Shown here: positions 1 through 64,000 of the stretch, piece after piece
Position numbering within the stretch: the first letter of the stretch is position 1
How the letters are laid out: every line of letters starts with the position of its first letter
Origin: Candidatus Aenigmatarchaeota archaeon
GTDB lineage: Archaea > Aenigmatarchaeota > Aenigmatarchaeia > Aenigmatarchaeales > Aenigmatarchaeaceae
Assembly: GCA_043802485.1 (NCBI GenBank)
Contig: JAZDKZ010000006.1
Coordinates: 64,001 to 128,000, forward strand
DNA: 64,000 bases
Direction of reading: 5' to 3'
The notes under the pieces: generated by a model
The model's input: the letters and a program-made list of their open reading frames with translations, nothing else
Told to the model about the DNA's origin: nothing
Databases searched by the model: none
Program-made: the position numbers and the translations under genes

Positions 1-1029
1 TACTCTTGCGATGACTACCAGTTCAAGCCGTACGGCGAGAAGGCCTACACAAAGCTCACAGGTTGCGGTCACAAGGGAGAGAGCGACATGAAGAACGGCA
101 AATTGCTATGGCGTGTCGAATGGGGGATGCTCTGGGCTCACTGGAAAATAAACTTGGAAGGCGCTGGCAAGGAGCATTTCATGCCGAGCGGTTCGTTCTG
201 GAGTGCTGGCGAGGTCGCTGAAAAGATATTCGGCTGGCCGGAGCCTTATCCTGGAAAGAACTACATACAGCCTTACGAGTATCTGACGATATCAGGCAAG
301 AAGATGTCTGCTTCTGTTGGCAATGTCGTTTCCACATGGGAATGGCCAACGTTCGCTCCGGCGCAGATACTCAGGATGATATTTCTGAAAAAGCCGAATC
401 GTGTGAGGGACTTTTCATATGAATATATTCCAAAGTACATGGACGAGTTCTACAGACTGCAGAGGATATATTTCGGCAAGGAGGAGGACGACAGGGAGGA
501 ATTCTCCAAGAGGCTCTATATGATGAGCGAGGTTTATGTGCCTGATAAGATGCCTGCGCAGATACCTTTTGAATATGCTGCCATGGTATCTCAAATGGTT
601 CCTGAGAAAAATTCTTTAGAAAAGGCTGTGCAGTTATTCAGGGCTACAGGTCATCTTGGCCAGGATTATGACGAAGCCAGAATCAAGAAGATTCTGAGCA
701 TGGCAAAGAACTGGTCTGACAGGTACGGAGGCGACAGCTACAAGATAAAACTTATGGAAGAGCCGTCAAGGGAATTTTTGGAAAATTTGAGCAGCGACCA
801 GAAGAAAGCGATAAAGATGCTGGCCGAAGCGCTTGCCGAAGACTTTTCAGAGAAAGAACTTTATAATAAGATTTTTGACATAATCAAGGAGACTGGCATA
901 AAATCAAAGGAGTTCTTTGGAGCAGTTTACAGCATCCTCTTAGGCAAGCCTTGGGGTCCCAGGCTAACTCCTTTCATATTGATAATCGGAAGAGAAAGAG
1001 TAAAAAATATTCTGGACAAGGTTCAATAG
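1..1029 (+). CDS. lysS: class I lysyl-tRNA synthetase (5' part outside window)
   Basis: Frame open from base 1; GKLLWRVEW, GAGKEH, KKMSASVGN (KMSKS-type) and C-terminal GPRL motifs. Confidence 0.95.
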   Translation, partial: YSCDDYQFKPYGEKAYTKLTGCGHKGESDMKNGKLLWRVEWGMLWAHWKINLEGAGKEHFMPSGSFWSAGEVAEKIFGWPEPYPGKNYIQPYEYLTISGKKMSASVGNVVSTWEWPTFAPAQILRMIFLKKPNRVRDFSYEYIPKYMDEFYRLQRIYFGKEEDDREEFSKRLYMMSEVYVPDKMPAQIPFEYAAMVSQMVPEKNSLEKAVQLFRATGHLGQDYDEARIKKILSMAKNWSDRYGGDSYKIKLMEEPSREFLENLSSDQKKAIKMLAEALAEDFSEKELYNKIFDIIKETGIKSKEFFGAVYSILLGKPWGPRLTPFILIIGRERVKNILDKVQ

Positions 1030-1748
1030 CCGAACCTTCTCTGCCGTCTGCTGTACTCTTTGACGCATCTTATGAGGTCCCTTTTGGTAAAGTCTGGCCA
1101 GCATTTTTTCATGACTATGAGCTCTGCGTAAGCGACCTGCCATGGCATGAAGCCGGATATCCTCTTCTCGCCTCCGGTCCTTATCAGCAGGTCTATGTCG
1201 TCCTTCACCAGCAGGTTGTCCTTTATCGTTTTTTCAGTGACTGTGACAACGCCTGTCTCCAAAGCTTTCTTGGCTATCTTCTTTACAGCCTGCGTGAGCT
1301 CGAACTTGCCGCCGTAGGCAACAAGAATATTGAAGACCCTTCTGTTGTACTTTTCAGTCTTTTTCATTATCTTGCCCATCACTTTTCTCAAACCCAAGGG
1401 CAGTTTTGTCAGGTCTCCGACAAACCGCATTCTTATCTCATACTTGTCCAGAAAGCTCTTCTTCTCGTTCTCTAGCTTTTCTAGCTCTTTCTGGAAAAGA
1501 CCTAGAAGGGCATTGACCTCCATTTTGGACCTGTTCAGGTTTTCAGTTGATAGGGCGAAAACAGAGACTTTGGGTATCTTCAAATCGACGCACCACTCGA
1601 ACAATTGCTCCAGCTTCTCAGCTCCGAAAGAATGCCCTTGCCAGGGCTTTAGGCTGTGCTTAAGGGCCCATCGTCTGTTAATGGGGTTTTACTAAACCTT
1701 TCCATCCAGGATGACGCCCAAGTGACTAGGTATTGCTGTTGCCTTCAA
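1023..1748 (-). CDS. uppS: cis-isoprenyl diphosphate synthase (UppS family); two exons, 1748-1700 and 1678-1023, 234 aa after splicing
   Basis: TTG start at 1748 behind GGGTGG; exon 1 reads MKATAIPSHLGVILDG, exon 2 reads NRRWA...GH..GA, followed by FALSTENLNR, AYGGK and DLLIRTGGEKRISGFMPWQ motifs. Confidence 0.92.
1679..1699 (-). other. candidate 21-nt bulge-helix-bulge intron in uppS mRNA
   Basis: RNA reads AUGG AA^A GGUUU AGUA AAACC CCAU UA^A CAG: 4-bp helix AUGG/CCAU, two 3-nt bulges, 5-bp intron stem; contains in-frame UAG UAA; canonical cuts give GAU GGA AAC AGA (DGNR). Confidence 0.88.
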
Positions 1749-2634
1749 ATAAATACCACCCTATTTTTGTTCTTTTCATTATGCCAGATTTGACTAATAT
1801 GTGCAAATAAAGCAATATAGTGTTTCTGTGCATTTTAACATTATATTTTTTCTCTATATAAGTTTTCAACTCCCTGAAATTCAGATTTTCAGGATACGAA
1901 CCTCTTAATTTGCTATAAAGCTCTTTCAAAATTGGCGCTTTGGCGTTAGCCCTTACAGGGAACAACTTAATTAGTTCTTCTATATCTGTTTTTCTATTTC
2001 CCCTGATTATTTCCAGTTTAGTCTTTTTAGGACCTTCAAGATTCTTCAAGAAGAAACCAAAAGATTTGCTATAGAAACCGTACTTCCATCTTTTCGACCA
2101 TCTTTCGAACTTTCTTTTGAAAAGCTTAACTCTGAGTTTGTTTTCCTTTAGAATATAGACCATTTGATCCCTTAGCTTCTTACTTATCGATGTAAATTCT
2201 ATTGTTCCGTCCAACTTCACAGAGCCGTCAAAAATCAATGCTGATGAAACAAATGATATCTTGTATTTATTGCCTCCCTTCATGATTTCTTCTGGTATTC
2301 TGACTATGCTCCCTTTCTTTCCATAGGGAAACCCTAGGCTGTGAAGGTATGGTATCAGATGTTTATTGCCTATTCTGAACCTAAAACCTCCCTTTAGAGG
2401 TTTTATTGAGCCTTTCTTACCTGTTATCTCCTTTACCCATTCCGAGATCAACTTTACATTCTCAAACCATTCATCCGTCAATTCGAAATAACTAGAATAA
2501 TAGTGGTGACCATTCCACATCTTTTTCTGCCTGTAAATAGTGCCGTCTGTGGCAAGGGCGCCGCACAGCTTGCATATCGTAATTCCTATATTTCCTTCAT
2601 GGATTTTAGAATTTGTAAGGGAAAAACCTTCCAT
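1726..2634 (-). CDS. free-standing double-motif LAGLIDADG endonuclease with C-terminal winged-helix-like region
   Basis: Motifs LCGALATDGTI and FVSSALIFDGSV; own start and stop; AT-rich; 3' end overlaps the uppS start. Confidence 0.8.
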   Translation of the reverse strand: MEGFSLTNSKIHEGNIGITICKLCGALATDGTIYRQKKMWNGHHYYSSYFELTDEWFENVKLISEWVKEITGKKGSIKPLKGGFRFRIGNKHLIPYLHSLGFPYGKKGSIVRIPEEIMKGGNKYKISFVSSALIFDGSVKLDGTIEFTSISKKLRDQMVYILKENKLRVKLFKRKFERWSKRWKYGFYSKSFGFFLKNLEGPKKTKLEIIRGNRKTDIEELIKLFPVRANAKAPILKELYSKLRGSYPENLNFRELKTYIEKKYNVKMHRNTILLYLHILVKSGIMKRTKIGWYLFEGNSNT

Positions 2635-2732
2635 GAGAACTTTATTACATTCTCTGCTTAAATCTGTTTTTCACCAGAATAATAAAGGAAATTAAAAAGT
2701 TAAAGTCGTTTTATTTAGAAAAGATAAGCCGT

Positions 2733-2951
2733 CTAGAACCTTCTTGGCTTTTTCTTTGCGAAACAATCTCTACAAAATACAGGCTTACCTTCGGTCGGCT
2801 TGAATGGAACTTCACATTCCTGGCCGCATTCCGAGCAAACAGCTTTGTGCATTTCTCTTGGACCCCTGTCGAAACTGGGTTTTCCTCTGTTAAAGCCGCC
2901 GCCACTTCCACCTCTGTCTCCGCCGAAGCGTCTGTCTCTATCGAATGGCAT
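2733..2951 (-). CDS. small CxxC-x17-CxxC zinc-ribbon protein with Gly/Arg-rich N-terminus
   Basis: REMHKAVCSECGQECEVPFKPTEGKPVFCRDCF. Confidence 0.9.
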   Translation of the reverse strand: MPFDRDRRFGGDRGGSGGGFNRGKPSFDRGPREMHKAVCSECGQECEVPFKPTEGKPVFCRDCFAKKKPRRF

Positions 2952-3085
2952 CTAATTCATTACTCCTTATTTAATATAAGAGTTGGTTGGTTTTGGGTCT
3001 TTATAAAGTTGATTTCTTGAGGGGTGGGGTTGAGCGAATATGAGATTTTTAAACGTATTTAAAATTTCGGTCAGAATTACATGCT

Positions 3086-3337
3086 ATGAGAACAGCTTTG
3101 CTAATAGTACCATTGATCATTTGCCTAGTTGCCGGAGCTCTCATAGGCGAGTCGCTCTTCGTCTCACAATCCAGCACTATTGATACCTTGCTGGATGAAG
3201 CTCGCTGGGCCCCTTTGAACCCCATAACAGCAGCCATGGCGGTGAACACGAAAAAAAGCCTGAACATAGTCTATGCTCTGGGTGGGTCAATAGGGTTTCT
3301 GGCAGTATTTGTTGTCATTGTCAAACTGTTCGGGTAG
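3086..3337 (+). CDS. small membrane protein, two hydrophobic segments
   Basis: 83-aa ORF with hydrophobic termini. Confidence 0.5.
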   Translation: MRTALLIVPLIICLVAGALIGESLFVSQSSTIDTLLDEARWAPLNPITAAMAVNTKKSLNIVYALGGSIGFLAVFVVIVKLFG

Positions 3338-3387
3338 ATCAGCATAACAGCTCGTTTATCTTCTTCTTGAGTTCCTTTTTCGTTCAT

Positions 3388-3606
3388 TTAATCATCTCTT
3401 TTTTTGTCAGGTTCAACTCTGACGGTAACATTCGGTCCCTTTATTCCTGCCAGTGCTGGAAGAAGATGGGAAACCATCTGTTCTGTTGTACAAGGATGTA
3501 TGGTACCGTTTGAGGCTGTTAGTGTCCAGTCTTCCTTTTCTTTTCTAAATTTGTTTATGCACTTGTTTTTAAACATGATGTAGATTGTGCATTCATCGTT
3601 CTTCAT
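3388..3606 (-). CDS. hypothetical protein
   Basis: 72-aa ATG ORF filling an intergenic gap. Confidence 0.55.
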   Translation of the reverse strand: MKNDECTIYIMFKNKCINKFRKEKEDWTLTASNGTIHPCTTEQMVSHLLPALAGIKGPNVTVRVEPDKKRDD

Positions 3607-3636
3607 AAAATCAATTTAGAGTCTATAGAATAAAAA

Positions 3637-3657
3637 TGCGGATGGCAAGATTTGAAC
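3637..3657 (-). repeat. degenerate copy of the tRNA-Leu 3' end (att-like)
   Basis: tgcggatggcaagatttgaac versus tgcggagggcaggatttgaac at 5389-5409 (19/21 identical, same orientation). Confidence 0.6.
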
Positions 3658-3707
3658 TAGAATGGAATTTGTATAAAAGCTTATTTAAACGCCACCAATA
3701 ATTAAGT

Positions 3708-4880
3708 ATGCTTTTAGAAATACTATCTTCCTTGTTCATACTATCATCCTCACTCAGCCTTCTTTATGCTTTTATCGTGAAAAGACCTTATCAATTAAAG
3801 GAACCAAAGGTCTTGCCAAAGGTTAGCGTCATGACATATGCATATAGGGACGACTGGGCAGGAAATGTCATAAAAAGGAAAATAAAAAACTTCCTTCAAC
3901 TGGACTATCCCAAGGACAAGTACGAGATAATAGTTTATGACAATGGGTCCACTGGCAAAACTTTGAAAATATGCAAGTATTATGAAAAAATGGGGCTGAT
4001 AAAACACTATAGAAGCGAAAAGGGATACAACCGAAAGGGCCAGGTCCTTGACGATGCTATAAGAGATGTAGCAAAAGGAGACATCATCGCCCTCACAGAC
4101 CCCGACGGGATGTGCGAAAGAGACTGGCTGATGAAGCATGTCTGCACTCTGATGAGTGACAAAAAGGTTGGTGCATCGATAGGGATGGTATTCTGCGGAA
4201 ACTGGTACAAGAACTTGCTAACTAGGATGAGAGCCATAGAGGATGTATGGATGATAGATTTTTCATATTTAGGAAGAGCGAGGATGAACGTTGAACAATA
4301 CATTTGCGGCGCTAATTATTCGTTCAAGAGGAAAGTATGGAAAGAGGTGGGTGGACACGGAAAGACACTCGCTGAAGACGGAGAAATGGCCAACAATTTG
4401 AAAAAGAGAGGATGGAAGATAGCTGTTACTGACGCAAGCGTATGGCAAGAGGAGGTCGAGAATGTCTATCATTTTTTTATACAGAGGCTGAGGTGGTACA
4501 GCATCCCAATGAGATTTGTCTTTAGCAAGAAAAAAATTACCTCAACAATCTTATCCCTTAATCCTTCGGTTATACAGACCATAAGTTTGTTTTCTTTAAT
4601 AGCCTTTATTTTTGCGAACAGTTTGCCTTTGCGCATTTTTTCCATTATTCCGTTTCTAATCTCGTTCCTAGCGATATCAATAGGTTTGTTTAAAATGAAA
4701 GAGGGGCGCCTCATTCCGTTTATCCCTCTTTATCTGACCTTTGACTCGGCATTGTCCCTTGTCTGCTTCGTGGCAGCGAGAACCTTGAGCATGTTCGGGA
4801 AGGAGGTGAGGTGGGAGAGATTATCGAAGGAAAAATACTACCATAATGGGACCAAAATAAAAATCAATAGCAATTATTAG
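3708..4880 (+). CDS. GT2 family membrane glycosyltransferase
   Basis: YDNGSTG, TDPD (DxD), LAED and QRLRW motifs; terminal TM helices. Confidence 0.9.
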   Translation: MLLEILSSLFILSSSLSLLYAFIVKRPYQLKEPKVLPKVSVMTYAYRDDWAGNVIKRKIKNFLQLDYPKDKYEIIVYDNGSTGKTLKICKYYEKMGLIKHYRSEKGYNRKGQVLDDAIRDVAKGDIIALTDPDGMCERDWLMKHVCTLMSDKKVGASIGMVFCGNWYKNLLTRMRAIEDVWMIDFSYLGRARMNVEQYICGANYSFKRKVWKEVGGHGKTLAEDGEMANNLKKRGWKIAVTDASVWQEEVENVYHFFIQRLRWYSIPMRFVFSKKKITSTILSLNPSVIQTISLFSLIAFIFANSLPLRIFSIIPFLISFLAISIGLFKMKEGRLIPFIPLYLTFDSALSLVCFVAARTLSMFGKEVRWERLSKEKYYHNGTKIKINSNY

Positions 4881-4918
4881 AAAGTAGATAAGCTTCAGCA
4901 AAACCGAACACGTTAATA

Positions 4919-5344
4919 TTATATTTTCTTAACCGATAAGACATTAGTCTTAATTTCATGACTATTCAATTCTTCTGAGAATTTTTTCATATAATCGTTT
5001 ATGTATTCTTTGGTTTCCTTATCAATAGCTTCAATTACTTGAGGCTCTGTGTCTCTTATATTTCCAGCTGCATGCCTTGAAATATTGAAAACATGGAATG
5101 GTTTAGAAACTTCTTCCACATATAGTATCTTTCCATTTGAATCGTAAGCAGAAAGATAAAGCCTCAGATGAGTGTCGCCAGGATAAAAATAATCTGCCTT
5201 TAAGTAAGTCTCTCCTATTCCTTTCTTTTCAAGGCTATCAAAAAACTCGTTTCTATCGTTTTCTATACGAGTTCTGAAATAATTCAATAATTTTTGTTTT
5301 CTACTCTGTCTGAATTTCATAACGATCGTTTCATAATAGAACAA
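4919..5344 (-). CDS. hypothetical protein
   Basis: 141-aa AT-rich ORF, no recognised motif. Confidence 0.5.
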   Translation of the reverse strand: MFYYETIVMKFRQSRKQKLLNYFRTRIENDRNEFFDSLEKKGIGETYLKADYFYPGDTHLRLYLSAYDSNGKILYVEEVSKPFHVFNISRHAAGNIRDTEPQVIEAIDKETKEYINDYMKKFSEELNSHEIKTNVLSVKKI

Positions 5345-5388
5345 AAATCTTTAAATCCTTAACATGCTACCCTCCCTGCTAAAAATGA

Positions 5389-5474
5389 TGCGGAGGGCAG
5401 GATTTGAACCTGCGAAGGGACTAACCCATAGGGTCCTCAACCCTACCGAATTGACCAGACTATCGGACCTCCGC
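5389..5474 (-). tRNA. tRNA-Leu(GAG)
   Basis: Acceptor GCGGAGG/CCUCCGC, anticodon arm UAGGG UU GAG GA CCCUA, long variable arm, GGUUCAAAUCC T-arm. Confidence 0.9.
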
Positions 5475-5550
5475 TCTATCTATCTTATAATCCAAGACAA
5501 TTAAAAGCTTTTTGGAAGCGTATTTAAAATTTTGGGACCAAGTCATGCCT

Positions 5551-6576
5551 ATGACAGTGCTTTCGATGCAGACCATAAAGGAGTATATAGAAAGGAAAAA
5601 GGACCCGTTAGAGATATATACGATAGATGTAAAGGGTCAGAAAAAACCTGTTCCATATTCTCAGATAAATTCCCATACAGTCAACCTTAGTGTCGGGAGC
5701 ATGGTAGGCGAGCTTGATCTCGACAAGTTGGCTGGGGAGATAGGCGTTCCTGAACGCGATAGGATGGATTTTTTCGGTTACGGAGGCATAAACCCATACA
5801 AGCACAGAAAAGCCATAGAAAGTAGCATGAGGATGCTGGACCTCAACAAGCTAGATAATTACATTGTCGAGAAGGAGGCTCAGAGCGATTCTGGTTGCTA
5901 TTCATGGCGAGTCAGGACCGACGATGGTTACGAGTTCTCGGCCAGAGTGGTCAAGGAAAAGGAAGAAGATACCAGGGCCAGGGGGATAATACTTCATCCA
6001 GAGACGTATAATTATATGAGCCGGTACACCCACATGGCGTCCGTTCTCAAGAATATGACAACCAACAACGCCAAAACGCTGGCTTTATCCAAGGGCATTC
6101 TGTACAGTATGAAAAAAAGAAAGAGAGGACCGACCAGATACCCTAAAAGAAGGTCAAAGTTTGGAAAAAGGGAACCGACCAGATACCTGGAGAACAGGTT
6201 AAGGCTTTTGAAAATGGAAAACATTGCCATAAGAAACCGCATCAATTTTCCTGAATACAGAGCACCGTCTGCAAGCTTCCATATAATATGGACCGACGAG
6301 TACGTCAACCTTCCCAACGACGTCACAGGCGTGATACATACCAAGAGCAAGATGGCAAGAGTGGGCATATCAACCCATCCCAGCTCGGGGAAGGTCGATG
6401 CAGGCTTCCACAACAGGCTGGCGCTGGAATACAAGAACATTGGTAGAATACCGATAGTGTTGAACATTGGAGATGGTGTTGCAGAGCTAGAGTTCCACAA
6501 GCTTGACAAGCCAACCGAAGTGGGCTACTCACAAAGGAAGAATTCGCTTTACAAGAAAAACGTGATAAACTTCTAG
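5551..6576 (+). CDS. dCTP deaminase/dUTPase-fold protein with large basic insertion
   Basis: QINSHTVNLSVG, TDEYVNLPNDV, KSKMARVG, VDAGFHNRLALE and ELEFHKL align with Dcd motifs; start uncertain. Confidence 0.75.
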   Translation: MTVLSMQTIKEYIERKKDPLEIYTIDVKGQKKPVPYSQINSHTVNLSVGSMVGELDLDKLAGEIGVPERDRMDFFGYGGINPYKHRKAIESSMRMLDLNKLDNYIVEKEAQSDSGCYSWRVRTDDGYEFSARVVKEKEEDTRARGIILHPETYNYMSRYTHMASVLKNMTTNNAKTLALSKGILYSMKKRKRGPTRYPKRRSKFGKREPTRYLENRLRLLKMENIAIRNRINFPEYRAPSASFHIIWTDEYVNLPNDVTGVIHTKSKMARVGISTHPSSGKVDAGFHNRLALEYKNIGRIPIVLNIGDGVAELEFHKLDKPTEVGYSQRKNSLYKKNVINF

Positions 6577-6851
6577 GCTGCCTTCAGGTGCTCGGGCTTT
6601 GCTATGACCTTCTTGGTCATGTTTATGTCCTTTATCTCGACCATATAGGCCATTCCCCTTTTTCCGACTATCTTGCCATGCCGACCCTGGAACCTTTTGA
6701 AGGGCATGCCGCTCAAGGAAGACGATTCTATGTCTATTACAACCTTCGAGCCGATGTCAAAGTTCCTCATGTATGTGTTGACAGTAACCCTGCCTATTTT
6801 TCTGAACTTTTCTCTTGTTCTTTTCCTTGGACCGTGAGATTTTGTACCCAT
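6573..6851 (-). CDS. rpl21e: 50S ribosomal protein L21e
   Basis: SHGPRKRTR...GMPFKRFQGRHG...KPEHLK. Confidence 0.95.
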   Translation of the reverse strand: MGTKSHGPRKRTREKFRKIGRVTVNTYMRNFDIGSKVVIDIESSSLSGMPFKRFQGRHGKIVGKRGMAYMVEIKDINMTKKVIAKPEHLKAA

Positions 6852-6937
6852 TGAATCAACCTTATTTATTATTTGGGTGAAGTAAAGTATATAAAATTAT
6901 ATAATGCCGCTTCATAAGATATAAATAATGTGTTTTT

Positions 6938-7642
6938 ATGAGGCTGAAATGTATCATGATCGATTTTGGTGAAACGATAGCCGACGGTAGGATGGTATAT
7001 AACAATGTCGACAAAGAATACAATTTGCAATTTTGGCGGAGATTAGGATTCAGCGGTTCTCTAGAGGACCTGGAAAACGCTAGGATAAAAAATAGTGCCG
7101 ATATTGGAAAAATCACCTCACAGAAGAACGTCTCGAAAACAACATGGGCAAAGATGTTTGCTAAAAAATTGGGGCTGGAAATAACAGAGAAAGACGCCGA
7201 AGAAGAATTCAGGGGCTTCATAGAATACTACAAGAGAAATGTTCGTTTGTTTCCCAATGTGAAGGACACTCTTGATTTCATAAAGAATAACGGTCTGAAG
7301 CTTGTACTAATTTCTAACGGCTGGAAAGAGTTGAATACCATATTGGAATATTTGGACCTAGACAGGTATTTTGATTTGGTCATTATATCTAAAGACATTG
7401 AAGCGTACAAGTCTGAAGGAATACCGTTCAAAATAGCAATGGAGAAGATGTCGCTAAAGCCGGAGGAATGCATAATGGTCGGCGACAACTTGAAGGAAGA
7501 CGCCTGCTCCAGAAGGATCGGTATAAAGTTCTGCTGGTTCAATCCATTCGGAGCAGAGGCAAAGGAAAATAATTTTGATTTCGAGATAAAAGACTTTAAA
7601 GATATCCAAGGAATTGTGGAAAGCTCTTCTGATAACGATTAG
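6938..7642 (+). CDS. HAD-superfamily hydrolase
   Basis: IDFGETI motif I, LISNG, K, MVGDNLKED. Confidence 0.9.
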   Translation: MRLKCIMIDFGETIADGRMVYNNVDKEYNLQFWRRLGFSGSLEDLENARIKNSADIGKITSQKNVSKTTWAKMFAKKLGLEITEKDAEEEFRGFIEYYKRNVRLFPNVKDTLDFIKNNGLKLVLISNGWKELNTILEYLDLDRYFDLVIISKDIEAYKSEGIPFKIAMEKMSLKPEECIMVGDNLKEDACSRRIGIKFCWFNPFGAEAKENNFDFEIKDFKDIQGIVESSSDND

Positions 7643-7662
7643 ATTTTTGGCTAAGTTCTATT

Positions 7663-8184
7663 TTATACTATGGTCAGCCTGTAGCAGTAGATGTCCTCGA
7701 ACGAGATGTGGATCCTTTCCAGTTCCTCTGCTGAGAAGCCGTTTTTCTTAATCAACTCGTCCACCTTCTTCCTGTTGGTGAGTGAGGAGAAGAGAAGTAG
7801 TATGAAGCCGTCCTCTGCAAGGAACTCTTTTGCCTGGGTCAGGAACCTTTCTATTATTTCATGGCCCTTTTTGCCGCCGTCCAGGGCAGGGTCCTTGGCG
7901 CCCTCCTCGGGAAGGTATGGCGCGTTGAAGACTATGGTGTCAAACTTTTTCTTTTCAAGAGAGGAGAACAGGTCGGATCTGATGAAGGTTATCTTGCTGT
8001 TTTTGAAGTTGTTTATACTTTGTGGGTTGATGTCAACTGCTATGACAGATCTGGCTTTGGACAGAGCAGCAATAGCTTGGATCCCCGAGCCTGTGCCCAT
8101 GTCCAGAACGTTTCCTCGGGCCAGTTTCTTTACATATTTCTCCAGGAGGAAGGAGTCCTCTCTTGGCTGGTAGATGTTTGACAT
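7663..8184 (-). CDS. HemK2/PrmC-like SAM-dependent methyltransferase
   Basis: YQPREDSFLL, LDMGTGSG, FNAPYLP, LDGGKKG. Confidence 0.9.
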   Translation of the reverse strand: MSNIYQPREDSFLLEKYVKKLARGNVLDMGTGSGIQAIAALSKARSVIAVDINPQSINNFKNSKITFIRSDLFSSLEKKKFDTIVFNAPYLPEEGAKDPALDGGKKGHEIIERFLTQAKEFLAEDGFILLLFSSLTNRKKVDELIKKNGFSAEELERIHISFEDIYCYRLTIV

Positions 8185-8221
8185 AATGTAAATATAGAAA
8201 TAGATTTTAAATTTATATTCT

Positions 8222-8455
8222 CTATAATTGAAGTACCTTGTATATTTTCATTCTGCCATTTGAATTTCCCTTTGCTATGCTTAAACTTTCCAATTTAAAA
8301 TTGAAAGACAACCTTTTATTTTTCGTTTCTTTAAATGCTTCTCTAAAATTTTTTCTTGAATTTTCAAAAAATGCTAATGTTACATGAGGTTTGAATTGTC
8401 TATGCATTACCTTGCCATATTTCTCTAGCTTTGATGATATTCTTGAAGTAAATAT
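8222..8455 (-). pseudogene. C-terminal fragment of a 2H phosphoesterase (2'-5' RNA ligase-like) protein
   Basis: Only the second HxT motif (FKPHVTLA) is present; an in-frame stop lies just upstream. Confidence 0.5.
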
Positions 8456-8482
8456 TTAAGCCGGCTCTCACTAGTTATAGGC

Positions 8483-8959
8483 ATGGCAAAGAAAATTTCC
8501 GAAGCGAAGAAGATTTCAATGCAGATGGACAAGGAATACAACATAATCAAGGCAAAGATAGCCCCAAAGATGCAAAAGAGATCAAGGGGAAGACTGAAGA
8601 GGCTAAGGAAGAGCATGAGCCGCCTAAAGCCCCTTAAGGTAAAGGAGCGCAATATCTCAATGGCAGAGCGTGACACAAGGGCAAAGCTCGGTCAGGTCAA
8701 GAGACAGATAATGTCTGCAAAGACAAAGGCAAAGGCAGACAAGGCACGCATGGCAAGCCTGACCAAGGAGCTGCAGAGGCTCAGAAAGGAAATACCCCTT
8801 CTGAACAAGAGCATTAGGGCATGGTCCAGTGCAGAGAGAAAGATGGCAGGAAAGCACAAAAGCATAACCAGGGAAATGGCCAAACTTGAGAAGAGAATCG
8901 CAAAGGAAGATATGAGAAAGGACAAAGTTGTCAAGGAACTCCAGAAATACTTCAAATAA
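8483..8959 (+). CDS. highly basic coiled-coil protein
   Basis: 158 aa, K/R-rich heptad pattern, host-like codon usage. Confidence 0.7.
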   Translation: MAKKISEAKKISMQMDKEYNIIKAKIAPKMQKRSRGRLKRLRKSMSRLKPLKVKERNISMAERDTRAKLGQVKRQIMSAKTKAKADKARMASLTKELQRLRKEIPLLNKSIRAWSSAERKMAGKHKSITREMAKLEKRIAKEDMRKDKVVKELQKYFK

Positions 8960-9047
8960 TCCTGACAATTTTTATCCGGCTATTTTCACATAAGCATAGG
9001 TCTGTAATTCTGCTAGTTTTGAGTAGCGTGAGAAAACATTAATAACA

Positions 9048-9602
9048 TCACTGGTCAGGATACTCTTCTACCATGTCCTCGTTGTAGACTATCTCCACTC
9101 CCGCTTCCTTGAAGAATTTTCTTGTCAGCTCCCCGTTGTGGTACTTTTTCTGGCATACCACCCTTTTAATTCCGGCGTTGATTATCATCTTGGCGCAGGT
9201 GAAGCATGGCTCGAACTTTACGTAGAGCGTTGCTCCTTCTGTAGATATGCCGTGCAAGGCTGCCTGGACAATGGCATTCTGCTCTGCATGAGTCGTCCTT
9301 ATGCAGTGCTTTGACTGCTTGCCGTCCGGGTTGATCACGTCGTGCATCAGATGACCGACTTCGTCGCAGTGCTTCAAACCTTTCGGCGAGCCGACGTAGC
9401 CTGTGGTAATTATTCTCTTGTTCCTGACAAGGACCGCTCCGTTCCTGCCCCTGTCGCAGGTGCCTCGCGTCCCCACAACCTTGGCTATCTCCATAAAGTA
9501 CTCGTCCCAGGAAGGCCTCTTATATTCTTCCCTCTTTTCTGCAATCAACCTTTCTGCGATTTTGGCAATCTTGTCTTTCAGAAAAAGCTCGTCATCCATC
9601 AA
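9048..9602 (-). CDS. dCMP deaminase (ComEB-like)
   Basis: RPSWDEYFM, HAEQNAI and PCFTC zinc motifs. Confidence 0.93.
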   Translation of the reverse strand: MMDDELFLKDKIAKIAERLIAEKREEYKRPSWDEYFMEIAKVVGTRGTCDRGRNGAVLVRNKRIITTGYVGSPKGLKHCDEVGHLMHDVINPDGKQSKHCIRTTHAEQNAIVQAALHGISTEGATLYVKFEPCFTCAKMIINAGIKRVVCQKKYHNGELTRKFFKEAGVEIVYNEDMVEEYPDQ

Positions 9603-9622
9603 TTGGAATTGACATTGAAATT

Positions 9623-10852
9623 TTATATGTTTTTTGGTCTCTGAACCATTATCACGTCCAGGTTCTTTGGCGTTGCCTCGACGCCCAGAATGCCTGCAAC
9701 AGACGGTTTTGTCCTGCCGCCGTTCCCTGAAACTAGTTCTTTAACATAAAGACCTGCGTCTGTCCTGACCCGCAATTCAAGGGTCTTGCTGCTTATCCTT
9801 TTGTATTTTATCTCCTTGACCCTTCTCTTCCTCACAAGGTCGGCTCTTCTGTGAGCGACCCTTGTAGGGGTTCTTTGTGATATGACTCCTTTGAGCTTGT
9901 ACAGCTTCCTCAAATCCTTTTTGTCAACAGACTTTGAGAATTTAACAGTAACATGGTAGGTCTTGTCACCTCTTTCCGTCTTTACCCTGACAACAGTGTT
10001 CCTGTCGCAGAAACGCACCAGCTTGACATTAACCTTCTTGCTCTTGTTTATCTCCCTTTGCATCTTCCTGATGCTGAACTTTCTTTTCACAGGCTTTTCT
10101 ATCTCTATAACAAACGGTCTCCAGTCAAGGCATCTGGCGTCAATGTCCTCCCTACCGCTTCCGTGGAAGGAGCTCTTCTTGCTCTTTGCAGCTTTCAAGA
10201 GCGGCTTTGCTATTATCTCCTGGACAGACGTCTTGTGCACGCCAGGCGTTCCCCATTTGGACTGGGGTATTCCGCGTTTCAGTTTCTTGTAGAAGCCTAG
10301 AACGTAGAGGGAGCCTATTTCCAGTTCATATCTGTTCTTCTCTAGATTGGCTATGATCAGGATGTCAGGCCTTTTGAACGCTACCGGCTTTTTTACAAGC
10401 TTCTCTATCCTCTTGCCCAATTCACGATTAATCTCGGTCTTGATGGATTCGACATACTCTATGCCATTGATTTCCCATATCTTCTCTTCTCGTTTGTGAA
10501 CCTGGCTGCTGACCTTTGAGCCGACAAGAAAGCTGTTGAATTCCAACTTGTTCATCCTCTTTACGCACTTCTCGGCAAATTTGTCAATGCCATCGAAAAT
10601 GTTAGCGCATACCCAGCATTTTTCCTTCTTTCCTGTTTCTAACTTGTTCCTGAACTTGATGCCTTGGAAGTTGCTCATGTCAATTCCTGCTGGATCGATT
10701 TTGTCGGAGTCTATCATCATTGCTGTAAATAATCTTATCACCTTTCCCCTCTTCTCGCTGGTGAAGCCGCTCAATAAATTTGCGTAGAGCCTGCCAAGGC
10801 AGTGGTCGCAAAGGTTCTTTTCAAAAACTTTTGTGTTAATCATATTAATCAT
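9623..10852 (-). CDS. pus10: tRNA pseudouridine(54/55) synthase Pus10
   Basis: LCDHCLGR, FHGSGREDIDAR, QRTPTRVAHRRAD, GLYVKELVSG. Confidence 0.95.
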   Translation of the reverse strand: MINMINTKVFEKNLCDHCLGRLYANLLSGFTSEKRGKVIRLFTAMMIDSDKIDPAGIDMSNFQGIKFRNKLETGKKEKCWVCANIFDGIDKFAEKCVKRMNKLEFNSFLVGSKVSSQVHKREEKIWEINGIEYVESIKTEINRELGKRIEKLVKKPVAFKRPDILIIANLEKNRYELEIGSLYVLGFYKKLKRGIPQSKWGTPGVHKTSVQEIIAKPLLKAAKSKKSSFHGSGREDIDARCLDWRPFVIEIEKPVKRKFSIRKMQREINKSKKVNVKLVRFCDRNTVVRVKTERGDKTYHVTVKFSKSVDKKDLRKLYKLKGVISQRTPTRVAHRRADLVRKRRVKEIKYKRISSKTLELRVRTDAGLYVKELVSGNGGRTKPSVAGILGVEATPKNLDVIMVQRPKNI

Positions 10853-10881
10853 AATACCACTCTCAATGGTAAATAAATTAT

Positions 10882-11754
10882 ATGTTTAATGTTTTTAATC
10901 AATCTCTAGACGATAAGATGAGAAATTATAGCATAAAAGAGTATAATGAGGTTCTTGAGCTTAGAAAGAAACGATTAACATTCAGAAAAATCTCTAAGAT
11001 TTTGGGAATACCTATGAGTACCATATATATGTGGACTAGAGGCTCTTTGCCTATGAAGCATTCCAAAAAACATAGAGAACACAGAATAAAAAACATAAAA
11101 ATGATTAATGAGAAAAATAGAGGATCAAGAGAAGAAAAATACAATAATTTAAAACGGAAAATTGATACTAATTTTGCGTTCGTCTTAGGTTCTGTTTTAG
11201 GTGATGGTTGCATTAGTTTTACTAAGCGCAATGGTGGTCAGGTTACTCTAATTACTAAAGATAAGGACTTTGCTTTAGATTTTAAGAAATCGTTAGATGA
11301 ATGGAGTTTAATGAAATCTAAATTGATATATTATAGAAACGTATGGCAAGTATGGTCTTATTCTACAGTTATTGCAAAATGCCTAAAATATTATAACCTT
11401 AGCGATATTTTCAGAACAGATGAAAACATTAAATGTTCCTTTCTAAGAGGTATATTCGATGCTGAAGGTAGTGTTGATGTTAAAGGCAAGAAGATAGTTT
11501 TTGCTAACACATCTACAGAAATAACAGAAATTACTAAAATATTATTGGAAGATATTGGAATAGAATGTAAAGTTTACAATAGATTCTCAAATACCAGATA
11601 TATAGAAGGCAGGAAACTTTTTCCTGGCACATACTTTGTAATTCAGATAGGCTCTAGAGAAAATTTGAAAACATACCATGAGAAAGTGGGTTTTTCCATA
11701 AACAGAAAACAAGAAAGATTGGATAAGATTATAAAATCTTATAAGCCTCTTTGA
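10882..11754 (+). CDS. free-standing HTH-LAGLIDADG endonuclease
   Basis: N-terminal HTH (LTFRKISKILGIPMSTIYMW), VLGSVLGDGCI and FLRGIFDAEGSV; AT-rich. Confidence 0.88.
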   Translation: MFNVFNQSLDDKMRNYSIKEYNEVLELRKKRLTFRKISKILGIPMSTIYMWTRGSLPMKHSKKHREHRIKNIKMINEKNRGSREEKYNNLKRKIDTNFAFVLGSVLGDGCISFTKRNGGQVTLITKDKDFALDFKKSLDEWSLMKSKLIYYRNVWQVWSYSTVIAKCLKYYNLSDIFRTDENIKCSFLRGIFDAEGSVDVKGKKIVFANTSTEITEITKILLEDIGIECKVYNRFSNTRYIEGRKLFPGTYFVIQIGSRENLKTYHEKVGFSINRKQERLDKIIKSYKPL

Positions 11755-12314
11755 TCCAGAGCCCAATTTATAATCGATATACAAGAACTGGCAAGATACA
11801 CGTTTTTTCCAATAGATATCTTTTCGCCGTATCGTAAAGCAAAGCTTTCCTCCCTGCTTGGAAGTCCGATTTGGTCTCCTAGTATTATCATAGGGTTCTC
11901 TTTCAGTTGAACTTCGTTGATGGGAGTCCCCTTTTCATGCAGAACATAAACATTGGAGTCAGTCTCCTTGATAATATCCTGGAAGCTCTTCCTTGCTATC
12001 TGCGTTCCATGGACATCAGACCAGTCCTTGCCAAATCTTGTTGACAATAGTTTTTTTATCCATCTTGCATTGGCCTTCTCGTCAACATAGACTTTCAAAA
12101 GCTTGGAGCCGTCGAAGCATATGGTGACAGGAGCTCTTGACGGGCCATTGAGGTTGACATAGAACTTTGTGTCTTCCCTTGCCCTGTGGGACATCCACAG
12201 TGCGGAAGTTATGCACCTGCATACCAGGTCCATCCTACCTGCCTCCACAAGCTTTTCCTCTTCGAACCTGTTGTCGGTCCTTCCCTTTCTAGAATACAAA
12301 ACAAAGGACCTCAT
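11739..12314 (-). CDS. trmY: tRNA (pseudouridine54-N1)-methyltransferase
   Basis: AGRMDLVCRCI, SH..R.D, LHEKG, ILGDQIG SPOUT motifs; near pus10. Confidence 0.9.
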   Translation of the reverse strand: MRSFVLYSRKGRTDNRFEEEKLVEAGRMDLVCRCITSALWMSHRAREDTKFYVNLNGPSRAPVTICFDGSKLLKVYVDEKANARWIKKLLSTRFGKDWSDVHGTQIARKSFQDIIKETDSNVYVLHEKGTPINEVQLKENPMIILGDQIGLPSREESFALRYGEKISIGKNVYLASSCISIINWALDQRGL

Positions 12315-13633
12315 ATCTTGAAACCTTTGAATCTCTTCATCATATTGCCCATCATGCCGCGTTTGCCAGAGAACATCTTCAACACCTTCTTCATCTGCTC
12401 ATAAGTCTTCATCAGTTCCCTGACCTCTGCCTCTGTTGTTCCTGAACCCTTGGCAATCCTCTTTACCCTTGACGGGTTTATCAGCTGCGGGTCCTGCTTC
12501 TCCTGCTTTGTCATCGACTGTATTATGATGGCCCATTTCTTCATCTTGTTCTCCTGCTTGTCAGCGTCAAACCCTTTGGGCATCTTCATTGCCGACATGC
12601 CAGGAACCATGTTCATCATAGAGCTCATCGAACCCATCTTCTGCATGGATTTCAGCTGCTCGTAGAACTCGTCCATGTTGAACTTACCTGTCATTATTTT
12701 TTGAGCAGTTTCCGGTTTGATCTCCGCTTCCTTTGCCTTTTCAAGAAGGCCCTGCATGTCGCCAAAGCCTATCATTCTTGAGATGAACCTCTCGGGGTCA
12801 AAGACTTCGATAGCATCGACCTTCTCCCCAGTGCCTATGAACTTTATTGGCGCTCCTGTCACTGCACAGGATGTCAAAGCACCACCACCTCTGGCAGTTC
12901 CATCCATCTTTGTAAGAAACACGCCTGTTATACCAACGAGCTTCTTGAAACCTTCTGCTTGTTCTCCTGCAGCCTGACCGAGTTCAGCCGGTATTGTCAG
13001 CAATACCTCGTCAGGTTTCACCAAATCTGCCAGCTGCTTCAGCTCCTTTGCCAGTTCCTCATCCAAAGAGCTTCTTCCTGATGCGTCGAAAATAATGATG
13101 TCATATTTCTTGTGCTTGTTCAGCCCGTTCTTCACAATCTCCAGCGGGTCCTTGATGTCCTTCGGAGCGTAACAGGGAACGTGAATCTGCTCTGCCAATT
13201 GCGAAAGCTGGTCCATGGCAGCAGGCCTGTGAACGTCGCAACCGATTAAGGCGGGTCTCAGACCCCTTTTCTGGTAGAACTTTGACAATTTGCCGATGGA
13301 GGTGGTCTTGCCAGAACCGAAAAGGCCCACAAACATTATCCTTCCAGGCTTCAGCATCAGCTCGGTCTTCTCGCCAACGAACTTTACCAGCTCGTCATAA
13401 ACGATTTTGGTGACATGCTCCTTCGGTGTCAAGCCCTTGGGTGGCTTTTCGTTGACAGCTCTGTCCCTTATCTCGTCTGTCAGCTTTTGCGCAAGCTTGA
13501 TATTGACATCCGCCGATACTAGGGCCTTGTAAATATCGCTAGACAAATCCTCGACTATCTTCTTGTCGACATAGCCTGCCTTTGTCAGTTTTCTCAGGGC
13601 ATCCTTTATGCCGCTGCTTAATCTGTCCAGCAT
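12311..13633 (-). CDS. srp54: signal recognition particle protein SRP54
   Basis: GLFGSGKTT, DVHRPAA, TKMDGTARGGGA, Met-rich M domain with SRVKRIAKGSG. Confidence 0.97.
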   Translation of the reverse strand: MLDRLSSGIKDALRKLTKAGYVDKKIVEDLSSDIYKALVSADVNIKLAQKLTDEIRDRAVNEKPPKGLTPKEHVTKIVYDELVKFVGEKTELMLKPGRIMFVGLFGSGKTTSIGKLSKFYQKRGLRPALIGCDVHRPAAMDQLSQLAEQIHVPCYAPKDIKDPLEIVKNGLNKHKKYDIIIFDASGRSSLDEELAKELKQLADLVKPDEVLLTIPAELGQAAGEQAEGFKKLVGITGVFLTKMDGTARGGGALTSCAVTGAPIKFIGTGEKVDAIEVFDPERFISRMIGFGDMQGLLEKAKEAEIKPETAQKIMTGKFNMDEFYEQLKSMQKMGSMSSMMNMVPGMSAMKMPKGFDADKQENKMKKWAIIIQSMTKQEKQDPQLINPSRVKRIAKGSGTTEAEVRELMKTYEQMKKVLKMFSGKRGMMGNMMKRFKGFKI

Positions 13634-13715
13634 AACTAACAGATTAAGTTTTGATTTTTTTAAATCTTGTCTTTGCCTGATATTCAATTATTAATTTATA
13701 GTCTGAATCTATAAT

Positions 13716-14861
13716 ATGGGAAGATTCATTTTCATCAAGGGCAAGAACCCTGTCTTATCCAAGTTGGAGTTGGAGTCATATTTTCAGAGTAGGTGCGTCA
13801 AATATTCAATTGTTGACGATTCAGACGACTTTACCATCATCGACGCTAAAATCGATCCAAAAATGATAGATTCTTTGGGAGGGACCCTTAAGATTGCCGA
13901 GCTGATAACCGAGTGCGAGGATATAACGCCAGAAGCAATGAAAGACGTCGAGAAGATGATAAGCGCTAGGGTCTTTGGTCTGAGCGTCTATGCTGAAAAA
14001 AGGGAGCACGGGATTTACAAGCTGGTCGGAAAGACGCTGAAGGAGAACCTAAGGGAGAACGGGGTCAAGGCCAAATATCTGGGCTTTTCCATAAGCAGAA
14101 GGCCCCAGATGAGCAATGTCGAGCTCATCAAGAGGAAAATCCTGGAGGAGAGCGTTGAGGTTGTTGTGTGTTATTCTGACAGGTTCTACATAGGAGTCAC
14201 CAGAGCTCTGCACAATCCCTTTGAATACCAGAAAAGGGACATGGAGCGCCCTGAGCAGAGGCCCATATTCTCCATACCGCCCAGGCTTGCGAACATTCTC
14301 ATCAACCTTTCAGGGGCAAAGCCCGGCGACTTGTTGTTGGATCCTTTCTGTGGTATAGGCACCATTCTGCAGGAAGCTGCGTTAAGGGGTATGAGGATAG
14401 CCGGCATAGACAAGGACCCGAGTTGTGTGGAGGCTTCGAAGATAAACCTGCATTGGCTTTCCGAAGAGTACAAGCTGGAGATAGACGACGGCATGATAGG
14501 CTTTGGTGACGCGACAAGGCTCAGCGACAACTTTTTGAAAGATTCAGTGGATGCTATTGCTACAGAGCCTTACCTTGGTCCGCCGCTGAGGGGTAGCCAG
14601 AGAGAGAACGAAGTCAGGAAGATATTCAGGCAGCTCGAGCCTATGTACGCAAAGTCTCTGAGGGCCATGGGCAGGATTCTGAAGAAAGGCAAAAGGGTTG
14701 CCATCATATCCCCTTGTATAAGGATGCATAAGGGCAAGGCCGCCCATTTCGAGTTCCAGAGATTGGCAAAGGCTGCCGGCTTCAAGATAATCGAATCGGT
14801 GATTGATGCCGAGAAGAGGCATGTGACCCAGAGGGAAATATTCATCATAGAGAAAAGATGA
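13716..14861 (+). CDS. tRNA (guanine10-N2)-methyltransferase Trm11/TrmG10-like
   Basis: RP...SIPPRLANILIN, LDPFCGIGTIL, TEPYLGP. Confidence 0.85.
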   Translation: MGRFIFIKGKNPVLSKLELESYFQSRCVKYSIVDDSDDFTIIDAKIDPKMIDSLGGTLKIAELITECEDITPEAMKDVEKMISARVFGLSVYAEKREHGIYKLVGKTLKENLRENGVKAKYLGFSISRRPQMSNVELIKRKILEESVEVVVCYSDRFYIGVTRALHNPFEYQKRDMERPEQRPIFSIPPRLANILINLSGAKPGDLLLDPFCGIGTILQEAALRGMRIAGIDKDPSCVEASKINLHWLSEEYKLEIDDGMIGFGDATRLSDNFLKDSVDAIATEPYLGPPLRGSQRENEVRKIFRQLEPMYAKSLRAMGRILKKGKRVAIISPCIRMHKGKAAHFEFQRLAKAAGFKIIESVIDAEKRHVTQREIFIIEKR

Positions 14862-15314
14862 TTAGAAGCTACCCTTGTAACAGTGTTTCAACTTCTTGTC
14901 ATGATTCGTCTTCTCATATTTTTCAATGAATCTTTCCTCGTCCAGATAGTGCTTGCCTTCAATGTAACGGTTCTTGTAATTTTTCACAACAAGATACAGC
15001 TTCTCAAGCTTGGAGAAGAGCTCATCCTTTCTTAGCTCTTCTAGCTTATCAGAATTTTTATCAATCAAGTCAAAGAAATCGATCAATGTCATTTTTTCCT
15101 TCAGAAGGTGAAGCCTTCTTTCTATTGCATCCACAGCAATCTGCTCACAGTAGACATCTCCAGTCAGGTAAAGAATGGCTCTTGCCTCGTTGACTTCATC
15201 CCAGCTGGGGTTTTCCTTGTCCAGTATGTTCTGGTATCTGTTCCAGAGCCTTTCCAGCTCTCCCTCTACTTTTTTCGGCTCCAGCATATATGTATATTTC
15301 ATTAGTTCTATCAT
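14862..15314 (-). CDS. hypothetical helical protein
   Basis: 150-aa ORF co-oriented behind ftsY. Confidence 0.7.
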   Translation of the reverse strand: MIELMKYTYMLEPKKVEGELERLWNRYQNILDKENPSWDEVNEARAILYLTGDVYCEQIAVDAIERRLHLLKEKMTLIDFFDLIDKNSDKLEELRKDELFSKLEKLYLVVKNYKNRYIEGKHYLDEERFIEKYEKTNHDKKLKHCYKGSF

Positions 15315-15326
15315 GGTTCAGACCGT

Positions 15327-16802
15327 TCACTCTAAAAGCTTGTCAACAAGCTTTTCTGCATCGAACTTTTCCAGATCTTCGTACTCTTGGCCTACTCCGA
15401 GGAAGAGTATCGGTTTGTTGATTGTGTGCGAGGCGGATAAGGCTGCTCCGCCCTTTTCATAGACATCAGCCTTTGTGAGTATCATGGCGTCTATGCCAAC
15501 AGCATCGTTAAAGGTTTTGCACTGGTCATAGATGTCGTTGCCTGTCAATGCATCTAATACTAGAATCTTGAGGTCAGGTTTGTTGACCCTTATAATTTTC
15601 TTCAGTTCGTCAACCAGATTGACGTTGGCATGGCTCCTGCCTGCAGTGTCTGCCAGTATCACATCTAATCCCTTTGACTCTGCGTGCTTCACTGCGTCGA
15701 AAATAACAGCTGCAGGATCTGCGCCGTACTTGTGCTTTATCACAGGTATGTTCAGGTTCCTGCCATGCTCTTCCAGCTGCTCGATGGCTGCTGCTCGCCA
15801 CGAATCGGCTGCAGCGAACACGCAGCTGTAACCCTTTTTCTTAAGCATATGGCCTATTCGGGCTATGGAGGTGGTCTTGCCTGCGCCGTTGAAGCCCACG
15901 AAGACCATAAGGAAAGGCTTTTTGGCTTTTATTTTCTTTTCAATATCAAATGTTTCGATGTCTAGAATCTCTAGTATGGATTTCCTGATGGACTCCTTTA
16001 CTATTTTCTCTATTTCCTTTTTCTTTATCGACTTGCCCACCAAGTTAGCTTTCAAATCGTTTGATATCTTCTCTGCCACATCGAGCGCGACATCCGATTC
16101 TATGAGCCCTGTCTTCAAATCTTCAAGCATGTCCTTTACGTCATTCTCTTCCAATTCCTTCTCGGTGACTTTCTTCCTTATTCTCTGCAGGAAGCCCAAT
16201 TTCTTTTTCGGCTTCTCCTCTTCGGTTTTTTTCTTTTCCACAACTCTTGGCTTTTCTTCAGTCTTTTTCTCTTCTACTTTGGTCTTGGGTTTTTCTTCGA
16301 CCTTTTCTTTTTTGACTTCAACCTTAGGTTCTACTTTCTTGATCTCGGGCTTTTCGATAATTTTGACTTTCTTTTCTGGTTGCTTCTCCACAACCTCTTC
16401 CTTTGCCTCTACAATAGGCTCTATCTTTTCCATTGCTTTTTTTATTTCTTCCAGATCTTCTTTGATCTTGTCCAGCTTCTGAATTTCTGATGTCTCCTCG
16501 ACCGGTTCTTCAACAACTTCTTCAGAAGGTTCCTCTTCAATTTCAGCTATTTCTGGTTCAATTTCTTCTTTCACTATTTGTTCAGGCTCTGCTTTTTCTA
16601 TTTCTTCTGTGATAGGTTTTTCTTCAGAAACAGTTTCTTCCTCTGTTTCAGTAATCTCTTCTTCTGGTTGAGCTTCTTCTTCGACTTCCTCGATAACTTC
16701 TTCTATTGGTTGTTCTTCTAGCTGCTCTTCTTCCTTCTGCTTTACCTTCTTAGAAATTTTATCTATTCCCTCTTTCAGCTTCTTTTTAAGAAATCCGAAC
16801 AT
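15327..16802 (-). CDS. ftsY: SRP receptor FtsY with long Glu/Lys-rich N-terminal region
   Basis: GFNGAGKTT, DSWRAAAIEQL, DTAGR, TKAD...GG. Confidence 0.97.
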   Translation of the reverse strand: MFGFLKKKLKEGIDKISKKVKQKEEEQLEEQPIEEVIEEVEEEAQPEEEITETEEETVSEEKPITEEIEKAEPEQIVKEEIEPEIAEIEEEPSEEVVEEPVEETSEIQKLDKIKEDLEEIKKAMEKIEPIVEAKEEVVEKQPEKKVKIIEKPEIKKVEPKVEVKKEKVEEKPKTKVEEKKTEEKPRVVEKKKTEEEKPKKKLGFLQRIRKKVTEKELEENDVKDMLEDLKTGLIESDVALDVAEKISNDLKANLVGKSIKKKEIEKIVKESIRKSILEILDIETFDIEKKIKAKKPFLMVFVGFNGAGKTTSIARIGHMLKKKGYSCVFAAADSWRAAAIEQLEEHGRNLNIPVIKHKYGADPAAVIFDAVKHAESKGLDVILADTAGRSHANVNLVDELKKIIRVNKPDLKILVLDALTGNDIYDQCKTFNDAVGIDAMILTKADVYEKGGAALSASHTINKPILFLGVGQEYEDLEKFDAEKLVDKLLE

Positions 16803-16806
16803 GATA

Positions 16807-17211
16807 TCAACCCTGCATCTCTTGCAGATTTAACTGGAGCTTTTCCAAGCTGCGTATGATAGCCTGAGATTTTTTGGTCAAGTCGTTCGAATCGTTCTCA
16901 GCCTCTGTTATCCTGCTATCCAAAAGAATGATTGCGTCCTCCCTCTTCTTCTTAAGGGCCATGTCGCTTCCGATGCTAACTATTATCTCGTCCATGTTAT
17001 CGACTGTGCCGAAGACAAAGTTGCCGCTACCCATAGGTATCAGCGCCTTGTTGGGCTCTGTTCTCTTGAGGTCGTCCAACGCCTGCCTTGTCCTCTGGAA
17101 CTCGTCTATCTTCTGGCCGATTATATCTGCCCTCTCCTGCAGCATCTTCAAGTTAGATTCAAGAATCTGGAACTGCACTATCTTCTTCTGCATCTCCTGC
17201 TCTTTACTCAT
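16807..17211 (-). CDS. pfdA: prefoldin alpha subunit
   Basis: Coiled coils flanking LIPMGSGNFV...IIVSIGSD hairpins; start reassigned to MSKEQ; eif6-pfdA-ftsY order. Confidence 0.9.
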   Translation of the reverse strand: MSKEQEMQKKIVQFQILESNLKMLQERADIIGQKIDEFQRTRQALDDLKRTEPNKALIPMGSGNFVFGTVDNMDEIIVSIGSDMALKKKREDAIILLDSRITEAENDSNDLTKKSQAIIRSLEKLQLNLQEMQG

Positions 17212-17875
17212 CAGCAAACACTTCCTCAATCCTTCCCAGCTCGGCTCCTGTCGTGACTTCCGAGTACAGGATGCCTTTACTATTAACAATTACTCCAGAA
17301 TTTATATAAGGACTGCCATAGCCGGCTGTCCCGATGTCGACCTTTACCTTTAGTACGCTCTCTATCAGTTTCATCTCCTTCTCGCTGGCCTCCCTATGGC
17401 ACAGGCAGCCAATATTAGAAGCAGCAGCCGCGGAGCCAACTATGCTAAGGCCTGCGACAGTTCCTGTCCCGACCTCGACGCCCAGGACGTCCGATATCTT
17501 GCCCTTGAACCTACTCAGGCCCCTTGATATTATACAGCCCTTGTCGTTGCACAGGATCAGGTTCCCCAAAGCGGTTCTCTTTGAGTTTATCACTTCAATG
17601 TTAAGGCCGAGCATCTTTTTTATTTTTTTCAGCTCGTGCTCCTCTATTATCTTCGGAAGAATTATGCCGTTGGAGTTGCCTGCCACGAAAATCCCTAGCA
17701 ACTCTGTGCCTGAGAGGGACGTGATTTTGGGCTTAAACCCTACTGTTTTCTTTATCGTGTTCAGCATGCTGCTCTGCGGCGTGATGCCTAGAAGGCAGTA
17801 TTTGTCGGTTGCAAAGCCGTACAGACCTATATTCGGATCTCCCTTGAACTTTGCTTTTGAAAATTTGAAGGGCAT
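17204..17875 (-). CDS. eif6: translation initiation factor 6
   Basis: GDPNIGLY, AGNSNG, ALGNLILCNDKG, TTGAELGRIE. Confidence 0.95.
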   Translation of the reverse strand: MPFKFSKAKFKGDPNIGLYGFATDKYCLLGITPQSSMLNTIKKTVGFKPKITSLSGTELLGIFVAGNSNGIILPKIIEEHELKKIKKMLGLNIEVINSKRTALGNLILCNDKGCIISRGLSRFKGKISDVLGVEVGTGTVAGLSIVGSAAAASNIGCLCHREASEKEMKLIESVLKVKVDIGTAGYGSPYINSGVIVNSKGILYSEVTTGAELGRIEEVFADE

Positions 17876-17905
17876 GTCTTGAATTTATCGAAAGAACTAT
17901 TTAAA

Positions 17906-18391
17906 CTATTTCTTTTCCTCTTCTTTTTTGGCGTCTTTCTTTGGCTTCTCGGCTTTGGCTTCTTCTTTCTTTGCCTCTGGCTCTGCTCCAGCTTCGACTG
18001 GCTTGCCCTTGACCTCTTCCTCTATCTCTTCCTGTATGCTCATCTTCTTCCTTTCCTTCCTCTCTTCCTTGATCTTCTCCCTCTTTCCTTTCTTCTTCTC
18101 TTCCTTCTTCTTGATCTCTTCCTTGGAAGGAGTCTTTATCTCGACGCCCAGTAATTCAGAATAAACAGTATCATCTTCCTTCACAGCATGAACCCTTATC
18201 TTTCTCGGCGGGCTCTGCATGCCCCTTTCCCACAGGCCCTCGTTGATGGACTTGCCCAGCTTGACGTTCTCCGACTTCATGTGCCTTATCAGATACTTTC
18301 TCACAAGTTTTGAAGCGTCCTCTGCTCTGTGAACCCTACTCTTGTCAAACGCTTTCTTCAGTGGGATTGTGAATATTTTTTCCTCAGCCAT
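17906..18391 (-). CDS. rpl31e: 50S ribosomal protein L31e with charged C-terminal extension
   Basis: FTIPL...RA...INEGLWERGMQSPPRKIRV. Confidence 0.93.
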   Translation of the reverse strand: MAEEKIFTIPLKKAFDKSRVHRAEDASKLVRKYLIRHMKSENVKLGKSINEGLWERGMQSPPRKIRVHAVKEDDTVYSELLGVEIKTPSKEEIKKKEEKKKGKREKIKEERKERKKMSIQEEIEEEVKGKPVEAGAEPEAKKEEAKAEKPKKDAKKEEEKK

Positions 18392-18434
18392 AACTATAAA
18401 ATGAATGAGAAATATTTAAAGCTTTTATATTACT

Positions 18435-18548
18435 TCAGAAATGTTTATCTAACGGAACACTGATTAGCTTTATTTTTAGTTTGCTTGAATCAATAATGAA
18501 CTCTTCGAAAACCTCTATTGTGTGGTTTTCTGTTGAGATGCTTTTCAT
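18435..18548 (-). CDS. 37-aa micro-ORF (MKSISTENHTIEVFEEFIIDSSKLKIKLISVPLDKHF)
   Basis: AGGAGGT Shine-Dalgarno upstream; absent from ORF track. Confidence 0.45.
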   Translation of the reverse strand: MKSISTENHTIEVFEEFIIDSSKLKIKLISVPLDKHF

Positions 18549-18562
18549 ATTACCGACCTCCT

Positions 18563-18679
18563 TCAATAGTTCATAAAATCCATGATGTTCTCTATCTCCT
18601 CGTCAGGAACAACCTGCAGGAATTCTACAGAACTCAGGATATTTTTTATTTTTTTATTGAAACATATAACTTCTATCAT
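18563..18679 (-). CDS. 38-aa micro-ORF (MIEVICFNKKIKNILSSVEFLQVVPDEEIENIMDFMNY)
   Basis: ATG ORF whose stop abuts the SD of the next micro-ORF. Confidence 0.35.
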   Translation of the reverse strand: MIEVICFNKKIKNILSSVEFLQVVPDEEIENIMDFMNY

Positions 18680-18738
18680 GCTATATTTATAGAGTTGTAC
18701 AAATAATCTATATTACATACACTTTTTTATACACATAG

Positions 18739-19599
18739 TTGTATAATATTAGCATGGTTTTGACCAAGGAAATGACCAAGAAAATCAATGATTTTGTCTA
18801 TCTAAAGCCCAGGAGCATAGATGAGATAGCCAAAAACATCAAAGTTAACTGGCGCACAGCTGATAGATATGTAGAAAAGATATCAAAAGAGCTGGGAACC
18901 ATATCAACCAAGGTCTTCCGTGGTGGCACACGCGGGGCTTTGAAAGTGGTTTTCTGGAATAACTCAGAAAATTTCAATTCTTCAGAGATTAGGGAGAGGC
19001 TTTTCAACCAGATAGTCTTCGGCAAGCAGAAAAAGGATTTCAGCCCTTCGGAAATAGTCCAGTTTGTCGACAAAGATAAGAAGATAATAAAGGTCATGAC
19101 CGAGAACGAGTACAACTCGACCTCCAATTCAAAGGATTTTGCAGACAGATTAAAGTCTGCGGAAAAACAGATATTGTTCTTCTCAGGAAACCTGACCTTC
19201 AGCAATACCAAGAATCATGATAAGCGGATAAGGGACATAATCGAGGAGCTGGGGAGAAAGAAGGTCTCTACAAAAATCCTGTCTAGAGTTGAGTTGGCAG
19301 GTCTTGACACCATCCAGGACGTGCTTTCAATAAACAGCAGGATAGGTTATGACGCTGTTGAGATGAGGCACTGCTACCAGCCACTCAGAGCCACAATAAT
19401 AGACAGCAAGGAAGCCTCTTTCAAGGAGGTTTTAGATCCCGAGGACTATGCCAAGGACGAGATGAAGCACAAACTATACGTAGTATATCACATTTACGAC
19501 GAGGAATGGATAGAGTGGCTGCAGAAAGTTTTCTGGCACCTTTTCAGGGGATCGATAGACGCCAAAAAAAGAATAGAGGAGTTGGAGCTGCTAAAATAA
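18739..19599 (+). CDS. putative transcription regulator (N-terminal HTH, TrmB/PLD-like C-terminal domain)
   Basis: SIDEIAKNIKVNWRTADRYV HTH; RLKSAEKQILF...RATIIDSKE...FWHLF pattern. Confidence 0.65.
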   Translation: MYNISMVLTKEMTKKINDFVYLKPRSIDEIAKNIKVNWRTADRYVEKISKELGTISTKVFRGGTRGALKVVFWNNSENFNSSEIRERLFNQIVFGKQKKDFSPSEIVQFVDKDKKIIKVMTENEYNSTSNSKDFADRLKSAEKQILFFSGNLTFSNTKNHDKRIRDIIEELGRKKVSTKILSRVELAGLDTIQDVLSINSRIGYDAVEMRHCYQPLRATIIDSKEASFKEVLDPEDYAKDEMKHKLYVVYHIYDEEWIEWLQKVFWHLFRGSIDAKKRIEELELLK

Positions 19600-20022
19600 G
19601 AATTTTAAGCCCTTTTCTTTTTTTTTGCCTAAAGAGTCGTAAAAGCCAGTGTATGCACCCATAACCTCGTATAATGCGCCTCTCTCATCCGCCTTTACTA
19701 TAAAATTGAGCGTTCTCTTTGTTGGCCGCCCGACCTTTTTGGCATAAGTCAAGAAATTGACTCCATGGATAGTACCTCCTAACTGAGGTCTCACTTTGTT
19801 TTCGTTATCACCAACAGATTTCAAATTTATTTTTAGACCCCCGTTTCTTCTTAGGGAACGTTTGTTTTGGAGGTTTTCTTCTATTCTTCTCATCATCATG
19901 TAACCGTCTTCTTCTGCGAGCCTTTTGCCAGGAAAACCGTACGCCGTTTCATTTTTCTCAAAGTCTACGTACAAAACTTTAAAGGGTACGGGTTCAAAAA
20001 CTTCCCTGATTTTTTCACTCAT
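19591..20022 (-). CDS. hypothetical protein
   Basis: 143-aa ATG ORF. Confidence 0.6.
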   Translation of the reverse strand: MSEKIREVFEPVPFKVLYVDFEKNETAYGFPGKRLAEEDGYMMMRRIEENLQNKRSLRRNGGLKINLKSVGDNENKVRPQLGGTIHGVNFLTYAKKVGRPTKRTLNFIVKADERGALYEVMGAYTGFYDSLGKKKEKGLKFLF

Positions 20023-20120
20023 ATTTATTCATGTAATTTGGGAAATATAAAACCAATATAGGTACCAATACAGTATCCATTAACCAAGAACAAACAACTC
20101 CAAGAAAACAGGAAACAATA

Positions 20121-20288
20121 CTATTTCTTCAGTCTGCCGCGTCTCCAGTGCTTTGTGGGCTGGACTGCAATCCTTCTTGTTCTGGCCCTTTTTCCATATT
20201 TCTTCAAGTCTGCCCATCTAGGCGCAGGTTTTTTCTTGCTGGCTGCTATAAGCCTCAATTTTTTTGCCGCAGGCGTCTGGTTCGTCAT
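20121..20288 (-). CDS. rpl39e: 50S ribosomal protein L39e (not in ORF track)
   Basis: MTNQTPAAKKLRLIAASKKKPAPRWADLKKYGKRARTRRIAVQPTKHWRRGRLKK; KKLRL, P.W and HWRR motifs; usual position after rps19e-PDCD5. Confidence 0.9.
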   Translation of the reverse strand: MTNQTPAAKKLRLIAASKKKPAPRWADLKKYGKRARTRRIAVQPTKHWRRGRLKK

Positions 20289-20292
20289 GTAA

Positions 20293-20547
20293 TCATTTTC
20301 TCTTTATTTTTGTCTTTCTTTTCTTGGGGATTAAAACACTCAAAATCTGCTTTAATTTTTTGTCATCAATCTTTCCCTTTAGCTGTCCTGACTGGTATAG
20401 TTGGACAAGGTAGAGTTCCAGCTGGGTCGAGAGAACAGGGTTCGCCATCTTCACCCTTCCTAGCCTCTCCATCGCCTCCTTGTCTAGCACTTTTATGAGC
20501 ACGCTGCTCTTCATCGCATCGAACTGTTTGAGGTTCTCATCCGTCAT
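20293..20547 (-). CDS. PDCD5-family DNA-binding protein
   Basis: LDKEAMERLGRVKMANP...QLYQSGQLKGKIDDKKLKQIL. Confidence 0.9.
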   Translation of the reverse strand: MTDENLKQFDAMKSSVLIKVLDKEAMERLGRVKMANPVLSTQLELYLVQLYQSGQLKGKIDDKKLKQILSVLIPKKRKTKIKRK

Positions 20548-20954
20548 CTTATCTCCCTTCCTGTTCTTTCCAGGAACTTCTGGCCTTTCGGCGTTATTGC
20601 CCTTCCTTTTTTAGGAGCATCAACCGTTTTGACATAGCCTACCTTTTCAAGCTGCTGTAGTATTGTCCTCAGCACCTTGCCGCCTGCCTTGGCATGTCTG
20701 CTCGGCTTGTGGCCCCTGTCCTTCCTGCCGCCGAACACTGTTCTCAGCTTCTCGGTGCCAACAGGGCCGTTGACATAGACCCTTCTCAGCACAGCAGCAG
20801 ACCTGATGAACCACCAGTCGTCCTGCACAGGAGGCCTTTCCGAGCAGACTCCTGTCTTTACATACTTTGACCATTCTGGCGGCTTTATGTTGTCGTTCTT
20901 CTTCAGCTTCTCCGACAAGCCGGCTATCAGTTTTTGGGGCGCCACATTTTTCAT
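20544..20954 (-). CDS. rps19e: 30S ribosomal protein S19e
   Basis: PEWSKYVKTG..ERPP..DWWFIRSAAVLR, GRAITPKGQ. Confidence 0.97.
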   Translation of the reverse strand: MKNVAPQKLIAGLSEKLKKNDNIKPPEWSKYVKTGVCSERPPVQDDWWFIRSAAVLRRVYVNGPVGTEKLRTVFGGRKDRGHKPSRHAKAGGKVLRTILQQLEKVGYVKTVDAPKKGRAITPKGQKFLERTGREIR

Positions 20955-21215
20955 ACACTCACTTTGACTTTAATGTTTAAATGCTTTTGCTGCTTTGAAC
21001 TCGAGCAAAACAATAAGAAAATAGGCATTTACATCTTATAAAATATTATGGTTAAGGATGAATTCATTAAACCGTATATCTCTGCCTATTTTCATAATAA
21101 TCCTGTTCGGTCATTTGTTTATATTTCTCTTGACTGGGAAGAGGAAACCCCATGAACAATTGGACTAATCTCAATTCAATGCATTTTTTCATATAATAGA
21201 AATTGTGAATTAATC

Positions 21216-21377
21216 TTAAATATTCAATCTGTACTTCTTGGATATCCTCTTTATCAGCAGCTCGTAGCGTTTCTCAAAGTCAGGCCTTCTTGCCTTCATT
21301 TTGTCCAGGATGTCGATTCGTTCCTGAGCGATTTTCATTCTCTCGTCTTTCATCTGCTTGAAGCGTTTGGCTTTCAT
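21216..21377 (-). CDS. rnp4: truncated RNase P subunit Rpp21-like protein (53 aa, N-terminal helices only)
   Basis: KIAQERIDIL...KRYELLIKRISKKYRL; AGGTGA SD; upstream of rps19e as in the archaeal superoperon; no CxxC pairs. Confidence 0.65.
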   Translation of the reverse strand: MKAKRFKQMKDERMKIAQERIDILDKMKARRPDFEKRYELLIKRISKKYRLNI

Positions 21378-21913
21378 TCCCGTATCACCTTAGAATCGTT
21401 TGTCAGGTCTATAACTTTTGAAGGATTTCCTTTCAATATGCCCTCTTCTATGTACATGGAAACAGCATCCCCGAATTCGTTCTTTATTTCATTTATGTTG
21501 ATTGGTGTGGGGTGCTGGTGCTTGTTTGCCGAGGTGGTTGTTATCGGTTTTCCGAAGCTTCTAGATATTAAAGTGCACCAGTGGTCCGGTATCCTAAACC
21601 CCACATTGTTTTCAGAGACATGAAGTGTGGTTTTAGGTTTAAGAATAAAGGTGAACGGACCGGGCAATGACTTCTTCAAGACGCTCATTTGCTCCATGCT
21701 TATTTCTGCGTATTTTGCAAGCATCTCGAAATCCGATACAAGGACTGAAATTGGCATATTCAGCGGCCTCTCCTTTATTTCGTAAACCTTCCCAACAGCT
21801 TCTTTTGAAGTGGCGTCAGCGCCAATGCCGTATATCGTATCTGTGGGGTAGACTATCAAATTGCCGTTTCTGAGGGTTTCAATTGCCTTTTCAAGAACCT
21901 CTACTTTTTCCAT
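21374..21913 (-). CDS. tsaC: L-threonylcarbamoyladenylate synthase (Sua5/TsaC, YrdC domain only)
   Basis: YPTDTIYGIG, K.RP, PGPFTFIL, GFRIP, TTSAN; start reassigned to MEKVE. Confidence 0.93.
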   Translation of the reverse strand: MEKVEVLEKAIETLRNGNLIVYPTDTIYGIGADATSKEAVGKVYEIKERPLNMPISVLVSDFEMLAKYAEISMEQMSVLKKSLPGPFTFILKPKTTLHVSENNVGFRIPDHWCTLISRSFGKPITTTSANKHQHPTPININEIKNEFGDAVSMYIEEGILKGNPSKVIDLTNDSKVIRE

Positions 21914-21929
21914 TAATATCACGAAAGTG

Positions 21930-22000
21930 TGCACCGACCGGGACTCGAACCCGGATCGTGAGCTTGGAAGGCTCATATCCTACCATTAGACTATCGGTGC
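21930..22000 (-). tRNA. tRNA-Gly(TCC)
   Basis: GCACCGA/UCGGUGC acceptor, UGAGC CU UCC AA GCUCA anticodon arm, GGUUCGAGUCC. Confidence 0.95.
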
Positions 22001-22024
22001 TTACAGAATAGATTTTAATTCTAA

Positions 22025-22423
22025 TTATTTAAAAGACTTTCTTATTTTTTCAGATATTTTTTCCATCTCATCATTCGGTAGTTTCAAAGTCTTCTCTGGA
22101 TTAAGCCAGCTGCCATGGCCGTCATCCTTGAATCTGGGAATAATATGTATGTGTGCATGGGGAACATCTGTTCCGCCAATACCAGAAACCACAAACTCTG
22201 CTTCCAATGATTTTTGCAGGGCCTTGGCAACTTTCTTCGCAGCCTCGAAATAATCTCCTGCGTTTTCAACATCCCAGACCCACCTGTAATGTTTCTTTGG
22301 GATAATCAGCGTATGTCCGGGGTTACAGGGATTGATGTCCAGAAAGGCTATGAAATCATCTTCCTCATAGATATTGTGGCAGGGTATATCCCCTTTCACT
22401 ATCTTGCAAAATACACAGTCCAT
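22025..22423 (-). CDS. HIT family hydrolase
   Basis: DCVFCKI, GHTLIIPK, HAHIHIIPR. Confidence 0.95.
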   Translation of the reverse strand: MDCVFCKIVKGDIPCHNIYEEDDFIAFLDINPCNPGHTLIIPKKHYRWVWDVENAGDYFEAAKKVAKALQKSLEAEFVVSGIGGTDVPHAHIHIIPRFKDDGHGSWLNPEKTLKLPNDEMEKISEKIRKSFK

Positions 22424-22438
22424 GTTATCACAATGAAG

Positions 22439-22548
22439 TGGGGTTGCCAGGATTTGAACCTGGATCGGCTGGTTTCCTCTGTCATCTTTGGATCAAAGCT
22501 CCAAAAAATTGGAGCCAGCTATCTTAAACCTGGTTGGACGACAACCCC
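22439..22548 (-). tRNA. tRNA-Trp(CCA) with 35-nt intron at 37/38 (22474-22508)
   Basis: GGGGUUG/CAACCCC acceptor; GCUGG CU CCA A^intron^A CCAGC; relaxed BHB (CUCC/GAGG, one mismatch). Confidence 0.9.
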
Positions 22549-22591
22549 TCTGAAAGAATTGATACGCAAGTGTTTTTATATTTTTCTAATT

Positions 22592-23623
22592 CTAAGAGAA
22601 AGCCCTGACAGAATTCCAGGAAACGCTCTTGTTGAGCTTCTCATCTACAAAACCCTTGAAAAGCAAAAATAGATGAACATTACTGAGAAGGAACCACACA
22701 GGCAGGTAAATGAGATCTATCAAAGGTTCCTTGAACTTTATTCTAGAGTAGACAAGAAAAGCCATGGTGAATAAAAATAAGCCAAGAAGAGGCGCTGTCA
22801 AGAAAAGGGGCAGGCCGAAATACATGAATACTGCGAGTATGGTAGCTGTCATGAGCCCAAACGGCGGGACGTAAAAATATACGCCATGCATAAGGTCTGA
22901 AAGGAACTTTATGCCTGATCTTCTCTTGTACTTTAGCATCCTTACAGAGCCTCTGGCCCATCTTATCCTCTGCTTGAAGAAAGCCTTGAAAGACGGCGGC
23001 TCCTCGTTCCATGCTATGGCTTCTGGCTCGAAAACCGTCTTGTAGCCCCTGTCCTTGAGTTTTAGCGACATTTCAATGTCCTCTACAAAGGTCTGCGTGT
23101 CAAAGCAGCCAACCTTCATCAGGACATCCTTCCTTATGAACATGTTCTTGCCGAAAAAGTGGGTGTTGGCTCCCTTGCTGTTGAGGAAATATTCAATAAA
23201 CGAGATGAAACTGGTCTCCAGTGCCAACGATCTGGCTATTATTGATTGGTTCTTGTTATGAGACTTGAGATTGCCACAGACTCCTGCTATATCCTTGTTT
23301 TCAAAACGTTTTGCCACTTTTTTAAGGCAGTTCTTGTCAACGATGCAGTCTGCGTCGTAGATGCCGATTATCTCGCCCTTGGCCTTGGGTATGACGCTGT
23401 TCAGGGCGTCTCCCTTGCAGGTCTTTGGGCTTGATTTTATGACTTTTACCCTGCTGCCAAAGCTCTTGCATATCTTCTCTGTCCTGTCCTTTGAGCCGTC
23501 TATTGCCACGATTATCTCTAGCCTGTTCTTTGGGTATTTCAGGTCCAAAAGGCTCTTTAAGCAATTGCCTACGACTTTCTCCTCGTTCCTTGCCGGGACA
23601 ATAAGGCTCATTGTTGGTAGCAT
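22592..23623 (-). CDS. GT2 family membrane glycosyltransferase
   Basis: VPARNEE, DGSKD, YDAD, VEDIE, QRIRW. Confidence 0.93.
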   Translation of the reverse strand: MLPTMSLIVPARNEEKVVGNCLKSLLDLKYPKNRLEIIVAIDGSKDRTEKICKSFGSRVKVIKSSPKTCKGDALNSVIPKAKGEIIGIYDADCIVDKNCLKKVAKRFENKDIAGVCGNLKSHNKNQSIIARSLALETSFISFIEYFLNSKGANTHFFGKNMFIRKDVLMKVGCFDTQTFVEDIEMSLKLKDRGYKTVFEPEAIAWNEEPPSFKAFFKQRIRWARGSVRMLKYKRRSGIKFLSDLMHGVYFYVPPFGLMTATILAVFMYFGLPLFLTAPLLGLFLFTMAFLVYSRIKFKEPLIDLIYLPVWFLLSNVHLFLLFKGFVDEKLNKSVSWNSVRAFS

Positions 23624-24037
23624 TGAATATAAGATTGGAATAACTGCTTTATAAGCTTATTTATAATCGAAGGACACTTTCACTGAGAAAAAGTGGTATT
23701 TATAAGACAGAAAAGCTAATAATAGAAGGATACTAAAGAAGTTTTCTCTGTTAAAAGAGTTAAAAGAAATTAGTTATCTAAAATGGATGGTGATAAGTTG
23801 GGTAATGTTTTTGTAATGAGAGAGAAGTTTTTGGAAAGGCTTGCAGAGAGCAGGCACAGGGATGCAAAGAATACGGATTAAATCCCTCTTTTTCTTCATT
23901 TTCATGCTATCAGCAGAGCACCTATCACAATCATTATTACTGAGAGAGTCTTCAAAAACAGGGTGGACCTGATGGAAAACACTGCCCACAACATATCATT
24001 ATAATTTGATGGACTGGCTTAAAACGTTAAAAAGAAG

Positions 24038-24110
24038 TGGGCCCAGAGGGGCTCGAACCCTCGACCTACTGGTTAAGAGCCAGTCGCTCTACCGACTGAG
24101 CTATGGGCCC
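24038..24110 (-). tRNA. tRNA-Lys(CTT)
   Basis: GGGCCCA/UGGGCCC acceptor, ACUGG CU CUU AA CCAGU, GGUUCGAGCCC. Confidence 0.95.
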
Positions 24111-24165
24111 GTGAATAAAGAATGATAATTGTATTTTATAAAACTAATTATTGATAGAAAAAAAA

Positions 24166-24351
24166 TTATCTCTTCCTGTTCCTTGTCAAAAGGTTCTTCC
24201 ACGCCCAGTTGAACTTTCTCATCTTTGGATCAGGATAGCCACATCTTGAACATCTCTTTTTTGTTATATGATATGTATGTTTCCCGCACCTTCTACACGG
24301 TATGTGAATAATTTTTCTACGTTTACCAAAAGAAGGAGTTCCTTTTGTCAC
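24166..24351 (-). CDS. rpl37e: 50S ribosomal protein L37e
   Basis: TKGTPSFGKR, HIPCRRCG, CSRCGYP. Confidence 0.96.
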   Translation of the reverse strand: MTKGTPSFGKRRKIIHIPCRRCGKHTYHITKKRCSRCGYPDPKMRKFNWAWKNLLTRNRKR

Positions 24352-24363
24352 AGAATCAACCTC

Positions 24364-24597
24364 TTATTGAGCCGAAGGAGAGACGAAGATTATCGTGTCG
24401 CCCCTGACCAGAATCGATCCAAGCTTTACCTTCTTGTCTCCCTTTATCTCATCCACATCTTCTAGCCAAAGGTTCAAGTGTAAATCAAAAGCTTGCAAGA
24501 CTCCTGTCATTTCAGCGCCGTTCTTTAATCTTATAATTACTCTCTTTTCTTTTGCCTTATCAAGTACATCTAATGGTCTTGTCATTGTTATCACCAA
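24364..24597 (-). CDS. Sm-like (Lsm/SmAP) RNA-binding protein
   Basis: RPLDVL, G.LQAFDLHLNL, ILVRGDTI; linked to rpl37e. Confidence 0.95.
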   Translation of the reverse strand: MVITMTRPLDVLDKAKEKRVIIRLKNGAEMTGVLQAFDLHLNLWLEDVDEIKGDKKVKLGSILVRGDTIIFVSPSAQ

Positions 24598-24648
24598 TCT
24601 ATAACAGATATTACATTAACATATTTAAATCTTATTACTTCTGAAAAA

Positions 24649-24921
24649 TCATTCCAGTCTTTTTATTATGTGCCAGCCAAACTGGGTTTTCACTGGTTGC
24701 GATGTCTCTCCCCTGTTCAAGGCGAATGCCGCCTTCTCGAACTCCCTGACCATCCTTCCCCTTCCGAAGGTTCCAAGATCGCCGCCTTTTTTTCCGGATG
24801 GGCACATTGACTTTTCCCCTGCTATTTTAGAAAAGCTGTCTCCCTTGGTTATCTGTTCCAGAATGCTCCTTGCTTCCTGCTCTGTCTTGACAAGAATGTG
24901 CGCGCAGTGTGCATTATCCAT
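24649..24921 (-). CDS. ppiC: parvulin-type peptidyl-prolyl isomerase
   Basis: [29 protein letters not shown]. Confidence 0.95.
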
Positions 24922-24991
24922 AAAATCACCTACAACTCTATACGAGAAAAGCATTTAAATATATCTACCTACTAATGATGTTTGTGATTAA

Positions 24992-25378
24992 ATGTCTATA
25001 ACTCGATTGAAAAGCAAGAGAAAGCTGACTGGTGGTCTGTACAAGAAGCAGAGAAAGAAAAGGAAGAGTGATTTCGGCAAAGACTTTTTTCCTCCAAAGA
25101 TTGGCAAGGAAAGAAGGAAGACCATTGACGGTCTGGCTAGGAACAAGAAGGAGAGACTGTTCGAAGTTGAAAAGGCAAACGTCTCTGACGGGTCTGGAAA
25201 GGCCAAGGTTGTAAAGATATTGCACGTTGAGAAGAATCCTGCCAACCCGCACTTTGTGAGAATGAGCATCGTGACAAAGGGCGCTATAATAAAGACGGAA
25301 TTGGGCATGGCCAAGGTAGTTTCTAGGCCTGGGCAGCATGGGGTTGTCAACGCCGTTTTGGTCAAAGAGAAGGAATAA
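24992..25378 (+). CDS. rps8e: 30S ribosomal protein S8e
   Basis: KRKLTGG, NPANPHF, TKGAII, SRPGQHGVVNAV. Confidence 0.95.
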   Translation: MSITRLKSKRKLTGGLYKKQRKKRKSDFGKDFFPPKIGKERRKTIDGLARNKKERLFEVEKANVSDGSGKAKVVKILHVEKNPANPHFVRMSIVTKGAIIKTELGMAKVVSRPGQHGVVNAVLVKEKE

Positions 25379-25461
25379 TTGGAAATTTCTAAATTTTATA
25401 TACAGACTTCTCGAAATATAATTTGGAAGATGTAGTGTAAACATAATTAAAATTTGATGAT

Positions 25462-26712
25462 ATGTCAAAAGAACTTGAATCTATTGGTTTGTATAAAAAG
25501 TTAATAGAATTCTCTAGCGATGCCATTATCATGGTTGATAAACTAGGCAGGTTTGCATTTGTTAATAAAAAAACTTTAGAAGTTACAGGTTATAAAGAAA
25601 AAGAATTAATAGGAAAGGGTTTTAAGAAATTAGTCCCAGCTAAACATCTTCCCAAAGCTATTGCCATGCTTAGAAAGGTGAGAAGAGGTTTAGGAATTAA
25701 ACCGTTTGAAATCGAGGTCAGAACTAAAGGTGGCGTATTGATACCATTTGAAATGAACGGTTTAGCTGTTAAAGATAAAGGAAAAAATATTGGAGTTCAA
25801 GTGATTGCAAGGGACATTACCGAGCGCAAGAAAGCAGAAGAGATTCTGAGAAAAAGCGATGAAAAATACAAGATTATATTTGAAGGAACGGCTGATGGCA
25901 TTCTTGTTGCTGATACTAAAAGCCATAGATTTATTTTTGCTAATCCCAGAATTTGTGAAATAACAGGCTATTCATTAAAAGAATTGCTTAAACTAGGAGT
26001 AGGTGATATTCATCCTAAGAAGGATTTGCCTTTTGTAATTGACCGGTTCACAAAACAAGCGCAGAAGAAAATAACTCTCGCCAGAAATATTCCTGTTCTG
26101 AGAAAAGATAAAAAAGTGGTTTATTGCGATGTCAATTCCAAACCCGTAACAATTGACGGACAAGAATATTTAGTGGGCTTCTTTAGAGACATCAGTGAAC
26201 GTAGAAAAACTGAAGAAAAAATAAAATATGAAAAAGAATTTTCTGAAACTATTCTCAACATAATGCCTGTTGGATTAGATATTGTTGATAAAGATTGTAT
26301 TATTCGATTTATGAATAAAACTTTCTTAGACGTTTTTGGAAAAAAGGCTTTAGGAAAGAAATGCTATGATGTTTATAAAATAAATAAAAAGCAATGTGAC
26401 GGTTGTTCTTTAAAAAAACCAATAAAAATTGGTGAGACAAAAACAATAGAGGTTGGGAGTATTGTAGGCAACAAAACGTTTTTGATATCGCATACAGGGA
26501 TTTTATTTAATGGAAAAAAACACATTCTGGAAGTTTTCAGGGATATCACAGAGATTAAGAAGTCAGAAGAGGTTTTGAGAAAATCACACGAAGAATTAGA
26601 GAAATTCTACAAAGTTGCTGTAGGCAGAGAATTGAAAATGATTGAACTGAAAAAGAGAATAAGAGAATTGGAAAGTCCTAATTCAGGAAACCAAGGAGAA
26701 AGAAGAACATGA
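25462..26712 (+). CDS. multi-PAS sensor protein with C-terminal coiled coil, no kinase domain
   Basis: Three PAS/PAC units ending RDITERK, RDISERR and RDITEIK; terminal RELKMIELKK. Confidence 0.9.
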   Translation: MSKELESIGLYKKLIEFSSDAIIMVDKLGRFAFVNKKTLEVTGYKEKELIGKGFKKLVPAKHLPKAIAMLRKVRRGLGIKPFEIEVRTKGGVLIPFEMNGLAVKDKGKNIGVQVIARDITERKKAEEILRKSDEKYKIIFEGTADGILVADTKSHRFIFANPRICEITGYSLKELLKLGVGDIHPKKDLPFVIDRFTKQAQKKITLARNIPVLRKDKKVVYCDVNSKPVTIDGQEYLVGFFRDISERRKTEEKIKYEKEFSETILNIMPVGLDIVDKDCIIRFMNKTFLDVFGKKALGKKCYDVYKINKKQCDGCSLKKPIKIGETKTIEVGSIVGNKTFLISHTGILFNGKKHILEVFRDITEIKKSEEVLRKSHEELEKFYKVAVGRELKMIELKKRIRELESPNSGNQGERRT

Positions 26713-27713
26713 AAACAATAGGGATTGTTGTTATTGTTGTGATTGGGATTTTAATTGGCAGTTATTACTTCTTTGTGTATGGGGCAGACGTAACTGAAAA
26801 GCCAGCAGAACTTGAGAAAGTTACTGTAACTGCATATGAGGGGGATGTCGCTGTTCTAGTCTATATAGCAAAAGAAAAGGGTTATTTCGAGGAAAACGGT
26901 CTTGACGTGACAATAAAAAGTTATGCTTCTGGCAGGCTTGCTGCCGATGCGTTATTAGCTGATGAAGCTGATGTCTCTACTTCAGGAGATTTTGCATTTG
27001 TGAGCGATAGTTTCGCTAATGATGACTTGAGGGTTTTCGGCACAACATCTTACTTTGATTTATGTGAAGTGGTTGCTCGGAAAGACAGAGGCATTTCAAA
27101 CCCGAGCGATTTGAAGGGAAAGAAAATCGGGGTTCTTAAAGACGGTGCTCCAGAATTCCATCTCGGGACATTCTTAATATTCAATGGTCTCTCTTTAGAG
27201 GATGTGGAAATCGTTTATTTGAGTGCCGCTGAAACAGTTGAAGCTATCATAGACGGAGAAATCGATGCCACAATGATATGGAACCCATACGCTTATACCA
27301 TAAAGAACAGCTTGGGTGACAACGCAATAAGCTGGCCCGGTCAAAACGGGCAAAGAATGTACTTTCTGCTGCTTTGCAAGGAGAAATGGATAAAAAATAA
27401 TCCTGACACGGTTAAAAGGTTTACGAAAGCCCTTGTTGAGACAGAAGAATATGCAAAGGCCAATGAAAAAGAAGTTAAAGAGTTTACTATACATAGATTT
27501 GGTTACGATGCTGATTATTTTGAATCCATATGGAAAGAGATTGACATTTCGGTTGAAATATCCCAGACAATGCTGGTTACATTGGAAGGCCAAGCACGAT
27601 GGAGAATTGTTAATAATCTAACAGATAAAACCGAAATCCCTAATTATTTGGATTACTTTTACACAGATGCTTTGGAAGAGGTTAAACCAGAGTCCGTAAC
27701 AATAATACGCTAG
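26709..27713 (+). CDS. SsuA/NMT1-type substrate-binding protein, membrane anchored
   Basis: IAKEKGYFEENGLDV, DLKGKKIG, GEIDA..IWNPY. Confidence 0.9.
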   Translation: MKTIGIVVIVVIGILIGSYYFFVYGADVTEKPAELEKVTVTAYEGDVAVLVYIAKEKGYFEENGLDVTIKSYASGRLAADALLADEADVSTSGDFAFVSDSFANDDLRVFGTTSYFDLCEVVARKDRGISNPSDLKGKKIGVLKDGAPEFHLGTFLIFNGLSLEDVEIVYLSAAETVEAIIDGEIDATMIWNPYAYTIKNSLGDNAISWPGQNGQRMYFLLLCKEKWIKNNPDTVKRFTKALVETEEYAKANEKEVKEFTIHRFGYDADYFESIWKEIDISVEISQTMLVTLEGQARWRIVNNLTDKTEIPNYLDYFYTDALEEVKPESVTIIR

Positions 27714-27733
27714 CTGGGCACGGTAGATAAAAA

Positions 27734-29359
27734 GTGAAAATAAAAAACAAACTCCTCATAGGGATTATACTCTCAATTACATTTGTTGTTATAGTGTCAT
27801 CTGTAATGTTCCTGTCTAATAAAGAAATAAATAAAAAAAATAAAGAACACCAAGCGACAGATGATATACGTCTGGCTGTATCAGAGCTCGATATAATCAT
27901 GTACGAGTATCTATTGTATCACGAAGAGAGGATGATACAGCAATGGAATTCTAAATATGATTCAACAGCGAAGACTCTGGCAGAATTAGAAGAGTTAACT
28001 GTAGAAGAATCAGAAGAAGAATTAATAACATCAATACGCGATGATTATACCGTTTTTGGTGCTTTATTTTCGCAAGTAACTGCAGCTCATGACAAAAGAC
28101 AGACACTCATTCAAGAAGGAGCTTCTCAAGAAGAGATCGATGAGACTGCTCGTTTAGAAGAAATAATGGTTGCCCAGATGTTAACGAGAGCACAAAGAAT
28201 AATCACTAGTACCACCTTTCTTTCTGACATTTCGCACAAGAGTACGATTAGAATTCAGTCACAAAACAACGACTTGATTTCATTTTTTAGGACTATTCTT
28301 GTTATCTCTATAACGTTTACATTGGTCCTTGTTGGCAGAAGCATCTCAAAACCCCTTGATAAACTAGTAAAGGGGGCAGAAAAAATCGGCAAAGGAAATT
28401 TCGAATATAGAATTGATGTCAAATCAAAGGATGAGATGGGAGAACTCGGTTCAGCTTTCAACAGGATGGCTGCTGATTTGAAAAAATCAAGAGATAAGAC
28501 TGAGAGATACGGTGGAAGTCTTGAAAAAAAGGTTGCTGAATTGACAAAAACTAAGACTGCTATGCTAAATATGACGGAGGATTTGGACAGCACTAACAAA
28601 AAGCTTTTAGAAACCCAGAAAGCTTTGAAAAAGAACTTTAGGTCTCTGGAAAGCTTGGACAAGGAAAAGGACGCTTTCATATCAATATCGGCGCATGAAT
28701 TAAAGACCCCGATAACTGCGATACATGGTTTTGCTCAGCTTTTGGAGAATGAAGACGTGATTAAGAATCCTGAGATGAGAAAAAAATATTTGAAAATAAT
28801 AGACCAAGAAACAAAGCGTCTGGGAAATCTGGTAACGGAAATACTTGATCTTTCTAGGATAGACCTAAATACGGTCAGGTTCACCAAAGAAAACATAAAT
28901 CTCTATGAAGTTCTGGAAAGTATAAAAGAGGAGGAAGAAACAAAAATAAAGAGTAAGGACCTTAAAATAATTCTTGATTTGCAAAAAGACCTGCCTATTA
29001 TCTATACTGACAAAGAAAAAGTCACACAGGTATTAATAAACCTAATAGACAACGCTATGAAATACACTCCAAAGGGGGCTATAACAGTCAAAGTGATTAG
29101 GAAAGGGGATGGCATTCAGGTTTCAGTGTCTGATACAGGCTTGGGCATACCAAAGGAAAGTTTCAAAAAAATATTTACCAGATTCTATCAAGTCGACTCT
29201 TCCTACACAAGGAAAGTTGGCGGTTCGGGGTTGGGCCTTTCCATCTGCAAGGAGTTTATCAATGCGCTTGGTGGTAGGATATGGTTTGAAAGCAAGGTTG
29301 GAAAGGGCAGCACGTTCTATTTTACTTTACCGATAAGAACAAGACGTAAAAAATTATGA
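27734..29359 (+). CDS. membrane sensor histidine kinase (2 TM, HAMP, HisKA, HATPase)
   Basis: SKDEMGELG HAMP; AHELKTP H-box; NLIDNAMKY, DTGLG and GGSGLGL boxes. Confidence 0.96.
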   Translation: MKIKNKLLIGIILSITFVVIVSSVMFLSNKEINKKNKEHQATDDIRLAVSELDIIMYEYLLYHEERMIQQWNSKYDSTAKTLAELEELTVEESEEELITSIRDDYTVFGALFSQVTAAHDKRQTLIQEGASQEEIDETARLEEIMVAQMLTRAQRIITSTTFLSDISHKSTIRIQSQNNDLISFFRTILVISITFTLVLVGRSISKPLDKLVKGAEKIGKGNFEYRIDVKSKDEMGELGSAFNRMAADLKKSRDKTERYGGSLEKKVAELTKTKTAMLNMTEDLDSTNKKLLETQKALKKNFRSLESLDKEKDAFISISAHELKTPITAIHGFAQLLENEDVIKNPEMRKKYLKIIDQETKRLGNLVTEILDLSRIDLNTVRFTKENINLYEVLESIKEEEETKIKSKDLKIILDLQKDLPIIYTDKEKVTQVLINLIDNAMKYTPKGAITVKVIRKGDGIQVSVSDTGLGIPKESFKKIFTRFYQVDSSYTRKVGGSGLGLSICKEFINALGGRIWFESKVGKGSTFYFTLPIRTRRKKL

Positions 29360-29575
29360 AGCGAGTTTAATCTTATATTTTTTGTAAATCGGCGTAAATT
29401 TAGCTTTAGCCGTCTCCTCTCCCGTCAGTCTTGATAAGAAGAATGTGCACTCATCTAGGAAATCTTTTGGATATTTCTCTGGGTCTTCAAAGGAGTCTAG
29501 CTGCTTGGCTACCATTTCTCCCAACAGCTCTCCTATAACTTTTTTCGCATCATTTTTCAAAGTCAAGACATGCAC
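29354..29575 (-). CDS. small helical hypothetical protein
   Basis: 73-aa ORF, last of a tightly packed minus-strand group. Confidence 0.6.
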   Translation of the reverse strand: MHVLTLKNDAKKVIGELLGEMVAKQLDSFEDPEKYPKDFLDECTFFLSRLTGEETAKAKFTPIYKKYKIKLAS

Positions 29576-29579
29576 CTTA

Positions 29580-29918
29580 TCATCCCTTTATGTACTCCAA
29601 GTACCTTTTCTGGAGCATGAAGCAGCCAATGAAAAATATTATGGACCCTATTGAACATAGGACTAGTATATGTATAGAACCGTAAAGTGTTTTCGGAAAG
29701 CCGCCGTGTATACCAGAAAGACAAACAATTTCCCCCGTTTGATGAAGTATTGCGAACAAGAACATTCCAGAACCTATCATAAACGCGTATTTTTTGAACT
29801 TTTCTCCGCCAAAAAATTTTAGAAATCCTATTAACATAACAGTTCCGATTATCAAGAAAAAAGCGCTATATACTTCAGCACCAAGTATTTCCCAGTGCGC
29901 AAGAGTCTCAATCACCAT
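29580..29918 (-). CDS. small His-containing membrane protein
   Basis: Three hydrophobic segments, FAILHQ; resembles 29908-30240. Confidence 0.7.
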   Translation of the reverse strand: MVIETLAHWEILGAEVYSAFFLIIGTVMLIGFLKFFGGEKFKKYAFMIGSGMFLFAILHQTGEIVCLSGIHGGFPKTLYGSIHILVLCSIGSIIFFIGCFMLQKRYLEYIKG

Positions 29919-30240
29919 CCTTTTTTCTCCTTAAGGACAAAAGACTCGTAATCTCTTTTTTTAGAAGAACGGCTGCGGCAAAATACGACGTAGTCAGCAA
30001 GACTGAGATAATCAAGAACTGCATTTCGAAATTTTGTAAATCATACAATCCGTGTATTACTTCAAGGCCTTCGTGAAAAATAGCAAAAGAGATTATAACA
30101 ACGCACATGAAAATCGAATAGATTTTGGATTTTTTCGAGCCGAATTTTAAGAAGAATCTTATAAGGAAAACCGCACCAAGAGTAAGGAAGAGCATGCTTA
30201 TCGCATCTGCCAAAACCATCTCCAAAGGAACATATGTCAT
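29908..30240 (-). CDS. small His-containing membrane protein
   Basis: Three hydrophobic segments, FAIFHE. Confidence 0.7.
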   Translation of the reverse strand: MTYVPLEMVLADAISMLFLTLGAVFLIRFFLKFGSKKSKIYSIFMCVVIISFAIFHEGLEVIHGLYDLQNFEMQFLIISVLLTTSYFAAAVLLKKEITSLLSLRRKKDGD

Positions 30241-30701
30241 TCGTACATCTCCGTCAACGCGCCGACAATGGCATAACTCAGCACCGAGTACAGTATGAGC
30301 GACTCTCCAATGCCCACAAAAGGCATTACAGAGCCTGTCATGCTTGGATTAAGGCCTGCCAAAGAAAATCCTGCCGTAGTGAGCAAATGGCCCAATAGTC
30401 CCATTCCGACTGTTATCTCGCCAAGACCCCATCTTATGTTAAGCTTCTCTACTCTGTTTTTTATCCTCAAATCATAGAGCAAAAAAAGCAGTAGAAAGGA
30501 TATGCAGAGACTATGAACATGCGCTACCTTTAAAAATGAAGGTATCTCTTCACCGCTTGACAGCATCTCAGCCATTTTGAGCCCTATCCAGAGCGCATAA
30601 ACTACCATAAAATATATTGTGTACAGATACACCTTTCTGATGGAACTTTTCCAGCCATTTATGGAGCCAGTGTCTTCTGGTTTATCTGGCATTTTTTTCA
30701 T
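30237..30701 (-). CDS. four-TM membrane protein with AHVH motif
   Basis: Hydrophobic segments, LKVAHVHSLC. Confidence 0.7.
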   Translation of the reverse strand: MKKMPDKPEDTGSINGWKSSIRKVYLYTIYFMVVYALWIGLKMAEMLSSGEEIPSFLKVAHVHSLCISFLLLFLLYDLRIKNRVEKLNIRWGLGEITVGMGLLGHLLTTAGFSLAGLNPSMTGSVMPFVGIGESLILYSVLSYAIVGALTEMYE

Positions 30702-30801
30702 AAAAAGTATTTGTCAAGGCCGTACTTAAAAGATAGTTTTTATATGCTCGCAAGTAACAAATTATTTTATATATTCGCTTGAATAACAATTAAGTGTTTT
30801 A

Positions 30802-31170
30802 ATGGCCAAGAAAATAATGGTTGTGGACGACGAGATAAACATAGCAGAACTTGTCAAAGCTATACTTGAGCATGAAGGGTTCGAGGTTATAGGACTGAAT
30901 AACGGACAAGCGTGCTTGGAGAAATTGAAAACAGTCAAACCGGACCTGATACTCATGGACATGATGATGCCTAGGATGAGCGGACGAGAAACAACAGAAA
31001 AAATAAGGGCCAACCCAAAAACCAAGAACATCAAAGTTGCATTTCTAACCGTGGCAAGGTTCTCTGAAGTGGGCAAGGGTAAGCTAAGGGATTTGAACGT
31101 CTCGGATTACATCACAAAGCCTTTTGATAATAACGACTTGATAGAGCGCGTGAAGAAGGTTGTCGGCTAA
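30802..31170 (+). CDS. stand-alone response regulator receiver (CheY-like)
   Basis: VVDDE, LMDMMMPRMSG, LT, ITKPF. Confidence 0.95.
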   Translation: MAKKIMVVDDEINIAELVKAILEHEGFEVIGLNNGQACLEKLKTVKPDLILMDMMMPRMSGRETTEKIRANPKTKNIKVAFLTVARFSEVGKGKLRDLNVSDYITKPFDNNDLIERVKKVVG

Positions 31171-31706
31171 TCAAGATCCATTGTTTTGTCTGCAAACATT
31201 TTCAAGTCATTGATTAATTCTCTATTTTCTTTTTCTGGAACACTGTCACTTTTCAGAGCAATGAAAATTTTTTTGACATCTTCATTCTTGTTAGTTAAGC
31301 CATGAGTAAATTGAAGTACAGAGAAGCTTTCTTGATATATCAATAAAGCAGATATTGTGTCAAAAAGCAAGACGTTGCATTTTTGCTTTTTGATTACATT
31401 CTCTATTGCCCGCTTGATCATTTTTATGTTGTTTGGTGAGCTGACAAACGTACAATTCCTATGCGATTTTAATTTTTCATAATGGCTGCTTAGAACATCA
31501 ACAAAGAAGAAGAATTTTGTATTTATTTTGTTTTTCCTCAATTCGTTCAAGACATCTTTATATGGCCTGCTTAGGCACACATAGCATATCTTGCTCTTTG
31601 ATTTCTCTACAGATAGGACTATCTTGTTTAGCTGATTCATGTATTGTGCTTCGCTTAGCAAAATAAGTAAGAACTTGTTCTGGGTTGTTTCTTTTATAAT
31701 ATTCAC
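31167..31706 (-). CDS. inactive KaiC/RecA-fold protein
   Basis: CYVCLSRPY, FFVDVLS, LLFDTISALL..Q, FAD; no Walker A. Confidence 0.65.
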   Translation of the reverse strand: MNIIKETTQNKFLLILLSEAQYMNQLNKIVLSVEKSKSKICYVCLSRPYKDVLNELRKNKINTKFFFFVDVLSSHYEKLKSHRNCTFVSSPNNIKMIKRAIENVIKKQKCNVLLFDTISALLIYQESFSVLQFTHGLTNKNEDVKKIFIALKSDSVPEKENRELINDLKMFADKTMDLD

Positions 31707-31751
31707 TTAAGACAACTCCTTTTAAATATTACAATTAAGCTAGTATAAACA

Positions 31752-31787
31752 TATATGTTTAAACATATAGAATTATGTTTAAACATA
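31752..31787. promoter_or_regulatory. two tandem palindromic operator-like sites between divergent genes
   Basis: TATATGTTTAAACATATA (31752-31769) and TATGTTTAAACATA (31774-31787), centres 20 bp apart. Confidence 0.6.
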
Positions 31788-31825
31788 TAAGTAATATATA
31801 TAAATATAGAAAATAATAGTTTAAT

Positions 31826-31945
31826 ATGTCAATTCTCCATTACGGTAACACTACAAAAAACGGAGAGACACTGAACAGATCAAAGAATCATCTTTCTGAA
31901 AAAAACAACGAACTAAACGGGGCTATCGAATTTGTCGGGTATTGA
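31826..31945 (+). CDS. 39-aa candidate RiPP precursor (MSILHYGNTTKNGETLNRSKNHLSEKNNELNGAIEFVGY)
   Basis: ATG after an AT-rich promoter region; TGA overlaps the UbiA ATG (TGATG); C-terminal ExxxY; absent from ORF track. Confidence 0.65.
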   Translation: MSILHYGNTTKNGETLNRSKNHLSEKNNELNGAIEFVGY

Positions 31946-32742
31946 TGATGAAAGATATAACCAGAAACTTGGTAGGCTTTATAAGACTTAAAGTCTGCAT
32001 TTTCATAAGTACGATAGGAATTATCGGGTTTCTTCTTTTCAACAATATTGGTGTTAAGCTGTTATTTGTCTTTTTGGCGTCGTTCCTGATATCCGCTGGC
32101 TCCTATTCCTTGAACAACCTGACAGACACTAAGGAAGACATGATAAACAGAAAAAAAATCAATCCCTTTGTTCTTGGTAAGAGGGGCTTTATACTGGTTT
32201 CTCTCCTTTTTCTTTCTGGACTGTTTTTTTCAATGTTTCTGTCTTTTTATTCAATCGTATTTTCTTTGATAGGAATTCTGACGAGTATACACTATTCCTA
32301 CTTTAAGCTCAAGAAATATTTTTTGGTGAAAAATCTTTACACCGGTTTTGGAATCAGCATAGTGTTTTTGGTCGGCACCAGCAAAATAGGTCTCGACGTT
32401 TTGTACTATTACTTTCTAATCCTGTTTTTCATTGTGATTATGAGTATGATTTCTGATCTTAGAGACTATGTTGGAGACAAGGCGATTGGTTTCAAAACTC
32501 TCCCAGTTTTTTTGGGATACAGCAGAGCATTGAAAATAGTATCTGCGTTGATAAGCATATTTTCGTCGTCTCTTCTCCTTTTTAGTCGCATTATAATCCT
32601 TCTGCCTTTTTCTCTGGCAATAATGTATTCCCTTTACAAGAACAAACCTTTGGTTTCGCATACTTTGGGTTTGTATTCCTTTATTTTTCTAATGTTTTGG
32701 TTAGTTCTAGGAAGTGTGTTTAATGTGTATGGTTACGTTTGA
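31945..32742 (+). CDS. UbiA family prenyltransferase
   Basis: NNLTDTKEDMIN and SDLRDYVGDKAIG.KT Asp-rich motifs, multi-TM. Confidence 0.9.
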   Translation: MMKDITRNLVGFIRLKVCIFISTIGIIGFLLFNNIGVKLLFVFLASFLISAGSYSLNNLTDTKEDMINRKKINPFVLGKRGFILVSLLFLSGLFFSMFLSFYSIVFSLIGILTSIHYSYFKLKKYFLVKNLYTGFGISIVFLVGTSKIGLDVLYYYFLILFFIVIMSMISDLRDYVGDKAIGFKTLPVFLGYSRALKIVSALISIFSSSLLLFSRIIILLPFSLAIMYSLYKNKPLVSHTLGLYSFIFLMFWLVLGSVFNVYGYV

Positions 32743-33772
32743 GTGGGACAATTGTGACGCAAGGGAGAAGGTAAGAAAATTTGAAATGACAAATTCTCTA
32801 AGCTGGGTAGTTTTGGAGCTTACAAGCCTTTGTAATTTTAACTGTGTTTGGTGTTACGCTAATTCGAATACTCATGGTAGTCATATGAGTAAGAAAGATT
32901 CAAAAAGAATCATTCGTTTGCTAGCCGACAATGAAATAAGACAGATCACTTATTCAGGGGGAGAACCTTTGATGTACCCTTACATCAAGGATGTTGTGAG
33001 AGAAGCCCATGAGTATGGTATGGTTGTTCACATGAATACAAACGGCTACTTTCTAACAAAAAAGATTGCCGAGGAGTTGCGAAGACTTGGTCTATCTCAA
33101 GTTCAGATAGACATTGATAGCCTAAAATCTGAAACACATGACAGAATACGAGGTAAAAGCAACTCTTTCTATAGGGCGGTTAACGCATTAAAAAATGCGA
33201 AAGAGGTTGGTATAACATGTGTTTGTCAAACAGTATTGACCAAAGTCAATGAAAAGGAAGTTTTAGACATATTCAAATTTGCCCGCAGTTTAGGAATACA
33301 GCGTTGCAGGGTTTCTGACATGACTCACGAAGGCCGCGCGACAGAAAAGTCGGATATGAGACCGACTGATTATATGAAAACTCTTCAGAGTCTTTCTGGA
33401 TTTTCACACAATACAGGTGTAAAAAGCATAGAATGTGGTGATCCTATATTTCCTTTGAACTATAAAGATGAGACTGAGATTACGGGAGGTTTTTGTCCTG
33501 CAACAAAAGGCATGTTTACTCTTATTTCTAATCATGGCGGTGTTTATTTTTGTGGCGTATACAGAAAATTACTATACAATGTTTTTAATCTCATAGAACA
33601 TGGAGAAAATTTGAAAGAATTTCACAAGATGAGACTCGAAAAGTTCTTAGAAAGCAATATTCCTTCCAAGTGCGGAGGCTGTAGGCATTACAAAATTTGC
33701 CGTGGCGGCTGTCCTGCCAGACGGGATTGCGAGAAAGATATCGTTGATTACTGGTGCAATAACTTTAATTAA
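32714..33772 (+). CDS. radical SAM/SPASM domain protein (PqqE/MftC-like architecture)
   Basis: CNFNCVWC, SGGEPL, TNG, SPASM cysteines C..G......C and CGGCRHYKICRGGC. Confidence 0.93.
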   Translation: MCLMCMVTFEWDNCDAREKVRKFEMTNSLSWVVLELTSLCNFNCVWCYANSNTHGSHMSKKDSKRIIRLLADNEIRQITYSGGEPLMYPYIKDVVREAHEYGMVVHMNTNGYFLTKKIAEELRRLGLSQVQIDIDSLKSETHDRIRGKSNSFYRAVNALKNAKEVGITCVCQTVLTKVNEKEVLDIFKFARSLGIQRCRVSDMTHEGRATEKSDMRPTDYMKTLQSLSGFSHNTGVKSIECGDPIFPLNYKDETEITGGFCPATKGMFTLISNHGGVYFCGVYRKLLYNVFNLIEHGENLKEFHKMRLEKFLESNIPSKCGGCRHYKICRGGCPARRDCEKDIVDYWCNNFN

Positions 33773-34787
33773 AATAAGTTATTACCAGTTTACCATGCTT
33801 GCATTTCTTATCATTTATTCTGAATTTTTTATCAATAAGCCACAGATAACCTAAAATCACTTCTGCTAAAAAATCCCAGTTATCTTCTTCTATCTGCATT
33901 CCATGCGGCAGGTTACTTATTTCGAATAAAATTCTATTTTTTTTGTTTATTATATTCACGACGCCCCAACCCATAGAATGGAGTAAGGTTTTAATCATAT
34001 TGAGTTTCTTGTCGCATGATGATTTTTTTATTATAATCTGTCTGAAGAAATCGTAAGATATTTTCGGTACTTTGTCCAAGAGTATTTTTCTATTGCCTAG
34101 TATATGAAATCCGGTATTTTCCACATACCACAAGTCCTTTCCTCTGAAAAGGATTCTATTTGAATCCCCCTTTAGCTGAAATATGCCAGACTCCAGGACA
34201 CTTTTCAATGTTATTCCCTTCGATCCAGAAGAGAGATTTAGTCTGTCATACTGCTCTTTTTTCTTTGATGGTAGAGGTGAGAATTTTTTATCTAGCAATT
34301 CGTAGAAATACCTGCAGCTTTTTCTCGTCTGTATTTTTTTACTACAAAACACTTGAGAACTGAATAAAACATTTAGTATGCCTGCATAAAAACCTGTCAG
34401 ACACTCATTCTTTCCTATTAGCCTTGTTACAGTCTCTTCTCTTGTCTCTATTAGAATCTTGTTGTTTTTTTTGATAGCGTGCAGGTCTGAAAGCAGACCC
34501 AGATTTATCCAAACCTTTTTCATTATATTATTCAGAAAGAATATCGGAGTTCTTTTGAAAATGTTAGGAACCATTCTGTCCATAACAAGATTCATCCATT
34601 TCTGCCCAATCTCGGCTATTTCAGCTTCATGACCAGAATTTTCGCATAATTTTACATAATTTGCTATAATCTCTTCAAAAATTAAGACGTTTCTTCTACT
34701 TTTTATTTTGAATCTGTTTGTAATCCATCCAGTATTAGTCTGTATTAGATTTTTTCTTATAGAAACGGATAGCCTCATATCAAACAA
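33765..34787 (-). CDS. tandem V4R-like domain protein
   Basis: CLTGFYAGILNVLF...C.Y and LHSMGWG patterns; directly behind a KaiC ATPase. Confidence 0.55.
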   Translation of the reverse strand: MFDMRLSVSIRKNLIQTNTGWITNRFKIKSRRNVLIFEEIIANYVKLCENSGHEAEIAEIGQKWMNLVMDRMVPNIFKRTPIFFLNNIMKKVWINLGLLSDLHAIKKNNKILIETREETVTRLIGKNECLTGFYAGILNVLFSSQVFCSKKIQTRKSCRYFYELLDKKFSPLPSKKKEQYDRLNLSSGSKGITLKSVLESGIFQLKGDSNRILFRGKDLWYVENTGFHILGNRKILLDKVPKISYDFFRQIIIKKSSCDKKLNMIKTLLHSMGWGVVNIINKKNRILFEISNLPHGMQIEEDNWDFLAEVILGYLWLIDKKFRINDKKCKHGKLVITYFN

Positions 34788-35454
34788 TCTTGGCGGTCGA
34801 TAATTTTAAGCCTTTTTTGTTGATGAACAATTCGTGATTCACTCTCGGGTCAAAAGACGTATAACGAAGTTTGCAAATCTCCAGCGTCCTTTTGGGTTTC
34901 TCCTCAAGGTCCAGGAAGGATATGTGCAAGACGCCGTCGACCTCGAACGACTCGCTGTTCCCGCTATCAATGTCTTCTCCAACAGTCTCGCAAATGAGCA
35001 GGCTGCATTTAGATTTCTCCTTCAGATACTTTATTATGTCCGACAATTTTATCCTGTATTCCTTCTTGTTCTTGGCGTGCATGAGAATCTTGTTGACGTT
35101 GTCTATGACAAGCCTGTCCACTTTGGGATATTCCAGGAAAAGCTTTGCCAGCTGCTCTAGGTTTATTTTCTCGCCCAGGGGCAGGCATTCTATGAGCAGG
35201 TTCTTGTCTATGTAATTTTTCGCTTTTTTAAGGCTGGTTATGCTTTCGCATGCTCTTAGTAGCTCTTCCTTGCTCTCTGAAACAGAAAGATAATAGCACC
35301 TTTCTCCCTTTGCAGCGCCCTCGACTAAGAAGTTTAAACCTATCAAAGTTTTTCCTGTGCCAGGGCCACCGGAAAGAAGAATAACAGTTCTAGAGGGAAA
35401 CCCACCTTCTGTCAACTTATCCAGTCTTGGCAAACCTGTTGTTATTCTCATCAT
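34780..35454 (-). CDS. KaiC/RAD55-like ATPase
   Basis: RITTGLPRLD..TEGGFP, GGPGTGKT, LVID, VDG, KLR. Confidence 0.92.
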   Translation of the reverse strand: MMRITTGLPRLDKLTEGGFPSRTVILLSGGPGTGKTLIGLNFLVEGAAKGERCYYLSVSESKEELLRACESITSLKKAKNYIDKNLLIECLPLGEKINLEQLAKLFLEYPKVDRLVIDNVNKILMHAKNKKEYRIKLSDIIKYLKEKSKCSLLICETVGEDIDSGNSESFEVDGVLHISFLDLEEKPKRTLEICKLRYTSFDPRVNHELFINKKGLKLSTAKIV

Positions 35455-35777
35455 TCATCACCAAATACAGGCTTTCCTATCGTTGATTCCTGTAGTTTTA
35501 TTAAAAGAAACTTTTCATCGCCCAAGTCAAAGACTTGTGACGGCGCCTTTTTTATAAGACTTATGTCATGCCTTTTCAGTATCTTGTTGGGCAGCATTAT
35601 TCTGTTGCTGTTGCCTAGCTTTCCGGTTGTAAGCGACTCGCTCAATATGCTCATCTCAGTGGGCAACAACAGGAGCTTTTTAGTGGACTGCTTCAAAAGA
35701 CCATACTCTTTTTTCGTCAGCTCAAGCTTAACAAGAATCTTGTCGTTTTTCATATCCATGGAGTCTATATTTGCCAT
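35451..35777 (-). CDS. AbrB/MazE-like DNA-binding protein
   Basis: TGKLGNSNRIMLPNKIL resembles the swapped-hairpin signature. Confidence 0.55.
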   Translation of the reverse strand: MANIDSMDMKNDKILVKLELTKKEYGLLKQSTKKLLLLPTEMSILSESLTTGKLGNSNRIMLPNKILKRHDISLIKKAPSQVFDLGDEKFLLIKLQESTIGKPVFGDE

Positions 35778-35870
35778 AGTTTATATATTTGGAAGATATA
35801 TTTAAATAAAATGTATTGTTTGTTAACATTTTAATAATAGATGATTTATTGTATTATTATGCTGATGACT

Positions 35871-36242
35871 ATGGCCAAGAAAATAATGGTTGTGGACGAC
35901 GACGAGATTATGATAAACCTCGTGAAAGATGTTTTGGAGCAAGGTGGGTTCGAGGTCATTGACGTAAACAACGGGCAAGCGTGCTTGGAGAAATTGAAAA
36001 CAGTCAAACCGGACCTGATACTCATGGACATGATGATGCCAAGGATGAGCGGACGAGATACGGTAGACAAGATAAGAAAAAACCCACATACCATGGACTT
36101 GAAGATAGCGTTTCTAACGGTGGTCAGATTCACTGACTTGGGAAAAGATACCTTGAAAGACCTAAACATTTCAGACTATATAACAAAGCCGTTCAACAAC
36201 AACGACCTTATCGCGAGAGTAAAAAAAATTGTAGGACAATAA
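35871..36242 (+). CDS. stand-alone response regulator receiver (paralog of 30802-31170)
   Basis: VVDDD, LMDMMMPRMSG, ITKPF; 65-bp stretch identical to the first copy. Confidence 0.95.
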   Translation: MAKKIMVVDDDEIMINLVKDVLEQGGFEVIDVNNGQACLEKLKTVKPDLILMDMMMPRMSGRDTVDKIRKNPHTMDLKIAFLTVVRFTDLGKDTLKDLNISDYITKPFNNNDLIARVKKIVGQ

Positions 36243-36243
36243 A

Positions 36244-36858
36244 ATGTTACAGGAATATAAAATCCAATTATTGAGGACTTTCTGGGAGAGCTGTGTCGAG
36301 GATGCGATAAAGGCACTCTCCATAATGATTAAGAGTGATGTGAAGAAAACTAGAACCATCATAAAAGTAAGCAACTTGAAGGAAATACCGAAGATGATGA
36401 ACCCCGAAGAGATAACCACAACCCTTGTCTATACAAAGGTTCCTGAGCAGATAAAATTCGTGATCATGTTCTCCTCGTCGCTTAGGGGCTTCCTGAACCT
36501 CATAAACATGCTGCTGAACAAAAAGATTGACTATTATACCGCGCTGAACGAGGACAACGAACCGGTTATGGTGGAGTTTGGCAACATAATAAACGGCTAT
36601 TTTGTCTCTTCCCTTGACAGGGTGTTCGGCAAGGATTTGAACTACCAGGATGCCGTGATATCGACCAATCCCTTCAGGGCCGTGGAGGATTTCGGAATGG
36701 GCAACATATACAAGGAAAAGGTCAAGGTCCTCGTCTTCAGGACAGACTTTAGTGTAAAGAACGAAAACGTAGAGGGCAAGATGTTCCTGTTGGCTGAAGA
36801 GAAAAAACTGGATGTCCTTTTAGAGGAGATAAGCAGGAACATACGTTTTAAAGCTTAG
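36244..36858 (+). CDS. CheC-like aspartyl-phosphate phosphatase
   Basis: A..ALS.MI and VEFGNIING (ExxN) motifs; directly after a receiver gene. Confidence 0.75.
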   Translation: MLQEYKIQLLRTFWESCVEDAIKALSIMIKSDVKKTRTIIKVSNLKEIPKMMNPEEITTTLVYTKVPEQIKFVIMFSSSLRGFLNLINMLLNKKIDYYTALNEDNEPVMVEFGNIINGYFVSSLDRVFGKDLNYQDAVISTNPFRAVEDFGMGNIYKEKVKVLVFRTDFSVKNENVEGKMFLLAEEKKLDVLLEEISRNIRFKA

Positions 36859-37682
36859 AACCTGTGGCCCAACTTCTCGAAAATCCCTTTCATTACCAAG
36901 GCGTCCTGTTCTAGGACAGGTGATTCGGAAATCAATGTTATATCAATCTTTCTTTTCAGAATTTCCTTGGCAAAGTCCTTAAAGTCTGGGCCTGCCTCGG
37001 CCATTGGGACGTGGTTCTTTTCATTCCCCTTTCCAGGACTTACAACAGAATAGTTTATCCCGGAGAAGTGCGAATCGTATTTTTTTAGTTTCAATACCTT
37101 TAGCTTGTCGAAAATTTCTTTATAATCAATCTTTCCTGCGTTGCCTGCATAGATGTGAGCCACATCAAGGTATGGTATCACGTTCTTTATTTTCTTTGAG
37201 ATTGGTATTATCTCGTCCAAGGTTCCGAAGGACTTTTGCTTGCCCATGGTCTCCAGACCCAACTTTATCTTCCAATTGTTCTTTTCGATCGAGTCGGAAA
37301 TTTCCTGACAGGCGTCTGTTATCATCTCTATCGCATTTTCTTTGTCCTTGCCATAGTAACCCCCATGAACAACCACAACAGTTGCTCCCATTGCTTCCCC
37401 TCTGTGAAGAGAATCGAGAATCCTTTTCTTGCTAGCTTTTATCACGTCGTTTTTTTCGCTTGCCAGGTTTATGTAATATGGAGCGTGCACTGATAATTCA
37501 ACATCCAATTCCTTGGCAACCTTGCCGAACTCTTTGGCTGCAGGTATTTGCATATAGACGCCATGAGTGAAGGCGACCTCCATAGCATCCAGTCCCAATT
37601 CAGAAATGCATTTGACACCTTCTGCCGAAGAGCCCCCTTTGCAGGATAGGGGTATGCCTGAAGAGCCTATACGTATTTTCAT
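36855..37682 (-). CDS. nfo: endonuclease IV (AP endonuclease family 2)
   Basis: SVHAPYYINL, VVHGG, LETMGK, D.AH, HFSGI, ISESP.LE.DA. Confidence 0.9.
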   Translation of the reverse strand: MKIRIGSSGIPLSCKGGSSAEGVKCISELGLDAMEVAFTHGVYMQIPAAKEFGKVAKELDVELSVHAPYYINLASEKNDVIKASKKRILDSLHRGEAMGATVVVVHGGYYGKDKENAIEMITDACQEISDSIEKNNWKIKLGLETMGKQKSFGTLDEIIPISKKIKNVIPYLDVAHIYAGNAGKIDYKEIFDKLKVLKLKKYDSHFSGINYSVVSPGKGNEKNHVPMAEAGPDFKDFAKEILKRKIDITLISESPVLEQDALVMKGIFEKLGHRF

Positions 37683-38150
37683 CTAATCTTCCTTCTTCTT
37701 GAAGAACAGCCAGTTCTTAGGTGGTTTGAACTTCACCAGAACGTAGCTGCCTTTCAGCTTTTTGCCCTTTATGTTGAATATTATCTTTTTTGGCTTCTTA
37801 TCTATTAATTCGAATGTACCGTTGTCCCATATCTTTACTTTTCCTGCCCCATATTGTTCTTCAGGTATTGAGCCCTCAAAGGTAGCATAGTCTAAAGGGT
37901 GGTCTTCTACCTCCACAGCCAGAAGTTTCTTTCCCTTCAATGTCAACAACGGATCTTTAGGTATGGCCCAACTTTTTAGCACACCATCAAACTCAAGGCG
38001 AAGGTCATTATGTAAATGGCTTGCCCAATGACGCTGTATTACATAAGTAAAATGGTTCTTTTTATTGTTTGTTTTATTAATCTTTCCTTTAGGTTCAGTT
38101 GTGCCTTTTTTGTCCCGTTTACGTTTTTTTACGTATTCATTTAGAGACAT
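37683..38150 (-). CDS. stand-alone LigD 3'-phosphoesterase domain
   Basis: VIQRHWASHLHNDLRLE.DGVLKSWAIPK, VEDHPLDY..FEG.IP..YGAG. Confidence 0.92.
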   Translation of the reverse strand: MSLNEYVKKRKRDKKGTTEPKGKINKTNNKKNHFTYVIQRHWASHLHNDLRLEFDGVLKSWAIPKDPLLTLKGKKLLAVEVEDHPLDYATFEGSIPEEQYGAGKVKIWDNGTFELIDKKPKKIIFNIKGKKLKGSYVLVKFKPPKNWLFFKKKED

Positions 38151-39195
38151 GGATAAAACCTCGTTTTTTTGAATGGTACCTTTCTCTGGCTCTTTTATTC
38201 TTCTCTAGTTTCTTTTCTTCAGACTCGTTATCTTGCCATTTGTATTCATAGCATTTTACTGGGCATTTTCCGATATAGTTTAGAAATTTCTGATTATCGG
38301 ATTTCTTTATTGCTATTTCATAACCATTATTATTTTTTACTATTCTGCTTTTTATTTTCAAATGTTTTTGAAATAAACCCTGAAGGAAAATTATGTCTTT
38401 CAGAGAAAAATTATCTGTACATAACTTTATTTCTCTATAGAAATTTCCATCACAAAGATAAAATTGCAGCATGCTGTCAGGATTGAATATAAAATCTTTA
38501 GGTATGTGCTTTATGCTGCTTTTATTATACCACTTTTTTCGCATCAATTCAAATGTTCTGTAACGATGAGTTTGTAAGAAGCTTTCAGGATATCCACCAT
38601 TTTTACACCTCGGGTCGTTTCTCTTTCTTGTTAATAACGGGCTGAATGTTATTCCATATTTTTTGGCTCTTAAAATTATATACTTTAGGTATTCTCTGTA
38701 TTTACAGCATTGTGTATATGACCTAGCTTTACCCCCTTTTCTAAGAGGTATGGAACCATCTCCCATTAATAGACCATCAAAAAAAGCTACGCAATTTTTA
38801 GTTAGTTCAAACTCTTTAGGTGGATGGGAGATATTCATCTGTTCATAAGATGTTCTTACAGGTATCTTTAGTCTTTTCATGTATCTTCTTATCACAGTTC
38901 TTTCTATTCCAGTTTCTAACGATAAGCCCTTGATAGATTTTTTTAATTCAATATAATTTTTAATGAAAAAATCTTTTGTTAGAATGTTAATATGCTTCAA
39001 TTTGCCTCCTGGTGATGATATAGTTGCTTGTTCTTTATGCGATCTTAGTTTTATTTTGTTTGATAAAGCATATCTTTTAACTGTTGTCCAGTCTGCGCCA
39101 ACTTTGTTAGCGATTTGTGTTATAGACTTTTTATTTTTGACATATTCCCTGTTAAGAAAACTATGAGTTAAAATATCGTTATAAATGTTTTTCAT
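38137..39195 (-). CDS. free-standing LAGLIDADG endonuclease with two N-terminal HTH-like repeats
   Basis: FFDGLLMGDGSI and LQFYLCDGNF; repeats Y...KKSI.........T..RY......RS/RT; AT-rich. Confidence 0.85.
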   Translation of the reverse strand: MKNIYNDILTHSFLNREYVKNKKSITQIANKVGADWTTVKRYALSNKIKLRSHKEQATISSPGGKLKHINILTKDFFIKNYIELKKSIKGLSLETGIERTVIRRYMKRLKIPVRTSYEQMNISHPPKEFELTKNCVAFFDGLLMGDGSIPLRKGGKARSYTQCCKYREYLKYIILRAKKYGITFSPLLTRKRNDPRCKNGGYPESFLQTHRYRTFELMRKKWYNKSSIKHIPKDFIFNPDSMLQFYLCDGNFYREIKLCTDNFSLKDIIFLQGLFQKHLKIKSRIVKNNNGYEIAIKKSDNQKFLNYIGKCPVKCYEYKWQDNESEEKKLEKNKRARERYHSKKRGFIHVSK

Positions 39196-39247
39196 TTTAT
39201 CAGTTAGTAATTGTTATTTGAAGAATAAAAAAATTTCTAGACTCGAA

Positions 39248-40147
39248 TCATTTCAGGGTTATCTTCATCATGTCCTTGGCGATGACAACATTCTTGAATA
39301 TATTCTTGACCGAATCGTAGACTTCTTTTTCGTTCATGTACCTTCTGCTTATGTGCGTTATTATCAGCTTCTTTACCTTGTATTTTTTGGCCAGTTTGGC
39401 TACCTCAACAGCAGAAGCATGAGGCCTGTTCTCCTCAGGAACCTCCACAAAGGTCCCGTCATGTATAAGTATGTCCGCCTCTCTGGAGAACTCAAGTAAG
39501 GTCTTGCATATTTCAGTGTCGCCGGAATAGACGACCTTTCTGCCAGTTTTTTTGTCAGCAATGTCTTCCAATTTCACAACTTTCCCGTCAACTTCCACCT
39601 GGCCCTTTTCCTTTATCTCTCTCAGAATCCTGCCTTTCAGGCCTAACTTGTCAGCTTTCTTTACGTCAATTCTCCAGTGGTCTTTCTCCTTGAAGCAGTA
39701 GCCCACAGCAGGCACAGAATGCTTTACTTTTATTGCGTATATCTCATAAGTGTCAGTTTCTATCAGCTTCTCGATTTCCTTCTCGCCGCAGTCCTTTGGT
39801 ATGACACGGAAGCCTATGCCCCAGTAACTCATCTCGACCAACGCATCTATAAAGCGTGAAGCCTCAGGCCCGTATATTTCCAAGGGCTCCTTTCTTCTTG
39901 AGAGATGAAGAGTTTCTATCAGAGGCAGTATGCCTGCAAAATGATCGGCGTGCCAGTGTGTTATCAGTATTGCGTTCAGTTTCATGGGAGATATTCTTGC
40001 CTTTTGCATCTGTATCTGCGTTCCCTCCCCGCAATCCATGAGGAAATAATGCGAGCCGTAATGCAAAAGAATGGCGGCAGGCCTTCTCTTCAGGCTGGGG
40101 ATGGCCGCGCCTGTCCCTAGAAATGTTATCTTGATTGGTTCTGGCAT
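39248..40147 (-). CDS. rnz: ribonuclease Z
   Basis: FLGTG, DCGEGTQ, THWHADH, YSGDT, HDGTF, THISRRY. Confidence 0.96.
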   Translation of the reverse strand: MPEPIKITFLGTGAAIPSLKRRPAAILLHYGSHYFLMDCGEGTQIQMQKARISPMKLNAILITHWHADHFAGILPLIETLHLSRRKEPLEIYGPEASRFIDALVEMSYWGIGFRVIPKDCGEKEIEKLIETDTYEIYAIKVKHSVPAVGYCFKEKDHWRIDVKKADKLGLKGRILREIKEKGQVEVDGKVVKLEDIADKKTGRKVVYSGDTEICKTLLEFSREADILIHDGTFVEVPEENRPHASAVEVAKLAKKYKVKKLIITHISRRYMNEKEVYDSVKNIFKNVVIAKDMMKITLK

Positions 40148-41505
40148 CAGACCACATCCAAGTCCTTTTCAAGCCATTCCTTCAGGAATATCCTAAGGTC
40201 TTTTGATTTCTTTGCTTTCATGAGAAAGCCATTATCATAGAATAGATTCGCCTTTCTTATTTTCGGAGATATCTTGCTGGGTATTCCCTTTTCTTTCAAC
40301 TCCCTTTCACTTAAGCTGAAAAGATTTTTCAGATAGTCCGAGACTCTAACAAACTCACGCTCTAATTCCACTAACCAGTTGTCATTCTCTATGAACACCT
40401 TTTTGTCCTGATAATGCTTGATGAATTCTTCCACATGCCTGCTGTAAACATCCGGTCCAATATTCTTGTATATCCTTGGAATTTCCCACTCCTCCATCTC
40501 AAGCACTATGTGGCATCCATCATTGCAAAAAAAGTCGCTTCTCAGCACTCTGAAACCGTTTCGTGTCAGCATATTGCCAACCGCCTTTGTGCACCTTTTC
40601 ATCTGTGGGTACAGAATGTCGTTGACTACTTTGGGTTTTGCAAAGCTAATGTGATACCATCTGGTTCCACGTCTTTTGATTATTTTCGTTAGCTTAGTTA
40701 TTGTGTAGGGCTTGGGTTTTGAAGGCAAGAACAGTTCCTTGCTAGGTTTTTTGTTAAACTTTTTGCAAGCATCTACAAAGGTGTAGAACTTTTCCATAGA
40801 AACCGCGGCTGCCACATTTCTGTTCCTGTCTACCGGATCTATGACAACTAGCGGAGTCTTGAAAAGCCTTGCCTGTTCCTCCGTTGAATTGTTGAATGTT
40901 ATAATATGACCTGCTCTCCATTTGGAAGCAGTCTTGGCAAGCTTCTCAAAAGAGCCATACTTTATTATCAACAATTCACAGAGGTAGCCCGAGAATCCTA
41001 GGGTCTTTACATCTGCTCCGTAGCATCCGTTAGCTATGCAGAACTGCTTCAGCAGCCTTACCTCGTCAGGGTTCTTTAGCTTTGATTTGACGAACTTGAC
41101 GTGATGCGGCGTCCTGTCCACCGAGGACTTTATCCTCTCAGGATTCTCTATGTCATAACACGGAACTATGTCCACATCGTAGCAGCCGATCCTGCTTTTG
41201 ATGTAAGGATGCTCTGCAAAGGCTATCTGGTACTTGCCCCTGAGCTTTTTTACAATTGATTTGGCCAGACCCATGCCCCTTTTCTCCAGCTCAACCTTGG
41301 AAAGGCTCGAATCAAACAGCAGAAAGAGGTCGACCTCGTTCTTCTTTGACAACCAGGTGTCCTTTTCAGCTGAGCCGCATATGATGGGTCTTGCCTCGCT
41401 GGAAAGCTTCTCGCTGGTCTTGATCAGCCTCTTGATAAAAGAATCCATCTTTTTGCATTCTCTGGCATCAGGTCTTATCTTGCTCAGAACGGTGCTTAGG
41501 TTCAT
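40147..41505 (-). CDS. cca: archaeal (class I) CCA-adding enzyme
   Basis: GS..KDTWL...EVDLF, AEHPY, SSVDRTPHH, GFSGYLCELL, DPVD.NRNVAAA. Confidence 0.96.
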   Translation of the reverse strand: MNLSTVLSKIRPDARECKKMDSFIKRLIKTSEKLSSEARPIICGSAEKDTWLSKKNEVDLFLLFDSSLSKVELEKRGMGLAKSIVKKLRGKYQIAFAEHPYIKSRIGCYDVDIVPCYDIENPERIKSSVDRTPHHVKFVKSKLKNPDEVRLLKQFCIANGCYGADVKTLGFSGYLCELLIIKYGSFEKLAKTASKWRAGHIITFNNSTEEQARLFKTPLVVIDPVDRNRNVAAAVSMEKFYTFVDACKKFNKKPSKELFLPSKPKPYTITKLTKIIKRRGTRWYHISFAKPKVVNDILYPQMKRCTKAVGNMLTRNGFRVLRSDFFCNDGCHIVLEMEEWEIPRIYKNIGPDVYSRHVEEFIKHYQDKKVFIENDNWLVELEREFVRVSDYLKNLFSLSERELKEKGIPSKISPKIRKANLFYDNGFLMKAKKSKDLRIFLKEWLEKDLDVV

Positions 41506-41559
41506 TTTTTATCGAATAAGTTTATAAATAAGGAAGTAAATAAAGTTTTAGGTGAAAAT

Positions 41560-42186
41560 ATGGTAATGATAGAACAAGCAATTTTAACCCTTTGGAACAG
41601 TTTTCTCATAATATTACCATCTTTGATATGGGCATCGATCGCTTTGGTCGTAGGTCTTTTAGTAGGAAAAGTAGCAGGTTGGATAATAAAGCAGTTCCTA
41701 GTTAGAGTAAAGCTTGACCAGTACGTATTTGAGAAGGAGAAGTTCAAGATGAAGCTCTCCGATGTTTTCTCGACCCTGGGAAGATGGGTGATATATCTTG
41801 TCTTTGTTCAGGTTGCATCTGGTCTTCTAGGAATAGCAACAGTGATAAACCTTGTCAACAGTGCCATAACATTTTTGGCAGGTGCTATAGAGGCAACCGT
41901 GATAATAATCATCGGCTACAGCTTGGCGCACTACATAAAGGACAAGGTCATACATTCCAAGACCTTTTACGGAGACCTGGTAGGCAAAGTGATATTCTTC
42001 CTAATGCTCTATGTGTCGATAGCGCTTGCATTGCCTTTTGTGGGCATTGACGCCACGCTAATCAACTGGATGTTGATAGTCATAGTGGCCTCTCTGGGTG
42101 CAGGCATGGCAATCGCGATAGGGCTGGGAATGAAGGATGTCGTAAAAGATGTGGCAAAGGGTTATTCCAAAAAGTTCAAAAGGTAA
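41560..42186 (+). CDS. TM-helix repeat membrane protein (MscS-associated/CmpX-like)
   Basis: LP.LI.A..LVVG..V.K repeats; AIAIGLG.KD. Confidence 0.75.
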   Translation: MVMIEQAILTLWNSFLIILPSLIWASIALVVGLLVGKVAGWIIKQFLVRVKLDQYVFEKEKFKMKLSDVFSTLGRWVIYLVFVQVASGLLGIATVINLVNSAITFLAGAIEATVIIIIGYSLAHYIKDKVIHSKTFYGDLVGKVIFFLMLYVSIALALPFVGIDATLINWMLIVIVASLGAGMAIAIGLGMKDVVKDVAKGYSKKFKR

Positions 42187-42190
42187 TTAG

Positions 42191-42622
42191 ATGTTTGTGA
42201 AAGAAATAATGTCCACAGATGTAAAGACTGTCAGGTCCACTGATAATGTCAAGGATGCCGCGTGCCTCATGAATGAGAGCATGATAGGTTGCCTGATAGT
42301 TCTGTCTGGCACTGGCAAGATTGAGGGTATTGTCACTGAGAGGGACATACTCGTCGACGTGGTCGCCGAGGGAAAGGACCCTTGCTCAGTGGTGGTCGGT
42401 GACATAATGACAAAGGAGCTTGTCATCATATCCCCCGAGAATACCTTGGAAGAGGCGGCAGACGTCATGACAGATAAGAAGATAAAGAAGCTGCCTGTTG
42501 TGCAAGGCTCGAAGCTCGTGGGCATAGTCACTGCCACAGACCTGGTCGCCTATGAAAAGGACCTGATAGAGAAGGTGGCAGACCTTTTGACAATATCCCC
42601 GATGAAAAGAATCGGCGGATAA
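42191..42622 (+). CDS. CBS-pair protein
   Basis: VKEIM, GIVTERD, LPVV...LVGIVT..D. Confidence 0.93.
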   Translation: MFVKEIMSTDVKTVRSTDNVKDAACLMNESMIGCLIVLSGTGKIEGIVTERDILVDVVAEGKDPCSVVVGDIMTKELVIISPENTLEEAADVMTDKKIKKLPVVQGSKLVGIVTATDLVAYEKDLIEKVADLLTISPMKRIGG

Positions 42623-42672
42623 AACTATTTTCTTTTTATTTTAATAACAGTTACAGACATAGCTATATTTTT

Positions 42673-43284
42673 TTATCCGTAGAACTCCTCTTCTCCGGAT
42701 TGGTAGAGCCAGATTGCAATATCGAGCTCTTCTGGGGAAATTTCTGCTTCTTTCGCAAGCCCCAAGAAAACTTCTTCTAGTTCCAAGTACCTTTTCTTTG
42801 TCAAGCTCTTGTTCTTATTGATTTTGCCGACCTTTTTGAGAAAGTTCTGGATGTGTACGTCTATTATGGCCATGCCTTGGAAGCCTATGTTTCTCATGAA
42901 ATGGGTTGACTCTTTCATGCCCAGACCCTTTATGTTCTTTGCTAGCCATTCCCTAAGTTCTTGAGGTTCTTTACTAAGATTCTTTTTCAGCTCCGGAAGT
43001 TTTCCCCTGGCCTCCACTATCCTCTGTGCCTTCACTTCTGGGAATCTTACTCCTGTCATGTATTCTCTTATCTTTTCCTGACTTGCTGTAAAGAGCTTTC
43101 CGTCTTTTTTCAATCTATCAACAGCAAGCCTGCAGTACTTTGCCCTGGACTGCGGTGTCATGATGCAGAAGCACAACTCTTCAAACAGGCATTCGTCGTC
43201 CTTGATGCTGCACGTTTTGATAAACGAAGCTATGGTTTTTTTCCTACTTTCATAGAAAATTCTGAGGTTTTCCATTTCCTGCAT
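42673..43284 (-). CDS. ogg: 8-oxoguanine DNA glycosylase/AP lyase (archaeal OGG)
   Basis: ELCFCIMTPQS, IKGLGMKESTHFMRN.G, IIDVHI, LDIAIW. Confidence 0.92.
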   Translation of the reverse strand: MQEMENLRIFYESRKKTIASFIKTCSIKDDECLFEELCFCIMTPQSRAKYCRLAVDRLKKDGKLFTASQEKIREYMTGVRFPEVKAQRIVEARGKLPELKKNLSKEPQELREWLAKNIKGLGMKESTHFMRNIGFQGMAIIDVHIQNFLKKVGKINKNKSLTKKRYLELEEVFLGLAKEAEISPEELDIAIWLYQSGEEEFYG

Positions 43285-43325
43285 AAGAACTATTATTTTT
43301 AAGAGTTTTAAATTGTATCTAAATT

Positions 43326-44012
43326 ATGATGAAACCTGTTCTGGAGCTTAGGAATGTCAGCAAGACTTACTGCAAGACCGGGCTCCCTGTTCATGCTTTG
43401 AAAAAGACGAATCTGAAAATAAACAGGAAAGAGTTCATCTCTATAATGGGGCCCAGCGGTTCTGGCAAGTCTACCATGCTGCATATGATAGGCTGCTTGG
43501 ACAGGCCTACAACCGGGAGCATAATGGTAAACGGAAGAGACATCTCCAAGCTGGATGATAACGAGGTCGCGAGGATAAGAAGAAAGACCATAGGTTTCAT
43601 CTTCCAGTTCTTCAATCTTATACCCAACTTTACGGCTGTCAAGAACGTTGAGTTGCCCATGATATTCAGCAATTACCCTGACAGGGAGAAGCGGGCCGAG
43701 GAACTGCTAAAGACTGTTGGGCTTGGCCAGAGGCTTGGTCACTATCCCTCTCAGCTGAGCGGCGGGGAGATTCAGCGAGTTTCTGTCGCAAGGGCCATGG
43801 CTAACAATCCTGACATAATCCTGGCAGACGAGCCTACTGGCAATCTTGATTCCCAGTCAGGCGCGGAGGTTCTGGACCTACTAAAGAAGTTAAATAAAGA
43901 AAGAGGAGTTACTCTTGTCATGGTGACACATGACAAGAAGATAGCCATGCAGGCAAAGAAACTAATATATTTAAAGGACGGCCAAATAATAAAGAGAGGT
44001 GTTAAAAGATGA
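43326..44012 (+). CDS. ABC transporter ATPase (LolD/MacB type)
   Basis: GPSGSGKST, LSGGE.QR, ADEPTGNLD, VTHD. Confidence 0.96.
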   Translation: MMKPVLELRNVSKTYCKTGLPVHALKKTNLKINRKEFISIMGPSGSGKSTMLHMIGCLDRPTTGSIMVNGRDISKLDDNEVARIRRKTIGFIFQFFNLIPNFTAVKNVELPMIFSNYPDREKRAEELLKTVGLGQRLGHYPSQLSGGEIQRVSVARAMANNPDIILADEPTGNLDSQSGAEVLDLLKKLNKERGVTLVMVTHDKKIAMQAKKLIYLKDGQIIKRGVKR

Positions 44013-45142
44013 AAAGGTTTATTATCGTTCTAATTGCCATGGTTCTTCTGGCTACGACTGTTGAGGCTGCTTTGACTTTGAGCGTGGGCTGGTCGCTGTC
44101 AGCAGATACCCTAAAACCTGGGAGCCAGGTGATACTTACTCTTACATTTACCAATGCAGGAACATCTGAAATCACCAATGTTTTTGTTGAGCAGAAAGCA
44201 GGTCCTTCCCTGAAGCTATTATCCGACGCTACGCAGGAGCTGGGCGCTATTGCTTCAGCCTCTTCGCAGCAGACTTCCATAATAATAAAGGCTGACGAGG
44301 ATGCCAAGACAGCCAATTCATTCGTGACAGTTGATGTTGAATACTATAGCGGGACAACAAAGTACTCCAAGACCATCTCTGTACCTGTCCAGATAAAGAG
44401 GTATCCGATACTCCAGATAGTTAACGTCGGCTACGATACAACACCAGAACCCGGAAAGAATGTCATTATCTCTTTTGATATCAAGAATGTTGGCGACGGT
44501 ACTGCCAAGTATCTAAAGATATCCCTTAATCAGAGCAGCGTCTTCTCCATAATGGGCTCTGGAGGAGAGATTGTGATACAGAGCTTGGAATCCTTTGATA
44601 GTCAAAGCGTTGAATTCCCGATAGTCATAAATCCTGACGCTTCTGTCGGCATAAATTCTGTGCCAGTTATTCTATCCTACCAAGACGAGGCAAGAATCAA
44701 CAACTATACCCAAATAGTTAACATAGGTCTGACAATAACAGGCGATGCTGACTTTGTTGCTTCTGTTGATTCTGGGGCCAACTTCTTTTACGGTAGAGCG
44801 GGAGAAGCCGAGATAACCATTTCCAACAAGGGAAGCGGGCCGGCAGAGTTCGTCACTGTTAAAGCAACTTCTGACTATGGCTCCAAGGAGTTCTATATAG
44901 GGAGCCTGGATGTTGACGACTCTGAGACGATTGACCTTTTGCAGAACCTAGCAGGCGTCTCTGGCAAATACCCGATAACCCTGGAAATTTCTTACAGGGA
45001 CAAGTTCCAGAACACTTACATTGTCACAAAAACAGTCGAGGCTATGCCCACCAATGCTCCTGCTGACTATACGTTTGTCATAGTGGTCGTGGTGGTTGCT
45101 GCGATAAGCGTCTGGTACTATAGGAAGAAAAAGAAAAAGTGA
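44009..45142 (+). CDS. secreted Ig-like repeat protein with C-terminal anchor (COG1361 S-layer-like)
   Basis: Signal peptide, repeated N.G...A beta-rich units, TM plus poly-Lys tail. Confidence 0.8.
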   Translation: MKRFIIVLIAMVLLATTVEAALTLSVGWSLSADTLKPGSQVILTLTFTNAGTSEITNVFVEQKAGPSLKLLSDATQELGAIASASSQQTSIIIKADEDAKTANSFVTVDVEYYSGTTKYSKTISVPVQIKRYPILQIVNVGYDTTPEPGKNVIISFDIKNVGDGTAKYLKISLNQSSVFSIMGSGGEIVIQSLESFDSQSVEFPIVINPDASVGINSVPVILSYQDEARINNYTQIVNIGLTITGDADFVASVDSGANFFYGRAGEAEITISNKGSGPAEFVTVKATSDYGSKEFYIGSLDVDDSETIDLLQNLAGVSGKYPITLEISYRDKFQNTYIVTKTVEAMPTNAPADYTFVIVVVVVAAISVWYYRKKKKK

Positions 45143-45146
45143 CTAG

Positions 45147-46334
45147 ATGATCAGGGAAAGTCTAGAATTGTCTGTTAGTAGTTTGAAGCACAGGAAAATC
45201 AGTTCTGCTTTGACGATTCTAGGTATAGTGATTGGCATAACTTCTATTATCGCCCTTCTTTCTATTGGTGAGGGTCTGCAACAGGCTGTCATAGAGCAGC
45301 TCAATGCTGTGGGTAATGACAAGATAATCGTTTCTTCAGGTTCTGACTTTATGTCTGCCTTTTCTGGCGAGGGTCTTGTTGAGGATGACATAGACATGGT
45401 CGAATCTGAGAATGGTGTTGAGGTGGCCTTTGGGACCTTGGTAAAATCAATTCCAGTTAAATACAAAAAAGAAAACATGATAGGTCAAGTGATTGGGATA
45501 CGCTCGGAAGACACGGAAAAGATTTTTGAACAAATGAAGGTTTGGGAAATAGATTCTGGCAGGTATTTCAAGAAAGGAGAAAGAGGACTTGCTGTAATAG
45601 GAAAGACGACTTCGGAGGAAGTTTTTGAGAAAGAAGTCAGTATAGGAGATTCTATTTACGTGATGAACGAGAGATTCAAGGTCGTTGGGATATTGAAATC
45701 AACTGCAAATAACCAGAGGGACAGGTCCATTTTCATACCGATGCAACAGCTGAGAGAGTTGACAGATACCCCGGATTCTATAACAGTGATTTTTGCCAAA
45801 GTCTCGGATGTGGAAAGAATAGAGAGCATCGCCGAAAATATAGAGGAAGAGCTTGATGATGAGTATGGAGAAGGCTATTATCAGGCCTCTACCAGCCAGC
45901 AGATAGCTGACAGCGCGAGTTCGATAATAAGCGTTATATCATTTGTGCTGGGAGGTATCGCGTCAATAGCCCTGATAGTTGCAGGTTTTGGCATAGCCAA
46001 CACCATGTTCACTGCTGTCATGGAGAGGACCAAGGAGATAGGGACCATGAAGGCCATAGGCGCGACAAACTATAATGTGATGGAGATATTTCTGATAGAA
46101 GCCAGTCTTTTGGGATTCTTCGGCGGTGTAGTGGGCTGCATCCTGGGTTTCGTGATATCACAGGTAATAACAGCCGTTGCAGTCAACATCATACCTGTTC
46201 CTTTCAATGCTGTGGTGTCACCTGAGATGATAGTATTGTCTTTGATTTTTTCGACTGTTATTGGTATAATTTCCGGTTTGTGGCCGGCAAGAAGGGCTGC
46301 CAAGTTGCAGCCTGTTGAGGCTTTGAGGAGATAA
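45147..46334 (+). CDS. MacB/FtsX-type ABC permease
   Basis: LT.LGIVIG, NTM..AVMERTKEIG..KAIGA, PARRAAKL.PVEALR. Confidence 0.95.
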   Translation: MIRESLELSVSSLKHRKISSALTILGIVIGITSIIALLSIGEGLQQAVIEQLNAVGNDKIIVSSGSDFMSAFSGEGLVEDDIDMVESENGVEVAFGTLVKSIPVKYKKENMIGQVIGIRSEDTEKIFEQMKVWEIDSGRYFKKGERGLAVIGKTTSEEVFEKEVSIGDSIYVMNERFKVVGILKSTANNQRDRSIFIPMQQLRELTDTPDSITVIFAKVSDVERIESIAENIEEELDDEYGEGYYQASTSQQIADSASSIISVISFVLGGIASIALIVAGFGIANTMFTAVMERTKEIGTMKAIGATNYNVMEIFLIEASLLGFFGGVVGCILGFVISQVITAVAVNIIPVPFNAVVSPEMIVLSLIFSTVIGIISGLWPARRAAKLQPVEALRR

Positions 46335-46335
46335 T

Positions 46336-47535
46336 ATGATAAGAGAGAGTTTGGAAATAGCGACAGATACACTAAAGCACAGAAAGATCAGTTCCATTCT
46401 GACGATAATGGGTATAATTATTGGGATATCCTCAATAATCAGCCTTCTTTCAATAGGCTTTGGGCTCGAGCAATCGATAACAGAGCAGCTAGAAGGCATG
46501 GGTTCTGACAAGATAATGATCATGCCTGGTTCAGATGGGGGCTTTGGGATGTCTGCATTCACTGCCGAGAGCTTGACAGATGAAGATGTTGAGACTATTG
46601 AGGACATAAGTGGTGTCAAGATGGCTGTTGGCCTTCTCATGAAGACCTTGCCTGTCAGATACAAAGACGAGGTCATATCGACTTACATAACAGGGGGAAC
46701 ACCCGAAGCTTACGATAAGATGTTTTTGGAGATGAGAATATTTGAGATTGATGAAGGTAGGACTGCTAAAGATGGCGAGCGGGGCGTTGCAGCAATAGGC
46801 TATAGGATTGTGGGTGATATTTTTGAAGAGGATGTCGGCATGGGCGACAGCATCTACATAAAGGGTCAGAAGTTCAAAGTCATAGGAAACCTCAAGTCCA
46901 TCGGCAACACTCAGGACGACCAGAACATCTACATCCCTCTGGATGACCTTAGGGAGCTTGCTGGCGGGAAGAACACGCTTACCATGATATATGCCCAAGT
47001 CTCAGATACAGACAACATTGATGATATTTCTGACAAGATTGAAAAGAAGCTGGAGAAGAAATACGGCGACAACACGATATCGACCATAACAAGTGAGCAG
47101 ATGGCCGAGATGACAAGCTCCATATTTTCTGTTCTCACCTTTGTTATCGGGGGAATCGCCTCTATCTCGCTTTTGGTTGCCGGGGTCGGCATAGCAAACA
47201 CCATGTTCATCTCTGTCATGGAAAGGACCAAGGAGATTGGTATCATGAAGGCCATAGGCGCAACGAACTATGACGTGATGGAGATATTTCTGATAGAAGC
47301 TAGTCTACTGGGTTTTATAGGCGGTTCCATCGGCTGCGCTGTCGGTTATATCATATCCAGAATAATAAACGTTGTTGCTTCGGGCATGCTGCCAATCACC
47401 TTTGAGGCGACCGTTACCTTGGAAATGATCGCATTAGGTTTGGGCTTTTCTGTTGTTATAGGGATAATCTCAGGCTTGTGGCCTGCCAGAAGAGCCGCTA
47501 AGCTGCAGCCAGTTGACGCCTTGAGATACGAATAA
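46336..47535 (+). CDS. MacB/FtsX-type ABC permease (tandem paralog)
   Basis: Same motifs as the preceding gene. Confidence 0.95.
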   Translation: MIRESLEIATDTLKHRKISSILTIMGIIIGISSIISLLSIGFGLEQSITEQLEGMGSDKIMIMPGSDGGFGMSAFTAESLTDEDVETIEDISGVKMAVGLLMKTLPVRYKDEVISTYITGGTPEAYDKMFLEMRIFEIDEGRTAKDGERGVAAIGYRIVGDIFEEDVGMGDSIYIKGQKFKVIGNLKSIGNTQDDQNIYIPLDDLRELAGGKNTLTMIYAQVSDTDNIDDISDKIEKKLEKKYGDNTISTITSEQMAEMTSSIFSVLTFVIGGIASISLLVAGVGIANTMFISVMERTKEIGIMKAIGATNYDVMEIFLIEASLLGFIGGSIGCAVGYIISRIINVVASGMLPITFEATVTLEMIALGLGFSVVIGIISGLWPARRAAKLQPVDALRYE

Positions 47536-47925
47536 TTATTTCGTTTGAACTATCATCTTTCTTCCCATCAGAACCCAGTAGAGTATTTCTCCGCCCTGCT
47601 GCAGTTTTCCCTTGAATTCTTCTGTTAAAGGGGCTTCGAATGTTTCATATGTTTCCATGTCCATTATCTGAACGTTGTTTTCTGTTATTGCAACTATCTG
47701 TCCTGTTCTTTTGTCGACGATGGGAACATCAATATCAGAATCTGCTGGTTTTACTATTGATCTTTTCTTGTTATCAAATATGCCCACGGCTTCCAGTCTT
47801 GCCTTTGCTCCGCCATGTTTACCTGGATGTGAAGTAGTCATGTTGAGAACCTTGCAAGGCTCGTCGTCGATGACACAATATCTTCCCGGTTTTAGATTTT
47901 TTATCGTTGTTCTTGTTGTTGTCAT
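47536..47925 (-). CDS. eif5a: translation factor aIF5A
   Basis: S.PGKHGGAKAR hypusine loop, QIMDMETYETF. Confidence 0.96.
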   Translation of the reverse strand: MTTTRTTIKNLKPGRYCVIDDEPCKVLNMTTSHPGKHGGAKARLEAVGIFDNKKRSIVKPADSDIDVPIVDKRTGQIVAITENNVQIMDMETYETFEAPLTEEFKGKLQQGGEILYWVLMGRKMIVQTK

Positions 47926-47956
47926 GAAAGAATAAGGTAAAAAGAACAATATAAAA

Positions 47957-48157
47957 TTAAGCCTTGTCTGCTACCAGTTTGATGTCTTCCTTGAAGACAG
48001 TCTTCCTTTTGGCGTGCTTGGCTATCTGAGAGGCTTCCAATGCTATTTCAAGGCCTATCTCCTCTGTTGTTTTGGCCAGTTCGTTTATGGCTTTGGCCGA
48101 TATCCTTCTGGCTCCTGCTTTTCTTGCTATCCTCTCTATGCACGCTAAGGGAATCAT
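47957..48157 (-). CDS. archaeal histone
   Basis: PLA..ERI..KAGA.RIS..A...A.HAKRKTV..EDI. Confidence 0.93.
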   Translation of the reverse strand: MIPLACIERIARKAGARRISAKAINELAKTTEEIGLEIALEASQIAKHAKRKTVFKEDIKLVADKA

Positions 48158-48358
48158 AATATCTGATATATTATAATGTCAGCTTTGATTAAAATCTAAC
48201 GCATGTTTAAAAAGTGGTTCTTGGACGATAGATTTTAAACAAAGCCCACAACGACAAATTGCTTATAAAGATACGAAAGTTTTAAATAGACCTGCAAATA
48301 TAAATAATATTGCTAAGTTTGAAGTGATTTACTACTTTATAGTAAATATGGTGAAAAA

Positions 48359-48613
48359 ATGATTGATTACAGAGGACTTTTTGCTGAGGGCATAGATGAG
48401 TCAAGACTAGATAATTTCAAAAGCCTTTTGGGAACTCATGGTGCCACATTCAAGAGGACAGGAAAAAATAATGAACGTCTCGATGGGCATATTATAGTGG
48501 ATATGAATAAGGCGCATGAGCTTATGGAAAAACTAGAGAACGACGACTATGTACTGAATGTAAAGCCTATTATTGATTATGATTCTTTAAAACAAAGGGT
48601 TATAGGTGATTGA
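48359..48613 (+). CDS. hypothetical protein
   Basis: 84-aa ORF with GGTGA SD, abutting tfb. Confidence 0.6.
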   Translation: MIDYRGLFAEGIDESRLDNFKSLLGTHGATFKRTGKNNERLDGHIIVDMNKAHELMEKLENDDYVLNVKPIIDYDSLKQRVIGD

Positions 48614-49600
48614 TTGCCAAGAAAAAGCGCGAAAAAAGCAAAAGTTTGTCCGGATTGCGGCTCCAAATATTTTAGAGAGGACCCGTCAAGAGGGGAGACT
48701 GTTTGCGCGAAATGCGGTCTAATTTTGGAAGAAGAGATGATAGATACTTCTCCAGAATGGAGGGCTTTTGACGAAGAGCAGATGTCCAGAAGGACCAGAG
48801 CTGGCGCTCCTTTGACCTTTACCAAGCATGACAAGGGTCTTACAACAGAGATAGGTAGGGGAAGGGGAGAGCTTTTCAAGGTTGCTCCGTCCAAGAGGGC
48901 TCAGTACTACAGGCTGACAAAGTGGCAAAAGAGGCTGGTCGAGTCAAAGGACAGAAACCTGTCTTTCGCTCTGTCAGAGCTTCAGAGACTGATATCTTTC
49001 CTTGGTCTGCCAAGGTCTGTTCACGAGGAAGTTGCAAAGAAGTACGAACAGGCTGTTGACAGGGGCTTGGTCAGAGGAAGGTCAATGGAGTCTGTTATAG
49101 CAGCTCTGCTGTACACAGTCTGCAGGGAAATGGGCACTCCTAGGACTCTGGAAGAAATAGCAGAAGCTTCTGGTGTGGAGAGAAGGGAGATTGGAAGAAC
49201 CTACAGGTACATAGCAAGGGAGCTCGGCATGAGAATCCTGCCTGCTATGCCAAAGGACTATGTTCCAAGATTCGCGTCCATGCTAGGTCTGACCGACAAG
49301 GTCCAGGCAAGGGCAATAAGATACCTCAAAAAGGCCAAGCAGATAGAGGCTTCCTCAGGAAAGGGGCCGACTGGCGTGGCAGCTGCAGCATTGTACATTG
49401 CAGCTGTGCTGGAAGGCGAGAAGAGGACTCAAAGAGAAATAGCCGACGCTATTGGTGTGACAGAGGTTACCATAAGGAACAGGTTCAAGGAACTTGTGGA
49501 AAAACTCGGCTTGGAAGAAGAGGTTGAGAAGAAGGTCAGGGAAGAAAGCACGGAAAGAATAGAAAGAAAGGCCAAGAGACTAGCCAAGAAAAAGAAATAG
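48614..49600 (+). CDS. tfb: transcription initiation factor IIB
   Basis: CPDCGS..D..RGE.VCAKCG, PEWRAF, GRS.E, GKGP.G, TQREIA..GVTEVTIRNR. Confidence 0.97.
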   Translation: MPRKSAKKAKVCPDCGSKYFREDPSRGETVCAKCGLILEEEMIDTSPEWRAFDEEQMSRRTRAGAPLTFTKHDKGLTTEIGRGRGELFKVAPSKRAQYYRLTKWQKRLVESKDRNLSFALSELQRLISFLGLPRSVHEEVAKKYEQAVDRGLVRGRSMESVIAALLYTVCREMGTPRTLEEIAEASGVERREIGRTYRYIARELGMRILPAMPKDYVPRFASMLGLTDKVQARAIRYLKKAKQIEASSGKGPTGVAAAALYIAAVLEGEKRTQREIADAIGVTEVTIRNRFKELVEKLGLEEEVEKKVREESTERIERKAKRLAKKKK

Positions 49601-49855
49601 TCAATACCTTTTCATTTTTTCTTCTATTAGCTTTAGCCTAGTGTCTATTGTGTCCAGCTTTTGTAGCACAAGCTCCATCTTGTCGCCTCTGAACTCTTCC
49701 CTCGGCATGTCCAAAGGCTTGTCATAAAAGTCTGTTCTGGACTCTTCTGGTTGAGGTAGCCTGAATTTCTCTAGGTCGCTCGGCAGGCTTGTCGGCAAGT
49801 CAGGAGCTATCCTTACCTCTTCCTTTTTTCTTTTGAATCTGTCTAGCATACTCAT
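49601..49855 (-). CDS. hypothetical protein with C-terminal coiled coil
   Basis: MELVLQKLDTIDTRLKLIE. Confidence 0.7.
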   Translation of the reverse strand: MSMLDRFKRKKEEVRIAPDLPTSLPSDLEKFRLPQPEESRTDFYDKPLDMPREEFRGDKMELVLQKLDTIDTRLKLIEEKMKRY

Positions 49856-50346
49856 TTAACCACCATTTTCTCCAACTCTTTTTTCAGCTCGTTTTCCAGC
49901 TCTTCCAGCCTTGCTTTAGCTTCTGCTAAATACTTTCTTCTTTGCTCTGAATAAAACAAGCGCGAGTAAAGCAGAACAAGACCCTTGCCCATCAGGTTAG
50001 AATATTTGAACTCTGTCTGAAGCGCACCTGTTATCTCTATCTCGATGCTACCTATTTTGTTCTTGTTCTGCGATCCGAATACTTTGACTTTCGCCCATAC
50101 AGATGTTCTTTCGTCTTTGGGGTCGTTTCCTCTCCACTCACCGTAGAAGTCCGTGTTCTCTGTCGAGACGTCCCACTTTATCTTGTCCTCGTAGAACTTT
50201 GAGCCTCTAAGCCTGAAGATGTTTTTCATCAAGTCAGGAACTATTTTCAAGAATCTCGAAGGATGTTGACCGGTGAACTTTAATTTTTTCGCGTGCTCCG
50301 GCGCCAGCACATCAGCCTTGAGCTTTAGGCTAGTCATGTTGGACAC
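49852..50346 (-). CDS. hypothetical protein (probable paralog of 50330-50833)
   Basis: Shared L.P..., W, G...I.I.GAL.TE, FYS pattern. Confidence 0.75.
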   Translation of the reverse strand: MSNMTSLKLKADVLAPEHAKKLKFTGQHPSRFLKIVPDLMKNIFRLRGSKFYEDKIKWDVSTENTDFYGEWRGNDPKDERTSVWAKVKVFGSQNKNKIGSIEIEITGALQTEFKYSNLMGKGLVLLYSRLFYSEQRRKYLAEAKARLEELENELKKELEKMVVK

Positions 50347-50833
50347 TTGACAAGACTCTTAATTCGTTGACAAAGCTTGAAAGAAGGTATCTGCCATTCC
50401 TCATGAACTCGTCTCTCTTTGATGAATAGAACGATGAATGCCATAACATCCTCATGAACTCGTACAGCAGGCTCTTCTGCCACGCTGTGTCCTGGGGATA
50501 CTCTGTTCTAAGAGCGCCCTCCACTACTATCTTGGCGCTTCCAGTTGTTTTGGACGCTTCGCCTTCAAGTGAAACCTCGACCCAGTAATACGAGAACTTG
50601 TCCAGGTCCTTTTGCAGCTCCCACTTTATCTTGAACTTTTCAGGGTTTCCCTTTGACCAGTGAAACTCTTTTTCCTGTATAGAATGCTCATGAACTCGGA
50701 AGTTGGCTATCAGCAGGTTGTATATCTCCTTGTAGAACTTTCTTGAATCCACCCCGTCGAACTGCATGGTCATCTTAGGGACAGGCCTTAGCAAATCGTC
50801 GTGTATCATCAGTTTTGTTCTTGCCCAGACCAT
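50330..50833 (-). CDS. hypothetical protein
   Basis: 167-aa ORF, host-like codon usage. Confidence 0.75.
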   Translation of the reverse strand: MVWARTKLMIHDDLLRPVPKMTMQFDGVDSRKFYKEIYNLLIANFRVHEHSIQEKEFHWSKGNPEKFKIKWELQKDLDKFSYYWVEVSLEGEASKTTGSAKIVVEGALRTEYPQDTAWQKSLLYEFMRMLWHSSFYSSKRDEFMRNGRYLLSSFVNELRVLSSVQHD

Positions 50834-50891
50834 TTTTATCTAAGCTAATATTAGATAAACGTTTTTATAAACTTTATATCAATTATTAATT

Positions 50892-51056
50892 ATGATTTTG
50901 AAGGTTCTGGGTCTAATAATGCTTTTCTTGGGATTTCTAGTGCTAAAGTACTTTCCTGACATGTCTGACTACCAGCAAAAAGGAATGACGTCCTTCGGGA
51001 TATTGATAGGGGTTGTATTATCTATAACAGGCATAATAATGTTAATAGTGGGTTGA
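50892..51056 (+). CDS. 54-aa two-TM membrane protein (not in ORF track)
   Basis: MILKVLGLIMLFLGFLVLKYFPDMSDYQQKGMTSFGILIGVVLSITGIIMLIVG; stop abuts next gene. Confidence 0.7.
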   Translation: MILKVLGLIMLFLGFLVLKYFPDMSDYQQKGMTSFGILIGVVLSITGIIMLIVG

Positions 51057-52736
51057 TTGGGGATGGACAAGGATATATTTGAACTTAAAAAAATTGTGAA
51101 TATAGACAAACCTACTATGGGTCTCTTTCTTTGCGCCGGGCCTAAGGAGGCCCCTGGTCTGGAGGAGAAAGCCAACCAAATCACAGAATTGAATTTTACA
51201 GGCAAGCCGGGTTCAGCTTCTGCATTATATTATTCACTATTCTTCCAGCTGCCAAAGTGGGGCTGGGAGGTAGCAAAGGCTGACGAGTGGATAGATGTCT
51301 CCCCGACGCATAGGGAGTATTATGAAAGGACTGTCTCGACAAAGCAGATGTTGGAATCAACGATAAAGACCGGTTTGGCAACAGCTGCTCAGTCTGTTGC
51401 TGACTATGAGCTGATGAGCCACGACCTGAGAAAATACACGGAGATTCTAGGTTATTTTGCAAGCAAAGACGAGCATGTTTTGAGGTCGATGTTCGTTGAC
51501 CAGGTTGATGTGCACACAGACATGCCTGGCCAGCCTCTGAGCATGAGGTCAATTGCGCCAAGATGGCCCACAATAATTGCTGACTTCCTTAGCCTGAATG
51601 AAGATGACAAAGATATCAAGGACATTGCCAAGAAGCTAAACATCTCCAATGCCGAAGCGTTGATACTAGTCACAAAGAACAAGCTTTATTTGGAATGGAA
51701 AAAACTTTTCGAGGGCGTTGCCAAGGAAAGATATGCATCCATGAGGGGCTTGGTGAATGGCAGGAAAAAATCAATAGAAGAATACAGGAACTGGCTAAAG
51801 CCTTACATCACAAGGTTCAGGATGACACGCCTTGGAGGTGAAAATAAAATTTTTAGGGCTGGCGCAATCAAGTCTTTTGTTGACATAGCAGGCCAGTCGA
51901 CTTTCTCCAATGGTATAAGGATTTTTGCTTGGAAACCTTTCAAGACAGTGGAGATTAGAAAGCCTGCAGCAGAACTCAAAAATGGTTTTGTCGTTTACCC
52001 TTATGATGATTACACTAGGGACAATCTTATCTTTGGAAAATGGGGCCTTGCCAAAACCTACGGATGGTTAAGAAGTAAAAGGAAATATTGCTCTAGGTGT
52101 AACGACTACTATTCATCCGGAGCAGTAAGGTGTTCTGAATGCAAAAATGTGCATCTTGAGGACAGAACGTTTGCTGACGAGATAGTAGAAAAGGAGATAC
52201 TGGAAGCTTGGAAGAGTAGAGACAAGAACCTTGACCCTTACGAGCTCTACTATATGTTCCTTGATTTTGATGTCTTCAGGGTTGGTTCAAGGCTGCCTGT
52301 CGGTGAACTGGAGGATATAACATTCACTATAAGGAATTTCGTCATATCCCAAAACGTCATGCTGGTAAAGCTACTGGAAATGAAATGTAGGGAGATTGAG
52401 CTGGAAAGGTACATAGACGAGATGCTGGGAGTCAGAGTCGGAGACATGGCATTTGACGAGATTCTCACAACAGACTTTCCAGCTTTCAAAAAAGAAGAAG
52501 AGTTTGGCGAATATCACAAGTTTGTCAAAGGTCTGAAGGAGACTGGCGAGGCCTATACCGGCTTCACTAAGAAAATCAAGTTTCCCAAGGTGGACAGGGA
52601 AAAGTTCATGTTCTTCAAGCACGGTCCCTATGAGGGCGACCTCAAGGATAGAATAGCAAAGAACTATCTCAGCATAGCTGGAGCCCAGTTCGGTGGAATC
52701 GTGGGCTTTATCAAATCACAGATGGGTGTTAGCTGA
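51057..52736 (+). CDS. large hypothetical protein with internal zinc ribbon
   Basis: 559 aa; CSRC...CSEC. Confidence 0.8.
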   Translation: MGMDKDIFELKKIVNIDKPTMGLFLCAGPKEAPGLEEKANQITELNFTGKPGSASALYYSLFFQLPKWGWEVAKADEWIDVSPTHREYYERTVSTKQMLESTIKTGLATAAQSVADYELMSHDLRKYTEILGYFASKDEHVLRSMFVDQVDVHTDMPGQPLSMRSIAPRWPTIIADFLSLNEDDKDIKDIAKKLNISNAEALILVTKNKLYLEWKKLFEGVAKERYASMRGLVNGRKKSIEEYRNWLKPYITRFRMTRLGGENKIFRAGAIKSFVDIAGQSTFSNGIRIFAWKPFKTVEIRKPAAELKNGFVVYPYDDYTRDNLIFGKWGLAKTYGWLRSKRKYCSRCNDYYSSGAVRCSECKNVHLEDRTFADEIVEKEILEAWKSRDKNLDPYELYYMFLDFDVFRVGSRLPVGELEDITFTIRNFVISQNVMLVKLLEMKCREIELERYIDEMLGVRVGDMAFDEILTTDFPAFKKEEEFGEYHKFVKGLKETGEAYTGFTKKIKFPKVDREKFMFFKHGPYEGDLKDRIAKNYLSIAGAQFGGIVGFIKSQMGVS

Positions 52737-54277
52737 TGGGTTATATAGTAGGAATCTCAAGCGGTGCCTTTGGTCTTGTTGACCAGAAGGAAAAGCAAAA
52801 CCTCATGACCATAACCAGAAAGATATTTGCAGGTGGTCTTGAGGGCGTCAACTTTACGCAGGTAGACCTGGAGGCCATAACCGAGTTCAACGAGCCTAAT
52901 GTGAAGGAAGAGATAGAAAAGATAAAGGGATTGGGCATATCTTTTGGGTTTCATGGCGAGTTCTACGGCGGGTCAGAGAGACCCTTGGAGATGCTTGACT
53001 CTGCTATAGAATCAGACTACTTCCATTCTCACCAAAGATTGGTAGACCACATAGAGGGTTGTGGCAATCTTGGTGGCAAGTATGTTAACTTTCATCCTTC
53101 CCAAACAACACCTTTTACTAGATTGGGTAAAGACCTTCAACCTACAAAGCTTGTTGATCCCTGGGGCAGGCCTATGAAAAAATTCTTGGAAGAGAACAAA
53201 AATTTGATGGATTGGATAGTAAAAAAAGAAAATGACTTTTTATGGGAATTTATCCGCACAACACCTAAAGATTTTATTGAAGATAGTGTTAAAAATTTTG
53301 AATATCGTTATAAGGTTCAACATAATAAAGAACCTTCTGAAGGAGAAAAGGAAAAAATCTATAAAGAGGCAGTTGAAGAAGCTAAAAAAATTTTTATAAG
53401 ACATGTTAGCACTAGTGACCTTTCTTACGGTCCTGAAAAGGCTGCTTATTATATTATTGCAAAGTGGATGCAAGACAACAATGACTCTCTTTGGAACAAT
53501 ATTGTTGGGGAAAAAATAAAAGATAAGGATTTGCCTAAAACGAAAAACATAAACAAATGGGTTCCTGCCGTATCCGCGAAATACATCTTGGGCCACTTTC
53601 AACCAAAGAACGATCTCGATAACCCCACCAAACTGATGGAAAAATATAAGATATATTGTTTCTTCGAGGCTGAGATGGGCCGTGGCGGTCTGCAGGGCAT
53701 GTCTAGAATAATCCGGCCTAGGGACTTTATATTTCTCTGTCAGGCAATCAAGTCCAAATGGGCTGCTGTTTGCATCGACTTTGAACACATACTTTCACAG
53801 GACATTGACCCTGTCAAAGAGATAGAGTCAATTCCTCCAGGCTCAGCCGAGCGCGTAAAGCTTCTTCACCTGGGTTTTCCAACGCCACATGTTCCAGCCC
53901 ACATGCCCATACCTTTGGGCTCCAAGGAGCAGCTGTGGTTGTATGAAAGGCTTTTCGAGCTGAGGCAGAAGGGCATGAAGGATGCTTGGATGATATTTGA
54001 GAGAGCTGGCAATCCCAGGGAGCAGGTGATTCTTGTGTTAAGGCTGATGAAACAGTTCCTTGAAAAGGACATTGCTCCCAAAGAACTTCCATTAGAGTTC
54101 TATGGCATAAGGCCTGACGGGCCTGAGATGAGAAGGCAGGAGCTGGCAATGAGAGAGCATGCCCTAGACCCGCTGAAAGGATTGCTGACAGTGCCTGAGG
54201 AGGAGTACACCTTCCTGAGCTCGGCGGCAAAGAACAAGGGCAAGGCGGAGCTTTGGAGTAAAGAAAGGTTTAAATAA
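52736..54277 (+). CDS. xylose-isomerase/AP-endonuclease-like TIM-barrel protein with insertion
   Basis: FGFHG, VNFHPS, FEAE, CIDFEH, LHL, AHMP, IFER metal-ligand pattern. Confidence 0.7.
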   Translation: MGYIVGISSGAFGLVDQKEKQNLMTITRKIFAGGLEGVNFTQVDLEAITEFNEPNVKEEIEKIKGLGISFGFHGEFYGGSERPLEMLDSAIESDYFHSHQRLVDHIEGCGNLGGKYVNFHPSQTTPFTRLGKDLQPTKLVDPWGRPMKKFLEENKNLMDWIVKKENDFLWEFIRTTPKDFIEDSVKNFEYRYKVQHNKEPSEGEKEKIYKEAVEEAKKIFIRHVSTSDLSYGPEKAAYYIIAKWMQDNNDSLWNNIVGEKIKDKDLPKTKNINKWVPAVSAKYILGHFQPKNDLDNPTKLMEKYKIYCFFEAEMGRGGLQGMSRIIRPRDFIFLCQAIKSKWAAVCIDFEHILSQDIDPVKEIESIPPGSAERVKLLHLGFPTPHVPAHMPIPLGSKEQLWLYERLFELRQKGMKDAWMIFERAGNPREQVILVLRLMKQFLEKDIAPKELPLEFYGIRPDGPEMRRQELAMREHALDPLKGLLTVPEEEYTFLSSAAKNKGKAELWSKERFK

Positions 54278-54307
54278 AACATAAAATAATTACTATTGAG
54301 TGATTAA

Positions 54308-55543
54308 ATGGTCAAGAGTGTTGGAAAGAAACTGAAAAAGTTCTCTGTTGAAACCAGGCTAAAGTCTGCAGAGGAGTTCAAGGAAAGGGTTCTTGGCATG
54401 TTCAAGACCTATGTAAAGTCCATAGTAGTTTTCGGTTCTTTCATGTTCGGCAAGGGAACAGGTAAATCTGATGTCGACGTCTATATCATATTTGACGACA
54501 CCAAGATGCCCTTGAAGAAATTCGACGACATAAGGGAAAAAATCAACAACGACCTGTACAAGGTCGCTGCCTCCATTGACCCAAGACTGCACCCTCAGCC
54601 CATACTTGCTCTTACAGAGTTCATCAAAGGCACCAGGTACACAAACCCCCTTTTCTTCAACATAATAAGGGATGGTTATGCTATTTACGATACTGGCTTC
54701 TTCATACCCATGAGGAAGCTTCTTGAATGGGGCGAGTTTCCCATCACTCCTGAGGCTGCCCACATGAGGATGGAGGGCGTTCCCAGGAGGATAACAAGGG
54801 TCAAAAGCGTCAAGCTCTATATAATCGCGGAGGATCTCTATTATGCCATGCTGGACGCTGCCCAAGCTGTTCTGATGTATGTTGGGGTTGGCCCGCCGTC
54901 GCCCAAGAACTCTGCCAGCGAGGTGAGGAAGCATCTGGTGGATGCCGATTTGCTTGAGGAAGAGTATGCACAAATGCTCCAGGACATCAACGAATTCAGA
55001 AAGAAGGTCGAGTACAAGGAGATAAAGGACATACCAGGAAAAGATGTGGACGAATGGATAAAAAAGACTGAAAAGTATGTCAAGAGGTTCGAAAAGCTGC
55101 TAAAGGACCTTGAGACTCAGAGGAAATCCTATGATATCAAGAGAAGTTATGATGTGATGGTCAATGCTTCTGCAGCTGCCCTGAAGAACCTCAAGAAGCT
55201 GCCCAAGGAGCCTGAGAAGCTGCCTGAGGCTTTCAAGAAATATCTTGTTGATACAGGCCTGATCAATCCCACCTACTCCGAGCTGTTCGGCAAGGTGGTC
55301 GAGATGAGGAGGATGCTTGAGGAGAACAAGCTGGACAAGATAAAGGACAAGGACATCTACTTGAACAAGGAATATGTGAGGAGATTCGTCACAGACATCT
55401 CGAGAATAATAAAGCAGCCAGTTCCACAGGAACCAGAGGACAAGATGAAAGAGGCCAAGCAGATGCTGGAAACTGCTGAAGAGGTCAGCAAGGTCAGGAA
55501 AAAGAGCAAAAAGGCTAAAAAAGCACGTCAGAAGTCGAAATAA
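54308..55543 (+). CDS. minimal nucleotidyltransferase fused to HEPN-like domains
   Basis: VFGS.......SDVDV; YYAM.DAAQA.L and R...EY HEPN-like helices. Confidence 0.8.
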   Translation: MVKSVGKKLKKFSVETRLKSAEEFKERVLGMFKTYVKSIVVFGSFMFGKGTGKSDVDVYIIFDDTKMPLKKFDDIREKINNDLYKVAASIDPRLHPQPILALTEFIKGTRYTNPLFFNIIRDGYAIYDTGFFIPMRKLLEWGEFPITPEAAHMRMEGVPRRITRVKSVKLYIIAEDLYYAMLDAAQAVLMYVGVGPPSPKNSASEVRKHLVDADLLEEEYAQMLQDINEFRKKVEYKEIKDIPGKDVDEWIKKTEKYVKRFEKLLKDLETQRKSYDIKRSYDVMVNASAAALKNLKKLPKEPEKLPEAFKKYLVDTGLINPTYSELFGKVVEMRRMLEENKLDKIKDKDIYLNKEYVRRFVTDISRIIKQPVPQEPEDKMKEAKQMLETAEEVSKVRKKSKKAKKARQKSK

Positions 55544-55565
55544 TTTTAACTATACTTCTATAGTA

Positions 55566-55579
55566 AAAACTATAGTTTT
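55566..55579. promoter_or_regulatory. 14-bp palindrome upstream of the rpl35ae-kaiC-V4R genes
   Basis: AAAACTATAGTTTT, with nearby AACTATA half-sites. Confidence 0.35.
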
Positions 55580-55696
55580 AAATAGTAACAGAACTATATT
55601 AAACAGAACGATTTCACGTGAAGGGAAGTATAAATATCGTAACGTCTTTAATTTTAAGATGTTTGTGATGAGTTGGTTAATAGTATGGTGTTTTTA

Positions 55697-55951
55697 ATGG
55701 ATCCAACAGGAGTAATAGTAAATTACCACATAGCTTATACGAAGGAAGTTCTTGTAGATGTTCCTACTGTAAAGTCTAAGAGGGATGCGGGCAAGTTCAT
55801 AGGCAAAAAGGCTGTCTGGACCGACGAAAAGGGCAAGAAATACATCGGTCATGTGACAGGTCTGCACGGAAGGAAGGGCACTTTGAAGGTAAAGTTCAAG
55901 AAACCCCTGCCAGCCAATGCCTTGGCAAAGCCCATCTTGATAGCTGATTAG
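55697..55951 (+). CDS. rpl35ae: 50S ribosomal protein L35Ae
   Basis: A.KFIGKK.VW....G.V...HGRKG..KVKF..PLP..ALA. Confidence 0.85.
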   Translation: MDPTGVIVNYHIAYTKEVLVDVPTVKSKRDAGKFIGKKAVWTDEKGKKYIGHVTGLHGRKGTLKVKFKKPLPANALAKPILIAD

Positions 55952-55983
55952 ATTTATATAGAAGGTTCTAATAATTTCTTAAT

Positions 55984-56715
55984 ATGCCAAAGAAAGCTTC
56001 CGTTAAAGGTTCTTCTAGTGGTTCTGATTTTGAGAGGATTCCCTCTGGGATACCTGGTCTGGATGAATTGATGGAGGGAGGCTTCCCGAAAGGTTCTACT
56101 AATCTGGTTTCTGGTGCTGCCGGTACGGGCAAGACCATTTTCTGCTCACAATTCATTTGGGAAGGCCTACAGAAAGGTGAATCGTGTATGTATATCACAT
56201 TAGAGGAGAGACCGCAAGACATAATGGATGATGTCAGTAGGTTTGGCTGGGATTTTGAGCCGTATATTAAGGAAAAGAAGCTTTTCTTGGTCTATCAGGA
56301 CCCGTTCCAGATGACTGATGTTACTTCTCCTCTGTTGGATGAGATCAAGCAGAAGAATGTTCAGCGAGTTGTTATCGACTCTACAGCCATTTTTGGCATG
56401 TACTACAAGGAGCCGTTCGAGATTAGGAAGCAGTTGTTCAAGCTTCTGAACGGTCTGAAGGACATTGGGGTCACCAGCGTCATAACCTCCGAGCTGCCTG
56501 AGGAGACGAACCAGCTTGCCAAGTTCGGTGTCGAAGAGTTTGTGGTCGACGGCGTCATTATTCTGAGATATATCGGCATAGGTGGGGAAGATTTTGTGAA
56601 TCTGCAGGTCAGGAAGATGAGAAGAACCAAGCATGCTAACGCATGGTTCCCCATGACAATATCAGATAAAGGTATTCGGATAAAGAAAGAAGAACGAAGA
56701 GTATTAATGAAGTGA
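55984..56715 (+). CDS. KaiC/RAD55-like ATPase
   Basis: RIPSGIPGLD..EGGFP, GAAGTGKT, TLEE, VVIDS, EEFVVDGVI, KMR. Confidence 0.95.
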   Translation: MPKKASVKGSSSGSDFERIPSGIPGLDELMEGGFPKGSTNLVSGAAGTGKTIFCSQFIWEGLQKGESCMYITLEERPQDIMDDVSRFGWDFEPYIKEKKLFLVYQDPFQMTDVTSPLLDEIKQKNVQRVVIDSTAIFGMYYKEPFEIRKQLFKLLNGLKDIGVTSVITSELPEETNQLAKFGVEEFVVDGVIILRYIGIGGEDFVNLQVRKMRRTKHANAWFPMTISDKGIRIKKEERRVLMK

Positions 56716-56719
56716 GGAA

Positions 56720-57349
56720 ATGGGGCTTTCCTTAATAACAAAACTTTTGATTTCAAAGCAGCTTAGATTCGAAGATGGTAGGATAGTGTTCTTAGAGGAA
56801 CCCATGGCTTTTGTTCCAATTGAGTTTTATATTCATTTAACAAAGGAGATAAACAAGAAAAGAAGAGACAAGATGGAGGTGTATTTGGATGCATGGAAGG
56901 CTGGAGTCATTTTCATGCGTAGTGTAGCAAAGAGATACACCATGAGTAGGTTTGAGGAAAGGTACAATGAGGCTATGGAAATAATTTCCTCCGCAGGTTT
57001 CGGCGACTATCAGACTTTGGATTTTGTACCTACTAAATATGCTCAATTTAAGATATTCAACAATCCGATAGCAGAAAAATTCTTTCCCTCCAAGAAACCA
57101 ATAGATCATGTATTGCGGGGCTTCAACGCTGGAGGGGGTTCCCCGGTTCACGAAAGAATCATTAATACTATTGAAACAGAATGCAAGGCTGTTAATGGCA
57201 AATACTGTATACACCTAAACGGTGCTACTGAGGTGCTGAAGCAGGCCAAGTACAAGAAATTTGTAAAGGACCAACTAGACTTGCCATTTCTATTAAAAGA
57301 ACAGAAAAAATTCCTCAAAGAAATAAATTACAAAGAGATAAAGCCCTAG
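56720..57349 (+). CDS. V4R domain protein
   Basis: GFG, NNP.A, DH.LRG..AG, IETECKAVNGKYC. Confidence 0.8.
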   Translation: MGLSLITKLLISKQLRFEDGRIVFLEEPMAFVPIEFYIHLTKEINKKRRDKMEVYLDAWKAGVIFMRSVAKRYTMSRFEERYNEAMEIISSAGFGDYQTLDFVPTKYAQFKIFNNPIAEKFFPSKKPIDHVLRGFNAGGGSPVHERIINTIETECKAVNGKYCIHLNGATEVLKQAKYKKFVKDQLDLPFLLKEQKKFLKEINYKEIKP

Positions 57350-58230
57350 AAAAGAAATAAGCTTAGCAGGAAGAAAAGGAAAGTAATTCTTCCAAAACTC
57401 CATGAAATTTCTCCTGTCTTCTTCGTTGGATTTTTATAAACTTTTATTTCAGGTATTATGAGTGCGATGAACAATATGCCAGACAAAATAACGAAAGACA
57501 AGTTCTGAAAGCTCATATGGTAAAAAGTTAATAATGTAACAGGAAAGAAAATCATAGTTCCTATTATATTTAGTCTTGATGCGTTCTTGACACCATATTT
57601 TGTCACTATTGTCTTTTTTCCATGTATGTCATCTCCTCCCATATCCTTGAAATCTTTGAGTATTGAAAAGAAAGAAAACAATAATGTTAAAGCCATTGAT
57701 TGTAAAAGTATTTGATTCGTCATGATTAATGTATTTGTAGAAAGAACAAATCCCGCATATATTGTTGTGAACATAGAAACAAAGCCTAGACTTAGATTAC
57801 CTAAGATTAATCTGTCTTTTAGGGATATTGGGGGAGCAGAGTATGCTATGCTGGCTATACTCATCAGCAGAATCGATAGGAAAAATTTTACTGAAACATA
57901 CAAAGCCAGTGCGTTCCCTAACAAGTAGCATGCAGAACAAAAAATTATTACATCCTTGACTTTTATGGACCCCCTTTCTAAAGGTCTGAACGGCATATTA
58001 ATTGAATCTACTTTCATATCGAAAAGGTCGTTTAACGCTGAACTTCCGTTGTATATTAAGAAGACTACAACTGTCAAAATTAATATAGGCAAAAAGTTCA
58101 TAGTTGTAGAAGAAAGAACAAAACCTAATATGGAAAGTATAATCACACTCAAACTATTCCAAGGTCTGCCTAATTCAAGTAAAGAAGTCATTTTGTTCTT
58201 CTCTAATAGTTTGGAAAAAAACCTTTCCAT
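57346..58230 (-). CDS. UbiA family prenyltransferase (DGGGP synthase-like)
   Basis: RPWN, NDLFDMKVDSINMPFRPL, KDFKDMGGD..GKKT. Confidence 0.92.
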   Translation of the reverse strand: MERFFSKLLEKNKMTSLLELGRPWNSLSVIILSILGFVLSSTTMNFLPILILTVVVFLIYNGSSALNDLFDMKVDSINMPFRPLERGSIKVKDVIIFCSACYLLGNALALYVSVKFFLSILLMSIASIAYSAPPISLKDRLILGNLSLGFVSMFTTIYAGFVLSTNTLIMTNQILLQSMALTLLFSFFSILKDFKDMGGDDIHGKKTIVTKYGVKNASRLNIIGTMIFFPVTLLTFYHMSFQNLSFVILSGILFIALIIPEIKVYKNPTKKTGEISWSFGRITFLFFLLSLFLF

Positions 58231-58262
58231 GTATCTTATTTTGAATAAATCGCTATATAAAA

Positions 58263-58682
58263 CTAGAAGACGTCTTTAACCTTCTTTACAGAAATTATAT
58301 TTTTCGGGTCAAAGCCGTCCATAAATTCCAGATTCTCCTTCAGGCTCGCCCACTTGTAGTCCTTATGGTCCTTTGACAGCTTGATCTTTCCTATGGTTTT
58401 GCACTTGAAGACGACACGGACAACGCGGAAGATGCCTCGGCCCTTTCTCATTATGTTGGAATGTATGCCGAATAGCTTGACGCTTGTCAGCATCGTGCTG
58501 GTCTCCTCCAGAATCTCCCTTCTGAGAGCTTTGAGCAGGTTCTCACCAGGTCTGACCTTGCCCTCAGGCAGCTGCCACCTGCCTTTGTTTGTCATGTTCT
58601 TGTCACTTCTCTGCAGAACAAGGTATTTTCCATCTTTCTCTATGAAAGCGGATGCAACCAGAATAACAACTTGACCGGGCAT
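58263..58682 (-). CDS. NUDIX hydrolase
   Basis: WQLPEGKVRPGE...ALRREILEET. Confidence 0.93.
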   Translation of the reverse strand: MPGQVVILVASAFIEKDGKYLVLQRSDKNMTNKGRWQLPEGKVRPGENLLKALRREILEETSTMLTSVKLFGIHSNIMRKGRGIFRVVRVVFKCKTIGKIKLSKDHKDYKWASLKENLEFMDGFDPKNIISVKKVKDVF

Positions 58683-58709
58683 AGAAACAATAATTGTCGT
58701 CTATTCTTT

Positions 58710-59474
58710 TTAAAATTTTTTGGCCTTGTTCCAGAGTTCTTTGAAATAGGTCCTGAACACACTGATCATGGCCGGGCTGTTGCTCCAGAAAAAATCCGAC
58801 TCTAATGGATTGTCTATCCTCATGCACATCTCCCTGCTGTCCACGATTCCTATCCTTGGGTGGACGTCCATGGGCAGTATCCTTATCTGAGCTCCCTGCT
58901 TCTTGTACCACTTGGCCCTTGCCATTTTCGATTCGTCTAGTTCAGAAGTCCCTATTATCTTTATTCTTATTCCTTTTTTCAGGGCCTTTGAATAAGCATT
59001 GTCCAGCAAGGAGTTTCTGGAAAACCTTGATGTTGTTGCCATGCCTTCTTTTTTAGTCATTTCCACCATCTCGGCAGCTTTTTCAAGAAACGCCTGCCTG
59101 CCCCTTCCGGTCCACATGCCCAGGTTCTCCTTTTTATTCTGGAAGGGCTTTAGCTGGTCAACAATCATGCTGGTTTTCCTGTTCAGCTTCTCTATCTCCG
59201 ACTTTTTGGCGTCTATCAACTTCCTAAAGGCATGGTCTGTCTTGACAGCCTTGAACCTTTGGGGTTTGGAGTTCTGCTCCTCTGCCAAGGACTTGTCCAC
59301 AAGCTTCCTCATTACATTGTATATCTTGGACTGGGGTATCTTGCTTTTCTGAGAAAGAATAGAAGCAGATAGAGGACCGTGGATTGACAAAGCCAAAAAG
59401 GCTTTGGCCTCGTATTCGCTCAGTCCGAAGACTCTAAGGTCCTGGACCAGTTCTTGTTTCAACATAATAACCAT
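58710..59474 (-). CDS. TrmB family transcription regulator
   Basis: GLSEYEAKAF.AL, IPQSKIY..., P.RFKA; PLD-like C-terminal domain. Confidence 0.92.
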   Translation of the reverse strand: MVIMLKQELVQDLRVFGLSEYEAKAFLALSIHGPLSASILSQKSKIPQSKIYNVMRKLVDKSLAEEQNSKPQRFKAVKTDHAFRKLIDAKKSEIEKLNRKTSMIVDQLKPFQNKKENLGMWTGRGRQAFLEKAAEMVEMTKKEGMATTSRFSRNSLLDNAYSKALKKGIRIKIIGTSELDESKMARAKWYKKQGAQIRILPMDVHPRIGIVDSREMCMRIDNPLESDFFWSNSPAMISVFRTYFKELWNKAKKF

Positions 59475-59489
59475 AAACGATTAAATTAT

Positions 59490-59642
59490 TCAGCAAAAAA
59501 GATTTCCACAATCGTCGCATGTCTTTTTTTTCTGTTTTTCACTATACACTAAATCCAGATACTTTCCCGTCATACCATGATATCTTGCTACTTTGTATGT
59601 TTCGTCTATAACACAATGACCATTTAACGAAGTTCTACCCAT
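59490..59642 (-). CDS. 50-aa Cys-containing micro-protein (not in ORF track)
   Basis: MGRTSLNGHC...KTCDDCGNLFC with AGGTGA SD. Confidence 0.5.
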   Translation of the reverse strand: MGRTSLNGHCVIDETYKVARYHGMTGKYLDLVYSEKQKKKTCDDCGNLFC

Positions 59643-59809
59643 TTTATCACCTTAACACAAAATATTCTTGCAGACTTTGCTGCAAAACTCTTTTTCAAAA
59701 CATTGCTATCCATCGCGACACGTCTTTCATAAAATCTTTCGACATGAAGCTTCATAAATCCAAATTTGTTATGATTGTCATCAAGTGGACATCTGTCGCA
59801 AAGCGCCAT
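59624..59809 (-). CDS. small protein with N-terminal CxxC
   Basis: MALCDRCP, 61 aa. Confidence 0.45.
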   Translation of the reverse strand: MALCDRCPLDDNHNKFGFMKLHVERFYERRVAMDSNVLKKSFAAKSARIFCVKVIKWVELR

Positions 59810-59931
59810 GAAATCACTGTCAATTCTTATATCGTGAGACTATTTAATTGTACGTCTAAATATAAACCTAACCACGACATAAAACGAATACACTTTAAAG
59901 AAATAATATCATAACCACCACGGGTAGTAAA

Positions 59932-60489
59932 TTATATCTCCTCTTTCTGCGTTACCTGCTTTTCCTCTTCTGCTATGAAGGCGCGGCCGCCCTGCCACTG
60001 ACCCTTGTATGTGTTGGCCTTTCCGTCGACTCTGTGGAATACCATGCTGGCAATCCTTGCGCCCAACTCTATCTCGAAATTATTGCTAGACGTGTTGGTC
60101 ATGATGAAGGAGAACTTGCCGCAGTAGCCTGGGTCAGTCTTTATGCCCTGGACGACTATGCCGCATTTGTACAGGGTTCCCCTTGGTATGAACCAGCCTA
60201 CAAGGTCTTTGGGCGTGTTTATCTTCTCTATGGTAGTTGCAGAATAGGTCTTGCCTGGCTTTAATTTTATTTTTACAGGTCCGGTGTCAGCAAACTTTGC
60301 CAAAAGCTTGAAATTGGGTGATTTTCTCGTCTCGATATGGAGAAAGCCGTCTCCCTCCTCCATCTCATATATATCGCCTATCCTGATGTCAACGCCGCAG
60401 CCCTCAAAGTTCTGGTTTTCGGTGTCAAGACCCTCTATAAGATTTTTTTCTTTTATCAACTCAAGAACCTTGTCAATGCCAAGAATCAT
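59932..60489 (-). CDS. dcd: dCTP deaminase/archaeal dUTPase family protein
   Basis: GVDIRIG, PRGTL...G, DPGY.G, GARIA.MVF, YKGQWQG. Confidence 0.88.
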   Translation of the reverse strand: MILGIDKVLELIKEKNLIEGLDTENQNFEGCGVDIRIGDIYEMEEGDGFLHIETRKSPNFKLLAKFADTGPVKIKLKPGKTYSATTIEKINTPKDLVGWFIPRGTLYKCGIVVQGIKTDPGYCGKFSFIMTNTSSNNFEIELGARIASMVFHRVDGKANTYKGQWQGGRAFIAEEEKQVTQKEEI

Positions 60490-60531
60490 AAAATAACTTC
60501 CCTTTTTAAAAATTTAAAACTTAGTAAGAGC

Positions 60532-61035
60532 ATGAGAAAGACTTTCGGTCTGGTGAAGCCAGAGGTAATACTCAGAGCAGATGAGATTATCGATTATATC
60601 CAAGAAAACGGCTTCTCTGTAATCAAGGAGAAGAAGCAGGTTTGGACAAGAGAACAAATAGCTACCACATATTCTCCAAAAAATCTTAAATATCCTGATC
60701 CCCAGAAACCAATCCATTCTGTTAATGTTAAGATGTCGGAATATATAGTGGAAAAAATCTACGAGAGATTCGGCACTCCGATTGTTGATGCCCTTTTGCT
60801 GACTTCCCAGGGCAATACAGTGCAAGACTTTGTGAGACTATGCGGTCCGACAAAGGCTATTGATTATGTAAAGAAAGAATTCGAAAACACCCTGAGGGGC
60901 AAGTTCGGCCTTCCGGTATCAGAGAGTTTAGTCACAGAAATCGATGGCTTTGTCTGCAGCTTTGACTTTAACGGGATTCATAAGACATCAAGAAAAAAAG
61001 AATTAAGAGATGCAAAGAAAAACTATTTGCTCTGA
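60532..61035 (+). CDS. ndk: divergent nucleoside diphosphate kinase-like protein
   Basis: TFGLVKPE, L.GPT, TLRGKFG, NGIH; start reassigned to MRKT. Confidence 0.7.
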   Translation: MRKTFGLVKPEVILRADEIIDYIQENGFSVIKEKKQVWTREQIATTYSPKNLKYPDPQKPIHSVNVKMSEYIVEKIYERFGTPIVDALLLTSQGNTVQDFVRLCGPTKAIDYVKKEFENTLRGKFGLPVSESLVTEIDGFVCSFDFNGIHKTSRKKELRDAKKNYLL

Positions 61036-61199
61036 GGCTTTTTCTTGGTCACCCATTTGGTGTGCTTTGACTCTCTTCCAAGAAAGATCATATTCTTTTC
61101 GCATTTCTTTGAGCAGAAGTAGAACACTTTGCCGTCCGTCTTTACGTACATCTTACCGGTTCCCTGCTCTATGTTCTCTTTGCAAAAGTTGCATTTCAT
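61023..61199 (-). CDS. rpl24e: 50S ribosomal protein L24e (not in ORF track)
   Basis: [36 protein letters not shown]...KWV. Confidence 0.95.
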   Translation of the reverse strand: MKCNFCKENIEQGTGKMYVKTDGKVFYFCSKKCEKNMIFLGRESKHTKWVTKKKPQSK

Positions 61200-61414
61200 T
61201 ATCTCACATCCAGTGTTCCAGATGATTCCATCTCTGTCTCCCTCAGCATCAGAACGTCGCCTAGTGCAACAGGTCCGACAACGTTCCTTACCAGAACCTT
61301 GCCCCTATCCCTGCCGTCTATGACCTTGCATCTGACCTGAGAAACTCCCTTTATTCCTGACCTTCCTAGGAGCTGTACTACTTCTGCTGGAATTGCATCA
61401 AGGGGTGCTGCCAT
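61199..61414 (-). CDS. rps28e: 30S ribosomal protein S28e
   Basis: [15 protein letters not shown]...RNVVGPV..GDVL.L.ETE. Confidence 0.95.
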
Positions 61415-61418
61415 TCAA

Positions 61419-61733
61419 TCACTTTTTTGTCAATGCCTCTATGTCATTTTTGGCGTCCCCTGCCTCTGTCACTGCTATGGCGGCTGTCGAGACGTCTATG
61501 CCTGCTGCCCTTCCAAGTTCTAGCTTGTTCTTTACATGCAAGAACGGGATCTTTTTCTCGTTGCACAACGGCTCCAGGTGCATCACCACTTCCTTTGGTT
61601 GAACATCGTCAGCTATGACGATTAGTTTGGCAATGCCTCTTTCTATTGCCTTGGTTGCCTCGTTTGTGCCTATTCTTATCTTTCCCGTGTTTTTAGCTAT
61701 TTCTACTGTATGTAGAACCTTGTTATCATCCAT
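61419..61733 (-). CDS. rpl7ae: 50S ribosomal protein L7Ae
   Basis: GKIRIGTNEATKAIERG.AKL..IA.DV.P, ELGRAAG. Confidence 0.96.
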   Translation of the reverse strand: MDDNKVLHTVEIAKNTGKIRIGTNEATKAIERGIAKLIVIADDVQPKEVVMHLEPLCNEKKIPFLHVKNKLELGRAAGIDVSTAAIAVTEAGDAKNDIEALTKK

Positions 61734-61793
61734 ATCATCACCTCATTTCATTAGTTCATTTTTTAATATCATCTATTTGTAAAGTATTTAAAT

Positions 61794-63416
61794 TTACTTG
61801 TGGGCAAAGTAGAACAAGCCCTTCTTTTCGCATCTGGCAAAGCCTATCCTTTCGAACTGGACTGTCTGGTCCGGCTTTACGTTTTTTATATCAGGCTCTG
61901 TCAGGCCTTCTACTTCCCTGCCGTCGGGCATTATCATTTTTATTTTAACATTCTTCGAGACCCAGTGGATCTTTGGAACGTCCTTTAGCTTGATGCTGGT
62001 CACCTTTGATTTCCTGTCAAGAACAATGTTGCAGAAGTGCATCAGCCTTATCTCCTGGCCTCTGTATTGGGCAAAGTCAAGCTTTTCGACAAATATCTTT
62101 TTAGAAACAGGGATTATCCTCTGTTTTTTCTTGCCAGGCATCAACGGCGCCTTTACTGTTTTCTTGGATACCTTGTCCAGCTTTATTTCAACTGGCTCGC
62201 CGACAAAGAAATACCTGTTCGATACAGAGTCTATTATCTGCCTGTTGTACTTTTCAAGCTTGTCAAAGCTGATGTCAACATCGTTCTTGCTCGGTCCTAT
62301 CTCCTCTATCAGCCTTTTGATTGTGTCCGGTCTGAAGCCTTTCTTGAGAAGGTTCCTTGGCGTTGGAATCCTTATGTCCTCGAAACCGCTCAGCTTCCCT
62401 TCCTTTATCATCTCTATCAACTTTCTCTTTTTCATGGGGATTCCTGCCACTGTCTTCAGCCTTCCGAACTGGATTGTAACAGGAACTTTCCAGCCGAAAA
62501 TATTATAGATAAATTCCTGTACCTTTGCATCATTCTCAAAGCCCTTGTCCCTCATGACGTGAGTTATCTTCAATAGACGGTCCATCACAGTGCAGGCAAA
62601 ATTATACATCGGATAAACCCTGTACTTTTTCCCTTTCAGAGGATGTTCGGAATCTATGATCCTTAGCATGCTTGGTTCCCTCATCGCAGGATTGATGTGA
62701 GCAGGGTCTGTCTTCAGCCTGACAATCATCGAGCCTTGTTCCGCGTTCTTCAGCATCTTCTTCCAGAGTTTAAGATTATCCTTCTTGCTCCTGTTCCTGC
62801 AGTCGCATACCGAAGCGCTAGCTCTCATTTCCTTTATCTTGAACTGCGGGCATGTGCAAACATAGAAGAATTCCTTTTCAAAAAGCTCTTCAGCGTACTT
62901 GTAGAATGTTTCCATATAGTCTGATTCCATCACTTCCTTGTTGAACTTTAATCCGAACATCTTCAGGTCGTCCCTTATAGCATCATAATATTCTTTCTTT
63001 TCCTTCCAAGGATTGGTGTCATCAAACCTTAGAAACGCCTTGCCCTTGTATTTTTTAGCGTAGAGATAACTAAGAAAAGCAGATTTCAAGTGACCGAGGT
63101 GCAGATAACCATTGGGCTCAGGAGCGAATCTTGTTACAACTTTTCCTATTTCAGCTTCTTGTAGTTCAGGCAAGCCCTCTCTCTCTACTTTTTTCGGTTT
63201 CTCAATCTTGCCGAACTTTGCCAGCTCCTTTTCCTGCTTTTCCAATGACCATGAGTTTATCTCCTTCACAACCATTCCCACAGTCTTTCCGAGTTTTGCC
63301 ATGTCTTTTTTCAGCTCTGGCTTCTCTGCCAGAACCTTGCCCAGAACCGCCTGCGCATTGGCCTTGCCGTTATATTCTTTGGCATTAAGCAGGGCGTGCT
63401 TTTTGATTATGTCCAT
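61794..63416 (-). CDS. gltX: glutamyl-tRNA synthetase (archaeal type)
   Basis: RFAPEPNGYLHLGH, RFDDTNP, YPMYNFA, QFERIGF. Confidence 0.96.
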   Translation of the reverse strand: MDIIKKHALLNAKEYNGKANAQAVLGKVLAEKPELKKDMAKLGKTVGMVVKEINSWSLEKQEKELAKFGKIEKPKKVEREGLPELQEAEIGKVVTRFAPEPNGYLHLGHLKSAFLSYLYAKKYKGKAFLRFDDTNPWKEKKEYYDAIRDDLKMFGLKFNKEVMESDYMETFYKYAEELFEKEFFYVCTCPQFKIKEMRASASVCDCRNRSKKDNLKLWKKMLKNAEQGSMIVRLKTDPAHINPAMREPSMLRIIDSEHPLKGKKYRVYPMYNFACTVMDRLLKITHVMRDKGFENDAKVQEFIYNIFGWKVPVTIQFGRLKTVAGIPMKKRKLIEMIKEGKLSGFEDIRIPTPRNLLKKGFRPDTIKRLIEEIGPSKNDVDISFDKLEKYNRQIIDSVSNRYFFVGEPVEIKLDKVSKKTVKAPLMPGKKKQRIIPVSKKIFVEKLDFAQYRGQEIRLMHFCNIVLDRKSKVTSIKLKDVPKIHWVSKNVKIKMIMPDGREVEGLTEPDIKNVKPDQTVQFERIGFARCEKKGLFYFAHK

Positions 63417-63438
63417 AGCCTATAATTAGAAAAAGAGT

Positions 63439-64000
63439 TTAATAAATTGCTACTCCTGCATAACCTACAACAGCGTCCAAGCTGCCCGAAACCTCGAAGC
63501 TGGTGGAGTAGTCTACCAGCTCTCCCTTGATTGCCCCCAGCTCCTTGGCAGCGAAAATCATAGACGCTATTGCTCCGTAGCCGCAGACAGTCAGCCTGTC
63601 CTTCTCACACGTTTTTATTACCTGCTTATGGTCGAGCCTTTCTATCGAATCGATGACATCCATGTCTGTAGCTTTTATTCTTTTGATGACCTCTTTCGGC
63701 TCTCCTCTGAAAGGGACGTGCCCGTAGACAATTCCATAATGTGTGAGGTCGCTGCTTGCTATCACTAATACCTTTCTTCCAAGCTTCTTTGCGGCTTGGG
63801 CTATCTTGCTGCCCACCTCTTCCGAGGTTTTTGTATTGAAATAAGAATGGTTTATCAGGATGGGCGCTAACTTGAAATTTCGGAACAGATACTGCAGCCA
63901 GGGCAGCTGCACCTCTATCGAATGTTCTGTTGCGTGTGGGACCCTGTCATCTACAATAACAGAGTCTTTGACTAATTCATTGACAAAGTCGTTATCAGAA
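63439..64000 (-). CDS. MEMO1 family (AmmeMemoRadiSam protein B), 5' part outside window
   Basis: EHSIEVQLPW, ASSDLTHYG, TVCGYG, VVGYA; frame open to window edge. Confidence 0.93.
   Translation of the reverse strand, partial: SDNDFVNELVKDSVIVDDRVPHATEHSIEVQLPWLQYLFRNFKLAPILINHSYFNTKTSEEVGSKIAQAAKKLGRKVLVIASSDLTHYGIVYGHVPFRGEPKEVIKRIKATDMDVIDSIERLDHKQVIKTCEKDRLTVCGYGAIASMIFAAKELGAIKGELVDYSTSFEVSGSLDAVVGYAGVAIY

What the first reader, a model, noticed from the sequence alone, without database searches (positions are those of the whole stretch)
1660..1748. Candidate tRNA-type (BHB) micro-intron inside the catalytic motif of protein-coding uppS
Seen: on the minus strand the gene reads ...HLGVILDG, then 21 extra nt encoding K-V-stop-stop-N-P-I, then NRRWA. 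The insertion splits the conserved UppS DGNRRWA substrate-binding motif. The RNA folds as GGGC-G-UCAUC-CUG-G[AUGG]AAA[GGUUU-AGUA-AAACC][CCAU]UAA-CAG-AC-GAUGG-GCCC. That gives a 4-bp helix between two 3-nt bulges, a 5-bp intron stem and an imperfect exon-exon duplex. Established: archaeal EndA cuts after the second nucleotide of each bulge. Here that removes exactly 1699-1679 and yields GAU GGA AAC AGA (D-G-N-R) and a 234-aa protein, whereas unspliced RNA gives an 18-aa peptide. The mRNA precedent I know is the crenarchaeal cbf5 intron; I know of none in uppS. Inference: production of the glycosyl-carrier lipid depends on the tRNA splicing machinery, and ORF callers would report such genes as 5'-truncated.
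Basis: partly seen in the sequence, partly recalled or inferred. Interest (0 to 1): 0.95.

Follow-up and report, generated by a model that had tools for sequence, protein, structure and literature searches.

The report
Spliced mini-intron in archaeal uppS gene
The only gene for the sugar-carrier-lipid enzyme UppS in this tiny groundwater archaeon is broken by 21 bases shaped like a tRNA intron, and related genomes carry such inserts at the same spot, often beside a homing-endonuclease gene.

Summary
Observation confirmed. On the minus strand uppS reads M..HLGVILDG, then 21 nt with TAG TAA in frame, then NRRWA.... The 21 nt (1699-1679) form a bulge-helix-bulge (BHB): 4-bp helix AUGG/CCAU, bulges AAA and UAA, 5-bp intron stem. 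Cutting after the second bulge base restores DGNRRWA and a 234-aa protein.

The fold alone is not significant (z -0.9). The comparative evidence is strong. At least 15 of 315 Aenigmatarchaeota genomes with uppS carry 13-52 nt inserts at three positions. In each of the 14 inserts tested, one frame-restoring register is the BHB one. Stems covary (84% paired against 22-45% when slid). The genome has one uppS, one EndA and one RtcB. No RNA data exist, so splicing is inferred.

New here: a LAGLIDADG homing-endonuclease gene lies directly upstream of uppS in 9 of the 15 intron-bearing genomes and in 0 of 27 intron-less controls. In this window it forms, with exon 1 and the intron, one 996-nt block absent from the nearest relatives. 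This suggests a mobile cassette whose intron shields the endonuclease target.

This scan noted similar introns in other genes on other DNA. My literature searches found only cbf5.

The parts
1700..1748 (-). uppS exon 1: TTG start (1748-1746), 16 codons MKATAIPSHLGVILDG, plus the first base (A, 1700) of the Asn codon
   Evidence: relatives read M..H(L/I)G(V/I)ILDG|NRRWA without a break
1679..1699 (-). 21-nt BHB mini-intron with in-frame TAG TAA; cut sites lie between 1700|1699 and 1679|1678
   Evidence: the only register of 4 with H 4/4 and an intron stem of 5 bp
1675..1712 (-). BHB motif. Weak exon helix (CCUG.G / CAG). H 5' strand AUGG 1705-1702. Bulge 1 AAA 1701-1699. Intron stem GGUUU 1698-1694 with AAACC 1689-1685, loop AGUA. 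H 3' strand CCAU 1684-1681. Bulge 2 UAA 1680-1678. Exon CAG 1677-1675.
   Evidence: covariation across 12 genomes
1023..1678 (-). uppS exon 2 (AC of the Asn codon, then RRWA... to the stop at 1023-1025). Cis-prenyltransferase body.
   Evidence: Pfam PF01255 E 8e-67, positions 5-219 of 219; pN 0.10-0.15 against relatives with saturated pS
1726..2634 (-). 302-aa free-standing LAGLIDADG homing-endonuclease-like gene with a winged-helix-like C-terminus. Its last 23 nt overlap the start of uppS.
   Evidence: Pfam LAGLIDADG_3 17 bits, below the 22.5 cut-off. Homolog in G046 scores 29.8 bits. Family profile hits the PI-PfuI endonuclease domain, 1dq3, E 4e-7. Both ..DG motifs are invariant.
1755..1760 (-). 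GGTGGT, a Shine-Dalgarno-like element 6 nt before the uppS TTG. It lies inside the endonuclease's conserved C-terminal G-W-Y codons.
   Evidence: read; the same arrangement is visible in G046 and G108 upstream sequences; function inferred
1680..2675 (-). 996-nt block (endonuclease gene + exon 1 + intron) with no DNA homology to genus mates. It replaces 86 nt in G003.
   Evidence: blastn: homology to G003 runs 1-1679 and resumes at 2676-3008. No endonuclease hit in G001-G003 loci or in 6 metagenome alleles.

Best explanation
The 21 nt at 1699-1679 are a genuine archaeal bulge-helix-bulge intron inside the coding sequence of the only uppS (cis-prenyltransferase) gene of this Aenigmatarchaeota genome.

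Proposed mechanism. The pre-mRNA folds so that exon bases AUGG pair with intron bases CCAU, flanked by two 3-nt bulges. The tRNA-splicing endonuclease EndA cuts after the second base of each bulge. RtcB joins the exons to give ..GGA A|AC AGA.., which restores the catalytic DGNRRWA motif and a 234-aa enzyme. Unspliced mRNA yields only an 18-aa peptide. Synthesis of the polyprenyl carrier lipid would therefore depend on the tRNA-splicing enzymes.

Shown: the sequence, the geometry, the recurrence, the covariation, the single gene copy, and the presence of the enzymes.
Inferred: that cleavage and ligation actually occur.

Second, less certain layer (about 0.55). The intron travels with the LAGLIDADG homing-endonuclease gene that abuts uppS. 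The endonuclease would cut intron-less uppS at the conserved DGNRR-coding DNA. The intron would split that site and so protect its carrier. Repair of a cut allele would copy endonuclease gene, exon 1 and intron together.
For: (1) Recurrence. uppS is interrupted in 4 of 41 genomes of the order that have it. In the phylum it is interrupted in at least 15 of 315 genomes with uppS. There are three positions: DG|NRR in 13 genomes, ALI|PDG in 1, and GHxxGA|K in 4. Three genomes carry two inserts. Lengths run from 13 to 52 nt. 9 of the 14 inserts tabulated are not multiples of 3, so they cannot be translated through.
(2) Blind rule test. For each of 14 distinct inserts, exactly one of the 1-7 registers that restore the protein motif has BHB geometry. 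H is 4/4 in 11 and 3/4 in 3. Chance per case is 1e-6 to 1e-2, except G038 where it is about 1.
(3) Covariation on 12 site-1 sequences. 84.1% of cells are paired, against 21.6-45.1% with the partner slid by 1-3 columns. 6 pairs change on both sides. 0 of 500 shuffles reach the covariation score. H pair 2 reads C-G in 7, U-A in 3 and U-G in 1.
(4) A pattern that only the interrupted form can match hits 12 of 371 genomes, always in uppS. The backwards-read control hits 0.
(5) One uppS, one EndA and one RtcB in the 89%-complete genome. ARAGORN flags 22 of 44 tRNA genes as intron-bearing.
(6) No decay. Exon 2 is 218 codons with no stop. pN is 0.10-0.15 against relatives with synonymous sites saturated, lower than between two intron-less relatives at 0.17.
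(7) The insert stands in contigs of two DNA runs.
(8) Endonuclease link. A LAGLIDADG gene lies directly upstream on the same strand in 9 of 15 intron-bearing genomes. These belong to three unrelated subfamilies, and one copy is decayed. The figure is 0 of 27 for intron-less loci with 1.5 kb of flank. Close homologs of the window's endonuclease occur in only 3 other genomes of 371, in two other families, each time directly upstream of uppS. The block boundary falls exactly at the intron's 3' edge. The five metagenome alleles that retain the junction (74-88% identical) have no intron, and none of the six loci fetched has an endonuclease hit.
Against: - No RNA evidence of any kind.
- The fold is no better than shuffled sequence (z -0.9 and -1.3).
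- The MFE prefers a 5-bp helix with a 2-nt 3' bulge.
- The exon helix is weak: 72.9% paired, and one of its pairs is unpaired in 8 of 12 sequences. The motif is therefore 'relaxed'.
- EndA here has the alpha4 architecture of the M. jannaschii enzyme. That type was classically regarded as strict (PMC5829648, passages). Only a 7-residue insertion near the catalytic His hints at broader specificity.
- 3 of 14 inserts have an H mismatch, and the 13-nt G038 insert cannot be told from chance on structure alone.
- A genome-wide BHB plus ORF-joining scan showed no enrichment over a mirror-topology control (4795 against 5059), so no other split gene was found here.
- Against the cassette layer: 6 of 15 intron-bearing loci have no endonuclease gene. 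The genome's second LAGLIDADG ORF sits next to an uninterrupted gene. Endonuclease identity between families (50-52%) is no higher than uppS identity (46-51%), so recent transfer is not demonstrated. Related genomes are not independent samples.
Confidence: 0.82

Rival explanations
1. uppS is a pseudogene. The 21 nt are an insertion scar (for example from endonuclease-induced repair) that killed the gene, and the organism takes its carrier lipid from a host.
For: Tandem in-frame stops. DPANN genomes are reduced and host-dependent (general knowledge). 56 of 371 genomes of the phylum gave no uppS match. The fold energy is unremarkable.
Against: Exon 2 is intact over 218 codons with a full-length Pfam match, and pN is lower than between intron-less relatives. 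All 14 independent-looking inserts obey one geometric rule that restores the frame exactly, and their stems covary. A scar has no reason to do either. Start codon, SD-like element and exon 1 are retained.
Confidence: 0.07
2. The ribosome bypasses the insert (programmed hop, as in phage T4 gene 60) or reads through it, without RNA splicing.
For: A hairpin and a stop codon follow a Gly codon. In G038 a GGA take-off codon and a GGA landing codon exist (read). In G040 a GGU to GGA hop would keep the frame.
Against: The window's insert has no matching landing codon for GGA. The site-2 insert (take-off AUA) has no matching landing codon either (read). Hopping does not explain the 4-bp helix between two 3-nt bulges, or its covariation with the synonymous third base of the Asp codon.
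Confidence: 0.03
3. Assembly or sequencing artefact.
For: The window is from a metagenome-assembled genome. The two supporting runs come from one study and may be the source data.
Against: Contigs assembled independently by Logan carry the insert with 0 differences. Comparable inserts exist in 14 other assemblies.
Confidence: 0.01
4. The intron is real, but the LAGLIDADG neighbour is not a mobile partner. It would be a domesticated DNA-binding regulator, or a chance neighbour inherited vertically and lost many times.
For: The protein has a winged-helix-like C-terminus (G123-type proteins have HTH domains). 6 of 15 intron loci lack it. No excess similarity of the endonuclease between families over uppS itself. 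The second LAGLIDADG ORF in this genome shows no such link.
Against: Three unrelated LAGLIDADG subfamilies sit at the same place next to the same interrupted site, against 0 of 27 controls. Distribution is patchy: 4 of 371 genomes across 3 families, with one copy decaying. Both acidic LAGLIDADG residues are invariant. The indel block ends at the intron.
Confidence: 0.3

Closest known systems
cbf5 pre-mRNA BHB intron of Crenarchaeota (Watanabe 2002 and Yoshinari 2006, seen only as references; Yokobori 2009, PMC2738675, search listing and abstract)
   Same: A BHB intron inside a protein-coding gene, presumably removed by the tRNA-splicing endonuclease and ligase. It is gained and lost among relatives.
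   Different: Different gene (uppS) and different phylum (DPANN Aenigmatarchaeota). Much shorter inserts (13-52 nt). Three insertion sites, and up to two introns in one gene. EndA here is alpha4-like, whereas pre-mRNA splicing was linked to hetero-oligomeric EndA (title of Yoshinari 2006). An adjacent homing-endonuclease gene is present.
Archaeal tRNA and rRNA BHB introns, some rRNA introns carrying LAGLIDADG endonuclease genes inside them (I-DmoI type; recalled, not from a call)
   Same: Same RNA motif and the same enzymes. Same endonuclease family associated with intron mobility.
   Different: Here the endonuclease gene lies outside the intron, upstream of the host gene's start codon. The intron is too small to encode anything. 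The host is an mRNA.
Free-standing homing endonucleases with a protective intron in phages ('collaborative homing'; T4 mobE PMC2790892 and cyanophage F-CphI PMC6083498, search listing and abstracts only)
   Same: An endonuclease gene next to, not within, an intron-bearing gene. The intron is proposed to interrupt the target site. Endonuclease gene and intron are expected to co-convert.
   Different: In phages the intron is a self-splicing group I ribozyme and the endonucleases are HNH or Endo VII types. Here the intron depends on host tRNA-splicing enzymes and the endonuclease is LAGLIDADG. Cleavage specificity is untested here.
HAC1/XBP1 unconventional mRNA splicing (IRE1 + RtcB; PMC13149111, passages)
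   Same: Protein-enzyme cleavage at two stem-loop sites in an mRNA, followed by RtcB-type ligation, changes the reading frame.
   Different: A different nuclease and a regulatory purpose. There is no evidence here that splicing is regulated.

Membership tests
Archaeal BHB intron (EndA/RtcB substrate) | Two 3-nt bulges on opposite strands separated by a 4-bp helix | tested here: met
   AUGG/CCAU with bulges AAA and UAA. Caveat: the MFE draws 5 bp plus a 2-nt bulge through a G-U pair.
Archaeal BHB intron (EndA/RtcB substrate) | Flanking helices on both sides (strict hBHBh' form) | tested here: inconclusive
   Intron-side helix is 5 bp here and 89.8% paired across 12 genomes. Exon-side helix is weak, 72.9% paired, with one pair unpaired in 8 of 12. 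This is a relaxed form.
Archaeal BHB intron (EndA/RtcB substrate) | Cutting after the 2nd base of each bulge gives a functional product | tested here: met
   Restores DGNRRWA here. The BHB register is among the 1-7 motif-restoring registers in 14 of 14 distinct inserts. G106 and G117 read the same way by eye.
Archaeal BHB intron (EndA/RtcB substrate) | Structure conserved through compensatory change | tested here: met
   6 pairs with changes on both sides. Covariation score 0.336 against 0.211 +/- 0.020, with 0 of 500 shuffles as high. Slid controls score 0.03-0.16.
Archaeal BHB intron (EndA/RtcB substrate) | Host encodes splicing endonuclease and RtcB ligase | tested here: met
   PF01974 E 1e-27 and PF01139 E 2e-173, one copy each. 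EndA is 182 aa with N- and C-terminal domains.
Archaeal BHB intron (EndA/RtcB substrate) | Spliced RNA junction or excised (circular) intron observed; cleavage by EndA in vitro | not testable with these tools
   No RNA run is listed for this sequence.
UppS / cis-prenyltransferase (PF01255) | Full-length family match including the N-terminal DGNRRWA substrate-binding motif | tested here: met
   Exon 2 covers profile positions 5-219 of 219. Exon 1 supplies ..HLGVILDG. The motif is contiguous only after removal of 1699-1679.
LAGLIDADG homing endonuclease | Two LAGLIDADG motifs with acidic residues; homology to characterised enzymes | tested here: met
   ..GALATDG.. and ..SALIFDG.. are invariant in 3 homologs. 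The profile hits PI-PfuI 1dq3 at E 4e-7. The window protein alone is below Pfam's cut-off at 17.1 against 22.5 bits; the G046 homolog scores 29.8.
LAGLIDADG homing endonuclease | Site-specific DNA cleavage and mobility | not testable with these tools
   Indirect evidence only: patchy distribution (4 of 371 genomes in 3 families), an indel relative to genus mates, and one decayed copy.
Free-standing endonuclease + protective intron ('collaborative homing') | Endonuclease gene adjacent to the intron-bearing gene and absent from intron-less alleles | tested here: met
   9 of 15 intron-bearing loci against 0 of 27 intron-less loci. 0 of 6 metagenome alleles, of which 3 had at least 550 nt upstream. 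Related genomes are not independent.
Free-standing endonuclease + protective intron ('collaborative homing') | The endonuclease's target spans the intron insertion site, and the intron prevents cleavage | not testable with these tools
   Needs a cleavage assay.
cbf5-type pre-mRNA splicing | Association with hetero-oligomeric (alpha-beta)2 EndA | tested here: inconclusive
   Only one PF01974 match was found, and it aligns end to end with the alpha4 enzyme 1a79. A divergent beta subunit, or one in the missing 11% of the genome, cannot be excluded. cbf5 itself is uninterrupted here.

The most novel reading that the evidence does not exclude
BHB mini-introns in archaeal protein genes are made and spread by selfish DNA. 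A free-standing LAGLIDADG endonuclease targets the DNA that encodes an invariant catalytic motif. A tiny hairpin that the host's tRNA-splicing enzymes can remove is the immunity patch that splits this target. Gene, exon 1 and intron then home together. After fixation the endonuclease gene decays (G065) and is lost (G118, G106, G117, G292), leaving orphan introns. This would be a live, enzyme-dependent route of intron gain in protein-coding genes of archaea. It would also make essential metabolism hostage to the tRNA-splicing machinery.
Probability: 0.5. Interest if true: 0.9.

Novelty: new variant of a known kind. Interest (0 to 1): 0.8.

Why it matters
1. In the papers I could search, archaeal mRNA splicing by the tRNA enzymes rests on one gene (cbf5) in one lineage. 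uppS in DPANN archaea adds an essential lipid-carrier enzyme, and an EndA of the supposedly strict alpha4 architecture.
2. Gene callers truncate such genes: here they give a 193-aa ORF lacking the catalytic motif. Metabolic reconstructions of DPANN genomes, often read as 'pathway missing', can therefore be wrong.
3. The tight link with homing-endonuclease genes gives a concrete, testable mechanism for how introns enter protein genes in archaea. It also offers natural material (intron-plus, intron-minus, endonuclease-decayed and orphan states) for studying the whole life cycle.
4. The three insertion sites and the 13-52 nt size range define the minimal substrate of a DPANN EndA.

Tried and rejected
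- RNA evidence: no RNA holder is listed for window 1300-2300. Only DNA contigs could be laid.
- Genome-wide search for other split genes. A BHB motif plus an 'ORF-joining' test gave 4795 hits for the true topology and 5059 for a mirror topology. The test has no discriminating power and was dropped.
- Genes that this scan's earlier notes reported as split elsewhere are uninterrupted here: rtcB, cbf5, rnhB and kae1. metK (PF01941) was not found.
- Internal replication. The genome's second LAGLIDADG ORF (C1, L101:1519-2466) is convergent with an uninterrupted Obg-like GTPase gene. No split neighbour was found.
- Ribosomal bypass: rejected, because matching take-off and landing codons exist in only 1-2 of the inserts (read).
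- Fold significance of the motif alone: not significant.
- The MFE fold of the window's intron-bearing tRNA-Trp did not display its BHB, so I made no side-by-side comparison.
- Exon 1 co-conversion. Exon 1 is about 62% identical to G003 by my hand count, against 76% for the rest. With 48 nt this is too short to conclude anything.
- Excess similarity of the endonuclease between families, as a sign of transfer: none seen (50-52% against 46-51% for uppS).
Full report
WHAT IS THERE.
The window is G000:C6:64001-128000 of a 769-kb, 7-contig, 89%-complete genome. Its nearest named relatives are Candidatus Aenigmatarchaeota MAGs. DNA runs that hold the sequence are labelled groundwater metagenomes.

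On the minus strand a TTG at 1748, preceded by GGTGGT, opens MKATAIPSHLGVILDG. Then come 21 nt that read K V stop stop N P I. Then NRRWALKHS... continues for 218 codons to the stop at 1023-1025. The 218-aa piece matches Pfam Prenyltransf (PF01255) at positions 5-219 of 219, E 8e-67. Mechanical ORF listing gives only a 193-aa ORF from TTG 1604.

THE MOTIF.
Exon bases AUGG (1705-1702) pair with intron bases CCAU (1684-1681). Each is followed by a 3-nt bulge: AAA at 1701-1699 and UAA at 1680-1678. Between them GGUUU/AAACC forms a 5-bp stem with loop AGUA. This is the topology of the archaeal bulge-helix-bulge as it occurs in pre-tRNA, where each strand reads helix, 4-bp helix, 3-nt bulge, helix. 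That topology and the rule of cutting after the second bulge base are established knowledge that I recall; they do not come from a call. Applying the rule removes 1699-1679 and joins GGA A to AC AGA, giving D-G-N-R.

ViennaRNA returns this structure as the MFE, except that it pairs the spare G with the U of UAA (5 bp plus a 2-nt bulge). The energy is not better than shuffles: z is -0.91 for 89 nt and -1.27 for 51 nt. On its own the fold proves nothing. Empirically, a 4/4 helix plus a stem of at least 5 bp at spacing 21 occurs at 1.7e-4 of positions in this genome. That is about 7e-4 after allowing the four registers that would restore the protein.

IS IT IN THE DNA, AND IS THE GENE ALIVE?
Logan contigs of two runs from one study cover 1581-1900 with no difference and no gap. 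They may be the source sample.

The genome holds one PF01255 match, one EndA and one RtcB. EndA is 182 aa with both Pfam domains. It aligns end to end with the homotetrameric M. jannaschii enzyme 1a79 (E 6.5e-34) and has a 7-residue insertion before the catalytic His region. PMC5829648 (passages read) reports alpha4 EndAs with a C-terminal 'L3' loop in DPANN lineages, associated with disrupted tRNA genes. Whether this insertion is L3 was not established.

ARAGORN with intron search flags 22 of 44 tRNA genes (some calls are surely false). Rfam finds an intron-bearing tRNA in the window that default ARAGORN missed.

Exon 2 shows pN of 0.10-0.15 against five relatives, with synonymous sites saturated. 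That is lower than the 0.17 between two intron-less relatives. There is no sign of decay.

COMPARATIVE EVIDENCE.
In the order (42 genomes, 41 with uppS) I read the N-terminal region of every match. Seven close relatives (71-82% identical) and nearly all others read ..DG|NRR(W/F/Y/L)A without a break. G040 and G038 are interrupted at the same codon by 23 and 13 nt. G004 is interrupted 9 nt upstream by 31 nt.

In the phylum (371 genomes, 315 with uppS; 150 matches listed and 203 not) I fetched 16 loci flagged by short open frames or truncated matches. Eight of them were interrupted. G123 and G128 (identical to each other) and G135 each carry two inserts, at DG|NRR and at GHxxGA|K. G125 carries only the second. 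G118, G046, G108 and G292 carry the first. G065 also has a 20-nt site-1 insert.

A pattern that only an interrupted site 1 can match hit 12 of 371 genomes, always in uppS. It added G106 and G117. The pattern read backwards hit none. The total is at least 15 genomes. This is a lower bound, because other sites in unlisted matches were not inspected.

BLIND TEST OF THE RULE.
For each of 14 distinct inserts I enumerated every removal that restores the conserved peptide (1-7 registers each) and scored BHB geometry for each. In every case exactly one register stands out. H is 4/4 in 11 cases. It is 3/4 in G292, G040 and G038. An intron stem of 2-11 bp is present everywhere except in the 13-nt G038 insert. 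9 of these 14 lengths are not multiples of three, so read-through cannot rescue them. Chance per case is 1e-6 to 1e-2. For G038 alone it is about 1.

COVARIATION.
The 12 site-1 sequences were aligned by MAFFT. G040 is misaligned and G038 is mostly gaps, and both were kept. 84.1% of cells pair at the proposed register, against 21.6-45.1% when the 3' partner is slid by 1-3 columns. Six pairs change on both sides. No shuffle of 500 reaches the covariation score (0.336 against 0.211 +/- 0.020).

The exon-side base of H pair 2 is the synonymous third position of the Asp codon. It covaries with the intron: C-G in 7, U-A in 3 and U-G in 1. The exon helix is the weak part, at 72.9% paired.

THE NEIGHBOUR.
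The ORF that ends inside exon 1 (1726-2634, 302 aa) has two LAGLIDADG-type motifs. Pfam scores it below the cut-off. Its homolog in G046 is above the cut-off. A profile of three homologs hits the endonuclease domain of the PI-PfuI intein (1dq3, E 4e-7).

Close homologs (52-59% identical) exist in only 3 other genomes of 371: G046, G108, and G065 where the gene is broken into pieces with stops. They belong to two other families, and each lies directly upstream of an intron-bearing uppS.

The ORFs directly upstream of uppS in G123, G128, G135, G038 and G040 are also LAGLIDADG_3 proteins (44-57 bits). They belong to other subfamilies, and some have HTH domains. In total 9 of 15 intron-bearing genomes have such a gene. 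The six without are G004 (HTH_3 protein), G118 (PCMT), G292 (TraB-like, contig end), G125, G106 and G117.

As a control, 80 upstream ORFs from 29 loci of the order gave LAGLIDADG hits only in the two intron-bearing loci, so 0 of 27 intron-less loci.

Against the nearest genus mate, DNA homology runs from window position 1 to exactly 1679 and resumes at 2676 in a zinc-ribbon gene. So 996 nt here replace 86 nt there. Of six metagenome alleles 74-88% identical, the five that retain the junction read ILDG|NRRWA with an ATG start; L105 keeps only 5 nt upstream of it. None gives an endonuclease hit, and in three the zinc-ribbon gene lies directly upstream.

INTERPRETATION.
The best reading is a real BHB intron that EndA and RtcB must remove for UppS to be made (confidence 0.82).

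The second layer (about 0.55) is that endonuclease gene, exon 1 and intron form one mobile cassette in which the intron splits the endonuclease's target. This parallels the phage cases called collaborative homing (PMC2790892 and PMC6083498; search listing and abstracts only). G065 (decayed gene) and the six orphan introns fit the usual cycle of invasion, decay and loss of homing-endonuclease genes. That cycle is recalled knowledge.

The points against are listed in full in the Against line. The main ones are the absence of RNA data, a relaxed exon helix paired with an alpha4-type EndA, non-independence of related genomes, and no demonstrated transfer.

WHAT IS KNOWN.
They covered BHB with protein-coding, DPANN, Aenigmarchaeota, homing endonuclease and undecaprenyl. 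The only protein-coding precedent they returned is the cbf5 work. A 2025 EndA structure paper (PMC12397907) cites only cbf5 papers for pre-mRNA splicing, and a 2026 review of non-canonical splicing (PMC13149111) names no archaeal mRNA intron in the passages read (passages read). Subscription journals and supplements were not searched.

This scan's own earlier notes (unchecked AI notes) describe similar mini-introns in rnhB, kae1, glyA, metK, rtcB and ahcY on other DNA, several beside homing-endonuclease genes. I had reached the endonuclease idea before reading them (note), and I tested it independently for uppS.

VERDICT.
This is a real feature. It is a new gene and lineage for a known kind of intron, in a new arrangement with a free-standing endonuclease.

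Noticed in passing
window 22438-22548 (-): tRNA-Trp (CCA) with a ~35-nt intron. Rfam and ARAGORN -i find it; default ARAGORN misses it. Genome-wide, ARAGORN -i flags 22 of 44 tRNA genes as intron-bearing, including implausible 180- and 454-nt calls.
   Followed up: partly
window 1726-1760 (-): The uppS TTG start lies 23 nt inside the endonuclease ORF. The SD-like GGTGGT is formed by the endonuclease's conserved G-W-Y codons. The same overlap is visible in G046 and G108, so the cassette appears to carry uppS's translation signals.
   Followed up: partly
window ~1655-1679, run X3: A contig from a different study (a ~94%-identical strain) continues 24 letters past 1655 and ends exactly at the position equivalent to 1679, the intron/exon-2 boundary. 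A unitig break there could reflect intron-plus and intron-minus alleles in that sample.
   Followed up: no
L060/L061 (G123, G128) and L062 (G135): Two BHB inserts in one uppS gene, about 60 nt of exon apart (33+29 nt and 26+52 nt). Genus mates G126, G127 and G131 have none, and G125 has only the second.
   Followed up: partly
G000:C1:128018-128965 (L101:1519-2466, +): A second LAGLIDADG-like ORF (315 aa, weak TFIIE-alpha-like winged helix) in the same genome. It is convergent with an uninterrupted Obg-like GTPase gene. No split gene is adjacent.
   Followed up: yes
window 2733-2951 (-): 72-aa protein with an RGG-rich N-terminus and a CxxC...CxxC zinc ribbon. It is the conserved ancestral upstream neighbour of uppS in relatives (87-92% identical in G003, L106, L108, L109).
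   Followed up: partly
L086 (G004) and L032 (G011), upstream of uppS: A 322/347-aa HTH_3 protein with a similar C-terminus sits upstream of uppS both in G004 (site-2 intron) and in G011 (no intron). No LAGLIDADG signal. Its nature is unknown.
   Followed up: no
G029:C49:13764-14432: A second, divergent uppS-like copy (30% identical) with one in-frame TAG.
   Followed up: no

Follow-up and report, generated by a model that had tools for sequence, protein, structure and literature searches.

The uppS gene of a Candidatus Aenigmatarchaeota archaeon, a core gene of lipid synthesis, is split by a 21-nt BHB intron and preceded by a free-standing gene for a predicted LAGLIDADG endonuclease. We interpret this cassette, with a probability of about 0.7, as an archaeal counterpart of the collaborative homing known from phages, with an intron spliced by the host: the enzyme would cut intron-less uppS, and the intron would block self-cutting. 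The window is the entire stretch of DNA analyzed, 64,000 nt long, and belongs to the genome under study (G000); other G numbers denote genomes of the same phylum, and L numbers denote fetched loci. The locus comprises the following features:

2655..2662, minus strand: TATA-like box, 20 nt 5' of the endonuclease ATG
1726..2634, minus strand: predicted two-motif free-standing LAGLIDADG endonuclease gene (family A), 302 aa, with a C-terminal winged-helix-like domain
2545..2547, minus strand: codon for Asp30, the acid of LAGLIDADG motif 1, which is the same in 8/8 family-A sequences
2227..2229, minus strand: codon for Asp136, the acidic residue of motif 2 (Asp in 7/8 and Glu in 1/8 family-A sequences)
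1756..1761, minus strand: GGGTGG, Shine-Dalgarno-like, for uppS, encoded by conserved Gly-Trp/Cys codons at the endonuclease C-terminus
1700..1748, minus strand: uppS exon 1, TTG start, 16 codons plus 1 nt
1679..1699, minus strand: BHB intron of 21 nt, without an ORF and with two in-frame stops, inserted in the Asn codon of DG-NRR
1023..1678, minus strand: uppS exon 2, cis-prenyltransferase, PF01255
1656..2673, no strand assigned: putative span of the mobile cassette, bypassed in a single contig from a co-occurring relative

Unspliced, the G000 uppS reads DG-K-V-stop-stop, the two stops breaking the frame after 16 codons. When deletions of 10-44 nt were tried around the site, only a 21-nt deletion, in four sliding positions, restored DGNRRW, and the spliced product comes to 234 aa. 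The BHB geometry sets the intron at 1699..1679. Positions 1705-1702 pair with 1684-1681 to form a 4-bp central helix, the two bulges measure 3 nt each, the inner stem has 5 bp and the outer helix is relaxed; predicted cuts following the second base of a bulge restore the frame. The fold signal of this intron taken alone is modest (z -2.1), and a BHB-plus-frame scan of the whole 769 kb genome yielded 121 hits, mostly chance-like; uppS was the sole obviously repaired conserved protein, judged by eye, in the best 70 of these. The argument for the intron therefore draws on the repaired reading frame of a conserved motif, in the single uppS copy found in the genome, and on covariation across homologous introns. 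In the latter analysis, 98.6% of 70 exon-intron cells were paired compared with 88.9% after shuffling (0 of 500), values that lean favorable given that the set consists of 10 related, chosen introns from which the structure itself was derived; one central exon-intron pair is CG in six introns, UA in three and UG in one. An assembly artifact is ruled out by the presence of the same site in 14 other loci together with the covariation. The insert is thus confirmed by comparative sequence analysis as an archaeal BHB mRNA intron with predicted splicing, and it interrupts the most conserved uppS motif. The genome encodes the tRNA-splicing endonuclease EndA (C7:89220-89780) and many tRNAs with introns.

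The uppS gene was found in 319 of the 371 genomes of the phylum, and 13 of the 371 matched a pattern designed to detect insertions at DG|N. Direct inspection added two intron-bearing genes, with the intron 11 nt upstream (G004) or 60 nt downstream (G140) of DG|N, for a total of 15 genomes with uppS micro-introns, at three sites. All 16 tabulated loci (14 genomes and 2 metagenome contigs) have a broken frame when unspliced and regain the motif on splicing; the central helix has 4/4 pairs in 13 of these and 3/4 in the other three. The downstream site, at the GA|K codons 60 nt past the first, holds an intron of 52 nt in G150 (L104), of 29 nt in G138 (L102) and G143 (L103), and of 32 nt in G140 (L180), so that three uppS genes (G138, G143 and G150) contain two introns within 60 nt. 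Introns at an identical site can be dissimilar, as in G038 (13 nt) and G040 (23 nt). No long, ORF-holding intron with the same start was detected in the 371 genomes by a search that is blind to other starts. Apparent uppS breaks in G287, G299 and G358 turned out to be regular-expression mis-flags in intact genes. In the uppS tree, genera g1 and g11 group with families f24 and f16, apart from most of f1, the family to which they belong, a placement suggestive of hidden paralogy or of gene exchange.

The 302-aa protein gave only a weak Pfam match to LAGLIDADG (E 0.0066, below the cut-off). Its predicted structure (pLDDT 88.4, pTM 0.86) adopts the alpha-beta-beta-alpha-beta-beta-alpha fold with two LAGLIDADG helices, and Foldseek matched the model to PI-PfuI (E 1.1e-10), I-DmoI (3.7e-7) and I-Tsp061I, with WhiA ranking fifth (E 1.5e-7). 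Both domain search and the model indicate a winged-helix-like domain in the C-terminal 80 residues. The acids that end the two motifs of family A and would bind metal (D30 in 8/8 sequences, D or E136 in 8/8) align with D149 and E250 of PI-PfuI, which we take to be the catalytic residues. Fold and profile firmly place the modeled protein among monomeric LAGLIDADG endonucleases, cleavage itself being a prediction. The gene diverges with pN of 0.15-0.36 against pS of 0.61-0.81. A search of viral contigs for relatives of the endonuclease found none.

Several other LAGLIDADG genes were noticed in G000. A second free-standing HTH-LAGLIDADG gene (window 10873-11751, plus strand; PF14528, E 2e-19) is flanked by, and touches, a Pus10 gene that is divergent and an RNA-methyltransferase gene that is convergent, and no intron was seen in the adjoining ends of these two neighbors. 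Two LAGLIDADG ORFs (C5:12594-13271 and C6:174554-175282, both minus strand) have 3' ends running into tRNA-like sequence, and a distant LAGLIDADG plus winged-helix relative (C1:127743-128962, plus strand) is split by a frameshift. Judging from the translations, apparent LAGLIDADG inteins reside in a CDC48-like ATPase (C5:32605-36264), MCM (C3:13138-16293), a HerA-like ATPase (C6:254996-257584) and a PHP nuclease (C7:56588-59044).

The uppS TTG (1748-1746) lies inside the endonuclease ORF, 7 nt after GGGTGG (1761-1756), and the two ORFs overlap by 23 nt. The original observation of a LAGLIDADG ORF that shares the orientation of uppS, contains its ribosome-binding site and TTG, and overlaps it by 23 nt was borne out in full; the endonuclease stop was likewise correctly placed ahead of the intron, ending at 1726, at a distance of 26 nt rather than about 27. 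The endonuclease ORF begins at the uppS start position of the intron-less relative G003, in which the same 8-mer as the TATA-like box of G000 lies 20 nt 5' of the uppS ATG. From these two observations together, it appears that the uppS promoter was taken over, such that the TATA-like box at 2655..2662 is probably the former uppS promoter now driving the endonuclease. The GGGTG(G/C)-7 nt-TTG arrangement recurs at the end of the family-A ORF in all seven loci listed, including the relic in G132, and its location within the last endonuclease codons implies that the endonuclease probably gives uppS a new start. Comparison with relatives shows an endonuclease gene that occupies their uppS start position and supplies uppS with a putative Shine-Dalgarno sequence and TTG from its last codons. 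A small treble-clef zinc-finger gene (PF23477; window 2733-2951, minus strand) lies 5' of the cassette in G000, and its counterparts lie 5' of uppS in G003 and 5' of the family-B endonuclease in G038. A sigma-70 promoter scan of the locus was disregarded given that the host is an archaeon.

Across the phylum, locus comparisons show that endonuclease genes and uppS introns tend to be found together, with a patchy distribution among close relatives. A co-oriented LAGLIDADG ORF lies immediately 5' of uppS in 10 of the 15 intron-bearing genomes, with a relic in one and none in four, compared with a single adjacent LAGLIDADG gene among the 139 intron-less loci examined; the anticipated association across related genomes is thus present, in counts that include non-independent kin (G138 and G143 are nearly identical, effectively one event). 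A Fisher test was set aside on account of this kinship and of a wider screen for carriers than for controls. The intron-less set takes in every hit from the order and from families f24 and f16, together with sampled loci from other families; 134 of these loci have at least 900 nt upstream, and five are second gene copies. The screen of these loci combined Pfam with a pooled profile and with the four endonuclease families; a very divergent family could have escaped it. The remaining 170 uppS-bearing genomes were screened by pattern only. A LAGLIDADG gene in G109, two genes off and on the opposite strand, was not counted as adjacent.

Intron-bearing uppS genes are accompanied by family A in G000, G063, G123 and G080 (where it is frameshifted), by family B in G038 and G040, by family C in G138, G143 and G150, and by family D in G004. 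Copies were found in 4/371 genomes for A, 2/42 for B, 3/70 for C and 2/42 for D, every one directly upstream of uppS; these are four divergent families of predicted endonucleases, each found only beside this gene. The two family-B enzymes are 51% identical. All three family-C loci have the second intron, at the same site as in G140, and family D in G004 is paired with the intron 11 nt upstream of DG|N. Comparison of family-D and family-A profiles was negative (probability 1.8%), and Pfam detects only the HTH in family D, for which the LAGLIDADG call comes from the motifs and ESM Atlas (feature score 0.90, TM 0.72-0.82). The sole exception among intron-less loci is G011, where an intact family-D HTH-LAGLIDADG gene (L041, 535-1575) lies directly 5' of uppS. 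In G132 (L100), a family-A gene survives only as its final 25 codons (E 5e-9), this being the segment with the uppS ribosome-binding site and TTG. No adjacent endonuclease was found at the intron-bearing uppS of G121, G133, G140 and G296, the last on a contig that offers only about 530 nt upstream; for G140, a family-C neighbor had been predicted from the site-2 intron. The layout of family A plus intron appears again on metagenome contigs L089 and L090 (near-identical) and L091, and L092 ends inside the gene; L087 and L088 duplicate G123 and G080 and were counted once. Intron-bearing alleles are dispersed through the uppS tree, and most of them have sisters that lack the intron. The divergence of family A roughly parallels that of uppS (48-74% vs 47-89%), from which it follows that long co-descent explains part of the association.

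A replacement tract is apparent in G150, which carries family C rather than the family A of G000. Its uppS is 60-67% identical to those of G148 and G149 over exons 1-2 and 90-96% identical right after intron 2, whereas G148 and G149 are 93-100% identical to each other throughout. About 164 nt of G148 are swapped for about 1,550 nt in G150, between flanks that are 95% and 96% identical. The exchanged segment includes the promoter, the endonuclease gene, both introns and the exons between them, and its right edge coincides with intron 2; it is clearly a foreign tract by these comparisons, sharply bounded as homing would leave it. A similar pattern, albeit mosaic, is seen between G138 and G144. 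The polymorphism tract expected around the site was accordingly evident in G150 against G148 and G149; at the G000 locus itself, no co-conversion tract relative to G001 or G003 was resolvable in the assembled genomes, with G003 62% identical over exon 1 and 70-81% elsewhere, values that fall inside the 57-83% spread of a control pair. In run X1, which may be the source sample, one contig from a relative of ~90% identity, for which the letters between both sides of the joint are not given, joins 1655 to 2674 and skips the endonuclease gene, exon 1 and the intron; in run X3, which comes from a different study, the piece from the relative breaks off at 1655, and the endonuclease is represented by exact pieces. 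The single X1 contig is a hint that carrier and non-carrier alleles coexist.

The route that we propose begins with cleavage of intron-less uppS by the monomeric LAGLIDADG enzyme at or near the DG-NRR codons. The intron would split this cut site and render the carrier chromosome immune, and the host EndA would remove it from the uppS mRNA. Repair of the break from the carrier allele would copy the intron, exon 1 and the endonuclease gene into the cut allele. Once targets were exhausted, the enzyme would decay, as the frameshift in G080 and the relic in G132 may illustrate, and the intron would be left behind, possibly the present state of G121, G133, G140 and G296.

Homing could also proceed without any contribution from the intron, immunity being conferred by the enzyme's own insertion at the uppS start or by exon polymorphisms, with the intron hitch-hiking in the co-conversion tract. 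This is the mode described for T4 free-standing endonucleases in the available text of PMC2988022; its best evidence here is G011, with an endonuclease gene and no intron, and it gains from the location of the endonuclease gene, which fills the old uppS start, and from the low identity of exons 1-2 in G150 to the sister allele, sufficient for immunity unaided. Such a mode nevertheless leaves unexplained the presence of the intron in 10 of the 11 endonuclease-bearing genomes, the second intron that family C has as its own every time, and the end of the G150 tract at that intron; we consider it the main rival, yet unlikely.

Even less credence is given to two readings that dispense with present cooperation in selfish spread. 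The protein might be a domesticated DNA-binding protein, such as a WhiA-like regulator of uppS, or a splicing helper, so that the link to the intron would serve the host. The LAGLIDADG plus helix-turn-helix architecture, the WhiA match and the purifying selection on the gene are in line with this possibility. WhiA-type domesticated LAGLIDADG proteins, however, have lost the catalytic acids, and their presence is stable and vertical. Family A does not fit this type, as it keeps both motif acids and is rare and patchy; four divergent families at one place, the existence of a frameshifted copy and a relic, the persistence of introns without endonuclease in four genomes and the foreign tract in G150 also speak against host service, which is thus very improbable. 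Comparably small odds attach to shared ancestry alone, that is, insertions that hit one hotspot independently, or what is left of an old composite intron whose ORF has moved out. These genomes do contain several LAGLIDADG genes and many tRNA introns, start and end features are common to 11 of the 14 site-1 introns (the exceptions being the G038, G040 and G296 types), and archaeal rRNA introns can shrink through ORF loss, according to the accessible part of PMC2738675. Against such an origin stand the dispersal of carriers among intron-less sisters, the lack of a long intron with this start in 371 genomes, and the recent replacement in G150 that brought both parts at once.

Returning to collaborative homing, we tentatively entertain the further idea, doubtful as it is, that free-standing LAGLIDADG enzymes give rise to BHB micro-introns besides spreading them. 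Repair of the cut might occasionally insert a short fold-back with a 3' arm reverse-complementary to the four exon bases preceding the break, which would yield, in a single step, an allele that the host can splice and that resists cleavage. Hints of such intron birth come from the dissimilar introns at one site in G038 and G040 beside 51%-identical family-B enzymes, and from the different intron sites associated with different enzyme families. If true, archaeal mRNAs and tRNAs would have a general means of gaining introns.

How short BHB introns reach new sites is an open question, which the uppS set would allow to be tested directly, since it comprises four enzymes, introns at three sites and natural pairs of plus and minus alleles. 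A trans-acting endonuclease would account for the mobility of an intron too small to encode anything, and the joint travel of enzyme genes and introns suggests how introns can spread into archaeal protein genes. On the practical side, genes split by introns, like uppS, get mis-annotated as truncated, and the uppS-linked enzymes are new candidate meganucleases.

In the literature searched, which took in few subscription papers and no supplements, whose intron tables could bear on novelty, there is no description of a uppS intron or of a BHB intron's pairing with a free-standing endonuclease. The uppS intron resembles the archaeal cbf5 pre-mRNA BHB intron, which is crenarchaeal and in another gene; in the available portion of that report, the origin of the cbf5 intron is called unclear, and no adjacent endonuclease is named (PMC2738675). 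A 2026 preprint on Asgard tRNA introns, likewise in its accessible part, finds no general arrival route and leaves homing unmentioned (10.64898/2026.10.13.758758).

The archaeal intron- or intein-encoded enzymes PI-PfuI, I-DmoI and I-Tsp061I have the fold, the two motifs and the aligned acids in common with the uppS-linked protein, but their genes lie within the intron or intein rather than outside it, and the C-terminal winged-helix-like domain is an addition of the uppS-linked protein. The T4 free-standing seg and mob endonucleases, described in the available text as capable of intronless and trans homing (PMC2988022), are similar in intergenic insertion, use of a host promoter, placement of the downstream gene's expression signals in the endonuclease ORF, and co-conversion; they differ in being GIY-YIG or HNH enzymes that are mostly independent of introns, whereas the uppS enzymes nearly always have an intron alongside. 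The closest parallel in arrangement is F-CphI of cyanophage S-PM2, a free-standing endonuclease encoded beside a psbA gene that contains a group I intron without an ORF, for which collaborative homing was proposed, with the intron protecting and the enzyme mobilizing (PMC6083498, PMC3984707); cleavage of the intron-less allele, blocked by the intron, is the defining experiment, as given in the accessible text of PMC6083498. At both loci, a conserved gene with an ORF-less intron is next to a free-standing endonuclease gene. In contrast to the phage genome, the Endo VII motif and the group I ribozyme of the phage cases, the uppS unit resides in a cellular archaeal chromosome and combines a LAGLIDADG enzyme with a 21-nt, putatively host-spliced BHB intron, which is not of group I, and a single gene is associated with several families of enzyme and several sites of intron insertion. 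The uppS locus contributes four families of enzymes, introns at three sites of a single gene, a relic and a tract with clear bounds.

Follow-up and report, generated by a model that had tools for sequence, protein, structure and literature searches.

In systems such as LuxI/LuxR and AfsA/ArpA, ligand-making enzymes are encoded next to a ligand-binding regulator, and both diverge fast. The V4R fold, as in the sensors DmpR and PoxR, binds small hydrophobic ligands. To our knowledge, neither what archaeal V4R domains bind nor what feeds into KaiC-like ATPases has been settled. KaiC ATPases are treated as archaeal signalling hubs in PMC5847659, which cites Makarova 2017 for this view. According to the corresponding sections of PMC9012708, PqqE joins Glu and Tyr of the peptide PqqA and binds the chaperone PqqD, and in related two-electron oxidations the auxiliary clusters act as electron acceptors.

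Here, we analysed a 64,000-nt stretch of DNA (the window) from the genome of a Candidatus Aenigmatarchaeota archaeon (G000, 0.77 Mb, 89% complete). Named homologs and Atlas clusters of the window proteins likewise suggest this phylum. A sequence-only reading had taken a short ORF, a UbiA gene and a radical SAM gene in the window for a PqqA/MftA-like RiPP system, in which a 39-aa peptide would be the substrate of the radical SAM enzyme. Our results argue against the peptide and suggest, with somewhat better than even confidence, that UbiA and the radical SAM enzyme form the biosynthetic arm of a self-regulating cassette whose product would be a prenylated non-peptide metabolite sensed by a V4R-fold protein, both product and sensing being deduced from gene context. 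The features concerned are as follows.

25462-31170, plus strand: signalling genes (multi-PAS protein, SsuA-like solute-binding protein, HAMP histidine kinase, response regulator)
31167-31706, minus strand: divergent DUF835-like / inactive KaiC-like gene (PF05763, below cut-off)
31755-31766 and 31775-31786, no strand: palindrome ATGTTTAAACAT, two copies, probable cassette operator
31797-31804, plus strand: TATA-box-like TATATAAA, by sequence, 29 nt 5' of the mini-ORF ATG
31826-31945, plus strand: mini-ORF, 39 aa, C-terminus GAIEFVGY (ORF call), located where relatives carry the LeuA-like gene
31840-31857, no strand: 18-nt stretch within the mini-ORF, common to G003, with an exact copy in G002
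31945-32742, plus strand: UbiA-superfamily intramembrane prenyltransferase (PF01040, both Asp-rich motifs)
32723-33772, plus strand: radical SAM enzyme, 349 aa (CX3CX2C, seven-Cys SPASM pattern, invariant N-terminal Cys)
33765-34778, minus strand: V4R/H-NOX/Bet3-fold protein by predicted structure, probably two tandem domains (family start 34778)
34780-35454, minus strand: single-domain KaiC-like ATPase (PF06745, 124 bits)
35451-35777, minus strand: conserved 108-aa protein with TGxLGNxNRIMxP (alignment)

The gene junctions are as the sequence-only reading described them: the mini-ORF stop codon (TGA, 31943-31945) shares a base with the UbiA ATG at 31945, and UbiA, ending at 32742, overlaps the radical SAM gene. 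The start of the latter is most likely the ATG at 32723 (MCMVTFEW; family consensus MCxVTFDW), rather than GTG 32714. The V4R-fold, KaiC-like ATPase, PAS, histidine kinase and response-regulator genes said to surround the trio are all present, and two-component genes like these adjoin many related loci, though not all. Small membrane proteins are encoded on the minus strand within the flanking signalling region (25462-31170). The DUF835-like / inactive KaiC-like gene shares its promoter region with the mini-ORF side, and a similar upstream gene is found at many loci.

Upstream of the mini-ORF, a doubled palindrome is the probable operator of the cassette. ATGTTTAAACAT occurs twice in the window compared with 0.05 expected occurrences, the only site of TGTTTAAACA in the whole genome is the cassette promoter, and the operator core GTTTAAAC recurs in 42 of 54 homologous promoters as opposed to 0.8% of shuffles. 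A leaderless transcript might start from the TATA-box-like TATATAAA, its 29-nt distance to the ATG being judged by the usual archaeal promoter spacing.

If the mini-ORF encoded a substrate, a short ORF with a C-terminal E...Y should be conserved upstream of the enzymes in relatives. Loci were gathered with a radical SAM profile from metagenomes (163 confirmed, 80 kept, 48 closest used) and from 27 of 371 phylum genomes; merging at 90% identity left 60 locus groups, with a usable UbiA anchor in 47. Forty-one loci, the window included, extend at least 350 nt 5' of UbiA (a few of the anchors are unsure, their ORFs being broken or extended). An ExxxY ORF abutting UbiA was found at none of the 40 others, a set that omits the contexts of most of the closest radical SAM homologs (P0002-P0005, 57-60% identity), and the single ExxxY match elsewhere among these 40 loci lies antisense within another gene. 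At the other loci, UbiA either follows its promoter directly or is preceded by a LeuA/homocitrate-synthase-like gene, in some cases together with a second UbiA. Neither a homolog of the mini-ORF nor a conserved ExxxY peptide was present among 277 intergenic ORFs of 18-90 aa from 56 loci; this screen recovered other conserved small proteins and is therefore able to detect them. The sole homologous mini-ORF, that of G003, lacks ExxxY and belongs to a cassette without a radical SAM gene, which counts against a peptide substrate. The sequence-only reading had staked the peptide on conservation at homologous loci, and the ORF proved unconserved there; we therefore regard the mini-ORF as a very improbable substrate of the enzyme.

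Several observations link the mini-ORF to a LeuA-like gene. Its ATG coincides with the start position of a LeuA/homocitrate-synthase-like gene that follows the same operator in relatives, the operator-to-ATG spacing is 49 nt in the window as compared with 48-50 nt in G003, G001 and L032, and the window promoter and ATG align with those of G001 and L032. G001, of the same genus, has the promoter, the LeuA-like gene and UbiA, and in L072, of the same 12-row UbiA clade, a LeuA-like C-terminus abuts UbiA. In a UbiA tree built with FastTree, the window groups with rows that have a LeuA-like upstream gene (where known), outside a large clade without this gene. G003, also of the same genus, has a doubled operator followed by a 32-aa ORF that matches 8 of the first 12 residues of the mini-ORF, the likeness being confined to the first 12 codons, and its UbiA is followed immediately by the V4R-like gene, the radical SAM gene being absent. 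Residues 1-16 of the mini-ORF are similar to the beginning of the LeuA-like protein (equalled by 7 of 3000 shuffles), whereas a LeuA-like profile test of the mini-ORF was not significant (147 of 2000 shuffles). The C-terminal half gave 6 of 500 in a DNA shuffle test against LeuA. Protein tests of a C-terminal LeuA ancestry were not significant (421 of 2000 and 1097 of 3000 shuffles), and this ancestry was set aside. The link to the LeuA-like gene is thus modest, with the N-terminal half significant in pairwise tests but not by profile.

The mini-ORF is probably a leftover of the start of a LeuA-like gene, possibly kept for translational coupling of UbiA or as a DNA element. We rejected a purely neutral relic because the first 12 codons are alike in G000 and G003 while four-fold sites between the two are saturated (23-34% identity). 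An 18-mer of the mini-ORF has an exact copy at a non-coding intergenic site of G002, which points to a constraint at the DNA level and hence to a DNA-level element; with a copy beyond the cassette, it might have an origin other than LeuA. A variant lies behind the end of a tRNA-like gene in G003. The 18-mer did not hold up as a phylum-wide element (7 matches versus about 25 control matches in 371 genomes), and an Rfam search returned two chance matches only, both under threshold. One match on a viral contig is within chance by estimate. Overall, a remnant or a role in translational coupling is fairly probable, and a functional leader is possible but rather unlikely.

The UbiA protein of the window matches PF01040 with 77 bits (cut-off 34) and has the membrane fold of the UbiA superfamily with two Asp-rich motifs (NNLTDTKED and SDLRDYVGD), and N58, D62, E65, D66, D172, D175 and D179 are invariant across 40 aligned rows. 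The closest solved structure is the archaeal DGGGP synthase; however, the score against the DGGGP synthase equivalog model is 55 bits with a cut-off of 296. The two other UbiA proteins of the genome branch far from the window UbiA clade.

Similarly, the radical SAM gene matches PF04055 (110 bits), and its CX3CX2C motif together with a C-terminal seven-Cys auxiliary-cluster pattern places it among the SPASM/twitch enzymes. The earlier assignment as a SPASM enzyme stands as far as the cysteine pattern goes, whereas Pfam PF13186 gives no match to the window protein. All 73 aligned rows have C261, C280, C320, C323, C333 and C348, and 71 of them also C329; the N-terminal C5 is found in all 61 rows long enough to include it. 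Against NCBIfam, all of the best 25 matches are below cut-off (bits/cut-off: GeoRSP 131/400, NirJ2 127/500, AhbD 118/500, AhbC 112/650, MftC 112/265, PqqE 77/381, Tes 71/450). Against PDB sequences, the second-best match of the family profile is tetraether synthase. The family has 229 matches at E ≤0.001, the best 120 of them at 46-97% identity, and no characterised member in the libraries searched. A quick tree covered family members and four distant rows. UbiA lies immediately 5' of the radical SAM gene at nearly all loci with sequence there. In G004, a distant homolog (33%) lies between genes for GGPP synthase and isopentenyl phosphate kinase.

We find the cassette in 51 of 371 phylum genomes by the union of V4R-like, radical SAM and LeuA-like searches, and did not find it in the other 320 of those searched. 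The V4R-like gene occurs in 47 of the 371, the radical SAM ortholog in 26 (leaving out the distant G004) and the LeuA-like gene in 21. A V4R-like gene is present in 24 of the 26 radical SAM genomes and in 19 of the 21 LeuA-like genomes; these genomes are kin and mostly incomplete, and of the 46 V4R-positive genomes besides that of the window, 42 belong to a single block of families, so the co-occurrence counts overstate independence. The earlier suggestion of a prenylated, membrane-soluble product read by V4R/KaiC proteins is borne out only as far as this gene context reaches.

The composition of the cassette was compared across 49 one-per-genome loci picked by their radical SAM, LeuA-like or V4R gene, not by UbiA; two of the 51 genomes are not included, as their contigs break off at the V4R-like gene. 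The order is operator, an optional LeuA-like gene, one to three UbiA genes, one exchangeable enzyme and a convergent module of V4R-fold, KaiC-like and small-protein genes. UbiA of any kind is present at 46 of the 49 loci, all three misses being at contig ends. The V4R-like gene is found at 42, radical SAM at 26, LeuA-like at 22, a PLP aminotransferase at 12 (together with the LeuA-like gene in 12 of 12), a polyprenyl-synthase-like gene at 4, and geranylgeranyl-reductase-like and methyltransferase genes at 3 each. The LeuA-like protein is a DRE-TIM enzyme of about 375 aa without regulatory domain, below all cut-offs, and the methyltransferases have a weak likeness to UbiE/MenG. Behind UbiA, the slot is taken by the radical SAM gene in 26 cases, by the polyprenyl-synthase-like gene in 4 and by a third UbiA type in 2, and is otherwise empty; the reductase-like and methyltransferase genes sit within or beside it. 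The radical SAM gene never occurs alongside polyprenyl-synthase-like, reductase-like or methyltransferase genes in the 49 loci. In one family, the cassette adjoins an isopentenyl phosphate kinase gene (over cut-off), beside which lie further genes that, judged by eye, we take to be isoprenoid-precursor genes.

Facing the enzyme genes are the convergent V4R-like, KaiC-like and 108-aa genes. The predicted model of the V4R-like protein (pLDDT 91.5) matches the MJ1460 V4R domain, H-NOX and the phenol sensor PoxR (Z 9.6, rmsd 3.1-5.8, about 130 aligned residues), a structural match that would place it in the V4R/H-NOX/Bet3 fold. A Pfam sequence search of the protein gave no match, V4R is annotated in 12% of the members of its Atlas cluster, and its profile has 244 matching representatives at 50% clustering. 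On the basis of the model, the protein is a candidate ligand sensor. The KaiC-like gene is conserved behind it. Of 17 members of the 108-aa family, 3 match PF04014 (best E 0.037), and the protein has no match in the PDB; a role as an AbrB/MazE-type DNA binder is possible, as a weak lead. Identity between G000 and G003 is 45% for UbiA, 46% for the V4R protein, 69% for KaiC, 72% for the small protein and 86% for RNase Z. The faster divergence of UbiA and the V4R protein, as well as the match of the V4R fold to phenol and haem/lipid-binding sensors, was counted in favour of a prenylated metabolite.

Among the genes of the window genome are those for GGPP synthase, isopentenyl phosphate kinase and GGGP synthase, a G1P dehydrogenase-like gene and genes for two stand-alone LeuA/CimA-type enzymes; in this assembly, which is 89% complete, neither HMG-CoA reductase nor aconitase was detected. 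Aconitase/LeuC was present in none of five genomes tested, so a LeuA-like product is not obviously passed into chain elongation. We propose that UbiA would move a polyprenyl chain, supplied by the GGPP synthase of the genome, to a small acceptor. In the full cassette, the aminotransferase might convert an amino acid to a 2-oxo acid, which the LeuA-like enzyme would condense with acetyl-CoA to a 2-substituted malate. In the window genome the LeuA-like gene would have been lost, and the acceptor would therefore come from core metabolism or from the two stand-alone enzymes. The radical SAM enzyme may then oxidise, desaturate, cyclise or decarboxylate the prenylated product, an oxidative or C-C-forming step in the slot filled elsewhere by a reductase, chain synthase, methyltransferase or extra UbiA. 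Finally, the V4R protein would bind the hydrophobic product, and the KaiC-like ATPase and the small protein could relay its signal to the operator and to the two-component genes close by.

The chief rival to a sensed prenylated metabolite is the tailoring of membrane lipids, in which UbiA would be a second DGGGP-synthase-like enzyme acting on an unusual backbone, radical SAM or reductase enzymes would modify isoprenoid chains, and V4R/KaiC would regulate only. The gene anatomy of the cassette equally fits lipid tailoring under metabolic control. The best matches of the window UbiA are DGGGP synthase models and structure, reductase-like and polyprenyl-synthase-like genes share its neighbouring slot, and the tetraether synthase match and the isoprenoid-precursor neighbourhood of one family (kinase over cut-off) speak for it as well. 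Nevertheless, the genome already has GGGP synthase, the G1P dehydrogenase-like gene and two distant UbiA proteins, the Tes score is far from its cut-off (71 vs 450), LeuA-like and aminotransferase partners and a rapidly changing set of enzyme genes are unusual for bulk lipid synthesis, and no cassette turned up in 320 of the 371 genomes searched. Lipid tailoring is therefore a possibility we hold at roughly one chance in four. A prenylated quinone-like or haem-like cofactor, made by an AhbD/NirJ-type radical SAM enzyme with a haem O synthase-like or quinone UbiA, appears improbable to us. It would account for NirJ2 (127 bits) and AhbD (118 bits) being among the highest NCBIfam scores, for the H-NOX match of the V4R protein (Z 9.6) and for the weakly UbiE/MenG-like methyltransferases; yet the scores lie far under the Ahb/NirJ cut-offs (500 for both models), the haem O synthase model does not match the window UbiA, and the conserved neighbours, some clusters of which were scanned against libraries, include no recognisable genes for haem, quinones or respiration.

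A RiPP whose 39-aa peptide is cross-linked or decarboxylated by the enzyme at its C-terminal Glu/Tyr, with UbiA then prenylating the product, would require a recent, lineage-specific recruitment, and we consider it highly improbable. The tight TGATG coupling is suggestive, as is the rarity of ExxxY in the last eight residues (10 of 2959 random short ORFs of the window genome), although the motif was selected post hoc and is unconserved. The only match in a single-protein search of genome contigs, a 97% identical contig filed under Nanoarchaeota, shows 0 of 120 differences in the mini-ORF; but this identity sits in a 254-nt identical block that extends into UbiA, and other identical blocks measure 207 and 200 nt. 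No frameshift or joint in the mini-ORF was seen among the matches listed in contigs of four DNA runs. A stand-alone PqqD, the only one in the genome, would fit a RiPP, yet it is adjoined by its own peptide and radical SAM gene. SuiB and SkfB are among the top fold matches of the enzyme (17-23% identity), and anSME is matched too, but the fold matches mix peptide and small-molecule enzymes at 14-25% identity. Some RiPP enzymes work without an RRE, and here it is absent: PF05402 gives no match, and in the predicted model (pLDDT 93) CX3CX2C is preceded by only about 30 residues, folded as a single strand and a single helix, which leaves no space for one. The caveat in the sequence-only reading that the cluster has no PqqD/RRE, protease or exporter thus holds, with neither protease nor conserved exporter among the conserved neighbours of the cassette. 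Together with the 0 of 40 loci with an abutting ExxxY ORF, the empty small-ORF screen and the G003 homolog without motif or enzyme, these points speak against a RiPP.

More tentatively, and as an option that is rather unlikely, the genes suggest a chemically new class of autoinducer system in nano-sized archaea, with lineage-specific prenylated signals, swappable tailoring enzymes and a tandem V4R receptor, KaiC-like ATPase and operator. If true, this would provide the first concrete ligand source for archaeal KaiC/V4R signalling and an uncharacterised radical SAM family acting on an isoprenoid product. In any case, a false RiPP lead is removed and a testable pathway put in its place. The retention of a regulated multi-enzyme cassette, in many variants, by genomes that measure about 0.7-1.4 Mb suggests a role of the product in symbiosis or cell-cell signalling. 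The smallest version (UbiA and V4R module, G003) and the two-enzyme version of the window are directly expressible. The cassette is apparently undescribed so far and widespread in small archaea: full-text searches, with subscription papers and supplements outside their scope, returned no paper describing it, and the main text of a DPANN quorum-sensing gene survey does not mention UbiA, V4R, KaiC or radical SAM (PMC7567580). An unannotated Aenigmarchaeota-specific protein module, reported in the sections of PMC8204110 drawn on here, could include cassette families.

By the tests applied here, the window enzymes belong to none of the PQQ/mycofactocin, Ahb/NirJ, Tes and DGGGP synthase families. 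As in PQQ and mycofactocin, a radical SAM enzyme whose cysteines are of SPASM type adjoins a short ORF with a terminal Tyr, but the peptide is unconserved, no RRE lies in or beside the enzyme, the PqqE and MftC scores are far under their cut-offs, and protease and PqqB/C/MftE-type genes are absent among the cassette's conserved neighbours. The likeness to DGGGP synthase, Tes/GDGT-MAS and geranylgeranyl reductase lies in a UbiA fold with both Asp-rich motifs and in partners that act on isoprenoid chains. However, the cassette UbiA is a separate clade, additional to the housekeeping UbiA proteins, and the radical SAM enzyme is shorter than Tes/GDGT-MAS, under the Tes cut-off and coupled to LeuA-like, aminotransferase and sensor genes. 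As in archaeal KaiC-like modules, a single-domain KaiC-like ATPase stands beside V4R-fold and DUF835-like genes and two-component systems, whereas in the cassette the module is firmly tied to a biosynthetic operon under a dedicated operator, a link without mention in the sections of PMC5847659 drawn on here. LeuA/homocitrate synthase-type condensations of 2-oxo acids occur in secondary metabolism, e.g., those of the benzylmalate synthase type, and the LeuA-like and aminotransferase pair may be likened to these. However, this pair goes together with prenyltransferases, no isomerase or dehydrogenase was recognised in the cassette, and the aconitase family was found in 0 of 5 genomes tested. With LuxI/LuxR, AfsA/ArpA and DmpR/PoxR, the likeness is one of architecture alone, no homologous synthase or receptor family being seen. 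By that analogy, the cassette, which places a synthase next to a candidate receptor, would work most like a synthase-receptor cassette.

Small proteins and additional genes accompany some of the cassettes, in which an operator, one or more UbiA genes and an exchangeable enzyme (e.g., radical SAM) face a V4R-like/KaiC-like/small-protein regulatory module:

Window 29354-29575, minus strand: unannotated 73-aa protein with a PEKYPKDFLDEC motif
L038:13140-13286 and seven similar loci: conserved zinc-ribbon protein of 48 aa, located behind the regulatory module
L037:2962-3063 and three similar loci: 33-38-aa coiled-coil-like ORF
L058:1146-3849, L163:1453-4381, L192:4284-6268 and L164:1556-2311: extra upstream genes of some cassettes

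The 73-aa protein is kept behind a histidine kinase at six independent loci, and in some cassettes the coiled-coil-like ORF separates the V4R-like gene from the KaiC-like one. The extra upstream genes are further V4R, KaiC, DUF116, TrmB, AMP-ligase-like and UbiA genes, which suggests that sensor-synthase modules are nested or duplicated at some cassettes.

An Atlas search returned full-length structural look-alikes (TM 0.72-0.76) of the probably tandem V4R protein (window 33765-34787); they make up large unnamed clusters in Actinomycetota and Thermoplasmatota. A further ORF, flanked by RNase Z and a LigD-type phosphoesterase-like gene, looks by eye like a candidate LAGLIDADG homing-endonuclease-like protein:

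Window 38137-39195, minus strand: 352-aa ORF

Distant homologs of the window radical SAM enzyme occur in two settings. GGPP synthase and isopentenyl phosphate kinase genes, which adjoin in the window's genome, are split in genome G004:

L158:7949-11169: two radical SAM genes inserted between this pair

One of the two is a 33% homolog that likewise starts MC..TF, and both are candidate isoprenoid-modifying enzymes. Other distant homologs (27-30%; L080, L083, L084, L085, L089, L098 and L101), likewise with an MC.V.F N-terminus, sit on phage-like marine contigs, where tryptophan-halogenase-family genes adjoin most of them (confirmed by Pfam for L083).

The window's genome also carries two full-length LeuA/CimA-type genes:

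G000:C1 43187-44746
G000:C6 9516-11087

The products of these two genes have no obvious downstream route, as the search of this genome for the aconitase/LeuC family found no member.

An 18-nt motif is common to three genomes of the genus:

Window 31840-31857: copy inside the mini-ORF preceding UbiA
L200:1506-1523: intergenic copy behind ribosomal protein L12
L201 near 1515, minus strand: variant directly after a tRNA-like CCA end

The motif, which showed no phylum-wide enrichment, is possibly a protein-binding or recombination site.

The sequence-only reading proposed this 39-aa mini-ORF as a RiPP precursor, now judged very unlikely; a better candidate lies in the same genome, outside the window:

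L219:6580-8166 (G000:C6 about 13579-15165): peptide, radical SAM and PqqD locus

Here, a 67-aa peptide is followed by a 361-aa radical SAM gene and a stand-alone PqqD exceeding the Pfam cut-off. The peptide combines a hydrophobic, Ala-rich core with a leader-like stretch, which we take to resemble the YxAP type.
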